A stretch of DNA of 53,185 nucleotides from an uncultured Parabacteroides sp. (GTDB taxonomy: Bacteria; Bacteroidota; Bacteroidia; Bacteroidales; Tannerellaceae): assembly GCA_964542435.1 (NCBI GenBank), contig CAZIVE010000004.1, forward strand, positions 1 to 53,185. The letters are read 5' to 3'. Position 1 is the stretch's first letter; every line of letters begins with the position of its first letter. This document shows, piece after piece, positions 1-53,185 of the stretch. Both the position numbers and the translations under genes were made by a program. The notes under the pieces are model-generated. The model was not told the DNA's origin and searched no databases. It was given only the letters and a program-made list of their open reading frames with translations.

Positions 1-110
1 TGAGAATTTTACACCGTATTTAGCTTCCTGCAAAATTGCAATGACTTTTTGAAGTCATTGCAGTCGTTTCATACGGTGAAATGCAATGACCGATTTGGGA
101 TAAAGTGCTA
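1..110. repeat. Window-truncated member of the dispersed intergenic repeat family, containing a strong hairpin
   Basis: Unit 67-108 (tttcatacggtgaaatgcaatgaccgatttgggataaagtgc) aligns by eye at about 70% with the leading unit of the 51.8-kb array (tttccaccgggtgaaatgcactgtgagacctttgaaaagtcg). The reverse complement of 22-32 is tgcaggaagct, the same word found at 51826 and 52080. There is a perfect 11-bp hairpin: 37-47 tgcaatgactt pairs with 52-62 aagtcattgca. Confidence 0.5.
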
Positions 111-131
111 AAGACAGGAATGTCTGTGTAG

Positions 132-181
132 CCGTAAAAAAGAAGCGTTCCTTTCCACCGAATGAGGTAGGAAGGAACGTT
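132..181 (-). terminator. Intrinsic terminator candidate downstream of dcp
   Basis: On the minus strand, aacgttccttcc ... ggaaaggaacgct forms a stem of about 11 bp with one mismatch and one bulge. It is followed by tcttttttac and lies about 30 nt after the dcp stop codon. Confidence 0.55.
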
Positions 182-209
182 TCCTATTATAAAATTCTGA
201 AAGAATGAG

Positions 210-2327
210 CTATTGAATCAATCCGCGATTGCGAAGAAGCGGCTTCGTGTCGGGTTTGCGTCCGCGGAAGTTGATGTACATATCCATAGCGTCATCAATG
301 CCGCCGGGAGTCAGAATATATTTGCGGAACTTTCCGGCAACTTCCTGGTTGAAGATGTCGCCTGTTTCCTTGTAAGCTTCATAAGCATCGGCGTCAAGCA
401 CTTCAGCCCACATGTAGGAATAATAGCCGGCTGTGTAGCCGCCGCCCATGGTGTGAGAGAAGTAAGTGGTGCGATAACGAGGCGGAATCTGACTGAGAAT
501 GCCTCGTTTGGCCAATGTCTCTGCTTCGAACTTGTTGATGTCAAGATTGTCGGGAATATCGGTCAGTACATGATAATCCATGTCGAGATAGGAAGCGGCT
601 ACATATTCAACCGTCGCAAAACCCTGTCCATATTTTCCACTCTTGTCGAGTTTTTCAATCAATGAAGCGGGAATGACTTCTCCGGTTTTGTAATTGCGAG
701 CGTAGACTTTCAGCACTTCAGGTTCGAAAGCCCAATGTTCATCAATCTGTGACGGCAGTTCCACGAAATCACGAGGCACTCCGCTAACACCATAATAATG
801 TACATCCTTGAACAGATTGTGCAAAGCATGACCAAATTCATGGAAGAGCGTCGTAGCTTCGTCCACGCTCAGCAATGCAGGCTGTCCGGGAGCCGGCGGA
901 GTGAAGTTGGTGACGATGGTAACAACGGGAGCGACTTTCTTGCCGTCTTTGTATGTCATGCTGCGATAGGTTCCGCACCAGGCACCGCCGTTCTTTCCGG
1001 CACGTGGGAAATGGTCCATATAGAGTACGCCCAGATGTGAACCGTCTTTGTCCTTGCATTCGAAAGCAAGCGCATCAGGATGAGGCAGCGGAATGTTTTT
1101 GATCGGAGTGAAGGTGATGCCGTACAGTTTGTTGGCTACATAGAAAACGCCTTCGCGCACTTTGTCCAGTTCGAGATAAGGACGCACCTCATTCTCGTTG
1201 AGACTGAACTTCGACTGTTTGGCTTTGTCCGCATAGTAGCGCCAATCCCAAGCTTCGGCTTCGAAGTTTCCTCCCTCTTTCTTGATTTCGGCATTAATGT
1301 CGGCCAATTCTTCTTGAGCTTTGGCAACGGCGGGCTTCCAAACCTCGTCGAGCAGCTGATAGACATTGTCAGCCGTTTTTGCCATACGATCGTCGAGAGC
1401 ATACGCTGCATACGTAGGATATCCCATCAGTTTGGCTTTCTCGAGGCGGGCTTGAATCAGTTTGAGGACAACCTCTTTATTATCGTTGGCATTTCCATTG
1501 TTGCCGCGCATTAGATAAGCCTCCAGGATCTTCTTTCTCAGATCACGTTTGGCGGAATACTGCAGGAATGGCATGATGCTCGGGTTTTTCAGCGTGAAAA
1601 CCCATTTGCCGTCCAGTTTATTCTGCTTGGCTGTGATAGCTGCGTTGGCGACAAGGTCTTCAGGCAGACCAGCAAGATCTTCCTTATTGTCGATGACTAG
1701 TTTGAAAACGTTCGTCTCCTTCAGCATATTCTGCGAGAAGGTGAGCTGAAGCATAGAAATCTGGCTGTTGAGTTCGCGCAGACGAGCCTGTTTGTCTGCA
1801 GGTAGATTGGCACCGCTGCGGACGAAGCTTTTGTAAGTCTCTTCAAGCAGCTTGGCCTGTTCCTTGTTAAGGTTCAGCGAAGCCCGTTTGTCATAAACCG
1901 TTTTGATGCGGGTAAATAGTGTCGGGTTCAGATTGATGTCGTCATAATGCTTGGAGCGGAGTGGTGAGAGTTTTCGTCCCACTTCCTGCATTTCCTCGTT
2001 GGTGTTGGCCGAACTCTGAGCGCCGAAGATGGATCCCACTTTGCGAAGCAGGTCGCCGCTTTGGTCGAGTGCCACGATGGTGTTCTCGAAAGTCGGCTCG
2101 GCCGTGTTGTTGCAGATTGCAGCCACATCCGCTGAATCCTGTTGCATAGCTAAGATGAAAGCGGGCAAATAGTCTGTCACTTTTATTTTCTCAAAAGGAG
2201 GAACCTCGAAAGGTGTCCCGAATGAAGGAGCGAGCAGCGGATTGTCCTTGGGGCTAGTTAAGTCCTGAGCATTTACGGAACCTACGAGCGCAGCTGCCAG
2301 TCCTGCAATGATAATCATTTTTCTCAT
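210..2327 (-). CDS. dcp: M3-family zinc metallopeptidase, peptidyl-dipeptidase Dcp type, secreted
   Basis: The ORF is 705 aa with an N-terminal signal peptide (MRKMIIIAGLAAALVGSVNA). It has the HEXXH zinc motif in TLFHEFGHALHNLF. Length and layout are typical of M3A dipeptidyl carboxypeptidases. Confidence 0.85.
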   Translation of the reverse strand: MRKMIIIAGLAAALVGSVNAQDLTSPKDNPLLAPSFGTPFEVPPFEKIKVTDYLPAFILAMQQDSADVAAICNNTAEPTFENTIVALDQSGDLLRKVGSIFGAQSSANTNEEMQEVGRKLSPLRSKHYDDINLNPTLFTRIKTVYDKRASLNLNKEQAKLLEETYKSFVRSGANLPADKQARLRELNSQISMLQLTFSQNMLKETNVFKLVIDNKEDLAGLPEDLVANAAITAKQNKLDGKWVFTLKNPSIMPFLQYSAKRDLRKKILEAYLMRGNNGNANDNKEVVLKLIQARLEKAKLMGYPTYAAYALDDRMAKTADNVYQLLDEVWKPAVAKAQEELADINAEIKKEGGNFEAEAWDWRYYADKAKQSKFSLNENEVRPYLELDKVREGVFYVANKLYGITFTPIKNIPLPHPDALAFECKDKDGSHLGVLYMDHFPRAGKNGGAWCGTYRSMTYKDGKKVAPVVTIVTNFTPPAPGQPALLSVDEATTLFHEFGHALHNLFKDVHYYGVSGVPRDFVELPSQIDEHWAFEPEVLKVYARNYKTGEVIPASLIEKLDKSGKYGQGFATVEYVAASYLDMDYHVLTDIPDNLDINKFEAETLAKRGILSQIPPRYRTTYFSHTMGGGYTAGYYSYMWAEVLDADAYEAYKETGDIFNQEVAGKFRKYILTPGGIDDAMDMYINFRGRKPDTKPLLRNRGLIQ

Positions 2328-2375
2328 TTTAATTATTGTTTGATATAAATATTCAGATCTAAAGGTGAGGGATAA

Positions 2376-2756
2376 TCAGGAATTTCGTATCAATCTTCTG
2401 ATGTATGAGCGGAGATCTTCCGGATTAAATGGCTTTTGAATGAAATCTATAGCCCCTTCCCGTTTTACTCTGCCGCGTATCTCGTCATTCTCGACACTCG
2501 ATAGGATCAATGTGGGTATATTTTTCCATGAATCGTTTGATTTGAGAGTTTGGAGAAACTCTTCACCCGACATCTCCGGCATTCGTAAGTCTGTGACGAT
2601 GATATCAGGAAAATTCCCTTCATGGAGCCATTGCAAGGCTTCAATAGGATTCCTAAAATAGACCAAGTCGTAATCATGAAGGTACAGAGCTACTATTTTG
2701 TCTATTTCAGGAGTGTCATCAACTAATAGGATTTTTTTATTAATCGTTGGATTCAT
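2376..2756 (-). CDS. Stand-alone response-regulator receiver domain protein (CheY-like)
   Basis: The ORF is 126 aa. It has receiver hallmarks: ILLVDD acidic pocket, phospho-acceptor context IIVTDLRMPEMSG, and a conserved Lys in FIQKPF. There is no output domain and no adjacent kinase. Confidence 0.8.
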   Translation of the reverse strand: MNPTINKKILLVDDTPEIDKIVALYLHDYDLVYFRNPIEALQWLHEGNFPDIIVTDLRMPEMSGEEFLQTLKSNDSWKNIPTLILSSVENDEIRGRVKREGAIDFIQKPFNPEDLRSYIRRLIRNS

Positions 2757-2920
2757 TGTCTGTTTCTCGGGTCAGTCTTTAGCACCACATCGGGCACAAA
2801 TATAACATATATTTATCTTTTCTATTTCAGCACAACCATTTATTTTCTATGTTCTTTATCACAAAAACAAAACAATCTACCTCTTTTCCTTTCCTATGAA
2901 AAACATCAACGATTCTCTGA

Positions 2921-3111
2921 ACAGCTTGCACTACTTTGATGCTGACGCATCGAAGATAGGTTGCGTCTCGGAAATACGAAAGTGACTTTTTGTATTTCCC
3001 TCGACTTGCACTACTTTGATGCTGTCGCATCGAAGATAGGCTTCGTCTCGGCATAAAAAATGAATGGATTCATTTTATTCTGCCCTCGACTTGCACTATC
3101 TTTGCACACGG
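2921..3111. repeat. Direct repeats with an 80-85 bp period (two full copies plus one truncated copy) upstream of the GH51 gene
   Basis: Cores 2925-2971 and 3005-3051 (cttgcactactttgatgctgNcgcatcgaagataggNtNcgtctcgg) differ at 3 of 47 positions. A third copy begins at 3090, and ccctcgacttgcact occurs at both 2998 and 3083. Each core contains the small hairpin gatgc-NNNN-gcatc. Confidence 0.85.
3097..3104 (+). promoter_or_regulatory. Bacteroidota -7 promoter box (TAnnTTTG) for the GH51 gene
   Basis: tatctttg matches TAnnTTTG and ends 22 nt upstream of the ATG at 3127. It lies inside the truncated third repeat copy. Confidence 0.5.
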
Positions 3112-3126
3112 AAAAGAAATAGTGGA

Positions 3127-5595
3127 ATGGTCTTGAGGAAACTTCCTTACATCTTATTTATAGCATCGATGTCGTTGATCTTGGCTGCTTGTCGGCCTGA
3201 TCTTCCGGCTACATCTGTCATTACGGTGGATGCGAACGGTCTGACTCGTGCTGCAAGTAATGGACTTTACGGTCTTACCTTGGAGGAAATCAATCATTCC
3301 ATTGATGGTGGTATCTATGCGGAACTGATTCAGAACAGAGGTTTTGAGGATGGTGTGCCTCCGTTGAACTGTCCCTATCTTCCCATGACAAACCAGCTGT
3401 TGACTCCGAATGGATATGCTATTTCTTTCATGCCTCAGGATTCGATTCCCGGCTGGAGATTGTATAGAAATACGGTCACCGGTTATGATACGAAGGATCC
3501 GGTGAGTGAGAAAAGCACGCGTTCGCTGGCAGTTACGGCTGTTGGATCTGCTGTCACAGGCAAAGCCGGTGTTCAGGCAACAGGTTATAAAGGTATTCCC
3601 ATCGTTTCAGGCAAGAGATATGTACTTTCGTTTTATGCTAAGTCTAACATTGCCTATCAACCGAAACAGTTGGATGTGGCATTGACCGACTCCACAGGTA
3701 AAGAGCTTCTTAGCGATGCAATGCATATTTCTCCCATTAATATCTGGCATCACTATCGACATGAATTTACTGCCACGGCAACGACAGACAAAGCCGTGCT
3801 CTCTTTTACTTCAGACACCACCATCCATTTCTGGCTGGATGTGGTTTCGCTCTTTCCGGAAGAGACCTGGCGCGGGGAAAGCAATGGCTTACGTCCTGAT
3901 CTGATGAATATGATCGCTGCGCTCTCGCCACAGTTTATCCGTTTCCCTGGCGGCGCCTTCGCTGAAGGATATACAGCTGGCACCTATCCTATTTATGATG
4001 AGACAATAGGAGACATCTCGAATCGAAGCAGCTTTTGGAACATTTGGTCGTATGGAACGACCAATGGCGTTGGTTTCCTCGAATACCTTCGTATATGTGA
4101 AGATTTGCATGCCGATCCTATCTATGTCATCAACAGTGGCGTGACCAATCAGAACAGACGTCCGCGTTATGAAGATATCACAGCGATGGATCAGATTGCT
4201 GCTAAGGCAATCTCAGCCATCTATTACGCCAATGCGCCTGTGACTACAATTGCTGGAGCGCTTCGTTCTAAACATGGCCATCCGGCTCCTTTTGAACTGC
4301 GCTATCTGGAATTGGGAAGTGAGAATTACGGCTATGAATATCTTCGTCGTTACACGGTGCTTCGCGATTCTCTCAAATCGCGTTTCCCCACGCTCAAACT
4401 GATCAGTAGTTCACAGCTTCAGCAGATAGAAAAATCGGATCTGACCGATTCACATTATTATTCCAATGGCGATTTCTTTGTCGCCAATAACGACCGTTTC
4501 GCACGTGAACGTCGTCAGCGAAGAATGCCATCGATGATAATCGGTGAGTTCGGTGCGGCTGACAATGCTTATGGCGCTACACTTCGGGCTGCCGTCGAAT
4601 GCGCCTGCTTCCTTTGCGGTGCAGAAAGCACGCCGGAAGTTGTCAAGCGTATTGCCTATTCTCCTGTCTTGGGTAATGTGAATTACAAGATCCAGCGTTC
4701 GCCGATGATCCTTTTCGATAATCACAGAGCTTACGGAACGCCGATGTATTACATCTATAAGATATTTTCCGCAAACAGAGGAAAAGAGGTGCTTCATACG
4801 ACCGTGAAGACCTATGAACGTCCTGCAGTTACTTACGGACGGAACGGATTCTATATGTTCGATAACGCTTTTGATTTCAACAATGTCTCTATCAATAATC
4901 ATTCTATAGGAAACATTCAGATTGTGAGTGGCGGATGGAATCGTGACGGCAACAGTCTTTTCGCTCAATCCAACCAATGGAATCACATCCTCTTCGGCGA
5001 CTCCACGATGTTTAACTGTGATCTCAAGGCTGTCGTTTCACGAACCAAAGGCAGCGACGCCTTTCAGATTCGTCTTCGTGACAATGGCAAAAAAGGAGAG
5101 TCCAGTAATTATATAGCTGTCACAATCGGTACGGATGTTTGTACGCTTGAACAGCAGTCGGGAGGCGTCCGCGACAGATTGCAAAGCGTGCCTTTCACAT
5201 TTGTCAGCCATAGACGTTATGCGGTTCGTGCTGTTACGTACAACGACAATGTCACCTTATATATAGACGGAAAGGCACTGTTTACGTGCAAGCTTCCCGT
5301 CAAGCCGTCCATTGTTTCGGTCGCCACCATTGATCGTGTGAACCATCTTTTGGTGCTTAAAGTAGTCAACACCACGCTTCATAATGAGATTACCCGACTG
5401 AACTTTTCGGGTGTCAGTGTGGGGAATCGAGCCAGAGTGCTTCAGGTGGCAGGAAATCCGGATGATGTCAATTCATTCGAAACTCCCCGTAAGATCATAC
5501 CGGTAGCCAAAGACTATTCGTTCCCAATTGCCCGTGCGATGCTTTATACATTTCCTCCGTGTTCCGTTACGGTTCTCTCCTTCCGTACAGATTAG
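3127..5595 (+). CDS. Lipoprotein glycoside hydrolase, probable GH51-type alpha-L-arabinofuranosidase with an N-terminal CBM-like domain
   Basis: I trimmed the track ORF 3064-5595 to Met22 because that start gives a classical lipoprotein signal (MVLRKLPYILFIASMSLILAAC) and lies downstream of the -7 box. The motifs ELIQNRGFEDG, IRFPGGAFAEGY and YLELGSENYG resemble the GH51 catalytic barrel, including a GNE-like acid/base region. Family assignment is by eye only. Confidence 0.6.
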   Translation: MVLRKLPYILFIASMSLILAACRPDLPATSVITVDANGLTRAASNGLYGLTLEEINHSIDGGIYAELIQNRGFEDGVPPLNCPYLPMTNQLLTPNGYAISFMPQDSIPGWRLYRNTVTGYDTKDPVSEKSTRSLAVTAVGSAVTGKAGVQATGYKGIPIVSGKRYVLSFYAKSNIAYQPKQLDVALTDSTGKELLSDAMHISPINIWHHYRHEFTATATTDKAVLSFTSDTTIHFWLDVVSLFPEETWRGESNGLRPDLMNMIAALSPQFIRFPGGAFAEGYTAGTYPIYDETIGDISNRSSFWNIWSYGTTNGVGFLEYLRICEDLHADPIYVINSGVTNQNRRPRYEDITAMDQIAAKAISAIYYANAPVTTIAGALRSKHGHPAPFELRYLELGSENYGYEYLRRYTVLRDSLKSRFPTLKLISSSQLQQIEKSDLTDSHYYSNGDFFVANNDRFARERRQRRMPSMIIGEFGAADNAYGATLRAAVECACFLCGAESTPEVVKRIAYSPVLGNVNYKIQRSPMILFDNHRAYGTPMYYIYKIFSANRGKEVLHTTVKTYERPAVTYGRNGFYMFDNAFDFNNVSINNHSIGNIQIVSGGWNRDGNSLFAQSNQWNHILFGDSTMFNCDLKAVVSRTKGSDAFQIRLRDNGKKGESSNYIAVTIGTDVCTLEQQSGGVRDRLQSVPFTFVSHRRYAVRAVTYNDNVTLYIDGKALFTCKLPVKPSIVSVATIDRVNHLLVLKVVNTTLHNEITRLNFSGVSVGNRARVLQVAGNPDDVNSFETPRKIIPVAKDYSFPIARAMLYTFPPCSVTVLSFRTD

Positions 5596-5691
5596 AAAAA
5601 AGAAGGCTTGTAGATGAAAGGAAAATAAAGAGGGATGCGTTCTTTGAATAGAAAATTCGACACATCAGAATATTCTTGGAAAGGAAATATG

Positions 5692-5699
5692 TAACTTTG
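5692..5699 (+). promoter_or_regulatory. -7 promoter box (TAnnTTTG) for the SGNH-SGNH-MBOAT operon
   Basis: taactttg lies 32 nt upstream of the ATG at 5731. Confidence 0.45.
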
Positions 5700-5730
5700 C
5701 AGCTCCAAAAAAGAGTAGGAAAAAGTAAAA

Positions 5731-7173
5731 ATGAAGGACGACAACGGATTGATGCGGGTTATGTATTTGCTCCTGCTTACTTTGGCAGTATGCATCGGGC
5801 TCTATTTCATTCCAGCAAAATTCCTTGGTATCAAACTGAAGCGGGTGGATCTCATTTCTGATCTCCGTAACAAAGTCAGTGCTCTGGATTCGATCAACTC
5901 CAATCTGATTGCTGGTGATACATTGAAGGTGGATTCTGTCGCCCTGCGTGATTCGCTGATTCGCTCTCAGGGAATCGACTCTGCTTCCCTGGCTTTACGT
6001 GACTCTTTGTATAAGGAACTGATGGCGAATCAGTCCGCCGACTCCAATTTCGTTCGTATCGAAGACTTTTCTGCCGGACATACCGGTTTGAGGCGATTCT
6101 TCGAGGCACTCAAAAACCGAGAAACCTTGAACCGTCCCGTTTATGTGGCGTATCTCGGTGATTCGTTCATTGAAGGAGATATCCTGGTTTCGGATTTCCG
6201 TCATTATATGCAGGATAAGTTTGGTGGTTGCGGTGTCGGCTTTGTGCCGATTACGTCGATTTCCAGTCAGTTCCGGCCTACGGTAAGTCAGACAGGAAGC
6301 GGATGGAAAGCCTGGTCTATGCTGCGTGATCGTGGTCATGCATATACATTGAGTGGCATGCTTTTCGATGCGACAAGTCCTGTTGCCACGGTCACAACGA
6401 GAGGCGGCAACCGTTATCCGGAACTGAGGCGAGCTCCGCTTATGAAGTTTATTTATGAGAGAAATACAGCTACAGAGCTTCGTATGACTCTGAACGGTTC
6501 GAAGGATACATTGACGGAAGTTCTTCCTCCTACAACGGAGGTGACGCAGATCGAGAAGAGAGGCAATTACTCTTCAGCCTTTTTCAAGTTGATCAATACA
6601 ACCGGATTCAGAGCTTTGGGTGTAGCCATGGATGCAGATAAAGGTGTGGTTGTGGATAATTATTCACTTCGCGGTAATTCAGGAATTATCTTGCAGCGTT
6701 TGAATACAAAAGATTGCCAGGCTCTCAATCGTATTCGTCCTTATGATTTGATTATTCTTCAATATGGTCTGAATGTGACGAGCGATAGTCTGATGCATTA
6801 TGGATGGTATGCTGAGAAGATGATGAAGGCCATTAATCAGGTCCGTGTCTGTTTCCCGAAAGCAGATGTGCTGCTTCTCGGCGTTTCAGACCGTAGCAGA
6901 ATGAATGAAGGAACATTTGAAACTATGCCGGCCGTAGTCGCTTTGCTGCGTGCTCAGCGTAATCTGGCACAAACTATGGGCTTGCCTTTCTGGAATGTAT
7001 TCGGTGCGATGGGTGGAACGAACAGTATGGTTCGTTATGTCAATCTCAATTGGGCAAGTAAGGATTATACGCACTTGGGCTTCAGAGGAGGAAAGGAAAT
7101 AGCAACTTCACTCTTCAGGGCCTTGATGGAAGAAAAGAATTTTTATGATGAAGCGGATAAAATGGGGAATTAG
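5731..7173 (+). CDS. Membrane-anchored SGNH/GDSL-like hydrolase or acyltransferase
   Basis: The ORF is 480 aa with an N-terminal TM anchor (VMYLLLLTLAVCIGLYFI). Candidate SGNH blocks are VAYLGDSFIEGD (block I), ILQYGLNV (block III) and KDYTHLG (block V DxxH-like). It overlaps the next gene by 29 nt. Confidence 0.55.
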   Translation: MKDDNGLMRVMYLLLLTLAVCIGLYFIPAKFLGIKLKRVDLISDLRNKVSALDSINSNLIAGDTLKVDSVALRDSLIRSQGIDSASLALRDSLYKELMANQSADSNFVRIEDFSAGHTGLRRFFEALKNRETLNRPVYVAYLGDSFIEGDILVSDFRHYMQDKFGGCGVGFVPITSISSQFRPTVSQTGSGWKAWSMLRDRGHAYTLSGMLFDATSPVATVTTRGGNRYPELRRAPLMKFIYERNTATELRMTLNGSKDTLTEVLPPTTEVTQIEKRGNYSSAFFKLINTTGFRALGVAMDADKGVVVDNYSLRGNSGIILQRLNTKDCQALNRIRPYDLIILQYGLNVTSDSLMHYGWYAEKMMKAINQVRVCFPKADVLLLGVSDRSRMNEGTFETMPAVVALLRAQRNLAQTMGLPFWNVFGAMGGTNSMVRYVNLNWASKDYTHLGFRGGKEIATSLFRALMEEKNFYDEADKMGN

Positions 7174-8524
7174 TAAACTGATTGCAGGATTAGCCTTATT
7201 AAGCTGGCCTCTGTTTTTGTCGGGCGAACACAGCAACGCGGTTCGTTCGACAACGCGTCAGCCTATGCCCGTTGATCTTCCGCTTCCCGAATATGAACTG
7301 GCCAATCTCAATGCGGATACGCTGATGATTTCCCCGAAGGATACGAACATGCACAAGTTCTTGGGTGAACTTCGTTCGCTGCGTTCAGGAAAAGATACGG
7401 TGATTAATATCGTGCATCTCGGAGATTCGCATCTGCAGGCCGGATATCTCACAGGCAAAGCCATGAGACTGCTGCAATCCACATTCGGCAATGCTGGTCG
7501 CGGCTGGCTTACGCCTTATCGTCTTGCGCGTACCAATGCGCCCGATGATTATTCTATCATCTCAAATCTCAAGAGCTGGACTTCCGGTAAATGCATCCAG
7601 GCACATCCGAAGACAGAAATTGGTATTGGCGGTTTAGGCATCAAGACAACGTCTTCACCCATCAAATTTAATGTCAGCATCTCAGAGCGTTATGGCGAGG
7701 AATATGGATTCAACCGTTTGGTCGTTTACAGAGATTATGATTCTAGTCCGATGATGCCGGCTGATAACAATGACGTAGCCGTCAAATACAGACCGTCCAT
7801 CAAGGATAATGTTCCGGGATTGCGCGCAGACACGTTCTATCTGGCGTCTCCATCGATGACGTTGCATCTGGAAAGTTCTTCTGATGATTGTAGTTCGAGC
7901 ACCTATTACGGCTTTAATGTGATGAACGGCAATCCCGGCATCCTTTATCACATGATCGGTGTGAACGGGGCAAGATATTCCAGTTATAACGATGATGAAT
8001 ATGTCCGTCAGCTTTCGTTGTTGCATCCTGCATTGATTATTATTTCACTGGGAACGAACGATTCCTTCGGGCGTTTCGATTCGGATACCTTCGAAGATCA
8101 GGTTTCGGAAATGGTACATTTGATCAAGAAGAATATTCCTTCTGCGGCAATCTTGCTGGAGACGCCTCCAGGTTCTTTTCTTCGTTCTCGTACACGTGTC
8201 GTCACACGAGTCAGAAGAAAGAAGGGACGCCGTCGTCGTACGGTAACGAGTTCAAGGCTTTCTTACAGAGTGAACAATTACACTGAAGTCGCTGAAGCAT
8301 CGATCATCAGTGTGGCTCATCGGGAAAATATCTCTTGCTTCGACCTCTTTGGCGTTTCGGGAGGTGCAGATGCGGTTCCTGATTGGTTGAAGGCAGGACT
8401 GCTTTCACGCGATCGCGTTCATTACAATTCGAAAGGCTATTACGAACAGGCCACACTGCTGGTGCGTGCGCTGCTCCATTCCTACAATTCTACACTTGAC
8501 AGCCATGCTAACAGACAACATTGA
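7145..8524 (+). CDS. Secreted SGNH/GDSL-family protein (PatB/Ape/AlgJ-like) with an Arg/Lys-rich insert
   Basis: The ORF is 459 aa with a signal or anchor sequence (LIAGLALLSWPLFLSG). SGNH blocks are IVHLGDSHLQAG, ISLGTNDS and DRVHYNSKGY. There is an unusual basic insert, RSRTRVVTRVRRKKGRRRRTVTSSR. Confidence 0.6.
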   Translation: MMKRIKWGISKLIAGLALLSWPLFLSGEHSNAVRSTTRQPMPVDLPLPEYELANLNADTLMISPKDTNMHKFLGELRSLRSGKDTVINIVHLGDSHLQAGYLTGKAMRLLQSTFGNAGRGWLTPYRLARTNAPDDYSIISNLKSWTSGKCIQAHPKTEIGIGGLGIKTTSSPIKFNVSISERYGEEYGFNRLVVYRDYDSSPMMPADNNDVAVKYRPSIKDNVPGLRADTFYLASPSMTLHLESSSDDCSSSTYYGFNVMNGNPGILYHMIGVNGARYSSYNDDEYVRQLSLLHPALIIISLGTNDSFGRFDSDTFEDQVSEMVHLIKKNIPSAAILLETPPGSFLRSRTRVVTRVRRKKGRRRRTVTSSRLSYRVNNYTEVAEASIISVAHRENISCFDLFGVSGGADAVPDWLKAGLLSRDRVHYNSKGYYEQATLLVRALLHSYNSTLDSHANRQH

Positions 8525-10034
8525 TCTCGGCAAATTAGGAGACTTGCTTCTTTATCATAAAGATGCTCCGATGCTCTTTAGCAGCGGGCTGTTCTTCTTT
8601 CTCTTTATTGGCTTTTTTGTCATTTATATATTATTGAGGAAGAATACGCTGGCGCGCATCATTTACGTAACAGCTTTCTCTCTCTATTTCTATTACAAAA
8701 GCAGCGGACTCTATTTTGTCCTGCTGTTGGTCACGGCCACTTCGGACTTTTGCATCGGACTCATGATGAGCAAGACCGAGTCGAAGCTGTACAAGAAACT
8801 TTGGGTGACGCTCAGTTTGCTGGTCAATCTCGGGATGTTGTCCTATTTCAAGTATTTTAATTTCCTCGGCGATATCATCGTCGGAGCCATCAACGAACTC
8901 GGTTTTCAATGGGGCAACAACACTATGCTTTGGATGTCGTTCAAGCATTGGGATATTTTCCTGCCGGTGGGCATCTCTTTCTTCACGTTCCAGAGCATAA
9001 GTTATATTATCGACCTTTATCGAGACCGCATCAAACCACTACATCGCTGGATCGACTACGTCTTTTATGTCTCATTCTTCCCGCAACTTGTTGCCGGCCC
9101 TATCGTCCGTGCACGTGATTTCATACCGCAGATCTATCGCAATCCGATCGTCACGCGGGCAGAGATGGGCGAAGGACTGTTCCTGATCATCTGCGGATTG
9201 TTCAAGAAGGCTGTCATCAGCGATTATATCAGTCTGAACTTCGTGGATCGTGTTTTCGATCAGCCGCTGCTCTATTCGGGACTTGAAAATCTCTTTGGCG
9301 TCTATGGTTATACGTTGCAGATCTATTGCGACTTCAGCGGTTATTCTGACATGGCGATTGGCATCGCATTGCTGCTCGGCTTCCGTTTCAACATCAACTT
9401 CGATTCGCCTTATCAGAGTGCAACTATAACCGAGTTCTGGCGTCGTTGGCACATTTCCCTGTCTTCATGGTTGAAGGATTACATCTATATATCGCTCGGA
9501 GGAAACCGCAAAGGTCGGATCCGCATGTATCTGAATCTTCTGATCACGATGTTCATCGGCGGATTGTGGCACGGTGCAGCCGTCCGATTCATTCTTTGGG
9601 GAATGCTTCACGGCGTTTCGCTTGCGATCCATAAGTTTTTTATGCTCCATTTCGGCTGGATGAAAGTCGGAGAGGAGATGAAACCGTGGCGCAGAGTGCT
9701 CGGCGTGATCTTCACTTTCCATTTGGTCTGCTTCGGTTGGATTCTGTTCCGTTCTCCCGATATGACGACGGTAGGTCGCATCCTGCAACAGATCTTCACC
9801 GATTTCCATCCTGAGATCTTCACGCAGTTCGTCACCGGATACAGCATGGTCTTCTCTCTGATGATTCTGGGTTATGTGATGCATTTCATGCCGCGCAGTG
9901 TGGTTAATTTCATGCAGCAGACGGTACAGCGCAGTCCGCTCGTCGTACAGGCCCTCATGCTTGCTGCAGCTATTTTAGTTGTGGTACAGTTTAAGAGTGC
10001 CGGCGTACAACCGTTTATCTATTTCCAGTTCTGA
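8505..10034 (+). CDS. MBOAT-family membrane O-acyltransferase (AlgI/PatA/DltB type)
   Basis: The protein is polytopic. It has the MBOAT signature regions FWRRWHISLSSWLKDYIYISLGGNR and GGLWHG (conserved His). I prefer the start at 8505 (MLTDNIDLG) over the track start at 8466. It overlaps the upstream gene by 20 nt. Confidence 0.85.
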   Translation: MLTDNIDLGKLGDLLLYHKDAPMLFSSGLFFFLFIGFFVIYILLRKNTLARIIYVTAFSLYFYYKSSGLYFVLLLVTATSDFCIGLMMSKTESKLYKKLWVTLSLLVNLGMLSYFKYFNFLGDIIVGAINELGFQWGNNTMLWMSFKHWDIFLPVGISFFTFQSISYIIDLYRDRIKPLHRWIDYVFYVSFFPQLVAGPIVRARDFIPQIYRNPIVTRAEMGEGLFLIICGLFKKAVISDYISLNFVDRVFDQPLLYSGLENLFGVYGYTLQIYCDFSGYSDMAIGIALLLGFRFNINFDSPYQSATITEFWRRWHISLSSWLKDYIYISLGGNRKGRIRMYLNLLITMFIGGLWHGAAVRFILWGMLHGVSLAIHKFFMLHFGWMKVGEEMKPWRRVLGVIFTFHLVCFGWILFRSPDMTTVGRILQQIFTDFHPEIFTQFVTGYSMVFSLMILGYVMHFMPRSVVNFMQQTVQRSPLVVQALMLAAAILVVVQFKSAGVQPFIYFQF

Positions 10035-10106
10035 TAATCGTAGCCGTGAGGGTGAAACAGCCTTTTTAGATTTAAAAAAGGCCACTGCATTGGTGAAAGT
10101 GGTAAT

Positions 10107-10365
10107 GCTATCTACAATGTATTTTCCTTGTTTCAGCTCAGCGGGAAGCTATCTACAATGTATTTTCCTTGTTTCAGCTCAGCGGGAAGCTATCTGCAAT
10201 GTTTTTTCCTTGTTTCAGCTCAGCGGGAAGCTATCTGCAATGTTTTTTCCCTGTTTTAGCTCGGCGGGAAGCTTTTCTACAATGTATTTTCCTCGTTTTA
10301 ACTTAGCGGAAAGCTTTCTACAATGTATTTCCCCTCGTTTCAATTTTGCGGGAAGCTTATTCGTA
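10107..10365. repeat. Tandem array of about 6.3 units with a 41-42 bp period
   Basis: Units start at 10107, 10148, 10189, 10230, 10271, 10313 and 10355. Units 1 and 2 are identical (gctatctacaatgtattttccttgtttcagctcagcgggaa). Unit 3 has 2 changes, unit 4 has 3 more, and units 5-6 are 42 bp and more diverged. GGTGAAA words at 10051 and 10092 precede the array. Confidence 0.9.
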
Positions 10366-10506
10366 CATATTTCTAACGATTGACTTATATTTTTATAGCA
10401 CAGCAATAAATTTATTCCCATTTTTACCAAATTATTCCGATATTCGTGGTCAAGAGAGGCGAGTGAAGGATTCTCGCATCGTTAACCTTATTATTACTCA
10501 GGAAAG

Positions 10507-12363
10507 ATGAAACAAATCGTATTCATTACAGCAGCAGCTATGACTGCTTGTAGTTTTATGCCGTTGCAATCGCAGACGACAGCTCCTGTCAGAAAAATAG
10601 AGCAGGTGGATTTTTCTCATGTCAAGATCCACGACAGCTTCTGGTCGCCACGGCTTGACCGTCATACCACGGCAACACTTCCCGTATGCATCGACCAGAT
10701 CGAGAACAAGACCGGTCGCATGCGCAACTTCGAGAATGCTGCCAAACATGAGGGAAAACATTCCGGCATCTATTTCGACGATTCCGATGTCTACAAAGCT
10801 TTGGAAGGAATTGCCTACAGCCTCGTCAACCATCCAGATGCAGCCCTCGAAAAGAAGGCCGACGAATGGATCGACAAGTTTGCCGCAGCGCAGCAGCCGG
10901 ACGGCTATATCAATACCTATTTTACGCTTACCGGACTTGATCAGCGCTGGACCGACATGGGAAAACATGAGATGTATTGCGCCGGCCACATGATCGAAGC
11001 AGGCGTGGCCTATTACAAGGCAACGGGCAAACGGAAGTTGCTCGATGTCTGCATCCGCATGGCTGATCACATGATGAATACGTTCGGACCGGGCAAACGC
11101 CATTGGGTACCGGGACATGAGGAGATCGAACTGGCACTAGTCAAACTTTATGGCGTTACGAACAATCAGAAATACCTTGACTTTGCCGATTGGCTGCTCA
11201 ATGAAAGAGGCCATGGTTACGGCAAGATGGGCTATATTCCCGGCTTCACGAGTGCCTATTATCAGGATTCGATTCCGGTCAAACAACTTAATAGCATCTC
11301 CGGTCACGCCGTTCGCAGCATGTATCTCTATTGCGGAATGTCGGATGTGGCTGTGCTGAAAAAGGATGAAGGTTACACCAAAGCACTCGACAAATTGTGG
11401 GACGATGTGGTCTATCGCAATATGTATATCACCGGCGGTATCGGCTCCTCGGGCGACAACGAAGGCTTCACGGTAGATTATGATCTGCCGAATCTCGAAG
11501 CCTATTGCGAGACTTGTGCTTCGGTCGGAATGGTATTATGGAACCAGCGTATGAACGAAATGACGGGTGACGCAAAATATGTGGACGTGTTGGAGCGTTC
11601 GATGTATAACGGAGCTTTGGCCGGCATTTCCCTTGCGGGTGATCGGTTCTTCTATGTTAATCCGCTGGAGTCAAAAGGCGATCATCATCGCGAAGCCTGG
11701 TATGGTTGCGCCTGCTGTCCCAGTCAGATATCCCGTTTCCTTCCGTCGATCGGAAACTATATCTACGGTACTTCGTCCAATGCCCTTTGGGTGAATCTCT
11801 ATATCGGCAACAAGACGGAGATCCCGGCAGGAAGTGCAAAGATGAACGTCAGCATGGAGACAGGTTATCCATGGAACGGCAATGTAAAGCTTTCTTTGGA
11901 CAATGTCCTGCCTACGATGAAAGAGCTTCGCATGCGCATTCCCGGATGGTGCAAGAGTTATCAGTTTAAAGTCAATGGCAAATCAGTAAAGCCTTCCATT
12001 GAGAAGGGTTACGCCGTGTTGAAGAATCACTGGAAATCCGGAGATGTCATCGAACTGAATCTGAATATGCCGGTTGAAGTAGTTGCTGCCGATCCACATG
12101 TAAAGCAGGATCTTGGGAAACGTGCCATTCAGCGTGGCCCGTTGGTTTATTGCATGGAAGAGACGGACAACAAGTCGGCCTTTGATTCCATGATTCTTTC
12201 TCCTGCAACGAAATTCACCAGCGTCTTCAATGCTTCACTGCTCGACGGCGTAGAGACGATCAAAGCCGTCACTGGAGCCGAGACGATCAACTTCATTCCC
12301 TATTATGCATGGGATAATCGCGAAGCTGGTAAAATGAAGGTTTGGATTGATTACGGAAAATAA
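10507..12363 (+). CDS. GH127 (DUF1680) beta-L-arabinofuranosidase-like glycoside hydrolase, secreted
   Basis: The ORF is 618 aa with a signal peptide. The motifs MYCAGHMIEAG, YITGGIGS and AWYGCACCPSQISRF (Cys cluster) are typical of the HypBA1/GH127 family. Confidence 0.8.
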   Translation: MKQIVFITAAAMTACSFMPLQSQTTAPVRKIEQVDFSHVKIHDSFWSPRLDRHTTATLPVCIDQIENKTGRMRNFENAAKHEGKHSGIYFDDSDVYKALEGIAYSLVNHPDAALEKKADEWIDKFAAAQQPDGYINTYFTLTGLDQRWTDMGKHEMYCAGHMIEAGVAYYKATGKRKLLDVCIRMADHMMNTFGPGKRHWVPGHEEIELALVKLYGVTNNQKYLDFADWLLNERGHGYGKMGYIPGFTSAYYQDSIPVKQLNSISGHAVRSMYLYCGMSDVAVLKKDEGYTKALDKLWDDVVYRNMYITGGIGSSGDNEGFTVDYDLPNLEAYCETCASVGMVLWNQRMNEMTGDAKYVDVLERSMYNGALAGISLAGDRFFYVNPLESKGDHHREAWYGCACCPSQISRFLPSIGNYIYGTSSNALWVNLYIGNKTEIPAGSAKMNVSMETGYPWNGNVKLSLDNVLPTMKELRMRIPGWCKSYQFKVNGKSVKPSIEKGYAVLKNHWKSGDVIELNLNMPVEVVAADPHVKQDLGKRAIQRGPLVYCMEETDNKSAFDSMILSPATKFTSVFNASLLDGVETIKAVTGAETINFIPYYAWDNREAGKMKVWIDYGK

Positions 12364-12388
12364 GATATAAAGGAATCCAAGTCATTGA

Positions 12389-12432
12389 AAGGATCTGCTG
12401 TCTGAAATATGAAGCAGATCCTTTTCGTTCTT
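12389..12432 (+). terminator. Intrinsic terminator after the GH127 gene
   Basis: A perfect 11-bp stem (aaggatctgct / agcagatcctt) with a 13-nt loop is followed by ttcgttcttt. Confidence 0.7.
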
Positions 12433-12532
12433 TACTTGTGCATCCATTATAAATTCATTATTTAGTTCCTTGTTGATCTCCATAACTGCAAAATGGTTAT
12501 TTGTAAGTATTGCGAAGTGTTTATAAGGGGCT

Positions 12533-12540
12533 TACATTTG
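12533..12540 (+). promoter_or_regulatory. -7 promoter box (TAnnTTTG)
   Basis: tacatttg lies 47 nt upstream of the ATG at 12587. Confidence 0.5.
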
Positions 12541-12586
12541 CAAAATAATTCACTTGGGTAGTAATTGGTTATTATAAAATAGAAAT

Positions 12587-12970
12587 ATGAGAATAGAGCA
12601 TGCAGCCATTTATGTAAAGGATATCGAACAGTCGAAAGATTTCTTTGTCCGTTATTTTGGAGCCGTTTCAAACGAAATGTATCACAATCCGAAGACAGGA
12701 CTTCGAACCTATTTCCTTACGTTCGACGGTGGTTCTCGTCTGGAACTGATGACGCGTCCTGACCTTTGTCCTTCAGTGAAGAATCCGCTTCAATGTGGAT
12801 TCATACATATTGCTTTCAGTGTCGGATCTAAAGAGAAGGTCGATTCTCTGACGGAGACACTTCGTAAAGATGGATATTGTGTTGTCAGCGGTCCACGAAC
12901 GACGGGCGATGGCTGCTATGAGAGCTGTGTGAAAGACAAGGAAGATAATCTGATAGAGATAACCATATGA
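12587..12970 (+). CDS. VOC/glyoxalase-family protein
   Basis: The ORF is 127 aa. The N-terminus MRIEHAAIYVKDIEQSKDFF and the single-domain size are typical of glyoxalase/bleomycin-resistance/dioxygenase superfamily proteins. Confidence 0.7.
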   Translation: MRIEHAAIYVKDIEQSKDFFVRYFGAVSNEMYHNPKTGLRTYFLTFDGGSRLELMTRPDLCPSVKNPLQCGFIHIAFSVGSKEKVDSLTETLRKDGYCVVSGPRTTGDGCYESCVKDKEDNLIEITI

Positions 12971-13448
12971 AAAATGTCAATGAAACCGTTCGTCGGCAAG
13001 ATAGAATTATGGATGAATCCCGTGCAATGGAGAGCTGAAAAATGGAGACTACGGCGTTCTTTCCATGTACGATGCAGAAACGAAGACACCTTATGGTGTT
13101 CCTGTGAACTATGTTTGGGATGGGAAAGACAGCATCTTTATACACTGTGCAGTAGAGGGACGGAAACTGCGTTGCATAGAAAAGAGCTCCGATGTGTCCT
13201 TTTGTATTATCGGGCACACGCGTGTTATCCCATTTAAATTTACGACAGAGCGAGAGAGTGTTATTTTTAAAGGAACGGCACATTTCCAACTTGGCGACGA
13301 AGAAAAGCTGCGTGCCTTGAGTCTGCTGGTAGATAAATTTTCGTCTGAGTTTAAGGTTGCTGGAATGAAATATGCAGAGAAATCTCTACATAGAGTTGAA
13401 ATCATTCGTGTTGATTTTACCGAGTGGAGTGGCAAATGCAAATACTGA
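12967..13448 (+). pseudogene. Frameshifted pyridoxamine-5'-phosphate-oxidase-like (Nim-family fold) gene
   Basis: The ATG at 12967 overlaps the VOC stop codon (ATGA). It reads MKNVNETVRRQDRIMDESRAMES and then stops at 13036. The 0-frame is open from 13017 and reads ..GELKNGDYGVLSMYDAETKTPYGVPVNYVWDGKDSIFIHCAVEGRKL.. through to 13448. Joined with one extra base near 13030-13035, the two parts give about 160 aa, a canonical PNPOx/Nim length and N-terminus. Confidence 0.6.
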
Positions 13449-13564
13449 ATGGGAGGCCATTAGCAATAAATATGGCCGTAGATGTTGCCTGTTTGTCTTT
13501 GAAAGTTGCAAATATCGGGCAATAAATGAAAAAAATCCGACAAGAGATAGACAATGAATCAACC

Positions 13565-13572
13565 TACATTTG
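13565..13572 (+). promoter_or_regulatory. -7 promoter box (TAnnTTTG) for paralog 1
   Basis: tacatttg lies 44 nt upstream of the ATG at 13616. Confidence 0.45.
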
Positions 13573-13615
13573 CTTCGTAAACGAAAATACACAAACCAAT
13601 TAATTCTTTAAGATC

Positions 13616-14608
13616 ATGAGTAATAGAAGAACTTTTTTAAAAAATCTTTCCCTCATCTCGTTGAGTGGATTCGTAGGAGAGAGAGCATTCGCTTCCAATC
13701 AGCCCTCATTTATGGGAAGCGAGATTCCTTCAGTGATGAATACGGAAGGCAAGAAACAGATGGGCTTGCAGACCTATTCACTGGGACAGGAACTACTGAA
13801 GGATATGCCGAACGGATTGAAACGTCTGGCAAAGATGGGCTACACAGAGTTGGAGATTTTCGGATATAAGGAAGACTCCGGTAAATTCGGCGATTATTCA
13901 CGTACCAACACTACGTTTATTGATCCTCAGAATTATTTTGACATGGCAGATAATGCAGGACTCGTCATCACAAGTTCGCATCTTACTCCGATGATCCAGG
14001 ATTATACAAAGGAGAATATGCCGAAGTTCGAAGAGTTTTGGAAGAAGGCAACGGATGTCCATTTCAAGTTAAATGCAAAATATATGGTGCAGCCGAGTCT
14101 GCCCCGTATTCAGAGCGAAGACGATGCTAAGCGTGTGGCTGATATTTTCAATCGCGCCGGTGAGATCACCAAAGAGGCCAATATTACTTTCGGCTATCAT
14201 AACCATAGCAACGAATTCAAGACCATCTCAAAAGACGGTGTGCAGGATATTCCCAAGTCTCCTTTCGAGAAGCCGCAAGGACCTTTCATCGAGGAATTGT
14301 TGTTGAAGAATACGGATCCTGAAAAAGTATCTTTTGAATTGGATGTTTATTGGGCTATGATGGCTCAGCAGGATCCTGTTGAGTGGATTCAGAAATATCC
14401 CAAGAGGTTTAAGCTGCTCCACATCAAAGACCGTTGGATCATTGGTGATTCGGGAATGCTGAACTTTGCTAATATCTTCAAAGCCGGTTATCAGAACGGC
14501 ATGACGAACTACTTCGTTGAACTGGAAGGTGATCCTGATAATAGAAGCCAGTTTGAAGGTGTTGAACAAAGTGCGATGTATCTCAAAAAGGCATCGTTTG
14601 TCAAATAA
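13616..14608 (+). CDS. Tat-exported xylose-isomerase-like TIM-barrel protein (sugar phosphate isomerase/epimerase family), paralog 1
   Basis: The ORF is 330 aa. It has the twin-arginine motif SNRRTFLKN followed by a hydrophobic region and AxA. TIM-barrel motifs are GYTELEIFG, GYHNHSNEF and FELDVYW. Confidence 0.7.
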   Translation: MSNRRTFLKNLSLISLSGFVGERAFASNQPSFMGSEIPSVMNTEGKKQMGLQTYSLGQELLKDMPNGLKRLAKMGYTELEIFGYKEDSGKFGDYSRTNTTFIDPQNYFDMADNAGLVITSSHLTPMIQDYTKENMPKFEEFWKKATDVHFKLNAKYMVQPSLPRIQSEDDAKRVADIFNRAGEITKEANITFGYHNHSNEFKTISKDGVQDIPKSPFEKPQGPFIEELLLKNTDPEKVSFELDVYWAMMAQQDPVEWIQKYPKRFKLLHIKDRWIIGDSGMLNFANIFKAGYQNGMTNYFVELEGDPDNRSQFEGVEQSAMYLKKASFVK

Positions 14609-14663
14609 TGTTTCAGATGAATTAACCAAATTCCATTCATAGATTAAAATAATAATGTATTGA

Positions 14664-14729
14664 GGGTTGTCCAGTTTTCGGCTGCATCTGTGAAAGATGA
14701 GTCTAAGACGAAGGACAGCCCTTTTTATT
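14664..14729 (+). terminator. Long-hairpin terminator candidate after paralog 1
   Basis: gggttgtcc pairs with ggacagccc (one G-U pair). An inner stem is formed by catct/agatg. The hairpin is followed by ctttttatt. Confidence 0.5.
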
Positions 14730-14857
14730 CTCCCTATTTAGGTTTTGTTGATGCACATCAAAAAATGAGTTAATAGCTAAGAATCAGCCACTTTTTGACA
14801 AACATCAAGAAATAGGAAATATTGGGAAATCAGATACTTATTGAAGAATTTTTGTTA

Positions 14858-14865
14858 TATATTTG
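14858..14865 (+). promoter_or_regulatory. -7 promoter box (TAnnTTTG) for paralog 2
   Basis: tatatttg lies 46 nt upstream of the ATG at 14911. Confidence 0.45.
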
Positions 14866-14910
14866 TCAGTGTAGTCAAAACATAAACTAACTTATTAATT
14901 CTTTAAGACC

Positions 14911-15903
14911 ATGAGTAACAGAAGAACTTTTTTGAAGAATTTCTCTCTTTTGACATTAGGCGGATTAGCCGGAGAGAAAGCAATGGCTTCCAATCATTCC
15001 TATTTTAGTGGAAGCGAAGTGCCTTCAGTGATGAGCACAGAAGGTAAGAAGCAGATGGGCCTGCAGACCTATTCTTTAGGGCAGGAACTTCTCAAGGACA
15101 TGCCGAACGGTTTGAAACGGTTGGCTAAAATGGGTTACACTGAATTGGAAATCTTCGGTTATCGAGGAGATTCAGGAAAGTTCGGTGATTATTCGCGTAC
15201 TAATACGACATTCATCGCTGCAAAGGACTATTATCAGATGGCAGAGGATGCAGGCTTGCTTATAACGAGCTCACATCTTTCGCCTTCCATTCAGGAATAC
15301 ACCGCAGAGAACATGCCGAAGTTTGACGAGTTCTGGAAGAAAGCGACCGATGTGCATTTCAATATGAATGTGAAATACATGGTACAGCCGAGTCTGCCGC
15401 GTATTCAGAGCGAAGACGATGCGAAGCGTGTGGCTGAGATCTTCAATCGTGCCGGTGAAATAACCAAACAGGCGGGAATCACGTGGGGATATCATAACCA
15501 CAGCAATGAGTTCAAGACCATCTCAAAAGATGGCGTGCAGGATATTCCAAAGTCTCCTTTCGAGAAGCCGCAAGGACCTTCCATCGAGGAACTCTTCCTC
15601 AAGAACACAGATCCTGACAAGGTCGTATTTGAGTTGGATGTATATTGGGCCATGATGGCTCAGCAAGATCCCGTGGAATGGATCAACAAGTATTCTCAAC
15701 GTTACAAACTGCTCCACATCAAAGACCGTTGGATCATCGGAGATTCGGGAATGCTGAACTTTGCCAATATCTTCAAGGCTGGATACAAGAACGGCATGAC
15801 GAATTACTTCGTCGAGTTGGAAGGTAATCCCGAAAATAAAGTCCAGTTTGAAGGCGTCGAAAAGAGTGCGATGTATTTGAAAAAGGCATCGTTTGTCAAA
15901 TAA
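14911..15903 (+). CDS. Tat-exported xylose-isomerase-like TIM-barrel protein, paralog 2
   Basis: The ORF is 330 aa. A gap-free manual alignment to paralog 1 gives 51 mismatches in 330 residues (about 85% identity). The Tat motif SNRRTFLKN is the same. Confidence 0.7.
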   Translation: MSNRRTFLKNFSLLTLGGLAGEKAMASNHSYFSGSEVPSVMSTEGKKQMGLQTYSLGQELLKDMPNGLKRLAKMGYTELEIFGYRGDSGKFGDYSRTNTTFIAAKDYYQMAEDAGLLITSSHLSPSIQEYTAENMPKFDEFWKKATDVHFNMNVKYMVQPSLPRIQSEDDAKRVAEIFNRAGEITKQAGITWGYHNHSNEFKTISKDGVQDIPKSPFEKPQGPSIEELFLKNTDPDKVVFELDVYWAMMAQQDPVEWINKYSQRYKLLHIKDRWIIGDSGMLNFANIFKAGYKNGMTNYFVELEGNPENKVQFEGVEKSAMYLKKASFVK

Positions 15904-15954
15904 TGTTTCAAATGGATTAACCAAAGTCCATCCATCGATTCAATAATTTATTGC

Positions 15955-16020
15955 GGGTTGCCCAGTTTTAGACAGCATCTGTGAAAGATAAGTCTAAGAT
16001 GAAGGGCAACCCCTTTTTAT
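15955..16020 (+). terminator. Long-hairpin terminator candidate after paralog 2
   Basis: A perfect 9-bp stem (gggttgccc / gggcaaccc) is followed by cctttttatt. It is homologous to the hairpin after paralog 1. Confidence 0.55.
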
Positions 16021-16086
16021 TCTTCTTTTGCATGCTTTCGTCTTATCTTTTCATAGGAAGTTGATACGCGAAAGGCTGTTTTTATT

Positions 16087-16094
16087 TATCTTTG
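16087..16094 (+). promoter_or_regulatory. -7 promoter box (TAnnTTTG) for glgB-manA
   Basis: tatctttg lies 70 nt upstream of the ATG at 16165. Confidence 0.45.
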
Positions 16095-16164
16095 CGCTGG
16101 TTCGCGAAGAGAAGGAACTTCTGTGCCTGCTCTTTCCTTTTGTTCAATCTAACAAGATACAATC

Positions 16165-18204
16165 ATGAAGCAAACGTTGAATTTGATTAAGAATGATCCG
16201 TGGCTGGCTCCTTATGAAGCGGCTATCGAAGGGCGTTATCTGTATAACATCGAGAAGGAACGCGATCTTACCGGCAACAATCGGATGACGCTTTCTCAGT
16301 TCGCCTCGGGATATCTCTATTTCGGTTTGCATAAGACCAACGAAGGATGGGTTTTCAGGGAATTTGCACCGAACGCTACGGCCATTTATCTGATTGGTAC
16401 ATTCAATAACTGGACAAAAGATGAGAACTACCGGCTTCATCCTATGGGTGACGGATCGTGGGAGATTCTGCTTCGTCCCGATCAGCTTCATCATGAAGAC
16501 CTTTATAAGATGTGGGTGGAATGGCAAGGCGGTGCCGGCGAACGTATTCCGGCTTGGACACGCCGCGTTGTTCAGGACGATAATACGAAGGTGTTCTCTT
16601 CGCAAGTCTGGAATCCTGCCAAATCCTATACGTTCAAGGTTAAGCATTTTCAGCCCAATGTGGCTCCGCTGCTGATCTATGAATGCCATATTGGTATGGC
16701 TACGTCGGAAGAAAAGGTGGGAACGTATGATGAATTCCGCCGTCTGGTGCTGCCGCGTGTCATTAAAGACGGATACAATGCCATTCAGATCATGGCCATT
16801 CAGGAACATCCTTATTACGGTTCGTTCGGTTATCATGTGAGCAGTTTCTTCGCAGCCTCTTCGCGTTTCGGAACGCCTGAAGAGTTGAAGCAGCTGATCG
16901 ACGAAGCCCATCAGAACGGCATTGCCGTCATCATGGATATCGTTCACAGTCATGCTGTGAAGAACGAAGTGGAAGGTCTGGCACGTATCGACGGAAGTTA
17001 TGACCTTTATTTCCATTCGGGTGAACGTCGCGAACATCCGGCTTGGGATTCGCTCTGCTTCGATTACGGCAAGAATTCCGTGATGCATTTCCTGCTCTCC
17101 AACTGCAAGTTCTGGCTCGATGAATATCACTTCGACGGATTCCGTTTCGACGGCGTCACATCCATGCTTTACTACAGCCACGGATTGGGCGAAGCTTTCT
17201 GCAATTATGACGATTACTATAACGGTCATCAGGACGGTGATGCAATCTGCTATCTGACTTTGGCCAACAAACTGATACACGAAGTCAATCCGGATGCCAT
17301 TACCATTGCCGAAGAGGTGAGCGGAATGCCGGGACTGGCTGCCCGAATCGTTGACGGCGGTTATGGTTTCGATTATCGTATGGCCATGAACATTCCGGAC
17401 TTCTGGATTAAGACGATCAAGGAGAAGAAGGATGAAGACTGGCATCCTTCATCGATCTGGTGGGAAACGACCAATCGTCGTGCCGATGAGAAGACCATTA
17501 GTTATGCCGAGAGTCATGATCAGGCGTTGGTGGGCGACAAGACCATCATCTTCCGTCTGATTGATGCCGACATGTATTGGCACATGATGGTTAACGACAA
17601 CAATCTGGTTGTGGAACGCGGTATTGCGCTTCATAAGATGATTCGCCTCGTCACGGCAACGACCATCAACGGCGGTTATCTGAACTTCATGGGCAATGAG
17701 TTCGGACATCCGGAATGGATCGATTTTCCTCGCGAAGGCAACGGATGGTCGTACAAATATGCCCGTCGTCAGTGGCAGCTGGTGGATGATATGAATCTGA
17801 AATATCATTTCCTCGGTGATTTTGACCGTGCCATGATCGAACTGATCGGCAAGGCGAAGGATTTCCAGAAACGGCCTGTTCAGAAGGTCTGGGACAACGA
17901 CGGCGATCAGATTCTCGCCTATATGCGTAAGGATCTTGTATTCGTTTTCAACTTCAATCCTTCCAAATCTTTCACCGATTATGGATTCCTCGTTCCGAAA
18001 GGCACGTATGAAGTGGTTCTCGACACCGATGATCCTCGTTACGGAGGTTTCGGACTTTCCGATGACAAGGTGGAACATTCCACCGTGCCCGATCCGCTTT
18101 ATGTGAAGGAAAAGAAGGAATGGCTCAAGCTTTATGTGCCGGCACGCTCCGCATTTGTACTGCGTAAGAAGCCTGCGAGAAGTCTGAAGACCAAGAAAGA
18201 GTAA
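16165..18204 (+). CDS. glgB: 1,4-alpha-glucan branching enzyme (GH13)
   Basis: The ORF is 679 aa. The four GH13 conserved regions are present: DIVHSHA, GFRFDGVTSM, IAEEVSG and YAESHDQ. Confidence 0.9.
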   Translation: MKQTLNLIKNDPWLAPYEAAIEGRYLYNIEKERDLTGNNRMTLSQFASGYLYFGLHKTNEGWVFREFAPNATAIYLIGTFNNWTKDENYRLHPMGDGSWEILLRPDQLHHEDLYKMWVEWQGGAGERIPAWTRRVVQDDNTKVFSSQVWNPAKSYTFKVKHFQPNVAPLLIYECHIGMATSEEKVGTYDEFRRLVLPRVIKDGYNAIQIMAIQEHPYYGSFGYHVSSFFAASSRFGTPEELKQLIDEAHQNGIAVIMDIVHSHAVKNEVEGLARIDGSYDLYFHSGERREHPAWDSLCFDYGKNSVMHFLLSNCKFWLDEYHFDGFRFDGVTSMLYYSHGLGEAFCNYDDYYNGHQDGDAICYLTLANKLIHEVNPDAITIAEEVSGMPGLAARIVDGGYGFDYRMAMNIPDFWIKTIKEKKDEDWHPSSIWWETTNRRADEKTISYAESHDQALVGDKTIIFRLIDADMYWHMMVNDNNLVVERGIALHKMIRLVTATTINGGYLNFMGNEFGHPEWIDFPREGNGWSYKYARRQWQLVDDMNLKYHFLGDFDRAMIELIGKAKDFQKRPVQKVWDNDGDQILAYMRKDLVFVFNFNPSKSFTDYGFLVPKGTYEVVLDTDDPRYGGFGLSDDKVEHSTVPDPLYVKEKKEWLKLYVPARSAFVLRKKPARSLKTKKE

Positions 18205-18232
18205 CATTTAATTCATAGACTAAAAACATCTC

Positions 18233-19213
18233 ATGACATTATATCCATTGACATTTCGCCCGCTTCTGAAGAAGATCATCTGGGGCGGTTCTGATATCTG
18301 CCCGTTCAAAGGCATTACGCCTGTCGAAAACGGAGTGGGCGAGAGTTGGGAACTTTCTCACGTGGAAGATAATTTCTCTATCGTCGCCAACGGTCCGCTT
18401 GCGGGGAAGTCGCTTGACGAACTGATTAACACGTATGGTGATCAGCTGGTAGGAGCGAAGGTCCGCGAACGTTTTGGACATCGTTTCCCGCTGCTCGTGA
18501 AGTTCATCGATGCGCGCGACAACCTTTCCATTCAGGTGCATCCCAATGACGAGCTGGCGAAGAAGCGCCACAACTCTTTCGGGAAGACGGAAATGTGGTA
18601 CGTCATTCACACCAATGGCGACGCAGCGCTCTATTCCGGTTTCAATCGTCCTGTCGATGCGGATGAATATGTGAAACGTGTGGCTGACGACACCTTCATG
18701 GAGATTCTGAAACGTTACGAAGTGAAGCCCGGTGATGTCTTCTTCCTTCCCGCAGGTCGTGTGCATGCCATCGGCTCAGGCTGCTTCCTCGCCGAGATTC
18801 AGCAGACCAGCAACATCACCTATCGCATCTACGACTACAAGCGAAAGGATGCTTCCGGCCACGAACGTGAATTGCATACGGAACTGGCCAAGGATGCCAT
18901 CGATTATACCTATTATCCCGACTGTCGTACGCATTACGTTTCCAAAGACAACGAGCCTGTCAATCTGGCTGACTGCACCTATTTCACGACCAATCTGATC
19001 GATGCCGACAAGCCGTTGGAACGTGATTTCAGCGCACTCGACTCGTTCGTTATCTATATCTGTATGGATGGTAAGGTGAAATTCACAGACGACAAAGGTA
19101 ATGAGCTGACCGTTCATCAGGGAACGACCGTCCTTTTCCCCGCCGACACAAAGAGCGTTCGTATCGAACCGCTTTCGAAAGTGAAGCTCCTCGAAAGCTT
19201 CATCGGGCAGTAA
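18233..19213 (+). CDS. manA: Class I mannose-6-phosphate isomerase
   Basis: The ORF is 326 aa. Cupin PMI motifs are SIQVHPNDELA, KTEMWYV and GDVFFLPAGRVHAIG. Confidence 0.8.
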   Translation: MTLYPLTFRPLLKKIIWGGSDICPFKGITPVENGVGESWELSHVEDNFSIVANGPLAGKSLDELINTYGDQLVGAKVRERFGHRFPLLVKFIDARDNLSIQVHPNDELAKKRHNSFGKTEMWYVIHTNGDAALYSGFNRPVDADEYVKRVADDTFMEILKRYEVKPGDVFFLPAGRVHAIGSGCFLAEIQQTSNITYRIYDYKRKDASGHERELHTELAKDAIDYTYYPDCRTHYVSKDNEPVNLADCTYFTTNLIDADKPLERDFSALDSFVIYICMDGKVKFTDDKGNELTVHQGTTVLFPADTKSVRIEPLSKVKLLESFIGQ

Positions 19214-19214
19214 A

Positions 19215-19470
19215 ACGGATGTAGAAGCCCTCAAAACCGGGTAAAAAGCATTCCGACGAGTGTAGAAGTCCTATTTCCTCGGTAAAAAGCATTTCGACGG
19301 ACGTAGAAGTCCAAAAAACCGGGTAAAAAGCATTCCGACGAGCGTAGAAGTCCTATTTCCTCAGTAAAAAGCATTTCGACGGATGTAGGAGTCCAAAAAA
19401 CCGGGTAAAAAGTATTCCTACACTTGTTGAAGCCCAAAACAACCCTTGGAAAGCACTTCAGCCGATGTAG
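19215..19470. repeat. Tandem array with an exact 41-bp period and an alternating A/B (82-bp) higher-order structure, about 6 units
   Basis: Units start at 19215, 19256, 19297, 19338, 19379 and 19420. The odd units are acggaYgtagaagNcc...aaaaccgggtaaaaagcattccg. The even units are acgagYgtagaagtcctatttcctcRgtaaaaagcatttcg. The array starts 2 nt after the manA stop codon. Confidence 0.9.
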
Positions 19471-19542
19471 GGCGAGGATAATAGGTGTGTAATCTTGTCA
19501 ATTTGTCCGATAAATAGTATCTTTACGGCAAATTTGTAAGAG

Positions 19543-20682
19543 ATGACAGAACTGAAGGAAATACCATCGCCATGTTATGTAATGGAAGAGCGTTTACTGA
19601 GACGAAACCTCGCATTGATCAAGGATGTGAAAGATCGTGCCAATGTGGACATCATTCTTGCCTTCAAAGCCTTCGCTTTGTGGAAGACCTTTCCCATTTT
19701 CCGCGAATATATCTCCAGTTCCACGGCCAGCTCCGTCAATGAGGCCCGTCTGGCTTACGAAGAGTTCGGCAGCAAAGCTCATACCTATTCGCCGGCTTAT
19801 ACGGCGCACGACTTTCCGAAGATCCTGCATTACAGCAGCCATATCACCTTCAATTCCCTTTCGCAGTTCGAACATTTCTATCCGGTCGTCTGCCGTTTCG
19901 GCGGTGGCGTATCTTGTGGACTCCGCATCAATCCGGAATATTCGAAAGTGGAGACAGCCCTTTACAATCCTTGTGCTCCCGGATCGCGCATGGGAATTAC
20001 GTCGGATCTGTTAGGTGACAGGCTTCCCGAAGGTGTTGAAGGTCTCCATTTCCATACGCTCTGCGAATCCACTTCGTATGAATTGGAACGCACGCTGGAA
20101 GCTGTCGAACAACGTTTCGGACGTTTCCTCCCGCAGATCAAATGGCTGAACATGGGCGGCGGACATCTGATGACTCGTGAGGACTACGATGTCGAGCATC
20201 TGATTCGCCTGCTTCAGGCTTTCAAGCAGAAACATCCCAATCTGCGTCTCATCCTTGAGCCAGGCAGTGCTTTTGCCTGGCAGACGGGATTTCTGATCGC
20301 AACCGTTGTTGACATCGTGGAAAATCACGGCATCAAGACGGCCATTATCGATGCTTCGTTCACCTGCCACATGCCTGACTGTCTCGAGATGCCTTACAAG
20401 CCCGCCATCAGAGGTGCCATAGAACCTCGCGAAGGCCTTCCCACTTATCGCATCGGCGGCAACAGTTGTCTGAGCGGTGATTTCATGGGCGACTGGACCT
20501 TCATGCAGCCGCTGAAGATCGGCGACCGGTTGATTTTTGAAGATATGATACATTATACGACGGTTAAGACAAACATGTTCAATGGCATTTCGCATCCATC
20601 CATAGCGATGCTTCACAGCGACGGCTCGTTGGAGATGTTGCGTGTTTTTGATTACGAAGATTATAAAAATAGAATGGATTGA
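19543..20682 (+). CDS. nspC: Carboxynorspermidine/carboxyspermidine decarboxylase
   Basis: The ORF is 379 aa. The N-terminus IPSPCYVMEERLLRRNLALI, the MGGGH motif and the C-terminal GGNSCLSGD motif are characteristic of the NspC branch of alanine-racemase-fold decarboxylases. Confidence 0.75.
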   Translation: MTELKEIPSPCYVMEERLLRRNLALIKDVKDRANVDIILAFKAFALWKTFPIFREYISSSTASSVNEARLAYEEFGSKAHTYSPAYTAHDFPKILHYSSHITFNSLSQFEHFYPVVCRFGGGVSCGLRINPEYSKVETALYNPCAPGSRMGITSDLLGDRLPEGVEGLHFHTLCESTSYELERTLEAVEQRFGRFLPQIKWLNMGGGHLMTREDYDVEHLIRLLQAFKQKHPNLRLILEPGSAFAWQTGFLIATVVDIVENHGIKTAIIDASFTCHMPDCLEMPYKPAIRGAIEPREGLPTYRIGGNSCLSGDFMGDWTFMQPLKIGDRLIFEDMIHYTTVKTNMFNGISHPSIAMLHSDGSLEMLRVFDYEDYKNRMD

Positions 20683-20747
20683 TTGCTGTTTCATTGATTA
20701 AGTGTAACTTAGCTGTGTCATAAAAGGAAATAATTAGAAATAGAAAT

Positions 20748-21701
20748 ATGGGTTTATTCAGTTTTTTCGGTAAAGAAAAGAAGGAGACGCTTGACAAAGG
20801 CCTTTCCAAGACAAAGGAAAGCGTTCTTTCAAGGATTACCAGAGCCATAGCAGGTAAAAGCAAGGTTGACGACGATGTTCTCGACAATCTGGAAGAGGTT
20901 TTGGTCACTTCTGATGTGGGCGTTGAAACGACGCTCAAGATTATTGACAGGATTCAGGCAAGAGTCGCAAAGGATAAGTACGTAACGACGCAGGAACTGA
21001 CCGGCATTCTCCGTGACGAGATTGCCAGTCTGCTGACTGAAAACAACACCGAAGATACGGCGAGCTTCGATGTCCCCGAAGGAAAGAAGCCTTATGTCAT
21101 CATGGTCGTCGGTGTGAATGGAGTGGGCAAGACCACAACGATCGGTAAACTTGCCTATCAGTTCAAGAAGGCCGGCAAAAACGTTTATCTGGGTGCTGCC
21201 GATACGTTCCGTGCCGCTGCTGTCGAACAGCTGGAGATTTGGAGCGACCGCGTGGGCGTTCCCATTGTCAAGCAGAAGATGGGTGCCGATCCGGCATCCG
21301 TGGCTTTCGATACCTTGAACTCTGCCAAAGCGAACGGCGCAGACGTGGTGTTGATCGATACGGCCGGACGTCTCCACAACAAAATCAATCTGATGAACGA
21401 ACTTACCAAAATCAAGAATGTGATGAAGAAGGTCGTTCCCGATGCACCTCATGAGATTCTTCTCGTCCTAGATGGCTCTACCGGACAGAACGCATTCGAA
21501 CAAGCCAAGCAGTTTACGGCAGCCACGGAAGTCAACGCATTGGCCGTGACCAAACTCGACGGAACGGCTAAAGGCGGTGTCGTGATCGGTATCTCGGATC
21601 AGTTCCACATTCCTGTCAAATACATCGGATTGGGCGAAGGCATCGAAGACCTTCAGCTGTTCCGCAAGAAGGAGTTTGTAGATTCACTGTTTGGCAATTA
21701 A
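20748..21701 (+). CDS. ftsY: Signal recognition particle receptor FtsY
   Basis: The ORF is 317 aa. SRP-GTPase G motifs are GVNGVGKTTTIGKLA, DTAGR and TKLDGTAKGG. Confidence 0.92.
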   Translation: MGLFSFFGKEKKETLDKGLSKTKESVLSRITRAIAGKSKVDDDVLDNLEEVLVTSDVGVETTLKIIDRIQARVAKDKYVTTQELTGILRDEIASLLTENNTEDTASFDVPEGKKPYVIMVVGVNGVGKTTTIGKLAYQFKKAGKNVYLGAADTFRAAAVEQLEIWSDRVGVPIVKQKMGADPASVAFDTLNSAKANGADVVLIDTAGRLHNKINLMNELTKIKNVMKKVVPDAPHEILLVLDGSTGQNAFEQAKQFTAATEVNALAVTKLDGTAKGGVVIGISDQFHIPVKYIGLGEGIEDLQLFRKKEFVDSLFGN

Positions 21702-21710
21702 TCACCGGGC

Positions 21711-23009
21711 ATGCGAAGAAACAAAGTAGATATCATTACGCTCGGCTGTTCGAAGAATCTTGTCGATTCCGAACATCTGATGCGACAATTCAAAGCCAAC
21801 GGTTACACGGTGGATCATGATCCTCACAAGATCAATGGTGAGATCGTTGTGGTCAATACGTGCGGTTTCATCGGCGACGCTCAGGAGGAATCGGTGAATA
21901 TGATTCTCGAGTTGGGCGAAGCGAAAAAGCAGGGAAAGATTGGCAAACTGTTCGTGATGGGTTGTCTTTCCGAACGTTTCAAAAGTGATTTGCTGAAGGA
22001 GATTCCCGAGGTGGATCATTACTATGGCAAGTTCGACTGGAAGAATCTGCTCTCCGATATCGGAAAGTCTTACTATCAGGATTTGGCAGCAGAACGTCTT
22101 CTCACTACGCCCAAACATTATGCCTATCTGAAGATCGCCGAAGGTTGCGACCGCACCTGCGCCTATTGTTCCATTCCTCTTAGTACGGGCCGTTATCAGT
22201 CCCGTCCGATGGAAGAGATTGAAGAAGAAACCCGACATCTGGTGAAGCACGGAGTGAAGGAACTGCAGCTAATCGCGCAGGATCTCACCTATTATGGTGA
22301 AGATTTGTACCATCGTGCGGCATTACCGGAACTGGTGGAACGTCTTTCCGACATCAAAGGTGTGGAATGGATCCGGCTGCATTACGGTTATCCTGCCCAT
22401 TTTCCTATGGATTTGCTGCGTGTGATGCGTGAACGCGATAATGTCTGCAAGTATATGGACATCGCGCTTCAGCACATCAGTGACAACATGCTTAAGAAGA
22501 TGCGTCGCAACATTACTTCTGCCGAAACGTATGAACTGCTTGACCGTATGCGTTCTGAAGTTCCAGGCATTCATATCCGCACAACGTTAATCACAGGTTT
22601 TCCGGGAGAGACGGAAGATGATTTCGAACAACTGAAAGTGTTTGTTCAGAAGGCGCGTTTCGAACGTATGGGTGCTTTTGCCTATAGTCATGAAGAGGGA
22701 ACCTATTCATGGAAACACTACAAAGATGATGTGCCTCAGGATGTGAAACAGTCTCGTCTCGATGAGTTGATGCAGATTCAGGAGGGCATTTCCTTGGATG
22801 TGAATGAATCGAAGATAGGCCAGCGGATGAAGGTGATGCTCGACCGAGAGGAAGAGGATTTCTTCGTAGGCCGCACGCAATATGATTCTCCGGAAGTCGA
22901 TCCGGAGATGCTGATCACGAAAACGAAGCCGCTTGTCAGCGGTACGTTCTATAATGTAGAGGTCACAGGTGCTCAGCCTTTCGACCTATATGGGAAAGTC
23001 GTAGAATGA
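21711..23009 (+). CDS. rimO: Ribosomal protein S12 methylthiotransferase RimO
   Basis: The ORF is 432 aa. It has the MTTase N-domain (ITLGCSKN, VNTCGF), the radical-SAM motif CDRTCAYCSIP, and a C-terminal TRAM-like domain. Confidence 0.9.
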   Translation: MRRNKVDIITLGCSKNLVDSEHLMRQFKANGYTVDHDPHKINGEIVVVNTCGFIGDAQEESVNMILELGEAKKQGKIGKLFVMGCLSERFKSDLLKEIPEVDHYYGKFDWKNLLSDIGKSYYQDLAAERLLTTPKHYAYLKIAEGCDRTCAYCSIPLSTGRYQSRPMEEIEEETRHLVKHGVKELQLIAQDLTYYGEDLYHRAALPELVERLSDIKGVEWIRLHYGYPAHFPMDLLRVMRERDNVCKYMDIALQHISDNMLKKMRRNITSAETYELLDRMRSEVPGIHIRTTLITGFPGETEDDFEQLKVFVQKARFERMGAFAYSHEEGTYSWKHYKDDVPQDVKQSRLDELMQIQEGISLDVNESKIGQRMKVMLDREEEDFFVGRTQYDSPEVDPEMLITKTKPLVSGTFYNVEVTGAQPFDLYGKVVE

Positions 23010-23029
23010 AATAAATACGGGAAGAACTT

Positions 23030-23317
23030 ATGAACAACAAAGAACTTGTTACGCTATTAGCCAATGAAATGAAGTGGTCAACTGACGAGACGTCACGTAC
23101 GCTGGCTACTCTTGGCTCTGTCATTACCAAGAACCTGACAGACAACAATACGGTTGCCATTCAAGGTTTCGGACAGTTCGAGGTGAAGAAGAAGAACGAG
23201 CGCATCTCGGTGAATCCTTCCAACGGAAAGCGTTATCTGGTTCCTCCCAAATTGGTTCCCATTTTCCGTCCCGGTACGACCATCAAGAACAGATTAAAAG
23301 GGCTGGAGCATGAATGA
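23030..23317 (+). CDS. HU/IHF-family DNA-binding protein
   Basis: The ORF is 95 aa. It has the HU fold signature GFGQFEVKKKNERISVNPSNGKRYLVPPKLVPIFRPG. Confidence 0.85.
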   Translation: MNNKELVTLLANEMKWSTDETSRTLATLGSVITKNLTDNNTVAIQGFGQFEVKKKNERISVNPSNGKRYLVPPKLVPIFRPGTTIKNRLKGLEHE

Positions 23318-24554
23318 GCGTCTGAATATACAGGATCTTGCCGCTCAGATAGCCGCTGAGACCGGCAAAGACAAAGAGACCATCGAGACCTTTTTGAGAA
23401 ATCTCGTGTTGGCTGTGTCCGATGCTCTTTCCGAAGATAAGATCGTGAAGGTAAAAGGTATCGGTACTTTTAAAGTCCTTCTTGCCGAGAAACGGGAGAG
23501 CGTGCATGTGAATACCGGTGAACGGTTTGTCATTCCGGAACATTATAAGTTCTCGTTCCTTCCCGATAAGGAGATGAAGGATGCCATCAATCAACCTTTC
23601 TCCGCGTTCGAAACGACGGAGATAACCAATGATGCATTGCTCGCAGATCTCGATCTGAAGGAAGAAGAATCCGATAAGGAAGAGGATGAAGATTCAGAAG
23701 AGTCAACGTCTCTCTTTGAAGAACGAGAAGAGGTCGCCTCTGCTCCAATCGAAAGCACACAGCAGGAAGAGACGCAGGTTCAGCCTTCGACTCATTTCCA
23801 TGAAGCGAACGAACCTCTGCCGATGCCATCAGAACCGGAGCCTCTTCAGGCAGAACCGGAAGAGATGGAACCATCCGCTGTTCTTAATGAAACATTGAAT
23901 AATCAGAAACCTGCGGAGCCGGAACCCGTGAAACCGTGTGCGGTGACGGTGCCAAATCATGAAACGCTGATAGCCGAATCGGATAAGAGATCTATTGAAT
24001 ATAAGGAACGTTTTAAGAAAATACAGTATCAGCTGGCATCTGAAAAAGAGAACTACCATCGTATGCGCAATTGGATGACGATCATTACAGTCCTGTTTGC
24101 GCTAACCGCTTTGGCAAGCGTGTTGTGCTGCGTTTGGTTATTTAATCAGAACAGGCAGTTGAAGAGCATACTCTTCAACGCCTCTTCTCCAACACCTGCT
24201 GTTGTTTTGGCTCCTGTCGATTCTGTCGTCCAGAAAGACACCGTTCAGACAGCCGATACCATTCAGGCGACCCAAATGAAGTCAAAGACAACCGAGCCTG
24301 AGATCTTGGGCGAAGAAGAGATTCGACCGGGCATCAATCTGGCTCGTTTAGCAAAGAAATATTATGGGAATAGTGTCTTCTGGGTTTATCTCTATCAGTT
24401 TAATAGTGAGAAATTGGGAGATCCGAACAATGTTCCCATTGGTACCAAAATCAAGATTCCATCAAAAGGACATTATCAGATTGATGCTGGAAGTAAAGAG
24501 TCGTTGAAAGCCGCGTCGGCGCTTCAAACGCAAATATTGACTAAGTATCAGTAA
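23310..24554 (+). CDS. HU-domain fusion protein with an acidic linker, a TM segment and a C-terminal LysM-like domain
   Basis: The ORF is 414 aa. The N-terminus is HU-like (KVKGIGTFKVLLAEKRESVHVNTGERFVIPEHYKFSFLP). It has an acidic low-complexity linker and a TM helix (WMTIITVLFALTALASVLCCVWLF). The C-terminal region INLARLAKKYYGNSVFWVYLYQFN..IPIGTKIKIP resembles LysM. It overlaps the HU gene by 8 nt. Confidence 0.5.
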   Translation: MNERLNIQDLAAQIAAETGKDKETIETFLRNLVLAVSDALSEDKIVKVKGIGTFKVLLAEKRESVHVNTGERFVIPEHYKFSFLPDKEMKDAINQPFSAFETTEITNDALLADLDLKEEESDKEEDEDSEESTSLFEEREEVASAPIESTQQEETQVQPSTHFHEANEPLPMPSEPEPLQAEPEEMEPSAVLNETLNNQKPAEPEPVKPCAVTVPNHETLIAESDKRSIEYKERFKKIQYQLASEKENYHRMRNWMTIITVLFALTALASVLCCVWLFNQNRQLKSILFNASSPTPAVVLAPVDSVVQKDTVQTADTIQATQMKSKTTEPEILGEEEIRPGINLARLAKKYYGNSVFWVYLYQFNSEKLGDPNNVPIGTKIKIPSKGHYQIDAGSKESLKAASALQTQILTKYQ

Positions 24555-24694
24555 TAATCCTTATTTTAAATGGTTGTGACAGATTAGTTAGTATTATTTA
24601 ACTGCTTTTCTGTTCCATGCATTTTTAACATTTCTAATTTTGTGCTTCGAAAATGACAAAGAATAAATACATAACTATAATTTGAAATACTTGT

Positions 24695-25690
24695 ATGAGT
24701 CAAACAGTTGACATTCGTGAGTTGAACGAACGAATTGAAAGCAAAAGTTCGTTCGTGAATATGATTACAATGGGAATGGACCAGGTGATTGTCGGTCAGA
24801 AACATTTGGTAGAATCATTGTTGATTGGCTTGCTCTCTGATGGCCATATCCTTTTGGAAGGTGTTCCTGGTCTTGCCAAGACCCTCGCTATCAAAACCCT
24901 TGCATCTTTGATTGATGCCAAATATAGTAGAATCCAGTTCACGCCGGATCTATTGCCTGCTGACGTTATCGGAACGATGATCTACAGCCAGAAGAACGAA
25001 GAGTTCCAGGCTAAGTTGGGTCCTATCTTTGCAAACTTTGTGTTGGCTGATGAAATCAACCGTGCTCCGGCAAAAGTACAGAGTGCATTGCTTGAGGCCA
25101 TGCAGGAGCGCCAAGTGACCATTAGTGAGAATACCTATAAGCTGCCTGATCCATTCTTGGTTATGGCTACTCAAAACCCAATCGAACAAGAAGGAACTTA
25201 TCCGTTGCCCGAAGCTCAGGTGGATCGTTTCATGCTGAAGGTCATCATCAGTTATCCGAAGAAAGAGGAGGAAAAACTGATTATCCGCGAGAACATTGCA
25301 GGTGAAATGCCACAAGTCCAGAAAACGTTGACCAAAGATGAGATTATCGAAGCCCGCAAGGTTGTTCGTGAAGTTTATCTCGATGAGAAGATTGAACGTT
25401 ACATCGTAGATATCGTTTTCGCTACTCGTTTCCCGGCAGAATACGGATTGCCCAATCTGGCAAATATGATATCCTTTGGTGCATCTCCTCGTGCCTCCAT
25501 CAATTTGGCTTTGGCTGCACGTGCATATGCATTCATCAAACGTCGTGGTTATGTCATTCCGGAAGATATCCGTGCCGTATGCCATGATGTAATGCGTCAT
25601 CGTATCGGTTTGAGCTACGAAGCAGAAGCAAACAACTTAACACCCGAAGAGGTTATCAGTGAGATTCTGAACAAAGTAGAGGTGCCTTAA
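24695..25690 (+). CDS. moxR: MoxR-family AAA+ ATPase (first gene of the Bat operon)
   Basis: The ORF is 331 aa. It has Walker A LEGVPGLAKT, Walker B VLADEINRA, and the MoxR-typical FMLKV and GASPRA motifs. Confidence 0.9.
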   Translation: MSQTVDIRELNERIESKSSFVNMITMGMDQVIVGQKHLVESLLIGLLSDGHILLEGVPGLAKTLAIKTLASLIDAKYSRIQFTPDLLPADVIGTMIYSQKNEEFQAKLGPIFANFVLADEINRAPAKVQSALLEAMQERQVTISENTYKLPDPFLVMATQNPIEQEGTYPLPEAQVDRFMLKVIISYPKKEEEKLIIRENIAGEMPQVQKTLTKDEIIEARKVVREVYLDEKIERYIVDIVFATRFPAEYGLPNLANMISFGASPRASINLALAARAYAFIKRRGYVIPEDIRAVCHDVMRHRIGLSYEAEANNLTPEEVISEILNKVEVP

Positions 25691-26559
25691 TGGAAACGAG
25701 TGAACTTTTAAAGAAAGTCCGACAGATCGAAATCAAGACACGAGGACTCTCTCGTAATATTTTTGCCGGTCAGTATCATTCAGCGTTCAAAGGACGAGGA
25801 ATGGCGTTCAGCGAGGTACGCGAATATCAGTATGGTGATGATATCCGTGATATCGATTGGAATGTCACAGCTCGTTACGTTCGCCCATACGTGAAAGTAT
25901 ATGAGGAAGAGCGTGAGTTGACCGTCATGTTGCTGATTGATGTTTCCGGAAGTCGCGATTTTGGAACGGTGAACGTGATGAAGAAAGATATCATCACAGA
26001 GATCGCTGCAACGCTCGCTTTCTCAGCTATTCAGAACAATGATAAGATCGGCGTGATTTTCTTCTCTGACAAAATCGAAAAGTTCATTCCTCCTTTGAAG
26101 GGAAGAAAACATATCTTGTACATTATCCGGGAATTGATCGATTTTCAGCCAGAAGACAAGCAGACAGATATTGCTCAAGTTCTGAAATATATGACGAATG
26201 CAATCAAGAGACGCTGTACGGCATTTGTTATCTCTGACTTTATCAATAAAGGGAATTATAAGGATGCACTTACGATTGCCAATCGTATCCACGACGTTGT
26301 AGCTATACAGGTTTACGATCGTAGAGATGCAGAACTGCCTAAAGTAGGTCTGATGAAAGTCAAGGATGCAGAAACCGGGAAAGAGATGTGGATAGACAGT
26401 TCTGCTGCCAATGTTCGCAATGCTTTTGCCGAATGGTGGAACAAACGTCAGTCGATCATGGACGAGACCTTCAAGAAATGTCACGTCGATTCTATCTCCA
26501 TTCGTACAGAAGATGATTATGTGAAGTCCTTACTGGCTTTGTTCCAACAACGAAATTGA
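25690..26559 (+). CDS. DUF58-family (VWA-like) protein
   Basis: The ORF is 289 aa. It has YQYGDDIRDIDWNVTAR and a MIDAS-like LIDVSGS. Its start overlaps the moxR stop by 1 nt. Confidence 0.8.
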   Translation: METSELLKKVRQIEIKTRGLSRNIFAGQYHSAFKGRGMAFSEVREYQYGDDIRDIDWNVTARYVRPYVKVYEEERELTVMLLIDVSGSRDFGTVNVMKKDIITEIAATLAFSAIQNNDKIGVIFFSDKIEKFIPPLKGRKHILYIIRELIDFQPEDKQTDIAQVLKYMTNAIKRRCTAFVISDFINKGNYKDALTIANRIHDVVAIQVYDRRDAELPKVGLMKVKDAETGKEMWIDSSAANVRNAFAEWWNKRQSIMDETFKKCHVDSISIRTEDDYVKSLLALFQQRN

Positions 26560-26563
26560 AAAC

Positions 26564-27577
26564 ATGCAAATGAAAGGAATAAAGAAAAATGTATTGCTGT
26601 TGCTACTGCTGATGTTTGTTGGTAGCAACGCCTTTGCACAGAAGACGCTGATAGATGTTTCCATGGATCCATCTTCTATACTTATTGGCGAGCAGACAGT
26701 GATACATCTCTCAATAACTACCGATCAGAATCATCCCGTTCTCATTGCTGTACCTACTGATACATTGATGCAAGGTGTAGAAGTGGTCAGTATGTCGAAA
26801 CGGGATACGTCGAAGATCGAAAATAACAGGCAGGTCATCAAGCAGGATATTCTTGTAACCTCATTTGATTCGTCTCTGTATCTGTTGCCTCCATTCAAGG
26901 TGATTGATGGTACAGACACAGTCTTGTCAAAACAGATCGCTCTTAAAGTCTCTACAGTTCCTGTGGATGTGAATCATCCGGAGAAGTTTTACGATATTAA
27001 AGATGTATGGAAACCGCCTTTTGTGTTGGCAGACTATTATCCGATCATCTTTGGCATATTGTTGGCTTTGTTCCTGATCTGTGCAGCTGTTTACATTATC
27101 AAACGGATCCGTAGTCGTAAATCTCTGATTCCGTTCAAGAAGGCAGCACCGAAACTTCCGCCGGATGAGTTGGCTTTGAAAGAGCTTGACGAAATCCGTC
27201 AGAAGAAGCTTTGGCAGCAAGGAAGAAATAAGGAATACTACACGCAGATTACCGAAACACTTCGTCGCTACATGGTGGATCGCTTCGGCTTAGGTGCTAT
27301 GGAAATGACATCGGCCGAGATTTTGGAAGTGTTGCGTAGCAATGAAGAGGCTAAGCCTGTTTATGACGCTTTGAAACAGATTCTGGAGTTGTCAGACTAT
27401 GTGAAGTTCGCCAAGATGAACCCGCTGCCCGATGAGAATGATTTGAGTTTGACACATGCATATACATTCGTCAAAGAGACAAAGCCCAAAGCTCCTGAAG
27501 TACCTGAAGAAGATGCAGAGAAGCCAGAAGACATCTCAAAACCGACGGATAACTCCATTAAAAACAAGGAAGAATGA
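26564..27577 (+). CDS. Bat-operon membrane protein of unknown function (DUF4381-like position)
   Basis: The ORF is 337 aa with a signal peptide and one internal TM helix (YYPIIFGILLALFLICAAVYII). It occupies the conserved slot between DUF58 and batA. The assignment is positional only. Confidence 0.45.
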   Translation: MQMKGIKKNVLLLLLLMFVGSNAFAQKTLIDVSMDPSSILIGEQTVIHLSITTDQNHPVLIAVPTDTLMQGVEVVSMSKRDTSKIENNRQVIKQDILVTSFDSSLYLLPPFKVIDGTDTVLSKQIALKVSTVPVDVNHPEKFYDIKDVWKPPFVLADYYPIIFGILLALFLICAAVYIIKRIRSRKSLIPFKKAAPKLPPDELALKELDEIRQKKLWQQGRNKEYYTQITETLRRYMVDRFGLGAMEMTSAEILEVLRSNEEAKPVYDALKQILELSDYVKFAKMNPLPDENDLSLTHAYTFVKETKPKAPEVPEEDAEKPEDISKPTDNSIKNKEE

Positions 27578-28563
27578 TAACGTTCGCAAATCCTCTATAT
27601 TTATATCTGTTGCTTCTTCTGATCCCGCTGATAGCGTGGTATATCTACAAGTTACGTCGCAATCAAGCCAGCTTGCAGATATCTACGGCCGCTCCATTTG
27701 AATCGAAGAAGGCAACTTCATGGAAAGTGTACTTGCGGCATGTCCCATTTGTGCTGAGAATGTTGGCAATTGCAGTGTTGATCGTTGTGCTTGCTCGTCC
27801 TCAATCCACGAACAGTTGGCAACAGTCCACGACGGAAGGAATTGATATCATGATGACGATGGATATTTCAAGCAGTATGTTGGCTCAGGATTTGAGACCG
27901 AATCGTCTGGAAGCCGCTAAAGATGTAGCTTCAGCTTTCATTGCCGGACGTCCTAACGATAATATCGGTTTGGTCGTTTTCTCCAGTGAAAGCTTTACGC
28001 AATGTCCTTTGACAACCGATCATGGCGTATTGCTGAATCTCATGAATAATATCCAAAGTGGAATGATAGAAGATGGCACTGCTATTGGTTTGGGACTTGC
28101 TAATGCAGTAAGTCGTATCAAAGACAGCAAGGCAAAGTCGCGTGTGATCATTCTTTTGACGGATGGTTCCAACAATGCGGGAGAGATTGCTCCTGTCACT
28201 GCTGCCGGAATTGCGAAGACATTCGGAATCCGTGTCTATACCATCGGTGTTGGAACAAGAGGCACAGCTCCTTATCCATTCCAGACGGCATTTGGCGTTC
28301 AATATCAGAATATTCCGGTAGATATTGATGAACCCACATTGAGACAGATTGCTTCGACAACGGGTGGTGAATACTTCCGAGCAACCGATAATTCCAGCTT
28401 GAAACGGATTTATTCGGAGATCGATAAGATGGAGAAGTCCAAGATAAGTGTGCAACAGTATAGCAAGAAATCAGAGGATTATATGAATTATGCTCTTGTG
28501 GTTTTGGCTCTGCTGCTTGTAGAGGTAGTAATGAAGAATACGGTATTGAGAAATATACCATAA
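27574..28563 (+). CDS. batA: VWA-domain membrane protein BatA
   Basis: The ORF is 329 aa with N- and C-terminal TM helices. It has VWA MIDAS motifs (TMDISSSM, LLTDGSNN). There is a 4-nt overlap with the upstream gene. Confidence 0.8.
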   Translation: MITFANPLYLYLLLLLIPLIAWYIYKLRRNQASLQISTAAPFESKKATSWKVYLRHVPFVLRMLAIAVLIVVLARPQSTNSWQQSTTEGIDIMMTMDISSSMLAQDLRPNRLEAAKDVASAFIAGRPNDNIGLVVFSSESFTQCPLTTDHGVLLNLMNNIQSGMIEDGTAIGLGLANAVSRIKDSKAKSRVIILLTDGSNNAGEIAPVTAAGIAKTFGIRVYTIGVGTRGTAPYPFQTAFGVQYQNIPVDIDEPTLRQIASTTGGEYFRATDNSSLKRIYSEIDKMEKSKISVQQYSKKSEDYMNYALVVLALLLVEVVMKNTVLRNIP

Positions 28564-28574
28564 ACTGAAAGCTT

Positions 28575-29597
28575 ATGTTTCGTTTTGCACATCCTGTTTT
28601 TTTATATTTACTATTTATACTTCCATTCCTGGTTGCATTCTACGTTTATGCCGTTATTCGGAAACGCAGAGCCATCAAGAAATATGGAAATCCTGCACTG
28701 TTGTCCAATTTGATGTCTGAGGTTTCTCCGAAACGTCAGTTCTTGAAATTCTGGCTCATGTTTGCGGCCATCACACTGGTGATATTTATTATCGCTGGAC
28801 CGCAATTTGGTACAAAGGTGGAAAATGTCAAACGTCAAGGCATCGAGGTGATGATTTGCCTCGACGTTTCCAATTCGATGCTTGCGCAGGACATTCAGCC
28901 GAATCGTTTGGAAAAAGCCAAACAGATGTTATCTAAGTTGACCGATAGTTTCTCCAATGATAAAGTCGGACTGATCGTGTTTGCCGGTGATGCATTTACT
29001 CAGCTTCCGATTACGTCAGATTATATATCTGCCAAGATGTTTCTTTCGTCTATCACTCCTTCAATGGTTCCGACACAAGGAACGGCCATTGGCGCGGCCA
29101 TTAATTTGGCAGCACGATCGTTTACTCCTAATGAGACTTCAGCGAAGACCATCATTCTGATTACGGATGGTGAGAATCATGAGGATGATGCTGTCGGCGC
29201 TGCGAAGCAGGCTGATGGGAAAGGAATATCGGTAAATATTATTGGTATAGGTGATCTGAATGGTTCTCCGATTCCTGTTGGAAATTCCAACAATTACATG
29301 AAGGACAATCAGGGAAATGTGGTCATCACGAAGTTGAACGAACAGATGTGTCAACAGATTGCAAGTGCCGGTCATGGAATGTATGCTCGTGCTGATAATT
29401 CCAATTCTGCTCTCAAAGCATTGCAGAATCAGATCGGTAAGATGAAAAAAGTGGATATGAATAGTAAGGTCTATTCGGAATATGATGAACAATTCCAGGT
29501 ATTAGCTTGGATCGCTTTATTTATTCTTATTGTCGAATTCCTTACACTCGATAGAAAGAATCGTATTTTCAGAAAGGTGAAATTATTCACAAAATAG
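28575..29597 (+). CDS. batB: VWA-domain membrane protein BatB
   Basis: The ORF is 340 aa. It has MIDAS motifs (CLDVSNSM, LITDGENH) and TM helices at both ends. Confidence 0.8.
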   Translation: MFRFAHPVFLYLLFILPFLVAFYVYAVIRKRRAIKKYGNPALLSNLMSEVSPKRQFLKFWLMFAAITLVIFIIAGPQFGTKVENVKRQGIEVMICLDVSNSMLAQDIQPNRLEKAKQMLSKLTDSFSNDKVGLIVFAGDAFTQLPITSDYISAKMFLSSITPSMVPTQGTAIGAAINLAARSFTPNETSAKTIILITDGENHEDDAVGAAKQADGKGISVNIIGIGDLNGSPIPVGNSNNYMKDNQGNVVITKLNEQMCQQIASAGHGMYARADNSNSALKALQNQIGKMKKVDMNSKVYSEYDEQFQVLAWIALFILIVEFLTLDRKNRIFRKVKLFTK

Positions 29598-29609
29598 GAC
29601 AGAAGAGAT

Positions 29610-30347
29610 ATGATATATTTGCGTAAATCGATAATGATATTGCTGACACTTACACTGTTCAGCGGATTCGCATTCTCTCAGAAGGCGGAACGTAAGAATG
29701 TGCGGGCAGGTAATAAAATGTATCAGCAAAAGAAATATACGGAAGCCGAGATTGCCTATAGAAAAAGTCTGGTGGTAAACCCTCATTCTATAGAAGGTAC
29801 CTACAATTTAGGTAATTCACTATATCGGCAGAAAAAGTATCCCGAAGCTGCCCAGCAGTATCAAGCTCTTGCAGCACAAGGTGAGAAAATGGCAAAGACG
29901 CCGGAAGGTCGTGCTCGTCTGGCTCAGCTCTTTCATAATGTGGGTAACATTGGAATGCAGAATAAGGAATATGATAAGAGTGTTGCCGCATACAAACAAT
30001 CTCTTCGTTTGAATCCTAAAGACGATCAGACACGTTATAATTTGGCTTTGGCACAGAAATTGTTACAAAATCAACAGAATCAAGATAAGAGTAATAACAA
30101 TAAAAACAAGGACAAGAAGGACAATCAAGATCAGAAGAATCAGCAACAACAGCAACAGCAGCAGCAAAATAACGATAACAAGCAGAACAAAACCGAACAG
30201 CAGAAGCAGCAGAATGAGCAGATGAGTAAAGACAATGCTCAGCAAATGCTTGATGCTTTCCTGCAGGACGAGAAGGACACTCAGGAAAAGGTTAGAAAGG
30301 CTCAAGCTCAACAGCAACGAAATCGTCATATTGAGAAGCAGTGGTAA
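29610..30347 (+). CDS. batC: TPR-repeat protein BatC with a Gln/Asn-rich C-terminal region
   Basis: The ORF is 245 aa with a signal or anchor sequence. TPR-like repeats include YNLGNSLYRQKKYPEAAQQY and YNLALAQ. The low-complexity tract reads QNQQNQDKSNNNKNKDKKDNQDQKNQQQQQQQQQNNDNKQNK. Confidence 0.65.
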   Translation: MIYLRKSIMILLTLTLFSGFAFSQKAERKNVRAGNKMYQQKKYTEAEIAYRKSLVVNPHSIEGTYNLGNSLYRQKKYPEAAQQYQALAAQGEKMAKTPEGRARLAQLFHNVGNIGMQNKEYDKSVAAYKQSLRLNPKDDQTRYNLALAQKLLQNQQNQDKSNNNKNKDKKDNQDQKNQQQQQQQQQNNDNKQNKTEQQKQQNEQMSKDNAQQMLDAFLQDEKDTQEKVRKAQAQQQRNRHIEKQW

Positions 30348-30379
30348 TTCTTTTGATTTATGGTTGGTAAATAAGAAGT

Positions 30380-32215
30380 ATGAAACAGATGTTCAGAAAA
30401 ATAGTGTTCTTTTTCATGGCAGTTCTGGCTTTTGCCTTTAGCGCGAAAGCCGACAATGTTGTTTTCAGAGCTTCTGCTCCTGACGCAGTTGTTCAAGGAG
30501 AACAATTTCGACTTACATACACTGTCAACGCTGAAGGAAGAGACTTGAGAGCCAAAGAACCGCAAGGTTTCGATGTGCTTATGGGACCGTCACAATCGAC
30601 ATCCTATAGCAGCAGTTGGGTGAACGGAAAAAGTTCAAGCGAGACTTCTGTAAGCTATACTTATATTTTAGTTGGCAACAGAACAGGTAAATTTAATATT
30701 CCTGCTGCAACAATCAAAGTGAAAGGTGCAACGTACACTTCGAATGCGCTTACGATTAATGTCCTTCCACCAGATAAATCTTCTTCGCAGTCCAGCGGTA
30801 GCAGTTCTCGCTCGAACTCCTCTTCGAGGAGCGCTTCTGTTTCTAATGACCGACTCTTTGTCACTATGAATGTCTCTAAAAGAGATGTATATGAACAAGA
30901 GGGAATTCTTGTCACTTTTAAAGTGTATTCATTGGAGAATTTCCAGATAAGTGATTTGAAATATCCGGAGTTTGAAGGCTTCCTGGTTCAAGAAATAGAA
31001 CTGCCTCAGCAGAAACAGCTGACATTGGAACGGCATAACGGACGAAATTATGAATCTGCCGTGATGCGACAAGTTGTACTTTATCCTCAACATGCAGGAC
31101 AAATTGTCATCAAGCAGGGACGTTTTGATGCTACAGTACGTATTCGTATGCAGTCTCAAGGCGGAGGAAGCATCTTTGATGACTTCTTCGATACCTATAG
31201 AGATGTGAATAAAACATTGACCACAGCTCCTGTCACTATCAATGTCCGTCCGCTTCCAAGTGGCAAACCTGCTTCTTTCAACGGATCGGTTGGATCTTTC
31301 TCGATGACTTCTCAGTTGAGTTCCAACAATGTAAAGACAAATGATGCCGTCACGCTTCGCATTAAAATCTCAGGAAACGGAAATGTCAAGCTGATCAAGA
31401 ATCCTGAAGTGAAATTCCCTAACGATTTTGATGTCTATGATCCGAAAGTAACTTCAGATATTCGCACAACGACAGCCGGAGTCAGTGGAAGCAAGACTAT
31501 CGAATATATGGCCATTCCTCGTTATGCCGGTGATTTTGATATTCCGGCAGTAGAATTCTCCTATTTCGATATCGCTTCACATTCTTATAAGACATTACGC
31601 ACGCAGCCTTACAAACTTCATGTGGAGAAAGGCAAGGGCGGCGGTTCCGGATCAGTCGTTTCCAACTTTAACAATAAGGAAAGTCTTAAGTACTTAGGCA
31701 AGGATATCCGTTATCTTAAGACGGGAGGTTTCCATTTCATCCAGAAGAATGATCTGTTCTATGGTTCATTGCTCTATATGCTTTGGTATCTTATTCCTGC
31801 TATTTTGTTCGTCATATTCTTCGTGATTTACCGCAAACAGGTGAAAGAGAATGCCAATATTGCACTCGTCCGTACGAAGAAGGCCAATAAGACGGCTGTC
31901 CGCAGGTTGAAGAATGCCGGCAAATTGATGCGGGATGGAAAGAAAGAGGAGTTCTATGACGAAGTATTGAGAGCCCTTTGGGGTTATCTGAGTGACAAAC
32001 TCAGCATACCACAGGCTGAATTGACGAAAGACAACGTTGAAGCTGAGCTATCTAAATATGGAGTCGATGAGAATTTGATTAACGAGTTTATGGATATTTT
32101 GAATACATGTGAATTTGCACGTTATGCACCTTCACAGGCTTCAGATGCCATGGACAAATTATATGAGTTGACAGTTGATGCCATTGGTAAAATGGAAAAT
32201 ACAATAAAGAAATAA
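30380..32215 (+). CDS. batD: BatD-like oxygen-tolerance protein
   Basis: The ORF is 611 aa with a signal peptide, a Ser-rich linker, repeated beta-rich domains, and one TM helix near the C-terminus (LLYMLWYLIPAILFVIFFVIY). Operon position supports the call. Confidence 0.65.
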   Translation: MKQMFRKIVFFFMAVLAFAFSAKADNVVFRASAPDAVVQGEQFRLTYTVNAEGRDLRAKEPQGFDVLMGPSQSTSYSSSWVNGKSSSETSVSYTYILVGNRTGKFNIPAATIKVKGATYTSNALTINVLPPDKSSSQSSGSSSRSNSSSRSASVSNDRLFVTMNVSKRDVYEQEGILVTFKVYSLENFQISDLKYPEFEGFLVQEIELPQQKQLTLERHNGRNYESAVMRQVVLYPQHAGQIVIKQGRFDATVRIRMQSQGGGSIFDDFFDTYRDVNKTLTTAPVTINVRPLPSGKPASFNGSVGSFSMTSQLSSNNVKTNDAVTLRIKISGNGNVKLIKNPEVKFPNDFDVYDPKVTSDIRTTTAGVSGSKTIEYMAIPRYAGDFDIPAVEFSYFDIASHSYKTLRTQPYKLHVEKGKGGGSGSVVSNFNNKESLKYLGKDIRYLKTGGFHFIQKNDLFYGSLLYMLWYLIPAILFVIFFVIYRKQVKENANIALVRTKKANKTAVRRLKNAGKLMRDGKKEEFYDEVLRALWGYLSDKLSIPQAELTKDNVEAELSKYGVDENLINEFMDILNTCEFARYAPSQASDAMDKLYELTVDAIGKMENTIKK

Positions 32216-32218
32216 GAC

Positions 32219-32986
32219 ATGAAGAAGATCATTCTTTTAAATAGTATTCTCTTTTTGATGCTTGTTCAGTGTTTTACGGGAATGGCTTATGCGCAAAACT
32301 CAGCCATTCAGAACGCGGAGATGGCCTATCAGAAAGAAGATTATAACAAAGCCGTACAATTATATGAGAGTCTGCTCAAGACGCAAGGTGAGTCTGCTTC
32401 AGTATATTATAATTTAGGTAATGCCTATTATAAGTTAGGTAAGGTCGCACCTTCCATTCTCAACTATGAACGTGCTCTCTTACTGAATCCGGGAGATGCT
32501 GACATCCGATTCAATTTACAGATGGCCAAACAGAAGGCGGTCGATAATATTGTTCCTGTTGGTTCTTTCTTCCTTGTGAATTGGTTCAATGCGGTGAAGA
32601 ATATGGGATCCGTCAATTCGTGGGGCAATTTAGGAATCGTGGCTTTCATTCTTTTTATCGGTTGTCTGATTATGTTCTTCTTCTCCCGCTGGATCAGATT
32701 AAAGAAGATCGCTTTTTATTCAGGTTTGTTCCTGATCGCTGTGGTCGTATTTGCCAATCTCTTTGCTCATGCTGAGAAAAGTGAATTGATCAATCGGACA
32801 CATGCCATTGTATTTAGTCCTACGGTTACGGTGAAGAGTTCGCCTGATGCAAGCGGAACCGATCTGTTCATTCTTCATGAAGGAGCGAAGGTTCGCATCA
32901 AGAGCGCTTTAGGAACATGGAGCGAGATTGAATTGGAAGATGGCAATGTAGGTTGGATGCCAAGTGTGGATTTTGAACGCATCTGA
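32219..32986 (+). CDS. batE: BatE-like TPR plus SH3-like domain protein
   Basis: The ORF is 255 aa. It has TPR motifs (YYNLGNAYYKLGK, NYERALLLNPGD), two TM segments, and a C-terminal SH3b-like region (GAKVRIKSALGTWSEIELEDGNVGWM). Confidence 0.6.
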   Translation: MKKIILLNSILFLMLVQCFTGMAYAQNSAIQNAEMAYQKEDYNKAVQLYESLLKTQGESASVYYNLGNAYYKLGKVAPSILNYERALLLNPGDADIRFNLQMAKQKAVDNIVPVGSFFLVNWFNAVKNMGSVNSWGNLGIVAFILFIGCLIMFFFSRWIRLKKIAFYSGLFLIAVVVFANLFAHAEKSELINRTHAIVFSPTVTVKSSPDASGTDLFILHEGAKVRIKSALGTWSEIELEDGNVGWMPSVDFERI

Positions 32987-32987
32987 C

Positions 32988-33680
32988 ATGTTGGAACAAC
33001 TGCTCGTTTGGGAACGTGACGCATTCTTCTTTTTAAACGGAAGTCATACGCCTTTCTGGGATCGCTTTATGTGGCTGTATTCCGGAAAGATGGTGTGGAT
33101 TCCAATTGTCTTGTTTATCCTTTGGGTGATTTTTTACAAGAAAAATTGGAGAGAATCGCTGTTCATTCTCTTAATGATCGTCTTGACTATTGTTTTGTGT
33201 GATCAGTTTGCTTCAGGCATCTGCAAGCCGTTGTTCACACGTCTCAGACCGACACACCATCCCGATTTTATGAACGAAGTGAAGACGGTATACGGATACA
33301 GAGGCGGAATGTATGGATTTATCTCCAGTCATGCCGCTAATGCTTTCGGTTTTGCAACGTTCCTTTCACTTCTGTTCAAATACAAACCCTTTACGTGGAC
33401 TGTATTTCTTTGGGCGACACTGAATGCATATACAAGAATCTATTTAGGCGTTCATTTTATTACGGATATCATTCCGGGAATCATTTCCGGCATTGCTTTC
33501 GGTTTTCTTGTATATTATATATATGTATCGCTTCATAAAAAATATGGCACCTATTTCACGGTGACAGATACGTCCGTTCTGTACACAACCAAAGAAAAGC
33601 AGTACGTCATATATGGAATTGTTGCGTCTGTACTTCTCATTGCCCTGTTGAGTAAGCCTTTGGTGGATATTCTTCGCTAA
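32988..33680 (+). CDS. PAP2-family lipid phosphatase (undecaprenyl-diphosphatase-like)
   Basis: The three PAP2 motifs are present: KPLFTRLRP, SSHAANAF and TRIYLGVHFITD. I prefer the start at 32988 (MLEQLLVWE), 1 nt after the batE stop, over the track start at 32964. Confidence 0.7.
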   Translation: MLEQLLVWERDAFFFLNGSHTPFWDRFMWLYSGKMVWIPIVLFILWVIFYKKNWRESLFILLMIVLTIVLCDQFASGICKPLFTRLRPTHHPDFMNEVKTVYGYRGGMYGFISSHAANAFGFATFLSLLFKYKPFTWTVFLWATLNAYTRIYLGVHFITDIIPGIISGIAFGFLVYYIYVSLHKKYGTYFTVTDTSVLYTTKEKQYVIYGIVASVLLIALLSKPLVDILR

Positions 33681-33800
33681 CATGTCATAAAGCATATTCC
33701 AGGATTCGTTAATTGAGGTCAAATAATTTGTTTCTTTCATTTTATCTTTCTAAGTTAGCGTCATAAATAATTATTGTAAAACCAAATAAAATTATAAGCC

Positions 33801-34091
33801 ATGACAAAGACAATCACATTTAACGAACTTAGGAGAATCAAAGACAGTCTTCCAGACGGAAGTACCCACCGGATTGCAGATGAAATGGGACTTATGGTGG
33901 AAACCGTACGCAATTATTTCGGTGGGTATAACTTTAAAGATGGACGTAGCTGTGGTATTCATATTGAACCAGGTCCCGACGGAGGTCTTGTCGTTCTCGA
34001 CGATACAACTATTTTAGATCGTGCCATGCAGATCCTTTCCGAAGCGAAAGCTAAAGAAGAAAAGGAGTCCGGTGTGACACCTGAAGCGTAG
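33801..34091 (+). CDS. Small hypothetical protein, possibly HTH-containing
   Basis: The ORF is 96 aa and isolated, and a terminator hairpin follows it. The region HRIADEMGLMVETVRNYF looks helix-turn-helix-like. I recognise no family. Confidence 0.4.
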   Translation: MTKTITFNELRRIKDSLPDGSTHRIADEMGLMVETVRNYFGGYNFKDGRSCGIHIEPGPDGGLVVLDDTTILDRAMQILSEAKAKEEKESGVTPEA

Positions 34092-34112
34092 CAAAGAACT
34101 ATAGCATTTACT

Positions 34113-34151
34113 AATCCCGCAGCCATATTTTATTACGACTTCGGGATTTTT
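34113..34151 (+). terminator. Intrinsic terminator candidate
   Basis: A perfect 7-bp stem (aatcccg / cgggatt) is followed by tttt. Confidence 0.5.
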
Positions 34152-34274
34152 CATTCTATAGGTATATTTTCCTTACATCTGTTCGTGATCGTTTACATAT
34201 ATAATAGATGTATCTACTGATTTTCGAACTTTTCGTCTATCTTGATTGTTCTAAATATACTAATACCTAAAGAT

Positions 34275-35387
34275 ATGGAAGACAAATTGGTAACATTAGC
34301 CATTCACACTTTTGAAAAAGCTCAAATCCTCAAGACACTATTGGAAACAGAAGGCATTGAGGTTTGCCTTAATAATGTGAATCAGATTCAGCCGGTCGTT
34401 TCAGCCGGCGTTAGAGTCCGCATTAAGGAAAGTGATCTACCGCATGCTTTGCGAATCATTGAAGACAGTAAATGTCTGGAAGAAGGCGAAGATTTGTCGG
34501 AAGAGGGTGAGAAGAAAGTCAAAGTGCTCATTCCGATTGACTTCTCTGATTATTCCATGAAGGCATGTGATCTTGGTTTTAATTATGCATCGAAAATGGG
34601 AGCTGAGGTGATGTTGATGCACGCCTATTTCAGTCCCTATTTCCCGTCCGCCATTCCGATAGGAGATACGATGGCCTATCAAATTGATTCAGAAGATGAG
34701 GTGGAGCATCTGCTTGACAATGTCACAGATGATATGAAGAAGATGTGCTCCAAGATCGATGAGAAGATTGAGACTGGCATCCTTCCGAAAGTGAAATACG
34801 ACTACATCATGCGTGAAGGACTTCCCGAAGAGGAGATCTTGAACTATGCGAAGATTTATAAACCAACGCTCATCATTATGGGAACGCGTGGCAAGAATCA
34901 GAAGGATATGGATCTGATCGGTAGTGTCACAGGCGAAGTGATCGAAGCCAATCGAGCTCCTGTGCTTGCCATTCCGGAACAATATCCCTATGCGAATCTC
35001 AACGAAATGCATGATGTGGCATTCGCCACGTCATTCAATCAGCGTGATTTGCTGGCTTTCGATGAGTTTATGAGTATCGTGAAAGATTACGATTTCAATA
35101 TTCATCTGTTTAATATTTCGACAAGTCATGATGAATGGAACGAAATCCGGCTTGCAGGAGTTAATGATTATCTTCACAAACAATATCCGGAAGCCAAGAT
35201 TACACATACGGTTTTAGCGGATGGAGATCTGCTTCTTGCCGTTGAAAAATTCGTATTGGAAAATAAAATTGATATGATTGCATTAAGCACTTATCGCAGA
35301 AGAATCCTTGCTCGAATGTTTAATCCGAGCATTGCAAGACGTATGTTGTTTCATACTGATACTGCGCTGCTTGTGATGCATTCATGA
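34275..35387 (+). CDS. Tandem universal stress protein (UspA) domains with a small N-terminal DUF2007-like domain
   Basis: I chose the start at the ATG at 34275 (MEDKLVTLAIHTFEKAQILK), because the track start at 34242 is a TTG. It has the Usp ATP-binding-type motif LIIMGTRGKNQKDMDLIGSVTGEVI and a second Usp-like half ending ALLVMHS. Confidence 0.7.
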   Translation: MEDKLVTLAIHTFEKAQILKTLLETEGIEVCLNNVNQIQPVVSAGVRVRIKESDLPHALRIIEDSKCLEEGEDLSEEGEKKVKVLIPIDFSDYSMKACDLGFNYASKMGAEVMLMHAYFSPYFPSAIPIGDTMAYQIDSEDEVEHLLDNVTDDMKKMCSKIDEKIETGILPKVKYDYIMREGLPEEEILNYAKIYKPTLIIMGTRGKNQKDMDLIGSVTGEVIEANRAPVLAIPEQYPYANLNEMHDVAFATSFNQRDLLAFDEFMSIVKDYDFNIHLFNISTSHDEWNEIRLAGVNDYLHKQYPEAKITHTVLADGDLLLAVEKFVLENKIDMIALSTYRRRILARMFNPSIARRMLFHTDTALLVMHS

Positions 35388-35522
35388 AGATTTTGAAAAT
35401 ATTATTGGCTTTAGTAAACAATTATATTGAATAATTGTTATACCTTTGAATATAAATTCTAGTCAATTCAAATTATTAGTAGTATTTGTTTTTTCATATA
35501 AGTAGAGTTTGTTATTTGTTTG

Positions 35523-35560
35523 GTCCGCGTTAAGCTGTGAAGTTTGGCGCGGACATTTTT
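35523..35560 (+). terminator. Intrinsic terminator candidate downstream of the usp gene
   Basis: A perfect 7-bp stem (gtccgcg / cgcggac) is followed by attttt. A T-rich tract also lies upstream, so it may act in both directions. Confidence 0.5.
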
Positions 35561-35658
35561 AATCATTCATTCATAGAATTTTAGAGATTTCTTTTGCTCC
35601 TTTGAATGAGTCTCAAAAATTCACGATTGAAATTCCTATCGAATCGGAAAGGAAAAAG

Positions 35659-35745
35659 TTTTAACCATGGTTGAATATTTTTTTCACAATAGTCCTAGAA
35701 AGTTTTAACCACGGTTGAAAATTATTTTAACCATGGTTGAAAATT
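35659..35745. promoter_or_regulatory. Three phased copies of a palindromic site, TTTTAACCATGGTTGAA(AA)
   Basis: The 10-bp palindrome aaccatggtt occurs at 35663 and 35729, and the one-mismatch copy aaccacggtt occurs at 35707. Spacings are 44 and 22 bp. Confidence 0.45.
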
Positions 35746-35892
35746 ATTTTCATCGTAAGGATTGAAAAATTGAAAGTATGAAATGAAAAGTTCAACCGAT
35801 GAATGCGGAAAAGTATGAGAAGAACTCCTGTGTCAATTCTTGCGTTGCTAAAGATTTCATGGCTTCTTCTTATCATTTAGGATTATAAGTAT

Positions 35893-35900
35893 TATCTTTG
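35893..35900 (+). promoter_or_regulatory. -7 promoter box (TAnnTTTG) for aspS
   Basis: tatctttg lies about 105 nt upstream of the ATG at 36005. Confidence 0.4.
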
Positions 35901-36004
35901 CTGTTAAATATAGTGAAGCGAGATGAAGCGTTCAAGGTGATGCACAAAGTACGTTGCATCAAGCTCATCGATACTTCACGGGAACAGAAGTTATAATTTA
36001 TTCT

Positions 36005-37765
36005 ATGTATAGAACAAAAACATGCGGCGAATTACGCCGTTCAGACGTTGGTCAGACAGTTGTACTCGCAGGTTGGGTACAGAGAATTCGTAAGATGGGA
36101 GGAATGACGTTTGTAGATCTTCGCGATCGTTACGGCATTACACAGTTGGTCTTTAATCAGGATGCCAATCCCGAGTTGTGCGAACAGGCAAATAAACTGG
36201 GTCGTGAGTTTGTCATTCAAGTGGAAGGTTCGGTAAACGAGCGCTCCAACAAGAACATAAACATCCCAACCGGTGAGATAGAGTTGATCGTATCCAAGCT
36301 CAATCTTCTCAATGCTTCTCTGACTCCTCCTTTTACCATTGAGGAGAATACGGATGGAGGCGATGACCTGCGTATGAAATACAGATATCTGGACCTTCGT
36401 CGTCCAAATGTACGTTCCAACATTGAACTGCGTCATCGCATGACGATGGAGGTACGCCGTTATCTTGACAGCCTTGGATTCCTTGAAATAGAAACTCCGA
36501 TGCTGATCGGATCCACACCGGAAGGCGCGCGCGACTTTGTCGTTCCGTCACGTATGAACCCTGGTCAGTTTTATGCTTTGCCTCAATCACCTCAGACCTT
36601 GAAGGAGTTGCTGATGGTTGCAGGAATGGATCGTTACTTCCAGATTGTAAAATGTTTCCGTGACGAGGATCTGCGCGCTGATCGTCAGCCTGAGTTTACG
36701 CAGATTGACTGTGAAATGAGTTTCGTGGAGCAGGAGGACATTCTTGAAATCTTCGAAGGCATGGCGAAACATCTTTTCAAGACGATTCGCGGGATCGATA
36801 TCAAAGAGCCATTTTTACGTCTGACGTGGGCGGATGCTATGAAACGTTTTGGTAGTGATAAACCTGATATGCGTTTCGGAATGGAATTCGTTGAGATCAA
36901 AGATATCATGCAAGGACACGGTTTCTCTGTCTTTGATGAGGCCAAATATATTGGAGGCATCTGTGCCGAAGGTGCAGCAACCTATACGCGTAAGCAGCTG
37001 GATGCTTTGACGGAGTACATCAAGAAACCGCAGATCGGTGCCAAGGGCATGGTTTATGCTCGTGTGGAAGCCGATGGTTCCGTGAAGTCGAGCGTGGATA
37101 AATTTTATTCACAGGATGTACTTCAGCAGATGAAAGCTGCGTTCGGTGCCAAACCGGGCGATTTGATCCTGATCCTGAGTGGCGATAACGTCATGAAGAC
37201 ACGCAAACAGTTGAACGAACTGCGTTTGAAGGTTGCTGATGAATTGGGATTGAGAGATAAGAACAAGTTTGCACTTCTTTGGGTGACTGATTTCCCATTG
37301 TTCGAATGGAGCGATGAAGAACAGCGCTTGATGGCAACACATCATCCTTTCACAAGTCCGAACCTCGACGATGTGCCTTTGCTGGAAACAGAGCCGGAGA
37401 AGGTTCGTGCCATCGCTTATGATATGGTTTGCAACGGCATTGAAGTGGGCGGAGGAAGTGTCCGTATCAACAATCCGCAGCTTCAGGATAAGATGTTCAA
37501 GATACTCGGCTTTACAGAAGAACGCGCTCAAGAGCAGTTCGGCTTCCTGATGAATGCCTTCAAGTATGGAGCACCGCCTCACGCAGGTTTGGCTTATGGC
37601 TTGGACCGTTGGGTCAGCATATTTGCCGGTCTTGACAGTATCCGCGACTGCATCGCATTCCCGAAGAACAATTCGGGTCGTGATGTGATGCTGGATGCTC
37701 CGGCACCTATCGAACAGAAGCAGTTGGATGAACTGCATCTGATTGTCGATGTAAAGAAACAATAG
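36005..37765 (+). CDS. aspS: Aspartate--tRNA ligase
   Basis: The protein is 586 aa from the ATG at 36005 ([11 protein letters not shown]). It has an OB-fold N-domain, class II motifs ([25 protein letters not shown]) and a GAD insertion. The track start at 35954 is an upstream TTG extension. Confidence 0.95.
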
Positions 37766-37772
37766 ATCATCA

Positions 37773-38870
37773 ATGTTGAAAGTAAGAGATATAATCAGGG
37801 AAATAGAGCAGGTTGCGCCACTCTCGCTGCAGGAGTCTTATGACAATGCAGGCGTTCAGATCGGCAATGTCAATCAGAACGCAACGGGTGCGCTTCTCTG
37901 TCTCGACGTCACGGAAGAGGTGGTTGATGAAGCGATCGATTGCGATTGCAACCTCATCATCTCGCATCATCCGCTGGCTTTTCATCCTTTTAAGTCTCTT
38001 ACCGGAAAGACCTATATCGAACGTTGCATGATCAAAGCCTGCAAGCACGATATCGTGCTCTATGCAGCACATACGAATCTCGATAATGCAGAAGGCGGCG
38101 TCAATTATAAACTCGCTGAGATCATCGGCTTGCAGAATGTCCGAATCCTCAGTCCCAAGACCGATGGATTGTTGAAGCTTGTCGCCTTTGTCCCCGAATC
38201 GTATGCGGAGATCGTACGTACAACGTTATTCAATGCAGGAGCAGGATGCGTAGGCAACTATGATTCGTGCAGCTACAATGTGAAGGGTGAAGGAACATTC
38301 AAAGCAAATGAAGGTTGCCATCCTTTCTGTGGAGAGATCGGAACGCTCCATAAAGAACCGGAGGTGCGTATTGAAACCATCCTTCCCGCTTATCGCCGAG
38401 CTACTGTGACTCGCGCTTTGCTTTCGGTCCATCCTTATGAAGAGCCGGCCTACGACTTTTATCCTGTTGCCAATTATTGGTTTCAGGCAGGAAGTGGTAT
38501 CGTGGGAGAACTTCCGGACAGTGAAGACGAAATGAGTTTCCTGCAGCGGGTGAAAGATCAACTGCACGCTGATAGCATCAAATATTCCAAGACTTCGGGA
38601 CGTTCGATCCGAGAAGTGGCGATTTGCAGTGGTGCAGGCGCTTTCCTTATCAAGGATGCCATCAATTATGGAGCGGATGTCTTTATCACGGGCGAGGCTC
38701 ACTACAATGACTTTTATGATGTGGAAGATGAGATCCTGCTGGTCGTTGCCGGACATTATGAGACAGAGGTTTGCACGAAAGATATCTTTTATGACATCAT
38801 ATCGAAAAAATTCCCTACCTTTGCGGTGCATTTTTCAAATGTAAATTCAAACCCAGTTAAATATTTATAG
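37773..38870 (+). CDS. Nif3-like dinuclear metal-centre protein (GTP cyclohydrolase I type 2 homolog)
   Basis: The ORF is 365 aa. It has the NIF3 motifs LIISHHPLAF, YAAHTNLD and GHYETE, with an inserted PII-like domain. Confidence 0.85.
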   Translation: MLKVRDIIREIEQVAPLSLQESYDNAGVQIGNVNQNATGALLCLDVTEEVVDEAIDCDCNLIISHHPLAFHPFKSLTGKTYIERCMIKACKHDIVLYAAHTNLDNAEGGVNYKLAEIIGLQNVRILSPKTDGLLKLVAFVPESYAEIVRTTLFNAGAGCVGNYDSCSYNVKGEGTFKANEGCHPFCGEIGTLHKEPEVRIETILPAYRRATVTRALLSVHPYEEPAYDFYPVANYWFQAGSGIVGELPDSEDEMSFLQRVKDQLHADSIKYSKTSGRSIREVAICSGAGAFLIKDAINYGADVFITGEAHYNDFYDVEDEILLVVAGHYETEVCTKDIFYDIISKKFPTFAVHFSNVNSNPVKYL

Positions 38871-38873
38871 AAT

Positions 38874-39656
38874 ATGGCTACAGAGAAAGATTCAGATAAG
38901 TTGTCGTCAGCTGAAAAAGAGATTACAATGGAGGAGAAGCTCTCCACATTGTATAAGCTGCAAACGACAATGAGTGACATCGACAAGATCAAAACACTTA
39001 GAGGTGAACTTCCTCTGGAAGTACGCGATCTGGAAGATGAGATCGGAGGTCTTCAAACTCGTTATCAGAACTTCCAGAATGACATCAAGGATATGGAAGC
39101 TGCCATTGCCGAGCAGAAAAATAAGATCACGCAGTCGAATGCATTGACTGAAAAATATAAGGCTCAACTTGACGAGGTACGTAACAACCGTGAATTTGAT
39201 AACCTTTCCAAGGAAATTGAATATCAGGGATTGGAAGTTGAGTTCTCAGAAAAGGAGATCAAGAAGTTTACGGAGGCAATCGAACAGAAGAAGAAAGATA
39301 TTGAAGATCTGGTTCAGCTGCTCAATACTCGCAAGGAAGACTTGGTGCAGAAACAGAAGGAACTGGAGCAGATCATCTCTGAAACCAAACAGGATGAGGA
39401 GAAGCTTCGTGACAAGGCAAAGAAATTGGAGACTACAATCGAGCCGCGTCTGTTGGCAGCATTTAAGCGTATCCGTAAAGGTGCACACAATGGTTTGGCT
39501 GTCGTCTATGTACAAAGAGGTGCTTGCGGTGGTTGCTTTAATAAGATTCCGCCTCAGAGACAGCTTGATGTCAAGATGCGTAAAAAGATCATCGTTTGCG
39601 AATATTGCGGACGAATCCTGATTGATCCCGAATTGGCGGGTGTACAAGAGTCGTGA
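38874..39656 (+). CDS. Coiled-coil protein with a C4 zinc ribbon (COG1579-type, usual Nif3 neighbour)
   Basis: The ORF is 260 aa with long heptad-rich coiled coils and then CGGCFNKIP...CEYCGRIL. Confidence 0.7.
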   Translation: MATEKDSDKLSSAEKEITMEEKLSTLYKLQTTMSDIDKIKTLRGELPLEVRDLEDEIGGLQTRYQNFQNDIKDMEAAIAEQKNKITQSNALTEKYKAQLDEVRNNREFDNLSKEIEYQGLEVEFSEKEIKKFTEAIEQKKKDIEDLVQLLNTRKEDLVQKQKELEQIISETKQDEEKLRDKAKKLETTIEPRLLAAFKRIRKGAHNGLAVVYVQRGACGGCFNKIPPQRQLDVKMRKKIIVCEYCGRILIDPELAGVQES

Positions 39657-39661
39657 TATAA

Positions 39662-41002
39662 ATGCGCGACAAGGTCCTCGCCTTCATAAAAAGTCATGAC
39701 CTGCTGAATGATAAAGAACCTGTTCTTGTAGGTTTCAGCGGAGGAGGAGATTCGATAGCCCTGCTTACCATCTTGGTAAAGCTGGGCTTTTCATGTGTAG
39801 CAGCTCATTGTAATTTTCATCTGCGCGGTGACGAATCTTTGCGTGATGAAATGTTTTCGCGTCAATATGCAGATTCGCTGCACGTTCCTTTCTACAAGAC
39901 GGATTTTGATACACTGCACTATGCGGAGGAAAAAGGCATATCTGTTGAGATGGCCGCAAGAGAACTTCGCTATGATTGGTTTGAGAAACTGCGCGTTCAG
40001 ATAGGAGCCCAGGCAATTGCCATTGCACATCATCGTGATGACAGCATCGAAACGCTTCTCATCAATCTGATTCGTGGTACGGGAATTCATGGCTTGACTG
40101 GCATTCGTCTGCGGAATGGTTTTGTGGTTCGTCCGTTGTTATGTGTGGGAAAAGAGGAAATTCTCGCTTGGCTGAAGGAAAATAAGATTGACTTTGTGAC
40201 CGACAGCACGAATCTTTCGGATGCATATGTCCGCAATTATATACGTATCGATCTTCTCCCGATGTTGGAAAATGTCAATCCTTCGGTACGGGAAGCATTG
40301 GAACGGACAGCCGAGCATTTATCTGATGCTGCCATCATCTATGATGCAGCGATTGAGGAGGCCAAACGAAATATTTTCATTGCCAAGGATAAAATCTCAA
40401 TAGAGAAGCTTCAGCACTATCCGGCGCCGGAGACGTTGCTGTATGAATCACTTCATTCCTTCGGCTTTACTGCATCGGTCGTGCTGGATATTTTCCGTTC
40501 CTTGAATGGAGAATCCGGAAAGCAGTTCTATTCTCCGACGCATTATGTGCTGAAAGATCGTGATTGTCTGTTGATTTCTTCCGTGGAGAAACCGGATGAG
40601 GTTTGCTGTTATGTGGGTTCTGAAGATGGTTCCATGGATGTTCCCATTTCATTGGCTTGGGAAACGAAAGAGATTAACGGTGCTTTCCGGATAACGAAAG
40701 ATAAAGCTGTGGCTACGTTTGATTTGGGTAAGCTTGAATTCCCTCTGGAATTGCGCCATTGGAAAGAGGGCGATTCTTTTGTACCATTCGGTATGAAAGG
40801 CAGAAAGAAGGTAAGTGATTACTTTTCCGATCATAAATTCAGTCGTATCGAAAAAGAATGTACTTGGCTGCTTTGCTGCAAAGAAACGATAATTTGGATT
40901 GTCGGAGAGCGAACAGATGATAATCATAGAATAGATGAAGGAACAAAAAAGGCGTTTGTGATAAAATATTTGCCGAAGGAAGATGATAAACGAAATAAAT
41001 GA
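39662..41002 (+). CDS. tilS: tRNA(Ile)-lysidine synthetase
   Basis: The ORF is 446 aa with the PP-loop motif VGFSGGGDSIAL. Its size and C-terminal domain are typical of TilS. Confidence 0.9.
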   Translation: MRDKVLAFIKSHDLLNDKEPVLVGFSGGGDSIALLTILVKLGFSCVAAHCNFHLRGDESLRDEMFSRQYADSLHVPFYKTDFDTLHYAEEKGISVEMAARELRYDWFEKLRVQIGAQAIAIAHHRDDSIETLLINLIRGTGIHGLTGIRLRNGFVVRPLLCVGKEEILAWLKENKIDFVTDSTNLSDAYVRNYIRIDLLPMLENVNPSVREALERTAEHLSDAAIIYDAAIEEAKRNIFIAKDKISIEKLQHYPAPETLLYESLHSFGFTASVVLDIFRSLNGESGKQFYSPTHYVLKDRDCLLISSVEKPDEVCCYVGSEDGSMDVPISLAWETKEINGAFRITKDKAVATFDLGKLEFPLELRHWKEGDSFVPFGMKGRKKVSDYFSDHKFSRIEKECTWLLCCKETIIWIVGERTDDNHRIDEGTKKAFVIKYLPKEDDKRNK

Positions 41003-41003
41003 C

Positions 41004-41011
41004 TATATTTG
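41004..41011 (+). promoter_or_regulatory. -7 promoter box (TAnnTTTG) for rho, implying a leader of about 140 nt
   Basis: tatatttg lies immediately after the tilS stop codon and 150 nt upstream of the rho ATG. Confidence 0.4.
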
Positions 41012-41160
41012 CAGCGTTTTACTCCGCAGATATGTTTCTAATGTTTCAGTTAGATCAACAATCCGGTTTACAATCAGTCAAAATAATTTTTAATGTTTAA
41101 GTAATGCCTCATAGTGCTTAATCAGCTCTGATATGCACGGCATTTATTATTATCCTTATT

Positions 41161-43215
41161 ATGCAGAAATATAATATTCTTGAACTCACGGAGAAAGAGC
41201 TTCCCCAGTTGCAGTCCATTGCGTCCGAATTGGGTGTTGAAAAAGTTGAAAGCTTTGCCAAAGAAGATCTGGTTTATAGAATTTTGGATGAACAGGCGAT
41301 CTCTGTCGCTGGTAAGCAGGCTGAAAAAGATGCCTTGAAATCAGGACAGCAGCAAAGTCGTAAAAGAGGTCGTCCAAGAGGAACCGCCAAAACAGCAAAG
41401 CCTTCCGATCCTTCTCCTGCAGTTAACAAGCCCGCAGAGAAAAAAGAAGAGGCACCCAAAACTATTCAGTCCAAGCCTGAACCAAACGCAGAACAACCCG
41501 AAAGGAAAAAACGAATCATCATTGAGAAAAAAGAGAAAGTAGCAGCCGCTATCGCACCTTCTGTTGCAGGTGGCGAAACGAAAGTCTCTAAAGTTCCCCA
41601 AATGATTACAACTGTCACTCCAAAGCCTGTTGTCAATGCTCCTAAACCAGCGCCGAAGCCTGTCGTAACGCCTAATCCCGTTACTCCAAAACCGGCTGAA
41701 GCACCCAACCAGACTTTGTTCAGAGAAGATAAATGGGCACAAGGTGAAAAGCCTCTGCTTCCTCCTGTCGTTGCTGAACTTGAGGACGATTTCGAAGATG
41801 AAATCCCAGCTGAACCAGTTGCTCCAGTAGAAGAAGCACCTGCTCCCGAAACTCCGGTACAGCAGACGGAACAGCCGGAACACGAGAGAATGGTATTCCG
41901 TCATCCGGATTCTAATTCGCTGCTCGATCAGATTTTCCCATTCTCACCGTCTCCTCAGAAAAAGAAGGAACCACAGAATGAGAATCCGCGTCAGATCAAT
42001 AACAAGCGTAACAACAATAACCAGCGCAATAATCCCAATCAGAATCAGAACCAGAATCAGGCTCCGGCTGAACGTCAGTACGACTTCGAAGGAATTCTCA
42101 ATGGTTCGGGTGTGCTTGAGATGATGCCTGACGGATACGGATTCCTCCGTTCTTCCGATTATAATTATCTGACATCGCCTGATGATATCTACGTTTCTCA
42201 GTCGCAGATCAAACTCTTCGGACTGAAAACCGGTGATGTTGTGGAAGGTACCATCCGTCCGCCGAAAGAGGGAGAAAAATATTTCCCATTGGTTAAGGTG
42301 GATTCCATCAATGGATGTTCACCGGAACAGATCCGTGATCGCGTTCCCTTTGATCATCTGACGCCGCTCTTCCCTGACGAGAAGTTCATGCTTACAGCTA
42401 AGCAGTCTCCGAAGGTGTATGACAATATCGCCGTTCGCGTGGTGGATCTTTTCTCACCGATCGGTAAAGGACAGCGCGGTCTGATCGTTGCTCAGCCAAA
42501 GACCGGTAAGACAATGTTGCTTAAAGATATCGCCAATGCCATCGCTTTCAACCATCCTGAAGTGTATATGTTCGTCCTTTTGATTGACGAACGTCCTGAG
42601 GAGGTTACCGATATGGCTCGCAGCGTGGATGCCGAGGTTATTGCTTCTACATTCGATGAACCGGCTGATCGCCACGTGAAGATTGCAGAAATTGTTCTGA
42701 ACAAGGCCAAACGTCTGGTTGAATGCGGCCACGATGTGGTTATATTGCTTGACTCCATCACGCGTCTTGCCCGTGCATACAATACGGTACAGCCGGCATC
42801 CGGAAAGGTACTTTCCGGTGGTGTCGATGCCAATGCACTCCAAAAGCCGAAACGCTTCTTCGGTGCGGCTCGTAACATAGAGAACGGCGGAAGTCTGACG
42901 ATCCTTGCCACGGCATTGACCGAGACAGGTTCCAAGATGGATGATGTCATCTTTGAGGAATTCAAGGGAACCGGCAACATGGAACTTCAGCTCGACCGCA
43001 AGCTTTCCAATAAGCGCGTATTCCCGGCTGTCGATATTACCGCATCTAGTACGCGCCGTGATGATCTGTTGCAAGATGAGATGACGCTCAACCGTATGTG
43101 GGTACTGCGTAAGTATCTGTCTGATATGAATTCGATGGAAGCCATGGAGTTTGTAAAGAAACGTCTCGAAGATACGAAGGACAACATGGAGTTCCTTGCT
43201 ACGATGAACAGTTGA
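41161..43215 (+). CDS. rho: Transcription termination factor Rho with a low-complexity insertion of about 250 aa
   Basis: The ORF is 684 aa. It has a Rho N-terminal helical region, then a Pro/Lys/Glu/Asn-rich insert, then a CSD-like RNA-binding domain ([14 protein letters not shown]). The ATPase has Walker A AQPKTGKT and [10 protein letters not shown]. Confidence 0.95.
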
Positions 43216-43236
43216 GATTCTCCCCATTAAGATATG

Positions 43237-43281
43237 AAAGGCTTGCAGTGCGGTGAATCATCGTTTGCGAGCCTTTTTCTT
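43237..43281 (+). terminator. Intrinsic terminator after rho
   Basis: aaaggcttgca pairs with tgcgagccttt (one G-U pair) and is followed by ttct. Confidence 0.6.
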
Positions 43282-43307
43282 GTTATAGGAACAAAAAGTG
43301 ATTTGAA

Positions 43308-45107
43308 ATGGATAAAGAAGAAGCATTTTACAAAGAAATTATAAGGGATTCAGCCATCAAGCTGGAAGCATTGAAGAGGCGGATACATCTGATCGGCAGT
43401 TTCCGATTGCTGGTGGTGTTGATGGCCGCTTTTTCTCTCTGGCTGTTTCGTGACGAGAGCTGGAGTTTACGGCTTCTGGTACTTTTGGCTTGTGCCGTCG
43501 TCTTTATTCTGCTTATGATATATCACAACCGGCTTTTCGCACGGAAAGAGTATCACGATAAGCTGCAGAAATGTTGTATGGACGAGCTTTCTGCACTTAA
43601 CTACGACTTCTCGTCCTTTGCTGACGGCAGTGAGTTTATTGATCGCGATCATGCGTTCAGTCTCGACTTGGATCTATTTGGCCCGAGATCTCTTTTCCAA
43701 TCTTTGAACCGTACTGTTACCGCACGTGGCAGACAGATCCTCGCATCGTGGCTTCGCAATCCTATGCTGGAGAAGCGTCTGATCGAGAACCGTCAGAAGG
43801 CTGTGCTGGAGCTTTCTCATAAGATCCGTCTCTGTCTTCATTTTAGAGTGAAAGGTACCATTGCAGCCAGCGAGATGTCTGATTGTTCGGCTGGACTGGG
43901 ATTATTGGCTAAAAAAAGCAGACCGATCCGAAGCAGCCTCGTTCAGAAAATTCTCATGACCACTGTTCCTGTCGTTTGGGCTCTCCTCATATTCGCCACT
44001 GCGATGAATTGGATAGGAGCAACGTGGCTGACGATCTGGTTTGTGGTTTCTCTATTCTTGGCGAACATGAAGGCAAAGGAGATTGCGCGACTGTGCAACC
44101 TTGTGAATCATGCCGAACAGCTGTTCCAGTCCTATGCAGGCTTGATGCAGCTTCTGGAAAAGCAGGATTTTGAGACCGAAGAGCTGAAGGCCATCTCGAC
44201 GACGCTCAAAGACGATCATGAATATGCTTCTGTTGCTATAGGACGGTTGTCGAAAATCATTAATGCGCTGGATCAGCGGTTCAGTCTTGCCGGACTTATT
44301 CTCAATCTGTTGTATTTGCGCGACGTACGTCATGCTGTCAAACTCGGCCAATGGGCGGAAGATCATGTCGCTGCGGCCGATCGTTGGATGGAAGCATTGT
44401 CTCAGTTTGATGCGTTGGTTTCTTTGGGAGGCTTTGCCTTCAATCATCCCGATTATATCTATCCAACCATCACGGAGCACTATTTCTGCCTGCAAGGAGA
44501 AGAACTTGGACATCCTTTGATGAAAAGGGAAAACTGTGTGACGAATCCTGTGGATATTCCTTGCAGCCCACGCTTTATCATCATCACGGGAGCGAACATG
44601 GCAGGTAAAAGTACCTATCTTCGAACCGTTGGAGTCAATTATCTACTAGCGCTTTGCGGACTTCCTGTGTTTGCCAAGCAGTTGGCCGTATCTCCGGCTT
44701 CCTTGGTTACGAGTCTTCGTACGACGGATTCGCTGGTCGGCAATGAATCCTATTTCTTTGCAGAGTTAAAACGACTGAAGATGATTATCGATCATTTGAA
44801 AAGTGGAGAGAAGTTATTCATCATCTTGGATGAGATTCTGAAAGGCACCAATTCTGTGGATCGTCAGAAAGGTTCTATTGCATTGATTCGTCAGCTCATC
44901 GCTTTGGGCGGCTGCGGAATCGTTGCGACACACGATCTTTCCATCGGTTCGTTGGCCGATGAGAATCCCGAAGCTGTGGTCAACGGCTGTTTCGAGTCCG
45001 AGATCAAAGAGGGAGAGCTTTCCTTCGCCTACAAACTCGGTGACGGAATCGCCCGCAATATGAACGCCTGTTTCCTGATGAAGAAGATGGGAATCGTCAT
45101 GGAATAA
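43308..45107 (+). CDS. Membrane-anchored MutS-related ATPase (MutS domain V only)
   Basis: The ORF is 599 aa. TM helices are near residues 28-70 and 205-250. It has the MutS ABC-ATPase motifs ITGANMAGKSTYLR, FIILDEILKGTNS and VATHD. There is no mismatch-binding domain I. Confidence 0.75.
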   Translation: MDKEEAFYKEIIRDSAIKLEALKRRIHLIGSFRLLVVLMAAFSLWLFRDESWSLRLLVLLACAVVFILLMIYHNRLFARKEYHDKLQKCCMDELSALNYDFSSFADGSEFIDRDHAFSLDLDLFGPRSLFQSLNRTVTARGRQILASWLRNPMLEKRLIENRQKAVLELSHKIRLCLHFRVKGTIAASEMSDCSAGLGLLAKKSRPIRSSLVQKILMTTVPVVWALLIFATAMNWIGATWLTIWFVVSLFLANMKAKEIARLCNLVNHAEQLFQSYAGLMQLLEKQDFETEELKAISTTLKDDHEYASVAIGRLSKIINALDQRFSLAGLILNLLYLRDVRHAVKLGQWAEDHVAAADRWMEALSQFDALVSLGGFAFNHPDYIYPTITEHYFCLQGEELGHPLMKRENCVTNPVDIPCSPRFIIITGANMAGKSTYLRTVGVNYLLALCGLPVFAKQLAVSPASLVTSLRTTDSLVGNESYFFAELKRLKMIIDHLKSGEKLFIILDEILKGTNSVDRQKGSIALIRQLIALGGCGIVATHDLSIGSLADENPEAVVNGCFESEIKEGELSFAYKLGDGIARNMNACFLMKKMGIVME

Positions 45108-45242
45108 AGCTCGAAAATAGGGAAGGATAGGAGCGAACCAAAGGAGAAACCTCTTCTTCCGCTTATGGAAAAAAGGCTTCAACATTTCAAAAACCCAAAA
45201 CTGTGGACGGATAAGAATCTTCAGAAACTTTAGCTAAAGTAA

Positions 45243-45285
45243 AAAGAAGGCAGGAAACGGTTTGGGTTTTCTGCCTTCTTTATTT
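45243..45285. terminator. Bidirectional terminator between convergent genes
   Basis: agaaggcag (45245-45253) pairs with ctgccttct (45271-45279). The hairpin is flanked by A-rich sequence upstream and T-rich sequence downstream. Confidence 0.65.
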
Positions 45286-45326
45286 CGATGTCCGTCCGAA
45301 ATTTGATCAGACGGCTGATGTATCGT

Positions 45327-46235
45327 TTACTTTCTGTTTGTCGTTCTTTTCTTTGTGGAAGTACTGGTTGCTTTTCTTGTTGTCGTGCTGCTCTTGGTTG
45401 TAGTAGCGGAAGTGGTCTTCACGACAGCTTTGGTCTGATATTTGGCCTTGACGGTGGGCAACTCCTTTTCAATAGCGGCGATACGGGTTGCGTCACTTGG
45501 GTGCGTACTCAACAGTTCGGGTGTCGTATTGGTGCTGGAGTTGGACATTTTCTGCCAGAAATTGACAGCCACATCCGGATTGTATCCGGCCATTGTCATC
45601 AGGATCAGTCCCATGTAATCTGCTTCGGATTCATGTTTGCGTGAGAAAGGCAGCATAACGCCATATTGAGCACCGAGTCCGTAAACCGTGGAGCCGAGTT
45701 GCTGAACGGCTGTAGAAGAACCACTGAGAACGGTTCCAACAGCAGCTGCACCATATTGTGCAATGAGTTCTTGGCTCATACGTTCGTTACTATGTTTGGC
45801 AACGGCGTGAGCTACTTCGTGACCCAATACGACGGCCAGTTCATCATCCGAAGAGATCAGTGGCATCAAGCCTTCATAAACGACGATCTTGCCGCCGGGC
45901 ATACAAAAGGCGTTGACCTGAGAATCAGCTACGAGGTTGAATTCCCAGGAGAAGTTGGATACTTCCGAATCGAGTCCGTTCTGTTTGAGATAGGCTTCGG
46001 TAGCAGCGGCGATTTTCTTTCCGACGCGTACGACCTGAGCTGTCTGTGTTGCATTGGTCGATTTCTTTGCAGACTTCATATAGGAGTCATACTGTGTAAG
46101 GCTTGACGACAGCACTTCGCTGTCCGATACAAGGAGAACTTGTTTACGACCTGTAAGAGGAACGGTGGAACAGCCTGCTAATATCAGCAAGGAAAACAAT
46201 AGACACGTAATTTTGTTTGTCATAACACTCTGCAT
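45327..46235 (-). CDS. M48-family zinc metallopeptidase lipoprotein with a Thr/Ser/Lys-rich C-terminal tail
   Basis: The ORF is 302 aa with the lipobox LILAGCS and the HEXXH motif in LGHEVAHAV. The tail reads KTTSATTTKSSTTTRKATSTSTKKRTTNRK. Confidence 0.8.
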   Translation of the reverse strand: MQSVMTNKITCLLFSLLILAGCSTVPLTGRKQVLLVSDSEVLSSSLTQYDSYMKSAKKSTNATQTAQVVRVGKKIAAATEAYLKQNGLDSEVSNFSWEFNLVADSQVNAFCMPGGKIVVYEGLMPLISSDDELAVVLGHEVAHAVAKHSNERMSQELIAQYGAAAVGTVLSGSSTAVQQLGSTVYGLGAQYGVMLPFSRKHESEADYMGLILMTMAGYNPDVAVNFWQKMSNSSTNTTPELLSTHPSDATRIAAIEKELPTVKAKYQTKAVVKTTSATTTKSSTTTRKATSTSTKKRTTNRK

Positions 46236-46405
46236 TTAAAATTAATGGTTGAGATAGAGCGTGAGCTGAGTCGAAACTGCTATTGTACGTTTTTTCTCGG
46301 GACAAAATCTATCCCCTTTCTATTCACAAGCAAAAGTATATAAAAATGTTATTGGAGGTTGGCTTTTTTTGTAAAAAAGAAAAGAGGCTTTCCAATCACA
46401 TTTAT

Positions 46406-46413
46406 TATATTTG
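46406..46413 (+). promoter_or_regulatory. -7 promoter box (TAnnTTTG) for the kinase / 5AR operon
   Basis: tatatttg lies 112 nt upstream of the ATG at 46525. Confidence 0.4.
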
Positions 46414-46524
46414 CGTGAAATAAAGGATGAACGCAGATTGGTCACCTTTGAATTTGAATGAGAACAAGCTCTTTGGCCCAAGTCCTATTATTCATCATCT
46501 TTTGTCTTATATTATCTTACAAGA

Positions 46525-48864
46525 ATGGATCTGAGATATTACATAGGACTTTTTTCTTTACTGCTCGTGTTCATGCTGGCAGGGTGCTCTTCTCATAAGA
46601 AAGGTAATAAGATCCAGGTCGTTGTCATACAATCTTTCGGACAATCACATGCCGTACAATCCCAATGTGAGCAGACAGTATATAAGGTATTCCGTGATGA
46701 AGATCTCGATGTCAAGATTCATTCGATTTATCTGAATTCAGAAGATCAATCACGTGGAACTTTGGACAGCCGCATGCAGATGCTTCTGGATTCCTGTTCT
46801 TGGTGGAAACCTTCTGTCATCCTCGTTTACGATGACGTCGCAACCGATGCACTTCTTCGTGCCAACATGAATATTGTCTATGACACCCCTGTGATTTTTG
46901 CAGGCGTCAATTTCCCCGACTGGTCTTTGATCGAGAAGTTCAAGAATGTAACGGGATATACATCTACGCCTGAATATATGAAGGCGGCGGATATGGCGAA
47001 CGAACTCTTCCATCCTCAGAATATTAGTTTCTGGATGAATCAAAGTGAAGAAGGACAGATGCATATTCACGCACTGCTGATGGATCTAAAATACGGACGG
47101 CAGATTTATCGCATCTGCAATTCCGAGCGGTCGATGCATTATCGGCTTGTGACGGAACAGATTTTTGCTTTGGAGCCTGATTCCACGCCGGATGCCGTTG
47201 ATTATGCTAACAAACATTATGAAGCAGGCAAGCCAAACATCGTGCTACTCAATTACAATCAGGAAAGTGCCAAGAATCTGCTGTCGATTCTTTCCGGCAA
47301 GATTCAGAAGAATGTATTTATCACATCCCAACGCGCCGATCATTCCCAGAAGTTCGCTTTGATGGCTTCGGCTCCGACATTCACTACAGTAAGTGAAGGA
47401 TTCGGAATCGACGAGGGTATTTTGGGCGGTTACTTTCCTTCCGCTGAATCGGAGTGGTCGAACAGTGCCAAGTTGGCAGCTGATGTCTTGAATGGTACAA
47501 ACATTTCCACTATTCCGGTTCGGATGCTTAAGAAGGAATATTGGATCGATTATCGCGAGTTGAGCCGTTGGCATATCGATATGAAAGATCTGCCGTCGAA
47601 CTATAAGATAGCCAATCTGCCTTTTTACATCAAACATCGTATATCGATCACCTGGAGTTTTTGGTTGTTCCTTTTTGTCGTCCTCGTCTGCATATCGATT
47701 TTGGTCCATCTGTATCATAAAGAAAAAGTTAGGCGGCTGGCCGTGCTGAAGAAGATCAAAGAGGAAGAGGAGTTCCGAGAATTGGCCATGCGCGGTTCCA
47801 AGGTTTATGCATTCAATATAGACAAAACCGGAATGAGGTTCGATAAGGATTTCTGTATGATCTATGGAGGCCATTTTCAAAATATTTCCATAGACGATTT
47901 TATTCACTTCATCGACAAACCTTATTGGTATTCTTTCCAGAAAGACGTTGAAATGATGAATATCGGCACGCTCAACAATGGAAATATCCGCCATGCGCCT
48001 TTGAATCTGACAGGAAAAGGCTACGAATGGTGGGAGTTCCGATTCAACTTCTCGCGTCTCAATATGACCATCTCCGGAATTCTCTTCAATATCCAGCAGA
48101 TGAAGCAGGAGGAGGAAGAGTTGCGCATTTCCCGAGAGAAGGTACTGGAATCGGAGAAAATGAAGTCCGTTTTCCTTGCCAGCATGAGTCATGAGATACG
48201 CACGCCTCTCAATGCGATCGTCGGCTTTTCGAATCTGATTGCGGACGATGTGGATTCGGAACTCACCATGGAACAGAAGCAGGAGTTCAAACAGCAGATC
48301 AACACCAACAATGAAATGCTGCTGAAGCTCTTCAATGATATCCTTGATCTTTCACAATTGGTGGGCGGACAAATGGAACTCAAGAAGGATGCGTGTGATC
48401 TCAGCCAATTGATGCTCGATATGTTCAATCAGTACAAACCTTTGATGCACGAAGGCGTTGAGATGTCTATTCAGCTTCCTGAAAAAGCAACTATTCTCCA
48501 AACCGATGTCAAGCGGTTGACACAGGTGATTCGTAATATTGTAAACAACGCCCGTAAGTTTACGCTCAAAGGGCATATTTTGATCGGTTACGAGGAAGGT
48601 CCTGAAAACGGACAGGTCAGCTTGTTCATTGAAGATACTGGAGTTGGCATTCCGAAAGAACTGCAGGAAAAGATCTTTGGTCGATTCACCAAGTTGGATT
48701 CGTTCAAACAGGGCACAGGTATCGGACTTGCCATTAGTCGGAGCATCATCCTTCAGATGGGCGGTTCGATTTCGTTGAAATCCGAGCTTGATTCCGGTAG
48801 TCGTTTTATCATCACTCTTCCAATAGTGGAAAAGGAGCAAGACTTCAATCCTATTGTGAAATGA
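46525..48864 (+). CDS. Sensor histidine kinase with a large periplasmic solute-binding-protein-like lipoprotein domain
   Basis: The ORF is 779 aa. It has the lipobox FMLAGCS, a periplasmic domain of about 340 aa, and a TM helix (WSFWLFLFVVLVCISILVHLY). Kinase motifs are a PAS-like segment, H-box MSHEIRTPLNAIVGFS, N-box NIVNNARKFT, and G-boxes EDTGVGI / GTGIGLAIS. There is no receiver domain. Confidence 0.85.
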   Translation: MDLRYYIGLFSLLLVFMLAGCSSHKKGNKIQVVVIQSFGQSHAVQSQCEQTVYKVFRDEDLDVKIHSIYLNSEDQSRGTLDSRMQMLLDSCSWWKPSVILVYDDVATDALLRANMNIVYDTPVIFAGVNFPDWSLIEKFKNVTGYTSTPEYMKAADMANELFHPQNISFWMNQSEEGQMHIHALLMDLKYGRQIYRICNSERSMHYRLVTEQIFALEPDSTPDAVDYANKHYEAGKPNIVLLNYNQESAKNLLSILSGKIQKNVFITSQRADHSQKFALMASAPTFTTVSEGFGIDEGILGGYFPSAESEWSNSAKLAADVLNGTNISTIPVRMLKKEYWIDYRELSRWHIDMKDLPSNYKIANLPFYIKHRISITWSFWLFLFVVLVCISILVHLYHKEKVRRLAVLKKIKEEEEFRELAMRGSKVYAFNIDKTGMRFDKDFCMIYGGHFQNISIDDFIHFIDKPYWYSFQKDVEMMNIGTLNNGNIRHAPLNLTGKGYEWWEFRFNFSRLNMTISGILFNIQQMKQEEEELRISREKVLESEKMKSVFLASMSHEIRTPLNAIVGFSNLIADDVDSELTMEQKQEFKQQINTNNEMLLKLFNDILDLSQLVGGQMELKKDACDLSQLMLDMFNQYKPLMHEGVEMSIQLPEKATILQTDVKRLTQVIRNIVNNARKFTLKGHILIGYEEGPENGQVSLFIEDTGVGIPKELQEKIFGRFTKLDSFKQGTGIGLAISRSIILQMGGSISLKSELDSGSRFIITLPIVEKEQDFNPIVK

Positions 48865-49625
48865 CAATGGCCGCCTTTTCTCTATTTATGATTGTGATGT
48901 CGTTCCTTGCAATCATTGTCTTCATTTCGCTTTATTTCGTGGATGCCGGTTATGGAATGCTGTTCAACGGAAAATGGGGAAAGGCACTTTCCAATAAAGT
49001 CGCATGGATTTGCATGGAAGCACCGGTTTTCATCGTGATGCTTTTGCTTTGGATCACATCCACGCGGCGCTTCGAAGCGGGAGCTTTGGTTATTTTCCTG
49101 CTGTTTGAGTTTCATTACTTCCGTCGTTCCTTCGTTTTCCCTTTGCGGATGAAGGGCAACAGCCGAATGCCTTCGGGAATTATGGCAATGGGCATCCTGT
49201 TTAATCTTCTCAATGGATTCATGCAGGGCGAATGGCTGTTCCATCTTGCGCCGGAAGAAAGATATTCTGCTGATTGGCTCACGACGCCTCCTTTTATCAT
49301 CGGGACGATCGTCTTCCTGACGGGCATGTTCATTAACTGGCAATCGGACAACATCGTGCGGAATCTTCGTAAGCCGGGCGATACGAACCATTATCTTCCG
49401 GAGAAAGGACTCTTCGCTTATGTCACATCTGCCAATTATTTCGGCGAGATAGTGGAATGGATCGGCTTTGCCATTCTCACCTGGAGTTGGAGCGGAGCGG
49501 TCTTTGCGTGGTGGACAGCCGCCAATCTCGTGCCGCGTGCCAATACGCTCTATCATAAATATCAGACGATGTTCGGTGCAGAACAGATGGGAAAGAGGAA
49601 ACGGATCTTTCCCTTCATATATTAA
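48861..49625 (+). CDS. 3-oxo-5-alpha-steroid 4-dehydrogenase (steroid 5-alpha-reductase) family membrane protein
   Basis: The ORF is 254 aa and polytopic. It has the C-terminal family signature YVTSANYFGEIVEWIGFAILTWS. Its ATG overlaps the kinase stop codon (ATGA at 48861-48864). Confidence 0.75.
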   Translation: MTMAAFSLFMIVMSFLAIIVFISLYFVDAGYGMLFNGKWGKALSNKVAWICMEAPVFIVMLLLWITSTRRFEAGALVIFLLFEFHYFRRSFVFPLRMKGNSRMPSGIMAMGILFNLLNGFMQGEWLFHLAPEERYSADWLTTPPFIIGTIVFLTGMFINWQSDNIVRNLRKPGDTNHYLPEKGLFAYVTSANYFGEIVEWIGFAILTWSWSGAVFAWWTAANLVPRANTLYHKYQTMFGAEQMGKRKRIFPFIY

Positions 49626-49636
49626 ATGTGTAAGAC

Positions 49637-50869
49637 ATGGAATCAATTCTTTATACACCTGCTAAGATTGGACCGCTCACCTTGCGCAACCGTACGATTC
49701 GTTCGGCTGCCTTCGAGAGCATGTGTCCCGGCAATGTTCCATCCAAGGAACTTTTCGATTATCACACTTCTGTAGCGGCAGGAGGCATTGGCATGACGAC
49801 GATTGCCTATGCTGCCGTAACACGTAGCGGACTTTCCTTCGATCGCCAGTTGTGGATGCGGCCGGAGATAGTGGACGGTCTCCGAAAGATTACCGATTCG
49901 GTCCACAAAGAGGGCGCAGCTGTTTCCATTCAGATCGGGCATTGCGGCAACATGTCGCACCGCAGTATCTGTGGCTGTACGCCCATTTCTGCCTCTTCCG
50001 GATTCAATCTTTATTCGCCGACGTTTGTCCATGGCATGCGCAAAGATGAAATCTACGCTGTGGCCAAAGCCTTCGGCAATGCAGTCAATCTAGCGCGCGA
50101 AGCCGGATTCGATGCAGTGGAAGTGCATGCTGGACATGGTTATCTCATCAGTCAGTTTCTTTCTCCCTACACCAATCATCGGCATGACGAGTATGGCGGA
50201 AGTCTCGACAACCGCATGCGTTTCATGAAGATGTGCATGGATGAGGTGATGAAAGCCGCTGGTACGGATATGGCCGTGCTGGTGAAAATGAACATGCGTG
50301 ACGGCTTCAAAGGCGGAATGGAGATCGACGAATCGCTGGAAGTGGCCCGAACGTTGCAGAACGAATGTGGTGCGCAGGCGCTGGTATTGAGCGGCGGCTT
50401 CGTCAGTCGCGCTCCGATGTATGTCATGCGTGGTGCGATGCCCATCAAGACGCTTACCCATTATATGCCTTTCGGATGGCTTCCTCCATTCGTACATCTC
50501 TGCGGTCATCAGATGATTCCGACCGTTCCCTATAAAGAGGCCTATTTCCTCGACGATGCCCTGCTTTTCCGCAAGGAGCTGGCTATGCTGTTGGTTTATA
50601 TTGGTGGGTTGACGCGCCGTAAGATGATCGATGAGGTTCTGAACAAGGGCTTCGAGTTTGTCAGTATGGCTCGCGCTCTCATCAATGATCCGGCCTTCGT
50701 GAATCATATCCGGGAAGATGCAAACGGATGCTGCGACTGTGGCCATAGCAACTATTGCATCGGACGGATGTACACGATCGAGATGGCTTGTCATCACCAT
50801 GTGGAGAATCTTCCCAAAGGTATCGAAAAGGAAATCGACAAACTGGAAAAGAGATGGACGAAGGAATAA
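49637..50869 (+). CDS. Old-Yellow-Enzyme-family NADH:flavin oxidoreductase with a C-terminal Cys cluster
   Basis: The ORF is 410 aa. It has the OYE motifs LRNRTIRSA and VEVHAGHGYLISQFLSPYTNHRHDEYGGSLDNRMRF. The C-terminal sequence CCDCGHSNYCIGRMYTIEMAC looks like the Fe-S motif of enoate / 2,4-dienoyl-CoA reductases. Confidence 0.85.
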   Translation: MESILYTPAKIGPLTLRNRTIRSAAFESMCPGNVPSKELFDYHTSVAAGGIGMTTIAYAAVTRSGLSFDRQLWMRPEIVDGLRKITDSVHKEGAAVSIQIGHCGNMSHRSICGCTPISASSGFNLYSPTFVHGMRKDEIYAVAKAFGNAVNLAREAGFDAVEVHAGHGYLISQFLSPYTNHRHDEYGGSLDNRMRFMKMCMDEVMKAAGTDMAVLVKMNMRDGFKGGMEIDESLEVARTLQNECGAQALVLSGGFVSRAPMYVMRGAMPIKTLTHYMPFGWLPPFVHLCGHQMIPTVPYKEAYFLDDALLFRKELAMLLVYIGGLTRRKMIDEVLNKGFEFVSMARALINDPAFVNHIREDANGCCDCGHSNYCIGRMYTIEMACHHHVENLPKGIEKEIDKLEKRWTKE

Positions 50870-51708
50870 CGATCATCACCGGCGCGGACAGCGGCATGGG
50901 AAGAGAGATCACGCTGGCTGTCGCCAAGAGCGGTTCGCCGATACTCATGGCATGCCGCACGGCGGAGCGAGCCAACAGCGTGGCCGAAGAGATCCGCGAA
51001 CTTTCCCACAATTCCCATATCGAGGTACGACCGATCAATCTGGCATCGCTGGCTTCTGTGGATGCTTTCACGAAACAGCTGCTCAGCGAGAAGCGTCCGA
51101 TCCGACGGATCGTGAACAATGCGGGCGTGCTCACCAGTTCGGTCCGTACGACGGAAGACGGTTTGGAAACGTTGGTCAGCGTGAATTATGTAGCACCCTA
51201 TTTCCTTACACGCCGTCTGCTTCCTCTGATGACTGTCGGTTCGCGAATCGTCAACACGGTCTCATGCACCTACGCCATCGGCAAACTGGATGACGCCTTT
51301 TTTGAGAAGGGACAGCGCGGTTCGTTCCGCAGGATTCCCGTTTACAGCAATACGAAGCTCGCCCTGCTGCTTTTTACGTTGGATCTGGCCGAACAGTTAA
51401 AGCCATCCGGCATCACCGTCAATGCATCCGATCCCGGAATCGTCAGCACCGACATGATCCGCATGAACGAATGGTTCGATTCACTGACAGACATTTTCTA
51501 TCGTCCCTTTATCCGAACAGCCGCGCAAGGTGCATCCACAGCCATCTATCTGGCCCTTTCACCTGATGTGGCCGAAGCAACAGGTGGCTGTTATGCCAAT
51601 CGTCGCCGTCGTTCGCTTTCCAACCGGATCCAAAATCATCCCATGCGTCATATCCTTTTCAGTGATACAGCGGAACTTCTCCACAAGAAACATTTCGAAA
51701 TCGAATAG
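50854..51708 (+). CDS. Short-chain dehydrogenase/reductase (classical SDR)
   Basis: The protein is 284 aa from the ATG at 50854 (MDEGITIITGADSGMGREI contains the TGxxxGxG motif). The catalytic YSNTKLAL (YxxxK) and NNAG motifs are present. The track start at 50755 lies inside the OYE gene. The true start overlaps the OYE gene by 16 nt. Confidence 0.85.
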   Translation: MDEGITIITGADSGMGREITLAVAKSGSPILMACRTAERANSVAEEIRELSHNSHIEVRPINLASLASVDAFTKQLLSEKRPIRRIVNNAGVLTSSVRTTEDGLETLVSVNYVAPYFLTRRLLPLMTVGSRIVNTVSCTYAIGKLDDAFFEKGQRGSFRRIPVYSNTKLALLLFTLDLAEQLKPSGITVNASDPGIVSTDMIRMNEWFDSLTDIFYRPFIRTAAQGASTAIYLALSPDVAEATGGCYANRRRRSLSNRIQNHPMRHILFSDTAELLHKKHFEIE

Positions 51709-51774
51709 CATTCGTTGCACTTTCCTTTCATGCCGATATTCTGAAAGTGTGTTTTGATGATGCTGCCTTTTTTG

Positions 51775-52240
51775 TTTCCACCGGGTGAAATGCACTGTGA
51801 GACCTTTGAAAAGTCGTTTCACCGGTGCAGGAAGCTTTCAGAGTACTCGCCGAGCACCTTCACCCGTTGTAAAGTGCTTCCGGAGTACTCGCCGAGGACT
51901 TTTCACCCATTGTAAAGTGCTTTCAGAGTACTCGCCGAGCGCCTTCACCCGTTGTAAAGTGCTTTCAGAGCACTCGCCGAGGACTTTTCACCCGTTGTAA
52001 AGTGCTTTCAGAGTAGTCGCCAAGCACTTTTCACTCTTGCAGGAAGCTTGCCGAGTACTCGCCAAGGTGTTTCACCCGGTGCAGGAAGCTTGCCGAGGCC
52101 TTGCCAAGGAGATTTCACCCATGCCTGAAGCATTCAGAGTATTCATTAAGGACCTTCCATCCATGCTGGAAGCATTCGGAGCACTCACTTCATACATTTC
52201 ATCCATGCACAGAACAATGCGAGTTGTCGAAGATGTTGCC
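51775..52240. repeat. Largest tandem array: about 11 units of 41-44 bp
   Basis: Units start at 51775, 51817, 51859, 51901, 51944, 51986, 52029, 52070, 52113, 52155 and 52197. The central consensus is tttcacccgttgtaaagtgctttcagagtactcgccgaggac. The first unit carries the inverted junction tttccacc/gggtgaaa. The flanking units are progressively degenerate. Confidence 0.9.
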
Positions 52241-52364
52241 ACATTTCTACGGATTATGGGATAAGGTGTATAAATATTCCGAATGACTCATTGGGCTCCA
52301 TTCTGGATGATTATGCGATAAAGGCATGAATATCGATGAAAATATTCCAAAAAAATGCAACGCC

Positions 52365-52424
52365 GATGAATAATTATTCAATGAGTATGCATATATTTGC
52401 ACCCAAAATGAATATTTATACAAA
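52365..52424 (+). promoter_or_regulatory. Three ARG boxes (ArgR operators) in 21-bp phase
   Basis: The 18-mers are gaTGAATAATTATTCAat (52365), taTGCATATATTTGCAcc (52386) and aaTGAATATTTATACAaa (52407), each separated by 3 bp. This is the canonical TGAAT-N4-ATTCA architecture. Confidence 0.7.
52392..52399 (+). promoter_or_regulatory. -7 promoter box (TAnnTTTG) for argR, embedded in ARG box 2
   Basis: tatatttg lies 33 nt upstream of the ATG at 52432. Confidence 0.5.
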
Positions 52425-52431
52425 TAGGAGT

Positions 52432-52842
52432 ATGGTAAAAAATCGATTGGACGCAATTGTTCGCATTCTCAAAGATCATGCGATAGAGAATCAGGAGGAT
52501 CTGCTAAAGGAGCTGGAGAAGGTAGGCTTTCCGACCACTCAAGCTACACTTTCCCGTGATTTGAAGAGGCTGCAGGTCCTGAAGATCCATTCCACCGATG
52601 GCAGTTATGTCTATCGTTTGCCTGCTCATCCACAGGTCGATCATCAGACTATCGAGTTCTCTGGCAATCTGGCCGTTGTCCGGACAAGGCCCGGTTATGC
52701 AATGGGTATTGCATACGACATTGATGCGAATGCGTCGAAAGAGATCCTTGCAACCATTGCCGGCGATGACACGATTCTGGTGATTCCGCGCGAAGGTATC
52801 AGCCGGAACCGCATCGTGGAGGTTTTGCAGCGTTTGTTATGA
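52432..52842 (+). CDS. argR: Arginine repressor
   Basis: The protein is 136 aa from the ATG at 52432 ([13 protein letters not shown]). It has the winged-helix segment [15 protein letters not shown] and the C-terminal oligomerisation motif [13 protein letters not shown]. The track start at 52336 would place the operators inside the CDS. Confidence 0.85.
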
Positions 52843-52878
52843 TGTACTTGAACATTAAGATGTGTTTATTATAAGATA

Positions 52879-53185
52879 ATGGAAAAAGATAAAGAAAAAG
52901 AACCGGAAATAGATGTGATGGTAGCCGATGCTTCTCATGAGGCATACGTGGATACCATTCTGGATACGATACGTGAGGCAGCCAAAGTCAGAGGTACAGG
53001 AATTGCCCAGCGTACACATGAATATGTGGCAACAAAGATGAAGGAGGGCAAAGCCGTCATTGCCTTATGCGGCGATGAATTTGCCGGATTCAGCTATATC
53101 GAATCGTGGGGAAACAAACAATATGTCACCACTTCGGGCCTGATCGTCTCTCCTAAATACCGTCATCTCGGTGTGGCGAAGCGTA
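52879..53185 (+). CDS. GNAT-family N-acetyltransferase, 3'-truncated by the window end (not in the ORF track)
   Basis: The frame is open from the ATG at 52879 to the window end. It reads MEKDKEKEPEIDVMVADASHEAYVDTILDTIREAAKVRGTGIAQRT...LIVSPKYRHLGVAKR, which contains an acetyl-CoA motif-A-like R-x-x-G-x-A. It sits directly after argR, as in Bacteroidota arg operons. Confidence 0.55.
   Translation, partial: MEKDKEKEPEIDVMVADASHEAYVDTILDTIREAAKVRGTGIAQRTHEYVATKMKEGKAVIALCGDEFAGFSYIESWGNKQYVTTSGLIVSPKYRHLGVAKR

What the first reader, a model, noticed from the sequence alone, without database searches (positions are those of the whole stretch)
46525..51708. Sensor histidine kinase translationally coupled to a 5-alpha-reductase-like / OYE flavoenzyme / SDR module resembling an allo-bile-acid or steroid reduction cluster
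Four genes form one tight unit. The kinase stop codon overlaps the next start (ATGA at 48861-48864). An 11-nt gap follows, and then a 16-nt overlap. The enzymes are a membrane 3-oxo-5-alpha-steroid 4-dehydrogenase family protein (signature SANYFGEIVEWIGFA), an OYE-family flavin oxidoreductase with a C-terminal Cys cluster (ene-reductase type), and a classical SDR (TGxxxGxG, YxxxK). As I recall, this is the enzyme trio (5AR, 5BR-type ene-reductase, 3-beta-HSDH) reported for gut Bacteroidota that convert 3-oxo-delta4 bile acids into allo- and isoallo-lithocholate. What seems unusual here is the co-operonic sensor kinase. It has a lipoprotein-anchored periplasmic domain of about 340 aa that looks like a solute-binding protein, and no cognate response regulator is nearby. 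The only stand-alone receiver in the window is 44 kb away, at 2376-2756. A dedicated sensor wired to a steroid-reducing module would be an undescribed regulatory arrangement.
Basis: partly seen in the sequence, partly recalled or inferred. Interest (0 to 1): 0.7.

Follow-up and report, generated by a model that had tools for sequence, protein, structure and literature searches.

The report
Known bile-acid reductase genes behind orphan kinase
The three enzyme genes are this uncultured gut-type bacterium's copy of a known steroid/bile-acid ring-reducing gene cluster, and the sensor kinase fused to their front end is real but occurs there in this one species only, so it is not shown to be their dedicated sensor.

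Summary
Four same-strand ORFs sit exactly as described: kinase 46525-48864, ATGA overlap, 5-alpha-reductase-like 48861-49625, 11-nt gap, OYE flavoenzyme 49637-50869, 16-nt overlap, SDR 50854-51708. The enzyme reading also holds. The trio is orthologous and syntenic with the 5AR/5BR/3-beta-HSDH cluster of Bacteroidales: 59-73 % (5AR), 60-84 % (OYE) and 36-67 % (SDR) identity where present in 80 loci, including Odoribacter laneus and Parabacteroides. The kinase's periplasmic part is a solute-binding-protein fold; its nearest solved relatives bind L-Tyr and L-Trp. The regulatory reading is not supported. The kinase lies next to the trio only in this species-level lineage. None of 83 other trio loci carries it, including the closest one. 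Its 30-40 % identical relatives sit in unrelated contexts, usually without a response regulator. One candidate promoter lies upstream of the kinase and none inside the unit, so co-transcription is likely, but nothing ties the kinase to control of the trio. Elsewhere in Tannerellaceae the trio follows an RND efflux operon. In Parabacteroides an atypical OmpR-type response regulator overlaps the 5AR start, which is a more testable lead. Verdict: a known module in an unusual, species-restricted gene order; modest interest.

The parts
46406..46413 (+). Candidate Bacteroidetes-type -7 promoter box (TATATTTG), 119 nt (start to start) upstream of the kinase ATG
   Evidence: located it. One search showed that TAnnTTTG on the + strand is enriched in intergenic DNA (10 of 24 hits in about 11 % of the window) and usually lies 39-160 nt before a gene start. 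None occurs on the + strand inside 46525-51708. This is a consensus match only, not proof of a promoter.
46525..48864 (+). Sensor histidine kinase, 779 aa, not a hybrid. Layout: lipobox signal, periplasmic solute-binding-type domain, TM helix, PAS-like linker, HisKA, HATPase_c
   Evidence: ORF. Pfam HisKA (residues 547-612) and HATPase_c (661-767). H-box His556 sits in the invariant MSHEIRTPLN motif. The exact protein occurs on 21 metagenome contigs read, and in all six places shown it has the same neighbours.
46525..46587 (+). Signal peptide with lipobox (LAG-C21)
   Evidence: Read directly from the translation. A Cys at the corresponding position is the majority residue in the family alignment.
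46588..47640 (+). Periplasmic sensor domain (about residues 22-372), type-I periplasmic-binding-protein fold of the PF04392 (ABC_sub_bind) kind
   Evidence: AF2 with a 51-sequence alignment gave pLDDT 89.6 and pTM 0.86. Foldseek top hits are 6hnj/6hni (CD0873), 3lkv and 3lft (L-Trp complex), with E 3e-12 to 4e-10 and target-normalised TM about 0.7. Homologues give sub-threshold PF04392 hits. The 400-aa N-terminal query has 2387 representative relatives at E<=1e-3, the best non-fragment hit at 32-34 % identity.
47641..47715 (+). Second transmembrane helix (about residues 373-397)
   Evidence: AF2 helix 372-399 over a hydrophobic stretch ISITWSFWLFLFVVLVCISILVHLY.
48163..48825 (+). Kinase core (HisKA plus HATPase_c)
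   Evidence: A profile of the family alignment matches solved histidine-kinase cores at E down to 7e-69.
48861..49625 (+). Membrane 3-oxo-5-alpha-steroid 4-dehydrogenase family protein ('5AR'), 254 aa; its start overlaps the kinase stop (ATGA)
   Evidence: PF02544 at 6e-42. Full-length alignment to PbSRD5A 7c83 (1e-47) and human SRD5A2 7bw1 (4e-36), with the Glu of the 'QE/ME' motif (E53) and the Tyr of the 'HYF' motif (Y86) conserved. Identity is 59-73 % to the 5AR of 80 Bacteroidales loci.
49637..50869 (+). Short OYE-family FMN oxidoreductase with a C-terminal Cys cluster ('5BR'-type), 410 aa
   Evidence: PF00724 at 4e-52. NCBIfam BaiCD, mycofactocin-OYE and bilirubin-reductase models match only the N-terminal barrel and fall far below their cut-offs. 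Identity is 60-84 % to the gene following 5AR in the loci that carry it. PDB relatives are YqjM-type OYEs and FadH.
50854..51708 (+). Classical SDR ('3-beta-HSDH'-type), 284 aa, overlapping the OYE gene by 16 nt
   Evidence: PF00106 at 4e-30. The TGxxxGxG and YxxxK motifs are visible in the translation. Identity is 58-62 % to the Parabacteroides gene in the same position (67 % in L023) and 44 % to the second of two SDRs in the Odoribacter laneus cluster.

Best explanation
The three enzyme genes are this organism's copy of the Bacteroidales A-ring reduction module.

- The membrane 5-alpha-reductase reduces delta4-3-oxo steroids or bile acids to 5-alpha (allo) 3-oxo products.
- The OYE flavoenzyme is the presumed 5-beta-reductase / delta4-dehydrogenase partner.
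- The SDR reduces the 3-oxo group, giving for example 3-oxo-delta4-LCA -> 3-oxoalloLCA -> isoalloLCA.
- The organism is an uncultured Bacteroidales species. Its closest trio homologues are in Parabacteroides and other Tannerellaceae.

In this lineage the module has left its usual Tannerellaceae context (AraC / TetR / RND efflux operon). It now sits between an M48 peptidase gene and argR, directly behind an orphan sensor histidine kinase. That kinase belongs to a large Bacteroidales kinase family with a PF04392-type solute-binding sensor domain.

The four genes are most likely transcribed together from a promoter about 110-120 nt upstream of the kinase. The enzymes would then be expressed whenever the kinase gene is.

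The kinase-trio adjacency is a recent, species-restricted gene order. Nothing indicates that the kinase senses steroids or controls the trio.

Shown here: gene structure, domain content, orthology and synteny of the trio, the fold of the sensor, and the restriction of the linkage to one lineage. Inferred: substrates (from characterised relatives reported in the literature), co-transcription, and the absence of a functional link.
For: Structure and domains.

Trio orthology and synteny:
- The trio was compared with 80 genome loci, including Odoribacter laneus YIT 12061 (L026: 65/69/44 % for 5AR/OYE/SDR) and Parabacteroides (up to 73/79/62 %).
- The cluster and its activities are described. P. 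merdae, O. laneus and B. dorei convert 3-oxo-delta4-LCA to isoalloLCA, and disruption of 5AR in P. merdae abolishes this.
- The 5AR aligns over its full length with solved SRD5A structures, with the Glu and Tyr motifs conserved.

Kinase restricted to one lineage:
- The exact protein occurs on 21 contigs read; all six places shown have the same neighbours.
- It forms a single 90 % cluster of 12 members, and the next word-index hit is 38 % identical over the C-terminal half only.
- tblastn finds no sensor-domain match and no catalytic-domain match near the trio in any of the 80 loci. The only weak kinase hits lie 7-8 kb from the 5AR gene.
- The closest trio relative (L089, by NJ tree) has a divergent AraC gene instead.
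- Other Tannerellaceae have TetR-OEP-MFP-AcrB-(P-II-like) upstream, and an OmpR-type regulator in 13 loci.

Kinase-family members elsewhere lie in unrelated contexts and lack an adjacent regulator.

Co-transcription: there is one -7 box upstream and none inside the unit, and no terminator-like hairpin at any junction.

Composition of the kinase gene is unremarkable (GC3 0.53, against 0.41-0.58 for other window genes).
Against: - No expression data exist, so co-transcription rests only on gene spacing and a consensus motif.
- A 4-nt start/stop overlap is the kind of junction usually kept between functionally linked genes.
- The arrangement is stable across 21 contigs read, from different samples.
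- A second two-component protein, an OmpR-type regulator, overlaps the 5AR start in Parabacteroides. Signal-transduction genes therefore recur at this position, which hints that such control of the module may be selected for.
- The enzymes' substrates in this uncultured organism are untested.
- Only 53 kb plus 10 kb of the genome could be inspected for a partner regulator.
Confidence: 0.6

Rival explanations
1. The kinase is a dedicated periplasmic sensor for bile acids, steroids or a related gut cue. It controls the reductase operon, and thereby itself, through an unlinked response regulator.
For: - The ATGA overlap and the single upstream promoter candidate place the kinase and the trio in one unit.
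- The sensor domain is a ligand-binding solute-binding-protein fold.
- The arrangement is stable across many samples.
- In Parabacteroides an OmpR-type regulator occupies the equivalent position, overlapping the 5AR start. Two-component control of the module is therefore not far-fetched.
Against: - The linkage occurs in one species-level lineage only, and in 0 of 83 other trio loci.
- Kinase relatives are never found next to steroid genes.
- No regulator with a DNA-binding domain lies within 46 kb upstream or 10 kb downstream.
- The closest solved sensor-fold relatives bind L-Tyr and L-Trp, and PF04392 ligands listed in the literature are L-Trp, L-Tyr and L-Phe.
- The Parabacteroides regulator has no counterpart in the window.
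Confidence: 0.15
2. The adjacency is only physical. The trio is transcribed from an unrecognised promoter inside the 3' end of the kinase gene, and the kinase belongs to an unrelated signalling pathway.
For: - The trio works as a self-contained unit behind many different upstream genes: citrate synthase, NADH dehydrogenase subunit, peptidase S9, radical SAM, AraC.
- Kinases of this family are habitually orphan and scattered.
- The linkage is species-restricted.
Against: - There is no intergenic space at all (ATGA overlap).
- No TAnnTTTG box occurs on the + strand anywhere in 46525-51708, while the motif marks most intergenic gene starts in this window.
- No terminator-like hairpin lies at the kinase end.
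Confidence: 0.2
3. The trio acts mainly on substrates other than bile acids, such as other delta4-3-oxo steroids, sterol-derived compounds or endogenous lipids. The bile-acid label is then only one facet of its function.
For: - The family is enormous: 3758 proteins at E<=1e-20.
- SRD5A enzymes accept several 3-oxo-delta4 steroids.
- JGI annotates the SDR as 'retinol dehydrogenase 12'.
- In other Tannerellaceae the trio follows a multidrug-type RND efflux operon, which fits a general detoxification role.
Against: Knock-out and feeding data in close relatives show bile-acid conversion. The catalytic Glu and Tyr motifs of steroid 5-alpha-reductases are conserved. The much weaker match to a very-long-chain enoyl-CoA reductase (2e-4, against 1e-47) argues against a polyprenol or enoyl-CoA type.
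Confidence: 0.2

Closest known systems
5AR / 5BR / 3-beta-HSDH gene cluster of gut Bacteroidales (Sato et al. 2021, as summarised in PMC10382948, PMC12345280 and bioRxiv 10.1101/2024.03.08.584156)
   Same: The same three protein families occur in the same order and on the same strand. Identity where present across the 80 Bacteroidales loci is 59-73 % (5AR), 60-84 % (OYE) and 36-67 % (SDR). Those loci include Odoribacter laneus, one of the species shown to make isoalloLCA.
   Different: Only one SDR is present, whereas Odoribacter-type clusters have two. The upstream neighbour is a sensor kinase, which no other locus has. The host is an uncultured species whose best 5AR match outside its own species is 70-74 % identical.
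Steroid 5-alpha-reductases with solved structures (PbSRD5A, PDB 7c83; human SRD5A2, PDB 7bw1)
   Same: Full-length alignment at E 1e-47 and 4e-36. The 'ME/QE' Glu, the 'HYF' Tyr and the C-terminal NADPH-region motif (NYxGEIxEW) are all conserved.
   Different: The protein is bacterial and sits in a gene cluster with two further reductases. Its substrate is presumed to be 3-oxo-delta4 bile acids rather than testosterone, and this was not tested here.
PF04392 (ABC_sub_bind) solute-binding proteins: CD0873 of C. difficile (6hni/6hnj), the S. pneumoniae L-Trp-binding protein (3lft), V. cholerae 3lkv
   Same: The same two-lobe type-I periplasmic-binding fold, with Foldseek E 3e-12 to 4e-10 and target-normalised TM about 0.7. 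Like CD0873, it carries a lipoprotein-type N-terminus.
   Different: Only 13-14 % identity. The domain is fused through a TM helix to a PAS-like linker and a kinase core, rather than serving an ABC transporter. It has an extra poorly modelled insertion at about residues 200-225. Its ligand is unknown.
RND-efflux-linked version of the same module in Parabacteroides and other Tannerellaceae (TetR-OEP-MFP-AcrB-(P-II-like)-(OmpR-type regulator)-5AR-OYE-SDR)
   Same: The trio is the same and is tightly joined to its upstream gene. In 13 loci that gene is also a two-component protein whose stop abuts or overlaps the 5AR start.
   Different: The partner there is a response regulator with an atypical receiver downstream of an efflux operon. 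Here it is a membrane kinase, with no efflux genes and no DNA-binding regulator.

Membership tests
Steroid 5-alpha-reductase family (PF02544 / SRD5A) | Match to the family profile above the curated threshold | tested here: met
   PF02544 scores 143.6 bits against a cut-off of 22.6, E 6e-42.
Steroid 5-alpha-reductase family (PF02544 / SRD5A) | Full-length similarity to enzymes of solved structure, with the substrate-carbonyl Glu and Tyr retained (residue roles recalled from the SRD5A2/PbSRD5A structure papers, i.e. my own knowledge) | tested here: met
   7c83 at 1e-47 and 7bw1 at 4e-36. E53 aligns with the Glu of 'QELP' and Y86 with the Tyr of 'HYF'.
Steroid 5-alpha-reductase family (PF02544 / SRD5A) | NADPH-dependent reduction of a delta4-3-oxo steroid | not testable with these tools
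   This needs an enzyme assay or feeding of 3-oxo-delta4-LCA.
Bacteroidales 5AR/5BR/3-beta-HSDH cluster | 5AR immediately followed by an OYE-type flavoenzyme and an SDR on the same strand | tested here: met
   for the window. The same order occurs in most of the 80 related loci.
Bacteroidales 5AR/5BR/3-beta-HSDH cluster | Orthology to the cluster in species with demonstrated isoalloLCA formation | tested here: met
   O. laneus YIT 12061 (L026) is 65/69/44 % identical, and activity of O. laneus is reported. The characterised P. merdae genes themselves were not among the loci retrieved.
BaiCD/BaiH-type Fe-S flavoenzymes | Full-length match including the C-terminal FAD/NAD(P)-binding domains | tested here: not met
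   NF041087 BaiCD scores 179.6 bits against a cut-off of 825, matching only residues 5-262 to profile positions 4-261 of 642. The protein has 410 aa. It shares the OYE barrel and a Cys cluster but is not a BaiCD equivalog.
Classical SDR | TGxxxGxG cofactor motif and YxxxK catalytic motif; PF00106 above threshold | tested here: met
   TGADSGMG and YSNTK are in the translation. PF00106 scores 105.3 bits against a cut-off of 26.6. Specificity for the 3-beta position was not testable.
Two-component sensor histidine kinase | HisKA with the phospho-acceptor His, plus an HATPase_c catalytic domain | tested here: met
   His556 lies in the invariant SHEIRTPLN motif, and the N, G1 and G2 boxes are conserved in the alignment.
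Two-component sensor histidine kinase | Cognate response regulator encoded next to it | tested here: not met
   The only receiver domain in the window is a stand-alone one at 2379-2756. No response-regulator gene is called in the 10 kb downstream in L081.
PF04392-type solute-binding sensor domain | Sequence match to PF04392 | tested here: not met
   The window protein gives no PF04392 hit. Only sub-threshold hits (E 3e-5 to 2e-3) appear in homologues.
PF04392-type solute-binding sensor domain | Fold match to solved PF04392 proteins | tested here: met
   The model has pLDDT 89.6. The top five Foldseek hits are all PF04392-type proteins, with E 3e-12 to 4e-10.
Conserved regulator-operon pair (kinase dedicated to the trio) | Linkage kept in independent lineages | tested here: not met
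   None of 80 genome loci and none of 3 further metagenomic arrangements has it. The linkage is seen only within one 90 %-identity cluster.

The most novel reading that the evidence does not exclude
The kinase uses its solute-binding sensor domain to detect a gut-lumen cue: a bile acid or steroid, or an aromatic amino-acid-like signal of the host or diet. Through an unlinked regulator it then autoregulates the kinase-5AR-5BR-HSDH operon. This would be the first sensory input described for bacterial allo/isoallo-bile-acid formation. Together with the atypical OmpR-type regulator fused to the same module in Parabacteroides, it would mean that two-component control of this module evolved more than once in Tannerellaceae.
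Probability: 0.12. Interest if true: 0.6.

Novelty: new variant of a known kind. Interest (0 to 1): 0.3.

Why it matters
IsoalloLCA and related allo-bile acids made by this module are reported to inhibit Gram-positive pathogens and to act on host T-reg cells. The papers I could search name no regulator of the module. If a sensor really controlled it, one could ask what signal switches production on.

The present evidence says the kinase linkage is a one-species gene order. Its value therefore lies mainly in showing how the module moves between regulatory contexts: AraC, TetR/RND efflux, an OmpR-type regulator, a kinase, or none. The Parabacteroides regulator is abundant in metagenomes and occurs in cultured species, so it is the better experimental entry point.

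Tried and rejected
- Single-sequence AF2 of the whole kinase gave pLDDT 36.5 and was unusable. It was repeated on residues 1-400 with a 51-sequence alignment.
- The profile of alignment A1 against PDB sequences was dominated by the kinase core and said nothing about the sensor. Fold search was used instead.
- The word-index protein search made the kinase look like an orphan with no sensor homologues. The exhaustive HMMER search corrected this, finding 2387 representatives.
With A2 the metagenome scan was saturated by generic kinase motifs, and only three full-length relatives were obtained.
- The sigma-70 promoter scan is not appropriate for Bacteroidetes and found nothing on the + strand. It was replaced by a TAnnTTTG scan.
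- Horizontal acquisition of the kinase, judged by composition, is not supported: GC3 is within the window's range.
- I tested whether the Parabacteroides regulator is the missing partner encoded elsewhere in the window. No similarity was found.
- The primary paper of Sato et al. 2021 is not held, so its content is cited through reviews.
- Rfam and tRNA scans of the window were empty.
- A literature search found no characterised kinase with this sensor type.

Full report
OBSERVATION

- Sensor kinase: 46525-48864 (779 aa).
- 5-alpha-reductase-like protein: 48861-49625 (254 aa).
- OYE flavoenzyme: 49637-50869 (410 aa).
- SDR: its ATG at 50854 gives 284 aa ending at 51708. Gene callers use the same start on the same-species contigs that reach it.

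The junctions are an ATGA start/stop overlap (sequence read), an 11-nt gap and a 16-nt overlap. Pfam confirms HisKA plus HATPase_c, PF02544 (6e-42), PF00724 (4e-52) and PF00106 (4e-30), all far above the curated cut-offs. The quoted SANYFGEIVEWIGFA, TGxxxGxG and YxxxK motifs and the C-terminal Cys cluster of the OYE are all in the translations.

THE ENZYMES

A scan of one genome per species with the 5AR found 361 relatives. I analysed the best 80 loci.
- In most of them the 5AR is followed on the same strand by an OYE gene (60-84 % identical to the window's where present) and an SDR (36-67 %).
- The loci include Parabacteroides, Bacteroides, Alistipes, Butyricimonas and Odoribacter laneus YIT 12061.

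This is the cluster described for gut Bacteroidales.
- 5AR and 5BR genes are adjacent, with 3-beta-HSDH next to them.
- P. merdae, O. laneus and B. dorei convert 3-oxo-delta4-LCA to isoalloLCA.
- 5AR disruption in P. merdae abolishes allo-LCA products.
- The neighbouring flavin oxidoreductase is hypothesised to be the 5-beta-reductase.

The window's 5AR aligns end to end with the solved steroid 5-alpha-reductases PbSRD5A (1e-47) and human SRD5A2 (4e-36). The Glu (E53) and Tyr (Y86) motifs are conserved. Its match to a very-long-chain enoyl-CoA reductase is marginal, at 2e-4.

The OYE is a short form of 410 aa. BaiCD, mycofactocin-OYE and bilirubin-reductase models match only its barrel and stay far below their cut-offs. 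It is therefore 'BaiCD-like' only in the loose sense used in the literature.

Odoribacter-type clusters carry two SDRs. The window, like Parabacteroides, has only the counterpart of the second.

Substrates remain inferred.

THE KINASE

The N-terminus carries a lipobox (LAG-C21). A second TM helix lies at about residues 373-397, and the core has an intact H-box (His556).

The word-index search suggested an orphan. It found one 90 % cluster of 12 members, with the next hit 38 % identical over the C-terminal half only. The exhaustive HMMER search of the 400-aa N-terminal region showed a large family instead.
- There are 2387 representatives at E<=1e-3 and 33 at E<=1e-30.
- The best non-fragment hits are 32-34 % identical, about 40 % over the full length for the closest.
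- Most share the same architecture of about 770 aa, and some are hybrids with a receiver.

With a 51-sequence alignment AF2 gave a confident model (pLDDT 89.6). Its best PDB matches are the PF04392-type solute-binding proteins CD0873, 3lkv and 3lft (E 3e-12 to 4e-10). The ligands listed for that family are L-Trp, L-Tyr and L-Phe. At 13-14 % identity this says little about the present ligand. It gives no support to a steroid ligand.

IS THE KINASE TIED TO THE TRIO?

Physically, yes, in this organism. The exact protein is on 21 contigs read, from several sources. All six places shown have the order M48(-) | kinase-5AR, continuing with OYE and SDR wherever the contig reaches that far. The contigs that extend past the SDR continue with a tandem-repeat spacer, with argR after it where the contig reaches it.

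A Bacteroidetes-type -7 box (TATATTTG) lies 119 nt (start to start) before the kinase ATG. No such box occurs on the + strand within the 5.2-kb unit. In this window the motif is about five-fold enriched in intergenic DNA and typically sits 39-160 nt before gene starts. No terminator-like hairpin lies at any junction. Co-transcription is the simplest reading, but it is only inferred.

Evolutionarily, no.
- tblastn with the sensor and catalytic halves found nothing next to the trio in any of the 80 loci.
- Three further arrangements, retrieved through the closest metagenomic 5AR clusters, also lack the kinase.
- In an NJ tree of 5AR plus OYE the window is sister to L089, where a divergent AraC gene precedes the 5AR.
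- The next clade is the Parabacteroides/Tannerellaceae group. There the trio follows TetR-OEP-MFP-AcrB and a small P-II-like gene.
- Bacteroides has aconitase-IDH-citrate synthase upstream. Other lineages have unrelated genes.
- Conversely, the kinase's relatives sit beside unrelated genes, sometimes as tandem paralogues, and without an adjacent regulator.
- In the window the only receiver is a canonical stand-alone one, 44 kb away. Nothing follows within 10 kb downstream.

That result was obtained. The kinase gene's composition is ordinary, so there is no sign of recent foreign origin. The module rather than the kinase seems to have changed neighbourhood, because none of Rho, MutS2-like or argR flanks the trio elsewhere.

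A LEAD OUTSIDE THE WINDOW

In 13 Parabacteroides loci an OmpR-family response regulator of about 230 aa ends at or overlaps the 5AR start by up to 17 nt.
- Its receiver keeps the acceptor Asp in 12 of 13 sequences.
- It has Lys-Asp, Lys-Asn or Lys-Ser instead of the acidic pair, and Cys in most sequences (Phe or Gly in two) instead of the conserved Thr.
- One member has Ser at the acceptor position.

The receiver is therefore atypical and possibly phosphorylation-independent. The protein is abundant in metagenomes and present in cultured species such as P. massiliensis and P. gordonii. It has no counterpart in the window.

It shows that signal-transduction genes have been joined to this module more than once. 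This keeps the regulatory idea alive at low probability, and it offers a far more tractable test system than the uncultured organism of the window.

VERDICT

The enzyme assignment and the sensor-fold guess are supported. The claim of a dedicated steroid sensor is not.
- The best explanation is a known bile-acid/steroid A-ring reduction module placed behind, and probably co-transcribed with, an orphan solute-binding-type kinase in one uncultured Bacteroidales species (confidence about 0.6).
- The dedicated-sensor model keeps about 0.15.
- Purely accidental adjacency with separate transcription keeps about 0.2.
- The substrate-breadth rival (about 0.2) is not exclusive of the others.

Novelty: a new gene-order variant of a known module.

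Interest: modest (0.3).

Noticed in passing
window 51792-52208: A non-coding tandem array of about ten units of 42-43 nt (consensus GCTTTCAGAGTACTCGCCGAGCACTTTTCACCCGTTGTAAAGT; the best-conserved part reads as an 85-nt double unit). It fills most of the 627-nt spacer between the SDR gene and argR. The unit occurs nowhere else in the window, and among the 174 fetched loci only in same-species contigs at the same place. Its function is unknown, and Rfam gives no match.
   Followed up: partly
L001 9196-10011 (also L002, L004, L008, L009, L011-L014, L016, L017, L019, L023): In Parabacteroides an OmpR-family response regulator ends at or overlaps the start of the 5AR gene. Its receiver is atypical: the acidic pair is replaced by Lys-Asp, Lys-Asn or Lys-Ser, the conserved Thr by Cys (Phe or Gly in two sequences), and L016 has Ser at the phospho-acceptor position. 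It is abundant in metagenomes. It is a candidate regulator of the isoalloLCA module in cultured species.
   Followed up: partly
L091 1385-7997; L093 867-7986: In Tannerellaceae the trio lies directly downstream of a TetR gene, a complete RND efflux operon (OEP, MFP, AcrB), a 97-aa P-II-like gene and, in L093/L094, a 187-aa gene with no Pfam match. A divergent AraC gene lies further upstream. This suggests export and reduction of the same hydrophobic substrates are coupled there.
   Followed up: partly
L087 272-4421; L088 6001-10756: Kinases of the same PF04392-sensor family occur as tandem paralogue pairs with no response regulator nearby. In L088 the pair follows primase-type mobile-element genes.
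   Followed up: no
window 12587-15903: A tandem duplication. Two 330-aa secreted xylose-isomerase-like TIM-barrel proteins (13616-14608 and 14911-15903) are 85 % identical. The first follows two 127-aa ORFs (12587-12970 and 13065-13448). Three of these four ORFs have a TAnnTTTG box 51-54 nt upstream; the fourth (13065-13448) does not.
   Followed up: partly
window 2379-2756 (-): A stand-alone 126-aa receiver protein with canonical DD / D / S / K residues, encoded upstream of an M3 peptidase gene (213-2327, minus strand). It is the only receiver in the window. Nothing links it to the kinase.
   Followed up: partly
window 45243-45281: A perfect-looking hairpin (16-nt arms, 94 % complementary, 7-nt loop) lies between the convergent MutS2-like and M48 peptidase genes. 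It is probably a bidirectional terminator.
   Followed up: no
window 52336-52842: The argR ORF probably starts later than the first ATG. Gene callers use 158 or 168 aa, and a TATATTTG box lies at 52392, inside the longest ORF.
   Followed up: no

What the first reader, a model, noticed from the sequence alone, without database searches (positions are those of the whole stretch)
51775..52240. Dispersed family of tandem arrays with a 41-43-bp period occupying at least five intergenic regions; the largest has about 11 units between the SDR gene and argR
Eleven consecutive units (starts listed in the feature) have the central consensus tttcacccgttgtaaagtgctttcagagtactcgccgaggac, which contains the 8-bp palindrome GAGTACTC. 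The array opens with an inverted junction (tttccacc|gggtgaaa) and degrades toward both edges. The same period, about four helical turns, recurs at 10107-10365 (41-42 bp) and 19215-19470 (41 bp, 82-bp dimers). It recurs as a doubled period at 2921-3111 (80-85 bp), and a truncated relative sits at 1-110. By eye the arrays share a short core (GGGTGAAAAG / CTTTTCACCC, then CGG-CGAG, plus TGCAGGAAGCT words) at roughly 55-70% identity, and they occur in both orientations. Each array is internally homogenised to its own variant. Together they make up about 1.3 kb, or about 2.4% of the window, all of it strictly intergenic. Each begins 2-75 nt after a stop codon or just upstream of a promoter. There are no unique spacers, so they are not CRISPR arrays. 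There are no flanking transposase genes, and no convincing coding potential. They could be a minisatellite or MITE-like selfish family; minisatellite-bearing MITEs have been reported in Porphyromonas, but I cannot verify any relationship. They could also be phased binding arrays for a nucleoid or regulatory protein, or structured UTR modules. I cannot name a described element that matches, which makes this the least explained signal in the window.
Basis: partly seen in the sequence, partly recalled or inferred. Interest (0 to 1): 0.75.

Follow-up and report, generated by a model that had tools for sequence, protein, structure and literature searches.

The report
Dispersed 41-bp modular repeat family
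The tandem arrays are real: they are copies of an apparently undescribed, species-specific, non-coding interspersed repeat (a short inverted "leader" followed by a variable number of 41-43-bp units) that sits downstream of genes in an uncultured relative of Parabacteroides, comparable in kind to pneumococcal BOX elements and the Porphyromonas MITEs that carry minisatellites.

Summary
The array at 51775-52240 is real: one inverted "leader" unit plus about 10 direct units of 42-43 bp. So are the arrays at 10107-10372 (41 bp, 6 units) and 19215-19470 (41 bp, 82-bp dimers).

Profile searches show that A (51775-52240), B (10044-10378) and the fragment at 1-83 belong to one family. That fragment is in reverse orientation and continues outside the window. 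The array at 19215 is only a marginal relative (P about 0.005-0.015). The repeat at 2921-3111 is unrelated.

A metagenome scan found the same architecture at 7 further loci. Six carry an "F-type" unit, and five of those could be compared (85-96% identical). One carries A-type units (87% to A). At least one locus comes from the same organism, and a 42-bp "G" array lies 10 kb from it.

The architecture is: gene 3' end, then 1-2 leader units (an inverted copy of a unit, with the palindrome TTTCACC-G-GGTGAAA), then n direct units, then a decaying 3' edge. The first ~20 nt of a unit are conserved (TTTCAcCc.TGCaGGAAGC) and the rest varies between subfamilies.

Copy number varies between strains (3, 5 or 6 units at one locus). 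I found no transposase, terminal inverted repeats, target duplications, spacers, Rfam match or Bacteroidetes promoter boxes.

Best reading: a lineage-specific, non-autonomous modular interspersed repeat with minisatellite behaviour. It is a new member of a known kind and of moderate interest.

The parts
51775..51816 (+). Array A leader: one 41-42-nt unit in inverted orientation. It opens with the palindrome TTTCCACC-G-GGTGAAA and ends with GAC..GTC(G).
   Evidence: The leader profile hits 51775-51816 (E 5e-7). It is 87% identical, together with the first unit, to a second locus, L144. Leader units are about 70-77% complementary to the second half of body units.
51817..52196 (+). Array A body: nine direct units of 41-43 nt. 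The central units form an 85-nt dimer. The consensus is TTTCACCCGTTGTAAAGTGCTTTCAGAGTACTCGCCGAGGAC. The first unit and units 6-7 keep the family core TTTCACC..TGCAGGAAGCT.
   Evidence: TRF periods 43/85/42. Unit starts are listed. The unit profile hits at 51817, 52029, 52071, 52113 and 52155.
52197..52240 (+). Array A decayed terminal unit (TTTCATCCATGCACAG...). It is the 3' edge of the element. The argR promoter region with ARG boxes begins about 125 nt further on.
   Evidence: Sequence read in register. The array is the same length (465 nt between anchors) in an independent metagenome contig, L165.
10044..10130 (+). Array B leader-like region: two inverted cores (GGGTGAAAC at 10050, GGTGAAAG at 10092) 42 nt apart, starting 10 nt after the MBOAT stop codon. 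It contains the hairpin GCCTTTTT..AAAAAGGC.
   Evidence: Read from the sequence. It is too diverged for the leader profile (no hit at E<=10), so this assignment is by eye.
10131..10378 (+). Array B body: six direct 41-42-nt units, TTTCAGCTCAGCGGGAAGCTATCTACAATGTATTTTCCTTG. The same unit type forms the 3' tail of F-type elements at other loci.
   Evidence: TRF 10107-10357, period 41, 89%. The unit profile hits six times. The tails of L173 and L137 carry ACGATGTATTTTCCTTGGTTCAACGCTGCGGAAGC.
1..83 (-). Array E, reverse orientation, cut by the window edge. The leader is at 83-44 and contains the perfect hairpin TGCAATGACTT/AAGTCATTGCA. The first body unit is at 41-7. About three more degenerate units lie outside the window.
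   Evidence: The leader profile hits 83-44 on the minus strand (E 1e-7). The unit profile hits 41-7. The extension was read in L014:12100-12500.
19215..19470 (+). Array C: six 41-nt units as three 82-nt dimers, starting 2 nt after the manA stop codon. It has no recognisable leader. It has the same period and is a probable but unproven distant relative.
   Evidence: TRF. It is not hit by the family profiles. Best links: the C2 unit to the L116 tail unit (P=0.005) and the C1 unit to the A leader (P=0.015). One strain lacks one unit.

Best explanation
The arrays are copies of a lineage-specific, non-coding, non-autonomous interspersed repeat. It occurs in an uncultured bacterium whose nearest named relatives are Parabacteroides and other Tannerellaceae.

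Each copy is built from one ancestral unit of about 41 nt. One or two units in inverted orientation form a 'leader'. The leader is joined head-to-head, at the palindrome (CG)TTTCACC-G-GGTGAAA(CG), to a run of direct units. The number of direct units grows and shrinks in whole units, by slipped-strand mispairing or unequal recombination. This homogenises each array and leaves decayed units at the 3' edge.

What is shown: family membership, the architecture, subfamilies shared between unlinked loci, whole-unit copy-number differences between strains, location at gene 3' ends, and restriction to this lineage.

What is inferred: the copies were spread by some form of transposition or recombination acting in trans. 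The conserved ~20-nt first half of the unit (TTTCAcCc.TGCaGGAAGC) is the part recognised by whatever protein moves or binds the element. The element is tolerated rather than needed by the host, because it sits where it does least harm.
For: (1) Leader and unit profiles built from a few copies hit A, B and E in the window and 7 other loci, and nothing in about 1.2 Mb from 80 related Bacteroidales genomes.
(2) The same unit subtype occurs at unlinked loci with different flanking genes. F-type leader plus first unit is 85-96% identical across 5 loci. A-type is 87% identical across 2 loci. Identity between subfamilies is 62-74%.
(3) Arrays are mosaics. B-type units end F-type elements, and A's first unit and units 6-7 carry the F-type core.
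(4) The F-type locus next to a UmuC-like gene was recovered from the same metagenome samples as the window. It has 2 leaders plus 3, 5 or 6 units in different samples. Array C lacks one unit in one strain.
(5) All 12 arrays (the 10 family copies plus C and G) are intergenic, in convergent or tandem gene pairs and never in divergent ones.
(6) The first 20 unit columns carry 1.13 bits per column and the last 21 carry 0.49.
(7) The leader is a 70-77% reverse complement of a body unit and forms a 12-bp stem.
(8) Other readings found no support: no spacers, no Rfam family, no TAnnTTTG promoter boxes, and the period is not a multiple of three.
(9) Precedents of the same kind exist: pneumococcal BOX elements (PMC3049150), and MITEPgRS with 41-nt repeats and BrickBuilt in P. 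gingivalis (PMC2575886, PMC4596501).
Against: No terminal inverted repeats of an insertion-sequence type and no consistent target-site duplications were found. No empty site was seen, because every strain sampled has the element at every locus examined. No transposase or other partner protein was identified. Mobility is therefore inferred only from the dispersed, similar copies. Arrays A and B have the same length in all strains seen, so they are not hypervariable. The stronger conservation of the first half of the unit, and the retained 41-43-bp spacing in very different subfamilies (A, C, G), could equally reflect a host function. The links of arrays C and G to the family are weak.
Confidence: 0.6

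Rival explanations
1. Host-functional phased binding arrays. A DNA-binding protein recognises the conserved core (TTTCACC...GCAGGAAGCT). It would bind as a dimer on the leader palindrome and as a chain on direct units spaced 41-43 bp apart, about four helical turns. The resulting nucleoprotein structure at gene ends would act, for example, as a transcription or replication roadblock, a domain boundary or a regulatory sink.
For: The core half of the unit is conserved across subfamilies while the other half drifts. The period is kept at 41-43 bp even in arrays with almost no sequence similarity (C, G). The leader carries a perfect 7-1-7 to 9-1-9 palindrome of the kind bound by dimeric proteins. 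Arrays A and B are length-stable across strains.
Against: No candidate protein was found. Copy number at one locus varies freely (3, 5 or 6 units) between otherwise near-identical strains. The elements are absent from all relatives examined, so any function is very young. Edge decay and mosaicism are typical of neutral minisatellite dynamics. Conservation of the period is also explained by common descent.
Confidence: 0.14
2. True MITE homologous to Porphyromonas gingivalis MITEPgRS/MITE464. In this reading the elements are deletion derivatives of an IS5-family insertion sequence, are mobilised by its transposase, and carry the same 41-nt internal minisatellite.
For: MITEPgRS has tandem 41-nt 'Repeat C' units, up to 14 copies, in variable numbers, in another family of the order Bacteroidales (PMC2575886, PMC4596501). 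The left edge of array A contains GAGACCTTTGAA, one mismatch from the BrickBuilt/IS5-type end GAGACCTTTGCA.
Against: That 12-mer lies inside the conserved leader, about 25 nt from its 5' edge. In the other copies it reads GACTTCAAAAAAGTC, so it is not a terminus. No inverted repeats of the GAGAC..TTGCA type flank any copy. MITEPgRS has Repeat A/B blocks at both ends, whereas here a leader occurs at one end only. The published authors found no match for the MITEPgRS repeats outside P. gingivalis (PMC4596501). The MITEPgRS repeat sequence is printed only in a figure, so it could not be compared.
Confidence: 0.1
3. Transcribed RNA modules. The arrays would be parts of 3' UTRs or independent small RNAs, with leader hairpins and repeated units that stabilise, terminate or sequester transcripts or RNA-binding proteins.
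For: The elements sit just after stop codons or terminator-like hairpins. Leaders fold into 12-bp stems (z -3 to -4 with DNA parameters). Whole arrays fold better than shuffles on the leader-to-body strand (z about -3) than on the opposite strand (z -1.3). B units contain weak hairpin-plus-T runs.
Against: No compensatory changes support the leader stem: 88% of cells pair, which is no better than shuffles, and there are zero double changes. There is no Rfam match. One copy (L144) is antisense to both neighbouring genes. Most copies lie in convergent intergenic regions, where orientation says nothing. There are no promoter boxes inside the arrays. No expression data were available.
Confidence: 0.08
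4. Unrelated local slippage products. Each array would have arisen independently from local sequence, and the arrays would share only a period by chance.
For: Consensus-to-consensus comparisons of A, B and C are not significant. Arrays C and G have no convincing sequence link to the others.
Against: A, B, E and the F-type loci share a leader and a 20-nt core at E-values down to 1e-11. Identical subtypes occur at unlinked loci. About 1.2 Mb of related genomes contains essentially no arrays of 41-43 bp. Six such arrays in about 95 kb of this organism cannot be chance.
Confidence: 0.03

Closest known systems
MITEPgRS (MITE464) of Porphyromonas gingivalis
   Same: It is an intergenic, non-coding, multi-copy element in a member of the Bacteroidales. 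Its interior is a tandem array of 41-nt units whose number varies between copies, up to 14 (PMC2575886, PMC4596501). The units are flanked by other short repeat modules.
   Different: MITEPgRS has ISPg1-type terminal inverted repeats (GAGACTGTTGCA / TGCAACGGTCTC) and Repeat A/B blocks at both ends. The present elements have an inverted-unit leader at one end only, a decaying other end and no such terminal repeats. Sequence homology could not be tested. The host is a different family.
Pneumococcal BOX elements (boxA-boxB(n)-boxC)
   Same: Both have a modular build with a fixed 5' module and a variable number of a ~45-nt internal module in tandem. Both are intergenic and can form a stem-loop. 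In both, the number of internal modules differs between strains and longer arrays vary more. Both are species-restricted and apparently lack their own transposase (PMC3049150).
   Different: BOX elements have a defined 3' module (boxC) and reported terminal inverted repeats and target duplications. Here the 3' end simply degenerates and none were found. The phylum is different and no sequence relationship is expected. Here the leader is itself an inverted copy of the repeated unit.
BrickBuilt MITE of P. gingivalis
   Same: It has a leader, a tandem minisatellite and a tail. It is always intergenic, has about 19 copies, varies between strains and contains no spacers (PMC4596501).
   Different: Its unit is 23 nt, not 41-43 nt. 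[quoted passage not shown] Promoter activity is reported for it, whereas no Bacteroidetes -7 boxes occur in the present arrays.
REP/BIME elements of enterobacteria and pseudomonads
   Same: They are short, abundant, palindrome-containing repeats clustered downstream of genes, often between convergent genes, and organised in composite arrays.
   Different: REP units are 20-40-nt palindromes in alternating orientation with a conserved 5' GTAG, and they are linked to RAYT transposases. Here there are long runs of direct 41-nt units with a single inverted junction. No RAYT was seen, but the genome is not available to check.

Membership tests
MITEPgRS / MITE464 (P. gingivalis) | Internal tandem array of 41-nt units in variable number | tested here: met
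   The period is 41 (B, C, E, F) or 42-43 (A, G). There are 1-10 units per copy. One locus has 3, 5 or 6 units in different strains.
MITEPgRS / MITE464 (P. gingivalis) | Terminal inverted repeats identical to ISPg1 (GAGACTGTTGCA ... TGCAACGGTCTC) at both ends | tested here: not met
   The only near match (GAGACCTTTGAA at 51799) is internal to the conserved leader and is not kept in other copies. No terminal inverted repeats were found around five complete copies.
MITEPgRS / MITE464 (P. gingivalis) | Repeat A/B blocks just inside both ends | tested here: not met
   Leader units occur at one end only. The other end decays into degenerate units.
MITEPgRS / MITE464 (P. gingivalis) | Sequence similarity to the Repeat A, B and C consensus | not testable with these tools
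   The consensus sequences are given only in a figure of PMC2575886. No supplement text is held.
Generic MITE | Small, non-coding, multi-copy, dispersed at unlinked loci | tested here: met
   There are 10 distinct loci with family copies of 120-470 nt. Flanking genes differ. ORFs across the arrays are short and shift frame.
Generic MITE | Terminal inverted repeats and target-site duplications | tested here: inconclusive
   The leader is 70-77% complementary to body units, so the two ends of a short copy are inverted repeats of about 30 nt. The 3' terminus is undefined. Only two candidate direct repeats were seen (AATAATG in L173, AAATGATGA in L116).
Generic MITE | Cognate autonomous element or transposase with matching ends | not testable with these tools
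   There is no transposase in the window or in about 40 kb of extra sequence from the organism. No complete genome is available.
BOX-type modular repeats | Fixed 5' module, n copies of an internal module, fixed 3' module | tested here: inconclusive
   The 5' leader and the repeated module are clear. The 3' end is a B-type unit in two copies (L173, L137) and simply degenerate in the others.
BOX-type modular repeats | Module number varies between strains at a given locus | tested here: met
   The UmuC locus has 3, 5 or 6 units. Array C loses one unit in L008. Arrays A and B are invariant in the strains seen.
CRISPR array | Conserved repeats separated by unique spacers, usually with cas genes nearby | tested here: not met
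   Units abut without spacers, and the variable half is the same in all units of an array. There are no cas genes in the window.
REP/BIME | 20-40-nt palindromic units with 5' GTAG in alternating orientation | tested here: not met
   Units are direct 41-43-nt repeats with a single inverted junction, and there is no GTAG head.
Rfam RNA families | Match at the gathering score | tested here: not met
   There were no hits in the window or in five element-bearing loci, apart from an unrelated tRNA. The only sub-threshold hit is mir-11 at 23.9 bits against a gathering score of 45.

The most novel reading that the evidence does not exclude
The arrays are not junk. They would be phased landing pads for a dedicated DNA-binding protein, encoded by the host or by the element. 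The protein would bind as a dimer on the leader palindrome (CGTTTCACC-G-GGTGAAACG) and then polymerise along direct half-sites spaced four helical turns apart. The resulting filaments of tunable length at gene 3' ends could act as transcription or replication barriers or as chromosome-domain anchors. The recurrence of 41 bp in P. gingivalis MITEPgRS would then point to a shared, order-wide protein-DNA geometry rather than coincidence.
Probability: 0.1. Interest if true: 0.7.

Novelty: new member of a known kind. Interest (0 to 1): 0.4.

Why it matters
The family makes up about 2% of the sampled genome of an uncultured Tannerellaceae-like bacterium, roughly one array per 16 kb. That is a load comparable to REP, Correia or BOX elements in well-studied species.

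It matters in practice because it breaks short-read assemblies. Contigs carrying argR end inside array A. It may also cause chimeric joins, and it attracts spurious gene calls.

Its whole-unit copy-number differences give ready-made strain markers for this organism in metagenomes.

Together with MITEPgRS, it hints that 41-bp minisatellite-bearing interspersed repeats may recur in the order Bacteroidales. That would be worth a systematic survey.

The split of each unit into a conserved half and a free half gives a concrete sequence to use as bait for the unknown protein partner.

Tried and rejected
- IS5-type terminal inverted repeat. GAGACCTTTGAA at 51799 looked like the BrickBuilt/ISNme1 end. 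It lies inside the conserved leader and is not kept in other copies. Rejected.
- Plain pairwise consensus alignment and blastn between the window arrays gave only noise-level hits. It was superseded by profiles built after the metagenome scan.
- Orientation rule (leader always next to the stop codon of a co-oriented gene). Most copies lie between convergent genes, where the rule is automatically true, and L144 breaks it. Not significant.
- Target-site duplications: none consistent.
- Covariation in the leader hairpin: none.
- Rfam at gathering and E-value thresholds: nothing.
- Sigma-70 promoter and terminator scan, and a search for Bacteroidetes TAnnTTTG boxes. There are no promoter boxes in any array, and only weak hairpin-plus-T features in B units.
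- Viral contig scan with the leader palindrome: 24 hits that match only the 16-nt seed, so they are chance.
- blastn against plasmid and phage collections: no match.
- Orthologous loci in 80 related genomes. They have no arrays, but synteny downstream of manA is not conserved, so no empty site could be defined.
- The closest GH127 homologue (76% identity) sits in a different context in another organism and has no elements.
- Attempts to obtain the MITEPgRS repeat sequence from papers failed. No supplement text is held, and Nelson 2003 is not held.
It was then reached through a homology search.
- C-type and G-type unit profiles find only their own loci.
Full report

Yes, for the core of it.

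- Tandem Repeats Finder reports arrays at 51834-52208 (overlapping rows with periods 43, 85 and 42), at 10107-10357 (period 41, 6.1 copies, 89% matches) and at 19215-19444 (period 41; period 82 at 92%).
- A lag-autocorrelation scan of all 53 kb for periods 15-130 found these three places and no others.
- Read in register, array A has one unit at 51775-51816 that opens with the inverted junction TTTCCACC|GGGTGAAA. Ten direct units follow, starting at 51817, 51858, 51901, 51943, 51986, 52029, 52070, 52113, 52155 and 52197. The last units decay.
- The central units form an 85-nt dimer. Array C forms an 82-nt dimer. Such higher-order repeats are typical of arrays evolving by unequal exchange.
- The fragment at 1-110 is real. 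Contigs of the same organism that extend beyond the window start show about five degenerate 41-nt units there.

**2. Are the arrays one family?**

Simple comparisons did not show it. Alignments of the A, B and C consensus units were not better than shuffles. blastn between the arrays gave only short, noise-level hits, although these hits fell on each other repeatedly.

The question was settled by finding more copies.

- I took a core seen in A and B (TTTCA-N5-6-GCRGGAAGCT-N20-23-TTTCA). It occurs 4 times in the window and 0 times in 100 shuffles.
- It does not occur in 80 loci (1.2 Mb) from related Bacteroidales genomes.
- A scan of the metagenome collection gave 79 loci. Most are chance hits in coding DNA. 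Eleven are real: L165 and L166 (array A again), L157 (array B again), L144, and L116/L132, L128, L137, L141, L145 and L173.
- The last six loci carry one and the same 'F-type' unit, TTTCACCAGTGCAGGAAGCTTTTTAGAAGTTATATTGGTAC, at six different genomic places with different neighbouring genes.

**3. Architecture**

Every complete copy reads, in order:

- the 3' end of a gene, often with a terminator-like hairpin judged by eye;
- one or two 41-nt 'leader' units, CATTTCACCGGGTGAAACGGTTAAAATGACTTCAAAAAAGTCG;
- n direct 'body' units that each start TTTCACC..TGCAGGAAGCT;
- increasingly degenerate units at the far end.

The leader is not a foreign sequence. Its reverse complement is 70-77% identical to the second half of a body unit plus the start of the next. 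The element is therefore a head-to-head junction of units in which only one arm is amplified.

Profile results:

- A leader profile hits full-length only in these loci and at 51775-51816 (+) and 83-44 (-) in the window.
- A unit profile hits arrays A, B and E and all F-type loci.
- The arrays are mosaics. The 3' tails of the F-type copies in L173 and L137 are B-type units. The first unit and units 6-7 of array A carry the F-type core.
- L144 is a second locus with an A-type leader and units, 87% identical to A over leader plus first unit.
- F-type copies are 85-96% identical to each other. Subfamilies are 62-74% identical to each other.
- Across 15 distinct unit subtypes, the first 20 columns are conserved (TTTCAcCc.TGCaGGAAGC, 1.13 bits per column). 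The last 21 are not (0.49 bits per column).

**4. What is not in the family**

- The repeat at 2921-3111 is a two-copy 47-nt direct repeat 80 nt apart, in front of an arabinofuranosidase gene. It has no profile hit.
- Array C has the right period but no leader and no profile hit. Its best links are a 19-of-22 match of one unit type to a degenerate tail unit of L116 (P=0.005) and a match of the other unit type to the A leader (P=0.015). I regard it as a probable distant member.
- A further 42-nt array ('G', with 83-nt dimers) lies 10 kb from the F-type UmuC locus. It shares only ATTGCAATCTT with E units.

**5. Organism and distribution**

- The window proteins occur only on metagenome contigs.
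- The best ManA match among 185,579 species representatives is 71-72%, to Tannerellaceae and Parabacteroides.
- In the 5.8-billion-protein collection, the GH127 enzyme drops from 100% straight to 76% (a JGI metagenome protein). Named Parabacteroides proteins are at 73-76%.
- The UmuC-like protein next to an F-type copy drops from 100% to 59%.
- That F-type locus was recovered from the same samples as the window (ERZ27248702, ERZ27257417, 3300010348, ERZ22682194, 3300059061, ERZ778038), so it belongs to the same organism. Tetranucleotide composition agrees.
- The 80 related genomes and the contig of the closest GH127 homologue have no such arrays.
- In about 95 kb of this organism there are six arrays of period 41-43 (A, B, C, E, F at UmuC, and G). 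That is about one per 16 kb. This figure is an extrapolation, not a count.

**6. Dynamics**

- At the UmuC locus, all samples have two identical leaders but 3, 5 or 6 body units.
- Array C lacks exactly one unit in one sample.
- Arrays A and B have the same length in every contig that spans them.
- Contigs carrying argR stop inside array A.
- One contig (L210) joins the UmuC array to a different downstream gene. This is either recombination between copies or an assembly chimera.

**7. Location**

All arrays are intergenic. Six lie between convergent genes (or show convergence on the side that is visible), six lie between tandem genes and none lies between divergent genes. Because most are in convergent regions, the apparent rule that the leader follows a co-oriented stop codon carries little information. 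L144 is antisense to both of its neighbours.

**8. What it is not**

- Not CRISPR: there are no spacers and no cas genes.
- Not coding: the period is not a multiple of three and the ORFs are short.
- Not a known RNA family.
- Not a promoter array: there is no TAnnTTTG box in 2.65 kb of arrays on either strand.
- Not plasmid- or phage-borne in the collections searched.
- The leader folds into a 12-bp stem (z -3 to -4). However, ten leaders show no compensatory changes, so the stem may be only a by-product of the inverted-unit build.
- The IS5-like 12-mer at 51799 is internal to the leader and is not conserved. No terminal inverted repeats or consistent target duplications were found.
- No transposase or integrase is encoded in the window or in the extra sequence.

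**9. Interpretation**

The evidence fits a lineage-specific, non-autonomous, modular interspersed repeat whose internal unit behaves as a minisatellite.

- Shown: family membership, architecture, subfamilies at unlinked loci, whole-unit polymorphism, 3'-end location and lineage restriction.
- Inferred: past dispersal by a trans-acting enzyme or by recombination, and the conserved half-unit and leader palindrome as its recognition sequence.
- The main rival is that the conserved core and the fixed spacing of about four helical turns serve a host protein. I cannot exclude this. I give it about 0.14 in general, and about 0.1 for the specific filament model set out as the most novel reading.

**10. 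Comparison with known elements**

The closest known kinds are:

- pneumococcal BOX elements, in which boxA and boxC flank a variable tandem run of boxB modules and which vary between strains (PMC3049150);
- P. gingivalis MITEPgRS/MITE464, with 41-nt Repeat C in tandem up to 14 times between A/B blocks and ISPg1-type ends (PMC2575886, PMC4596501);
- BrickBuilt, with a leader, a run of 23-nt repeats and a tail (PMC4596501).

The present family works like these. It fails the defining terminal-repeat and two-ended A/B features of MITEPgRS, and its sequence could not be compared with it. I therefore file it as a new member of the general kind, not as a member of any named family.

The shared 41-nt period with MITEPgRS is a lead worth testing.

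**11. Verdict**

Three of the five listed regions are demonstrably one family, one is marginal and one is unrelated. The novelty is modest.

Noticed in passing
window 35474-35759: There are four to five copies of a 22-nt repeat, TTTTAACCATGGTTGAAAATTA, containing the palindrome AACCATGGTT. They lie in the gap between a universal-stress-protein gene and aspS (TRF period 22 and 23; direct-repeat family D6). This looks like an array of operator sites.
   Followed up: no
window 52367-52422: Two adjacent AT-rich imperfect palindromes (TGAATAATTATTCAATGAGTATGCATAT / ATTTGCACCC...) lie just upstream of argR. They resemble ARG boxes, which suggests that argR regulates itself. They lie about 125 nt beyond the end of array A.
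   Followed up: no
It is a 47-nt direct repeat 80 nt apart (94% identical) with an internal palindrome GATGC..GCATC, upstream of a GH51-type arabinofuranosidase gene. It is unrelated to the 41-nt family and may be a duplicated regulatory site. The ORF start at 3064 probably lies too far upstream.
   Followed up: partly
window 13584-16017: There is a tandem duplication of a gene for a sugar-phosphate isomerase/epimerase-like (AP_endonuc_2) protein: 13616-14608 and 14911-15903, 78% identical over 300 nt. Each copy is followed by a conserved 76-nt element (14651-14726 and 15942-16017, 86% identical) with a GGGTTGTCC...GGACAGCCC stem.
   Followed up: no
L205:21049-21258 = L211:10461-10800: This is another array from the same organism, with period 42 (83-nt dimers) and about 8 units of TTTTTCATCCAGGGATTGCAATCTTAGCCCTCGGATTCGAAC. 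It follows directly after a radical-SAM gene. It has the same period as the family but shares only an 11-mer with E units.
   Followed up: partly
L210:11283-11700: In one contig the F-type array downstream of the UmuC-like gene continues into a different tail and a different gene (DUF6261) instead of the AraC-type gene seen in the other seven contigs that read through the array. This is either recombination between two copies of the element or an assembly chimera through the repeat.
   Followed up: no
L142:5656-5771: This is a 41-nt perfect tandem triplication in an unrelated high-GC (65%) organism. It matched the search pattern by chance. It shows that the pattern scan selects any 41-bp duplication that carries the core words.
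   Followed up: partly
L035:5365-5472: In a Tannerella sp. MAG, a 44-nt AT-rich tandem repeat (2.5 copies) overlaps the end of the manA match and runs downstream of it, the same position as array C. There is no sequence similarity.
   Followed up: no
L204:4080-4171: In the contig of the closest GH127 homologue (another organism) there are four copies of a 22-nt palindromic repeat, ATCGGACCATATATATGGTCTG, upstream of a GH106 gene.
   Followed up: no
window 41161-43215: The rho gene encodes a 684-aa protein in which about 300 residues precede the Rho RNA-binding domain. The TRF rows at 41863-41882 and 42031-42060 show short codon repeats in the DNA for that region. CAG/CAA codon repeats also occur at 30141-30222, inside a TPR-protein gene.
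   Followed up: no
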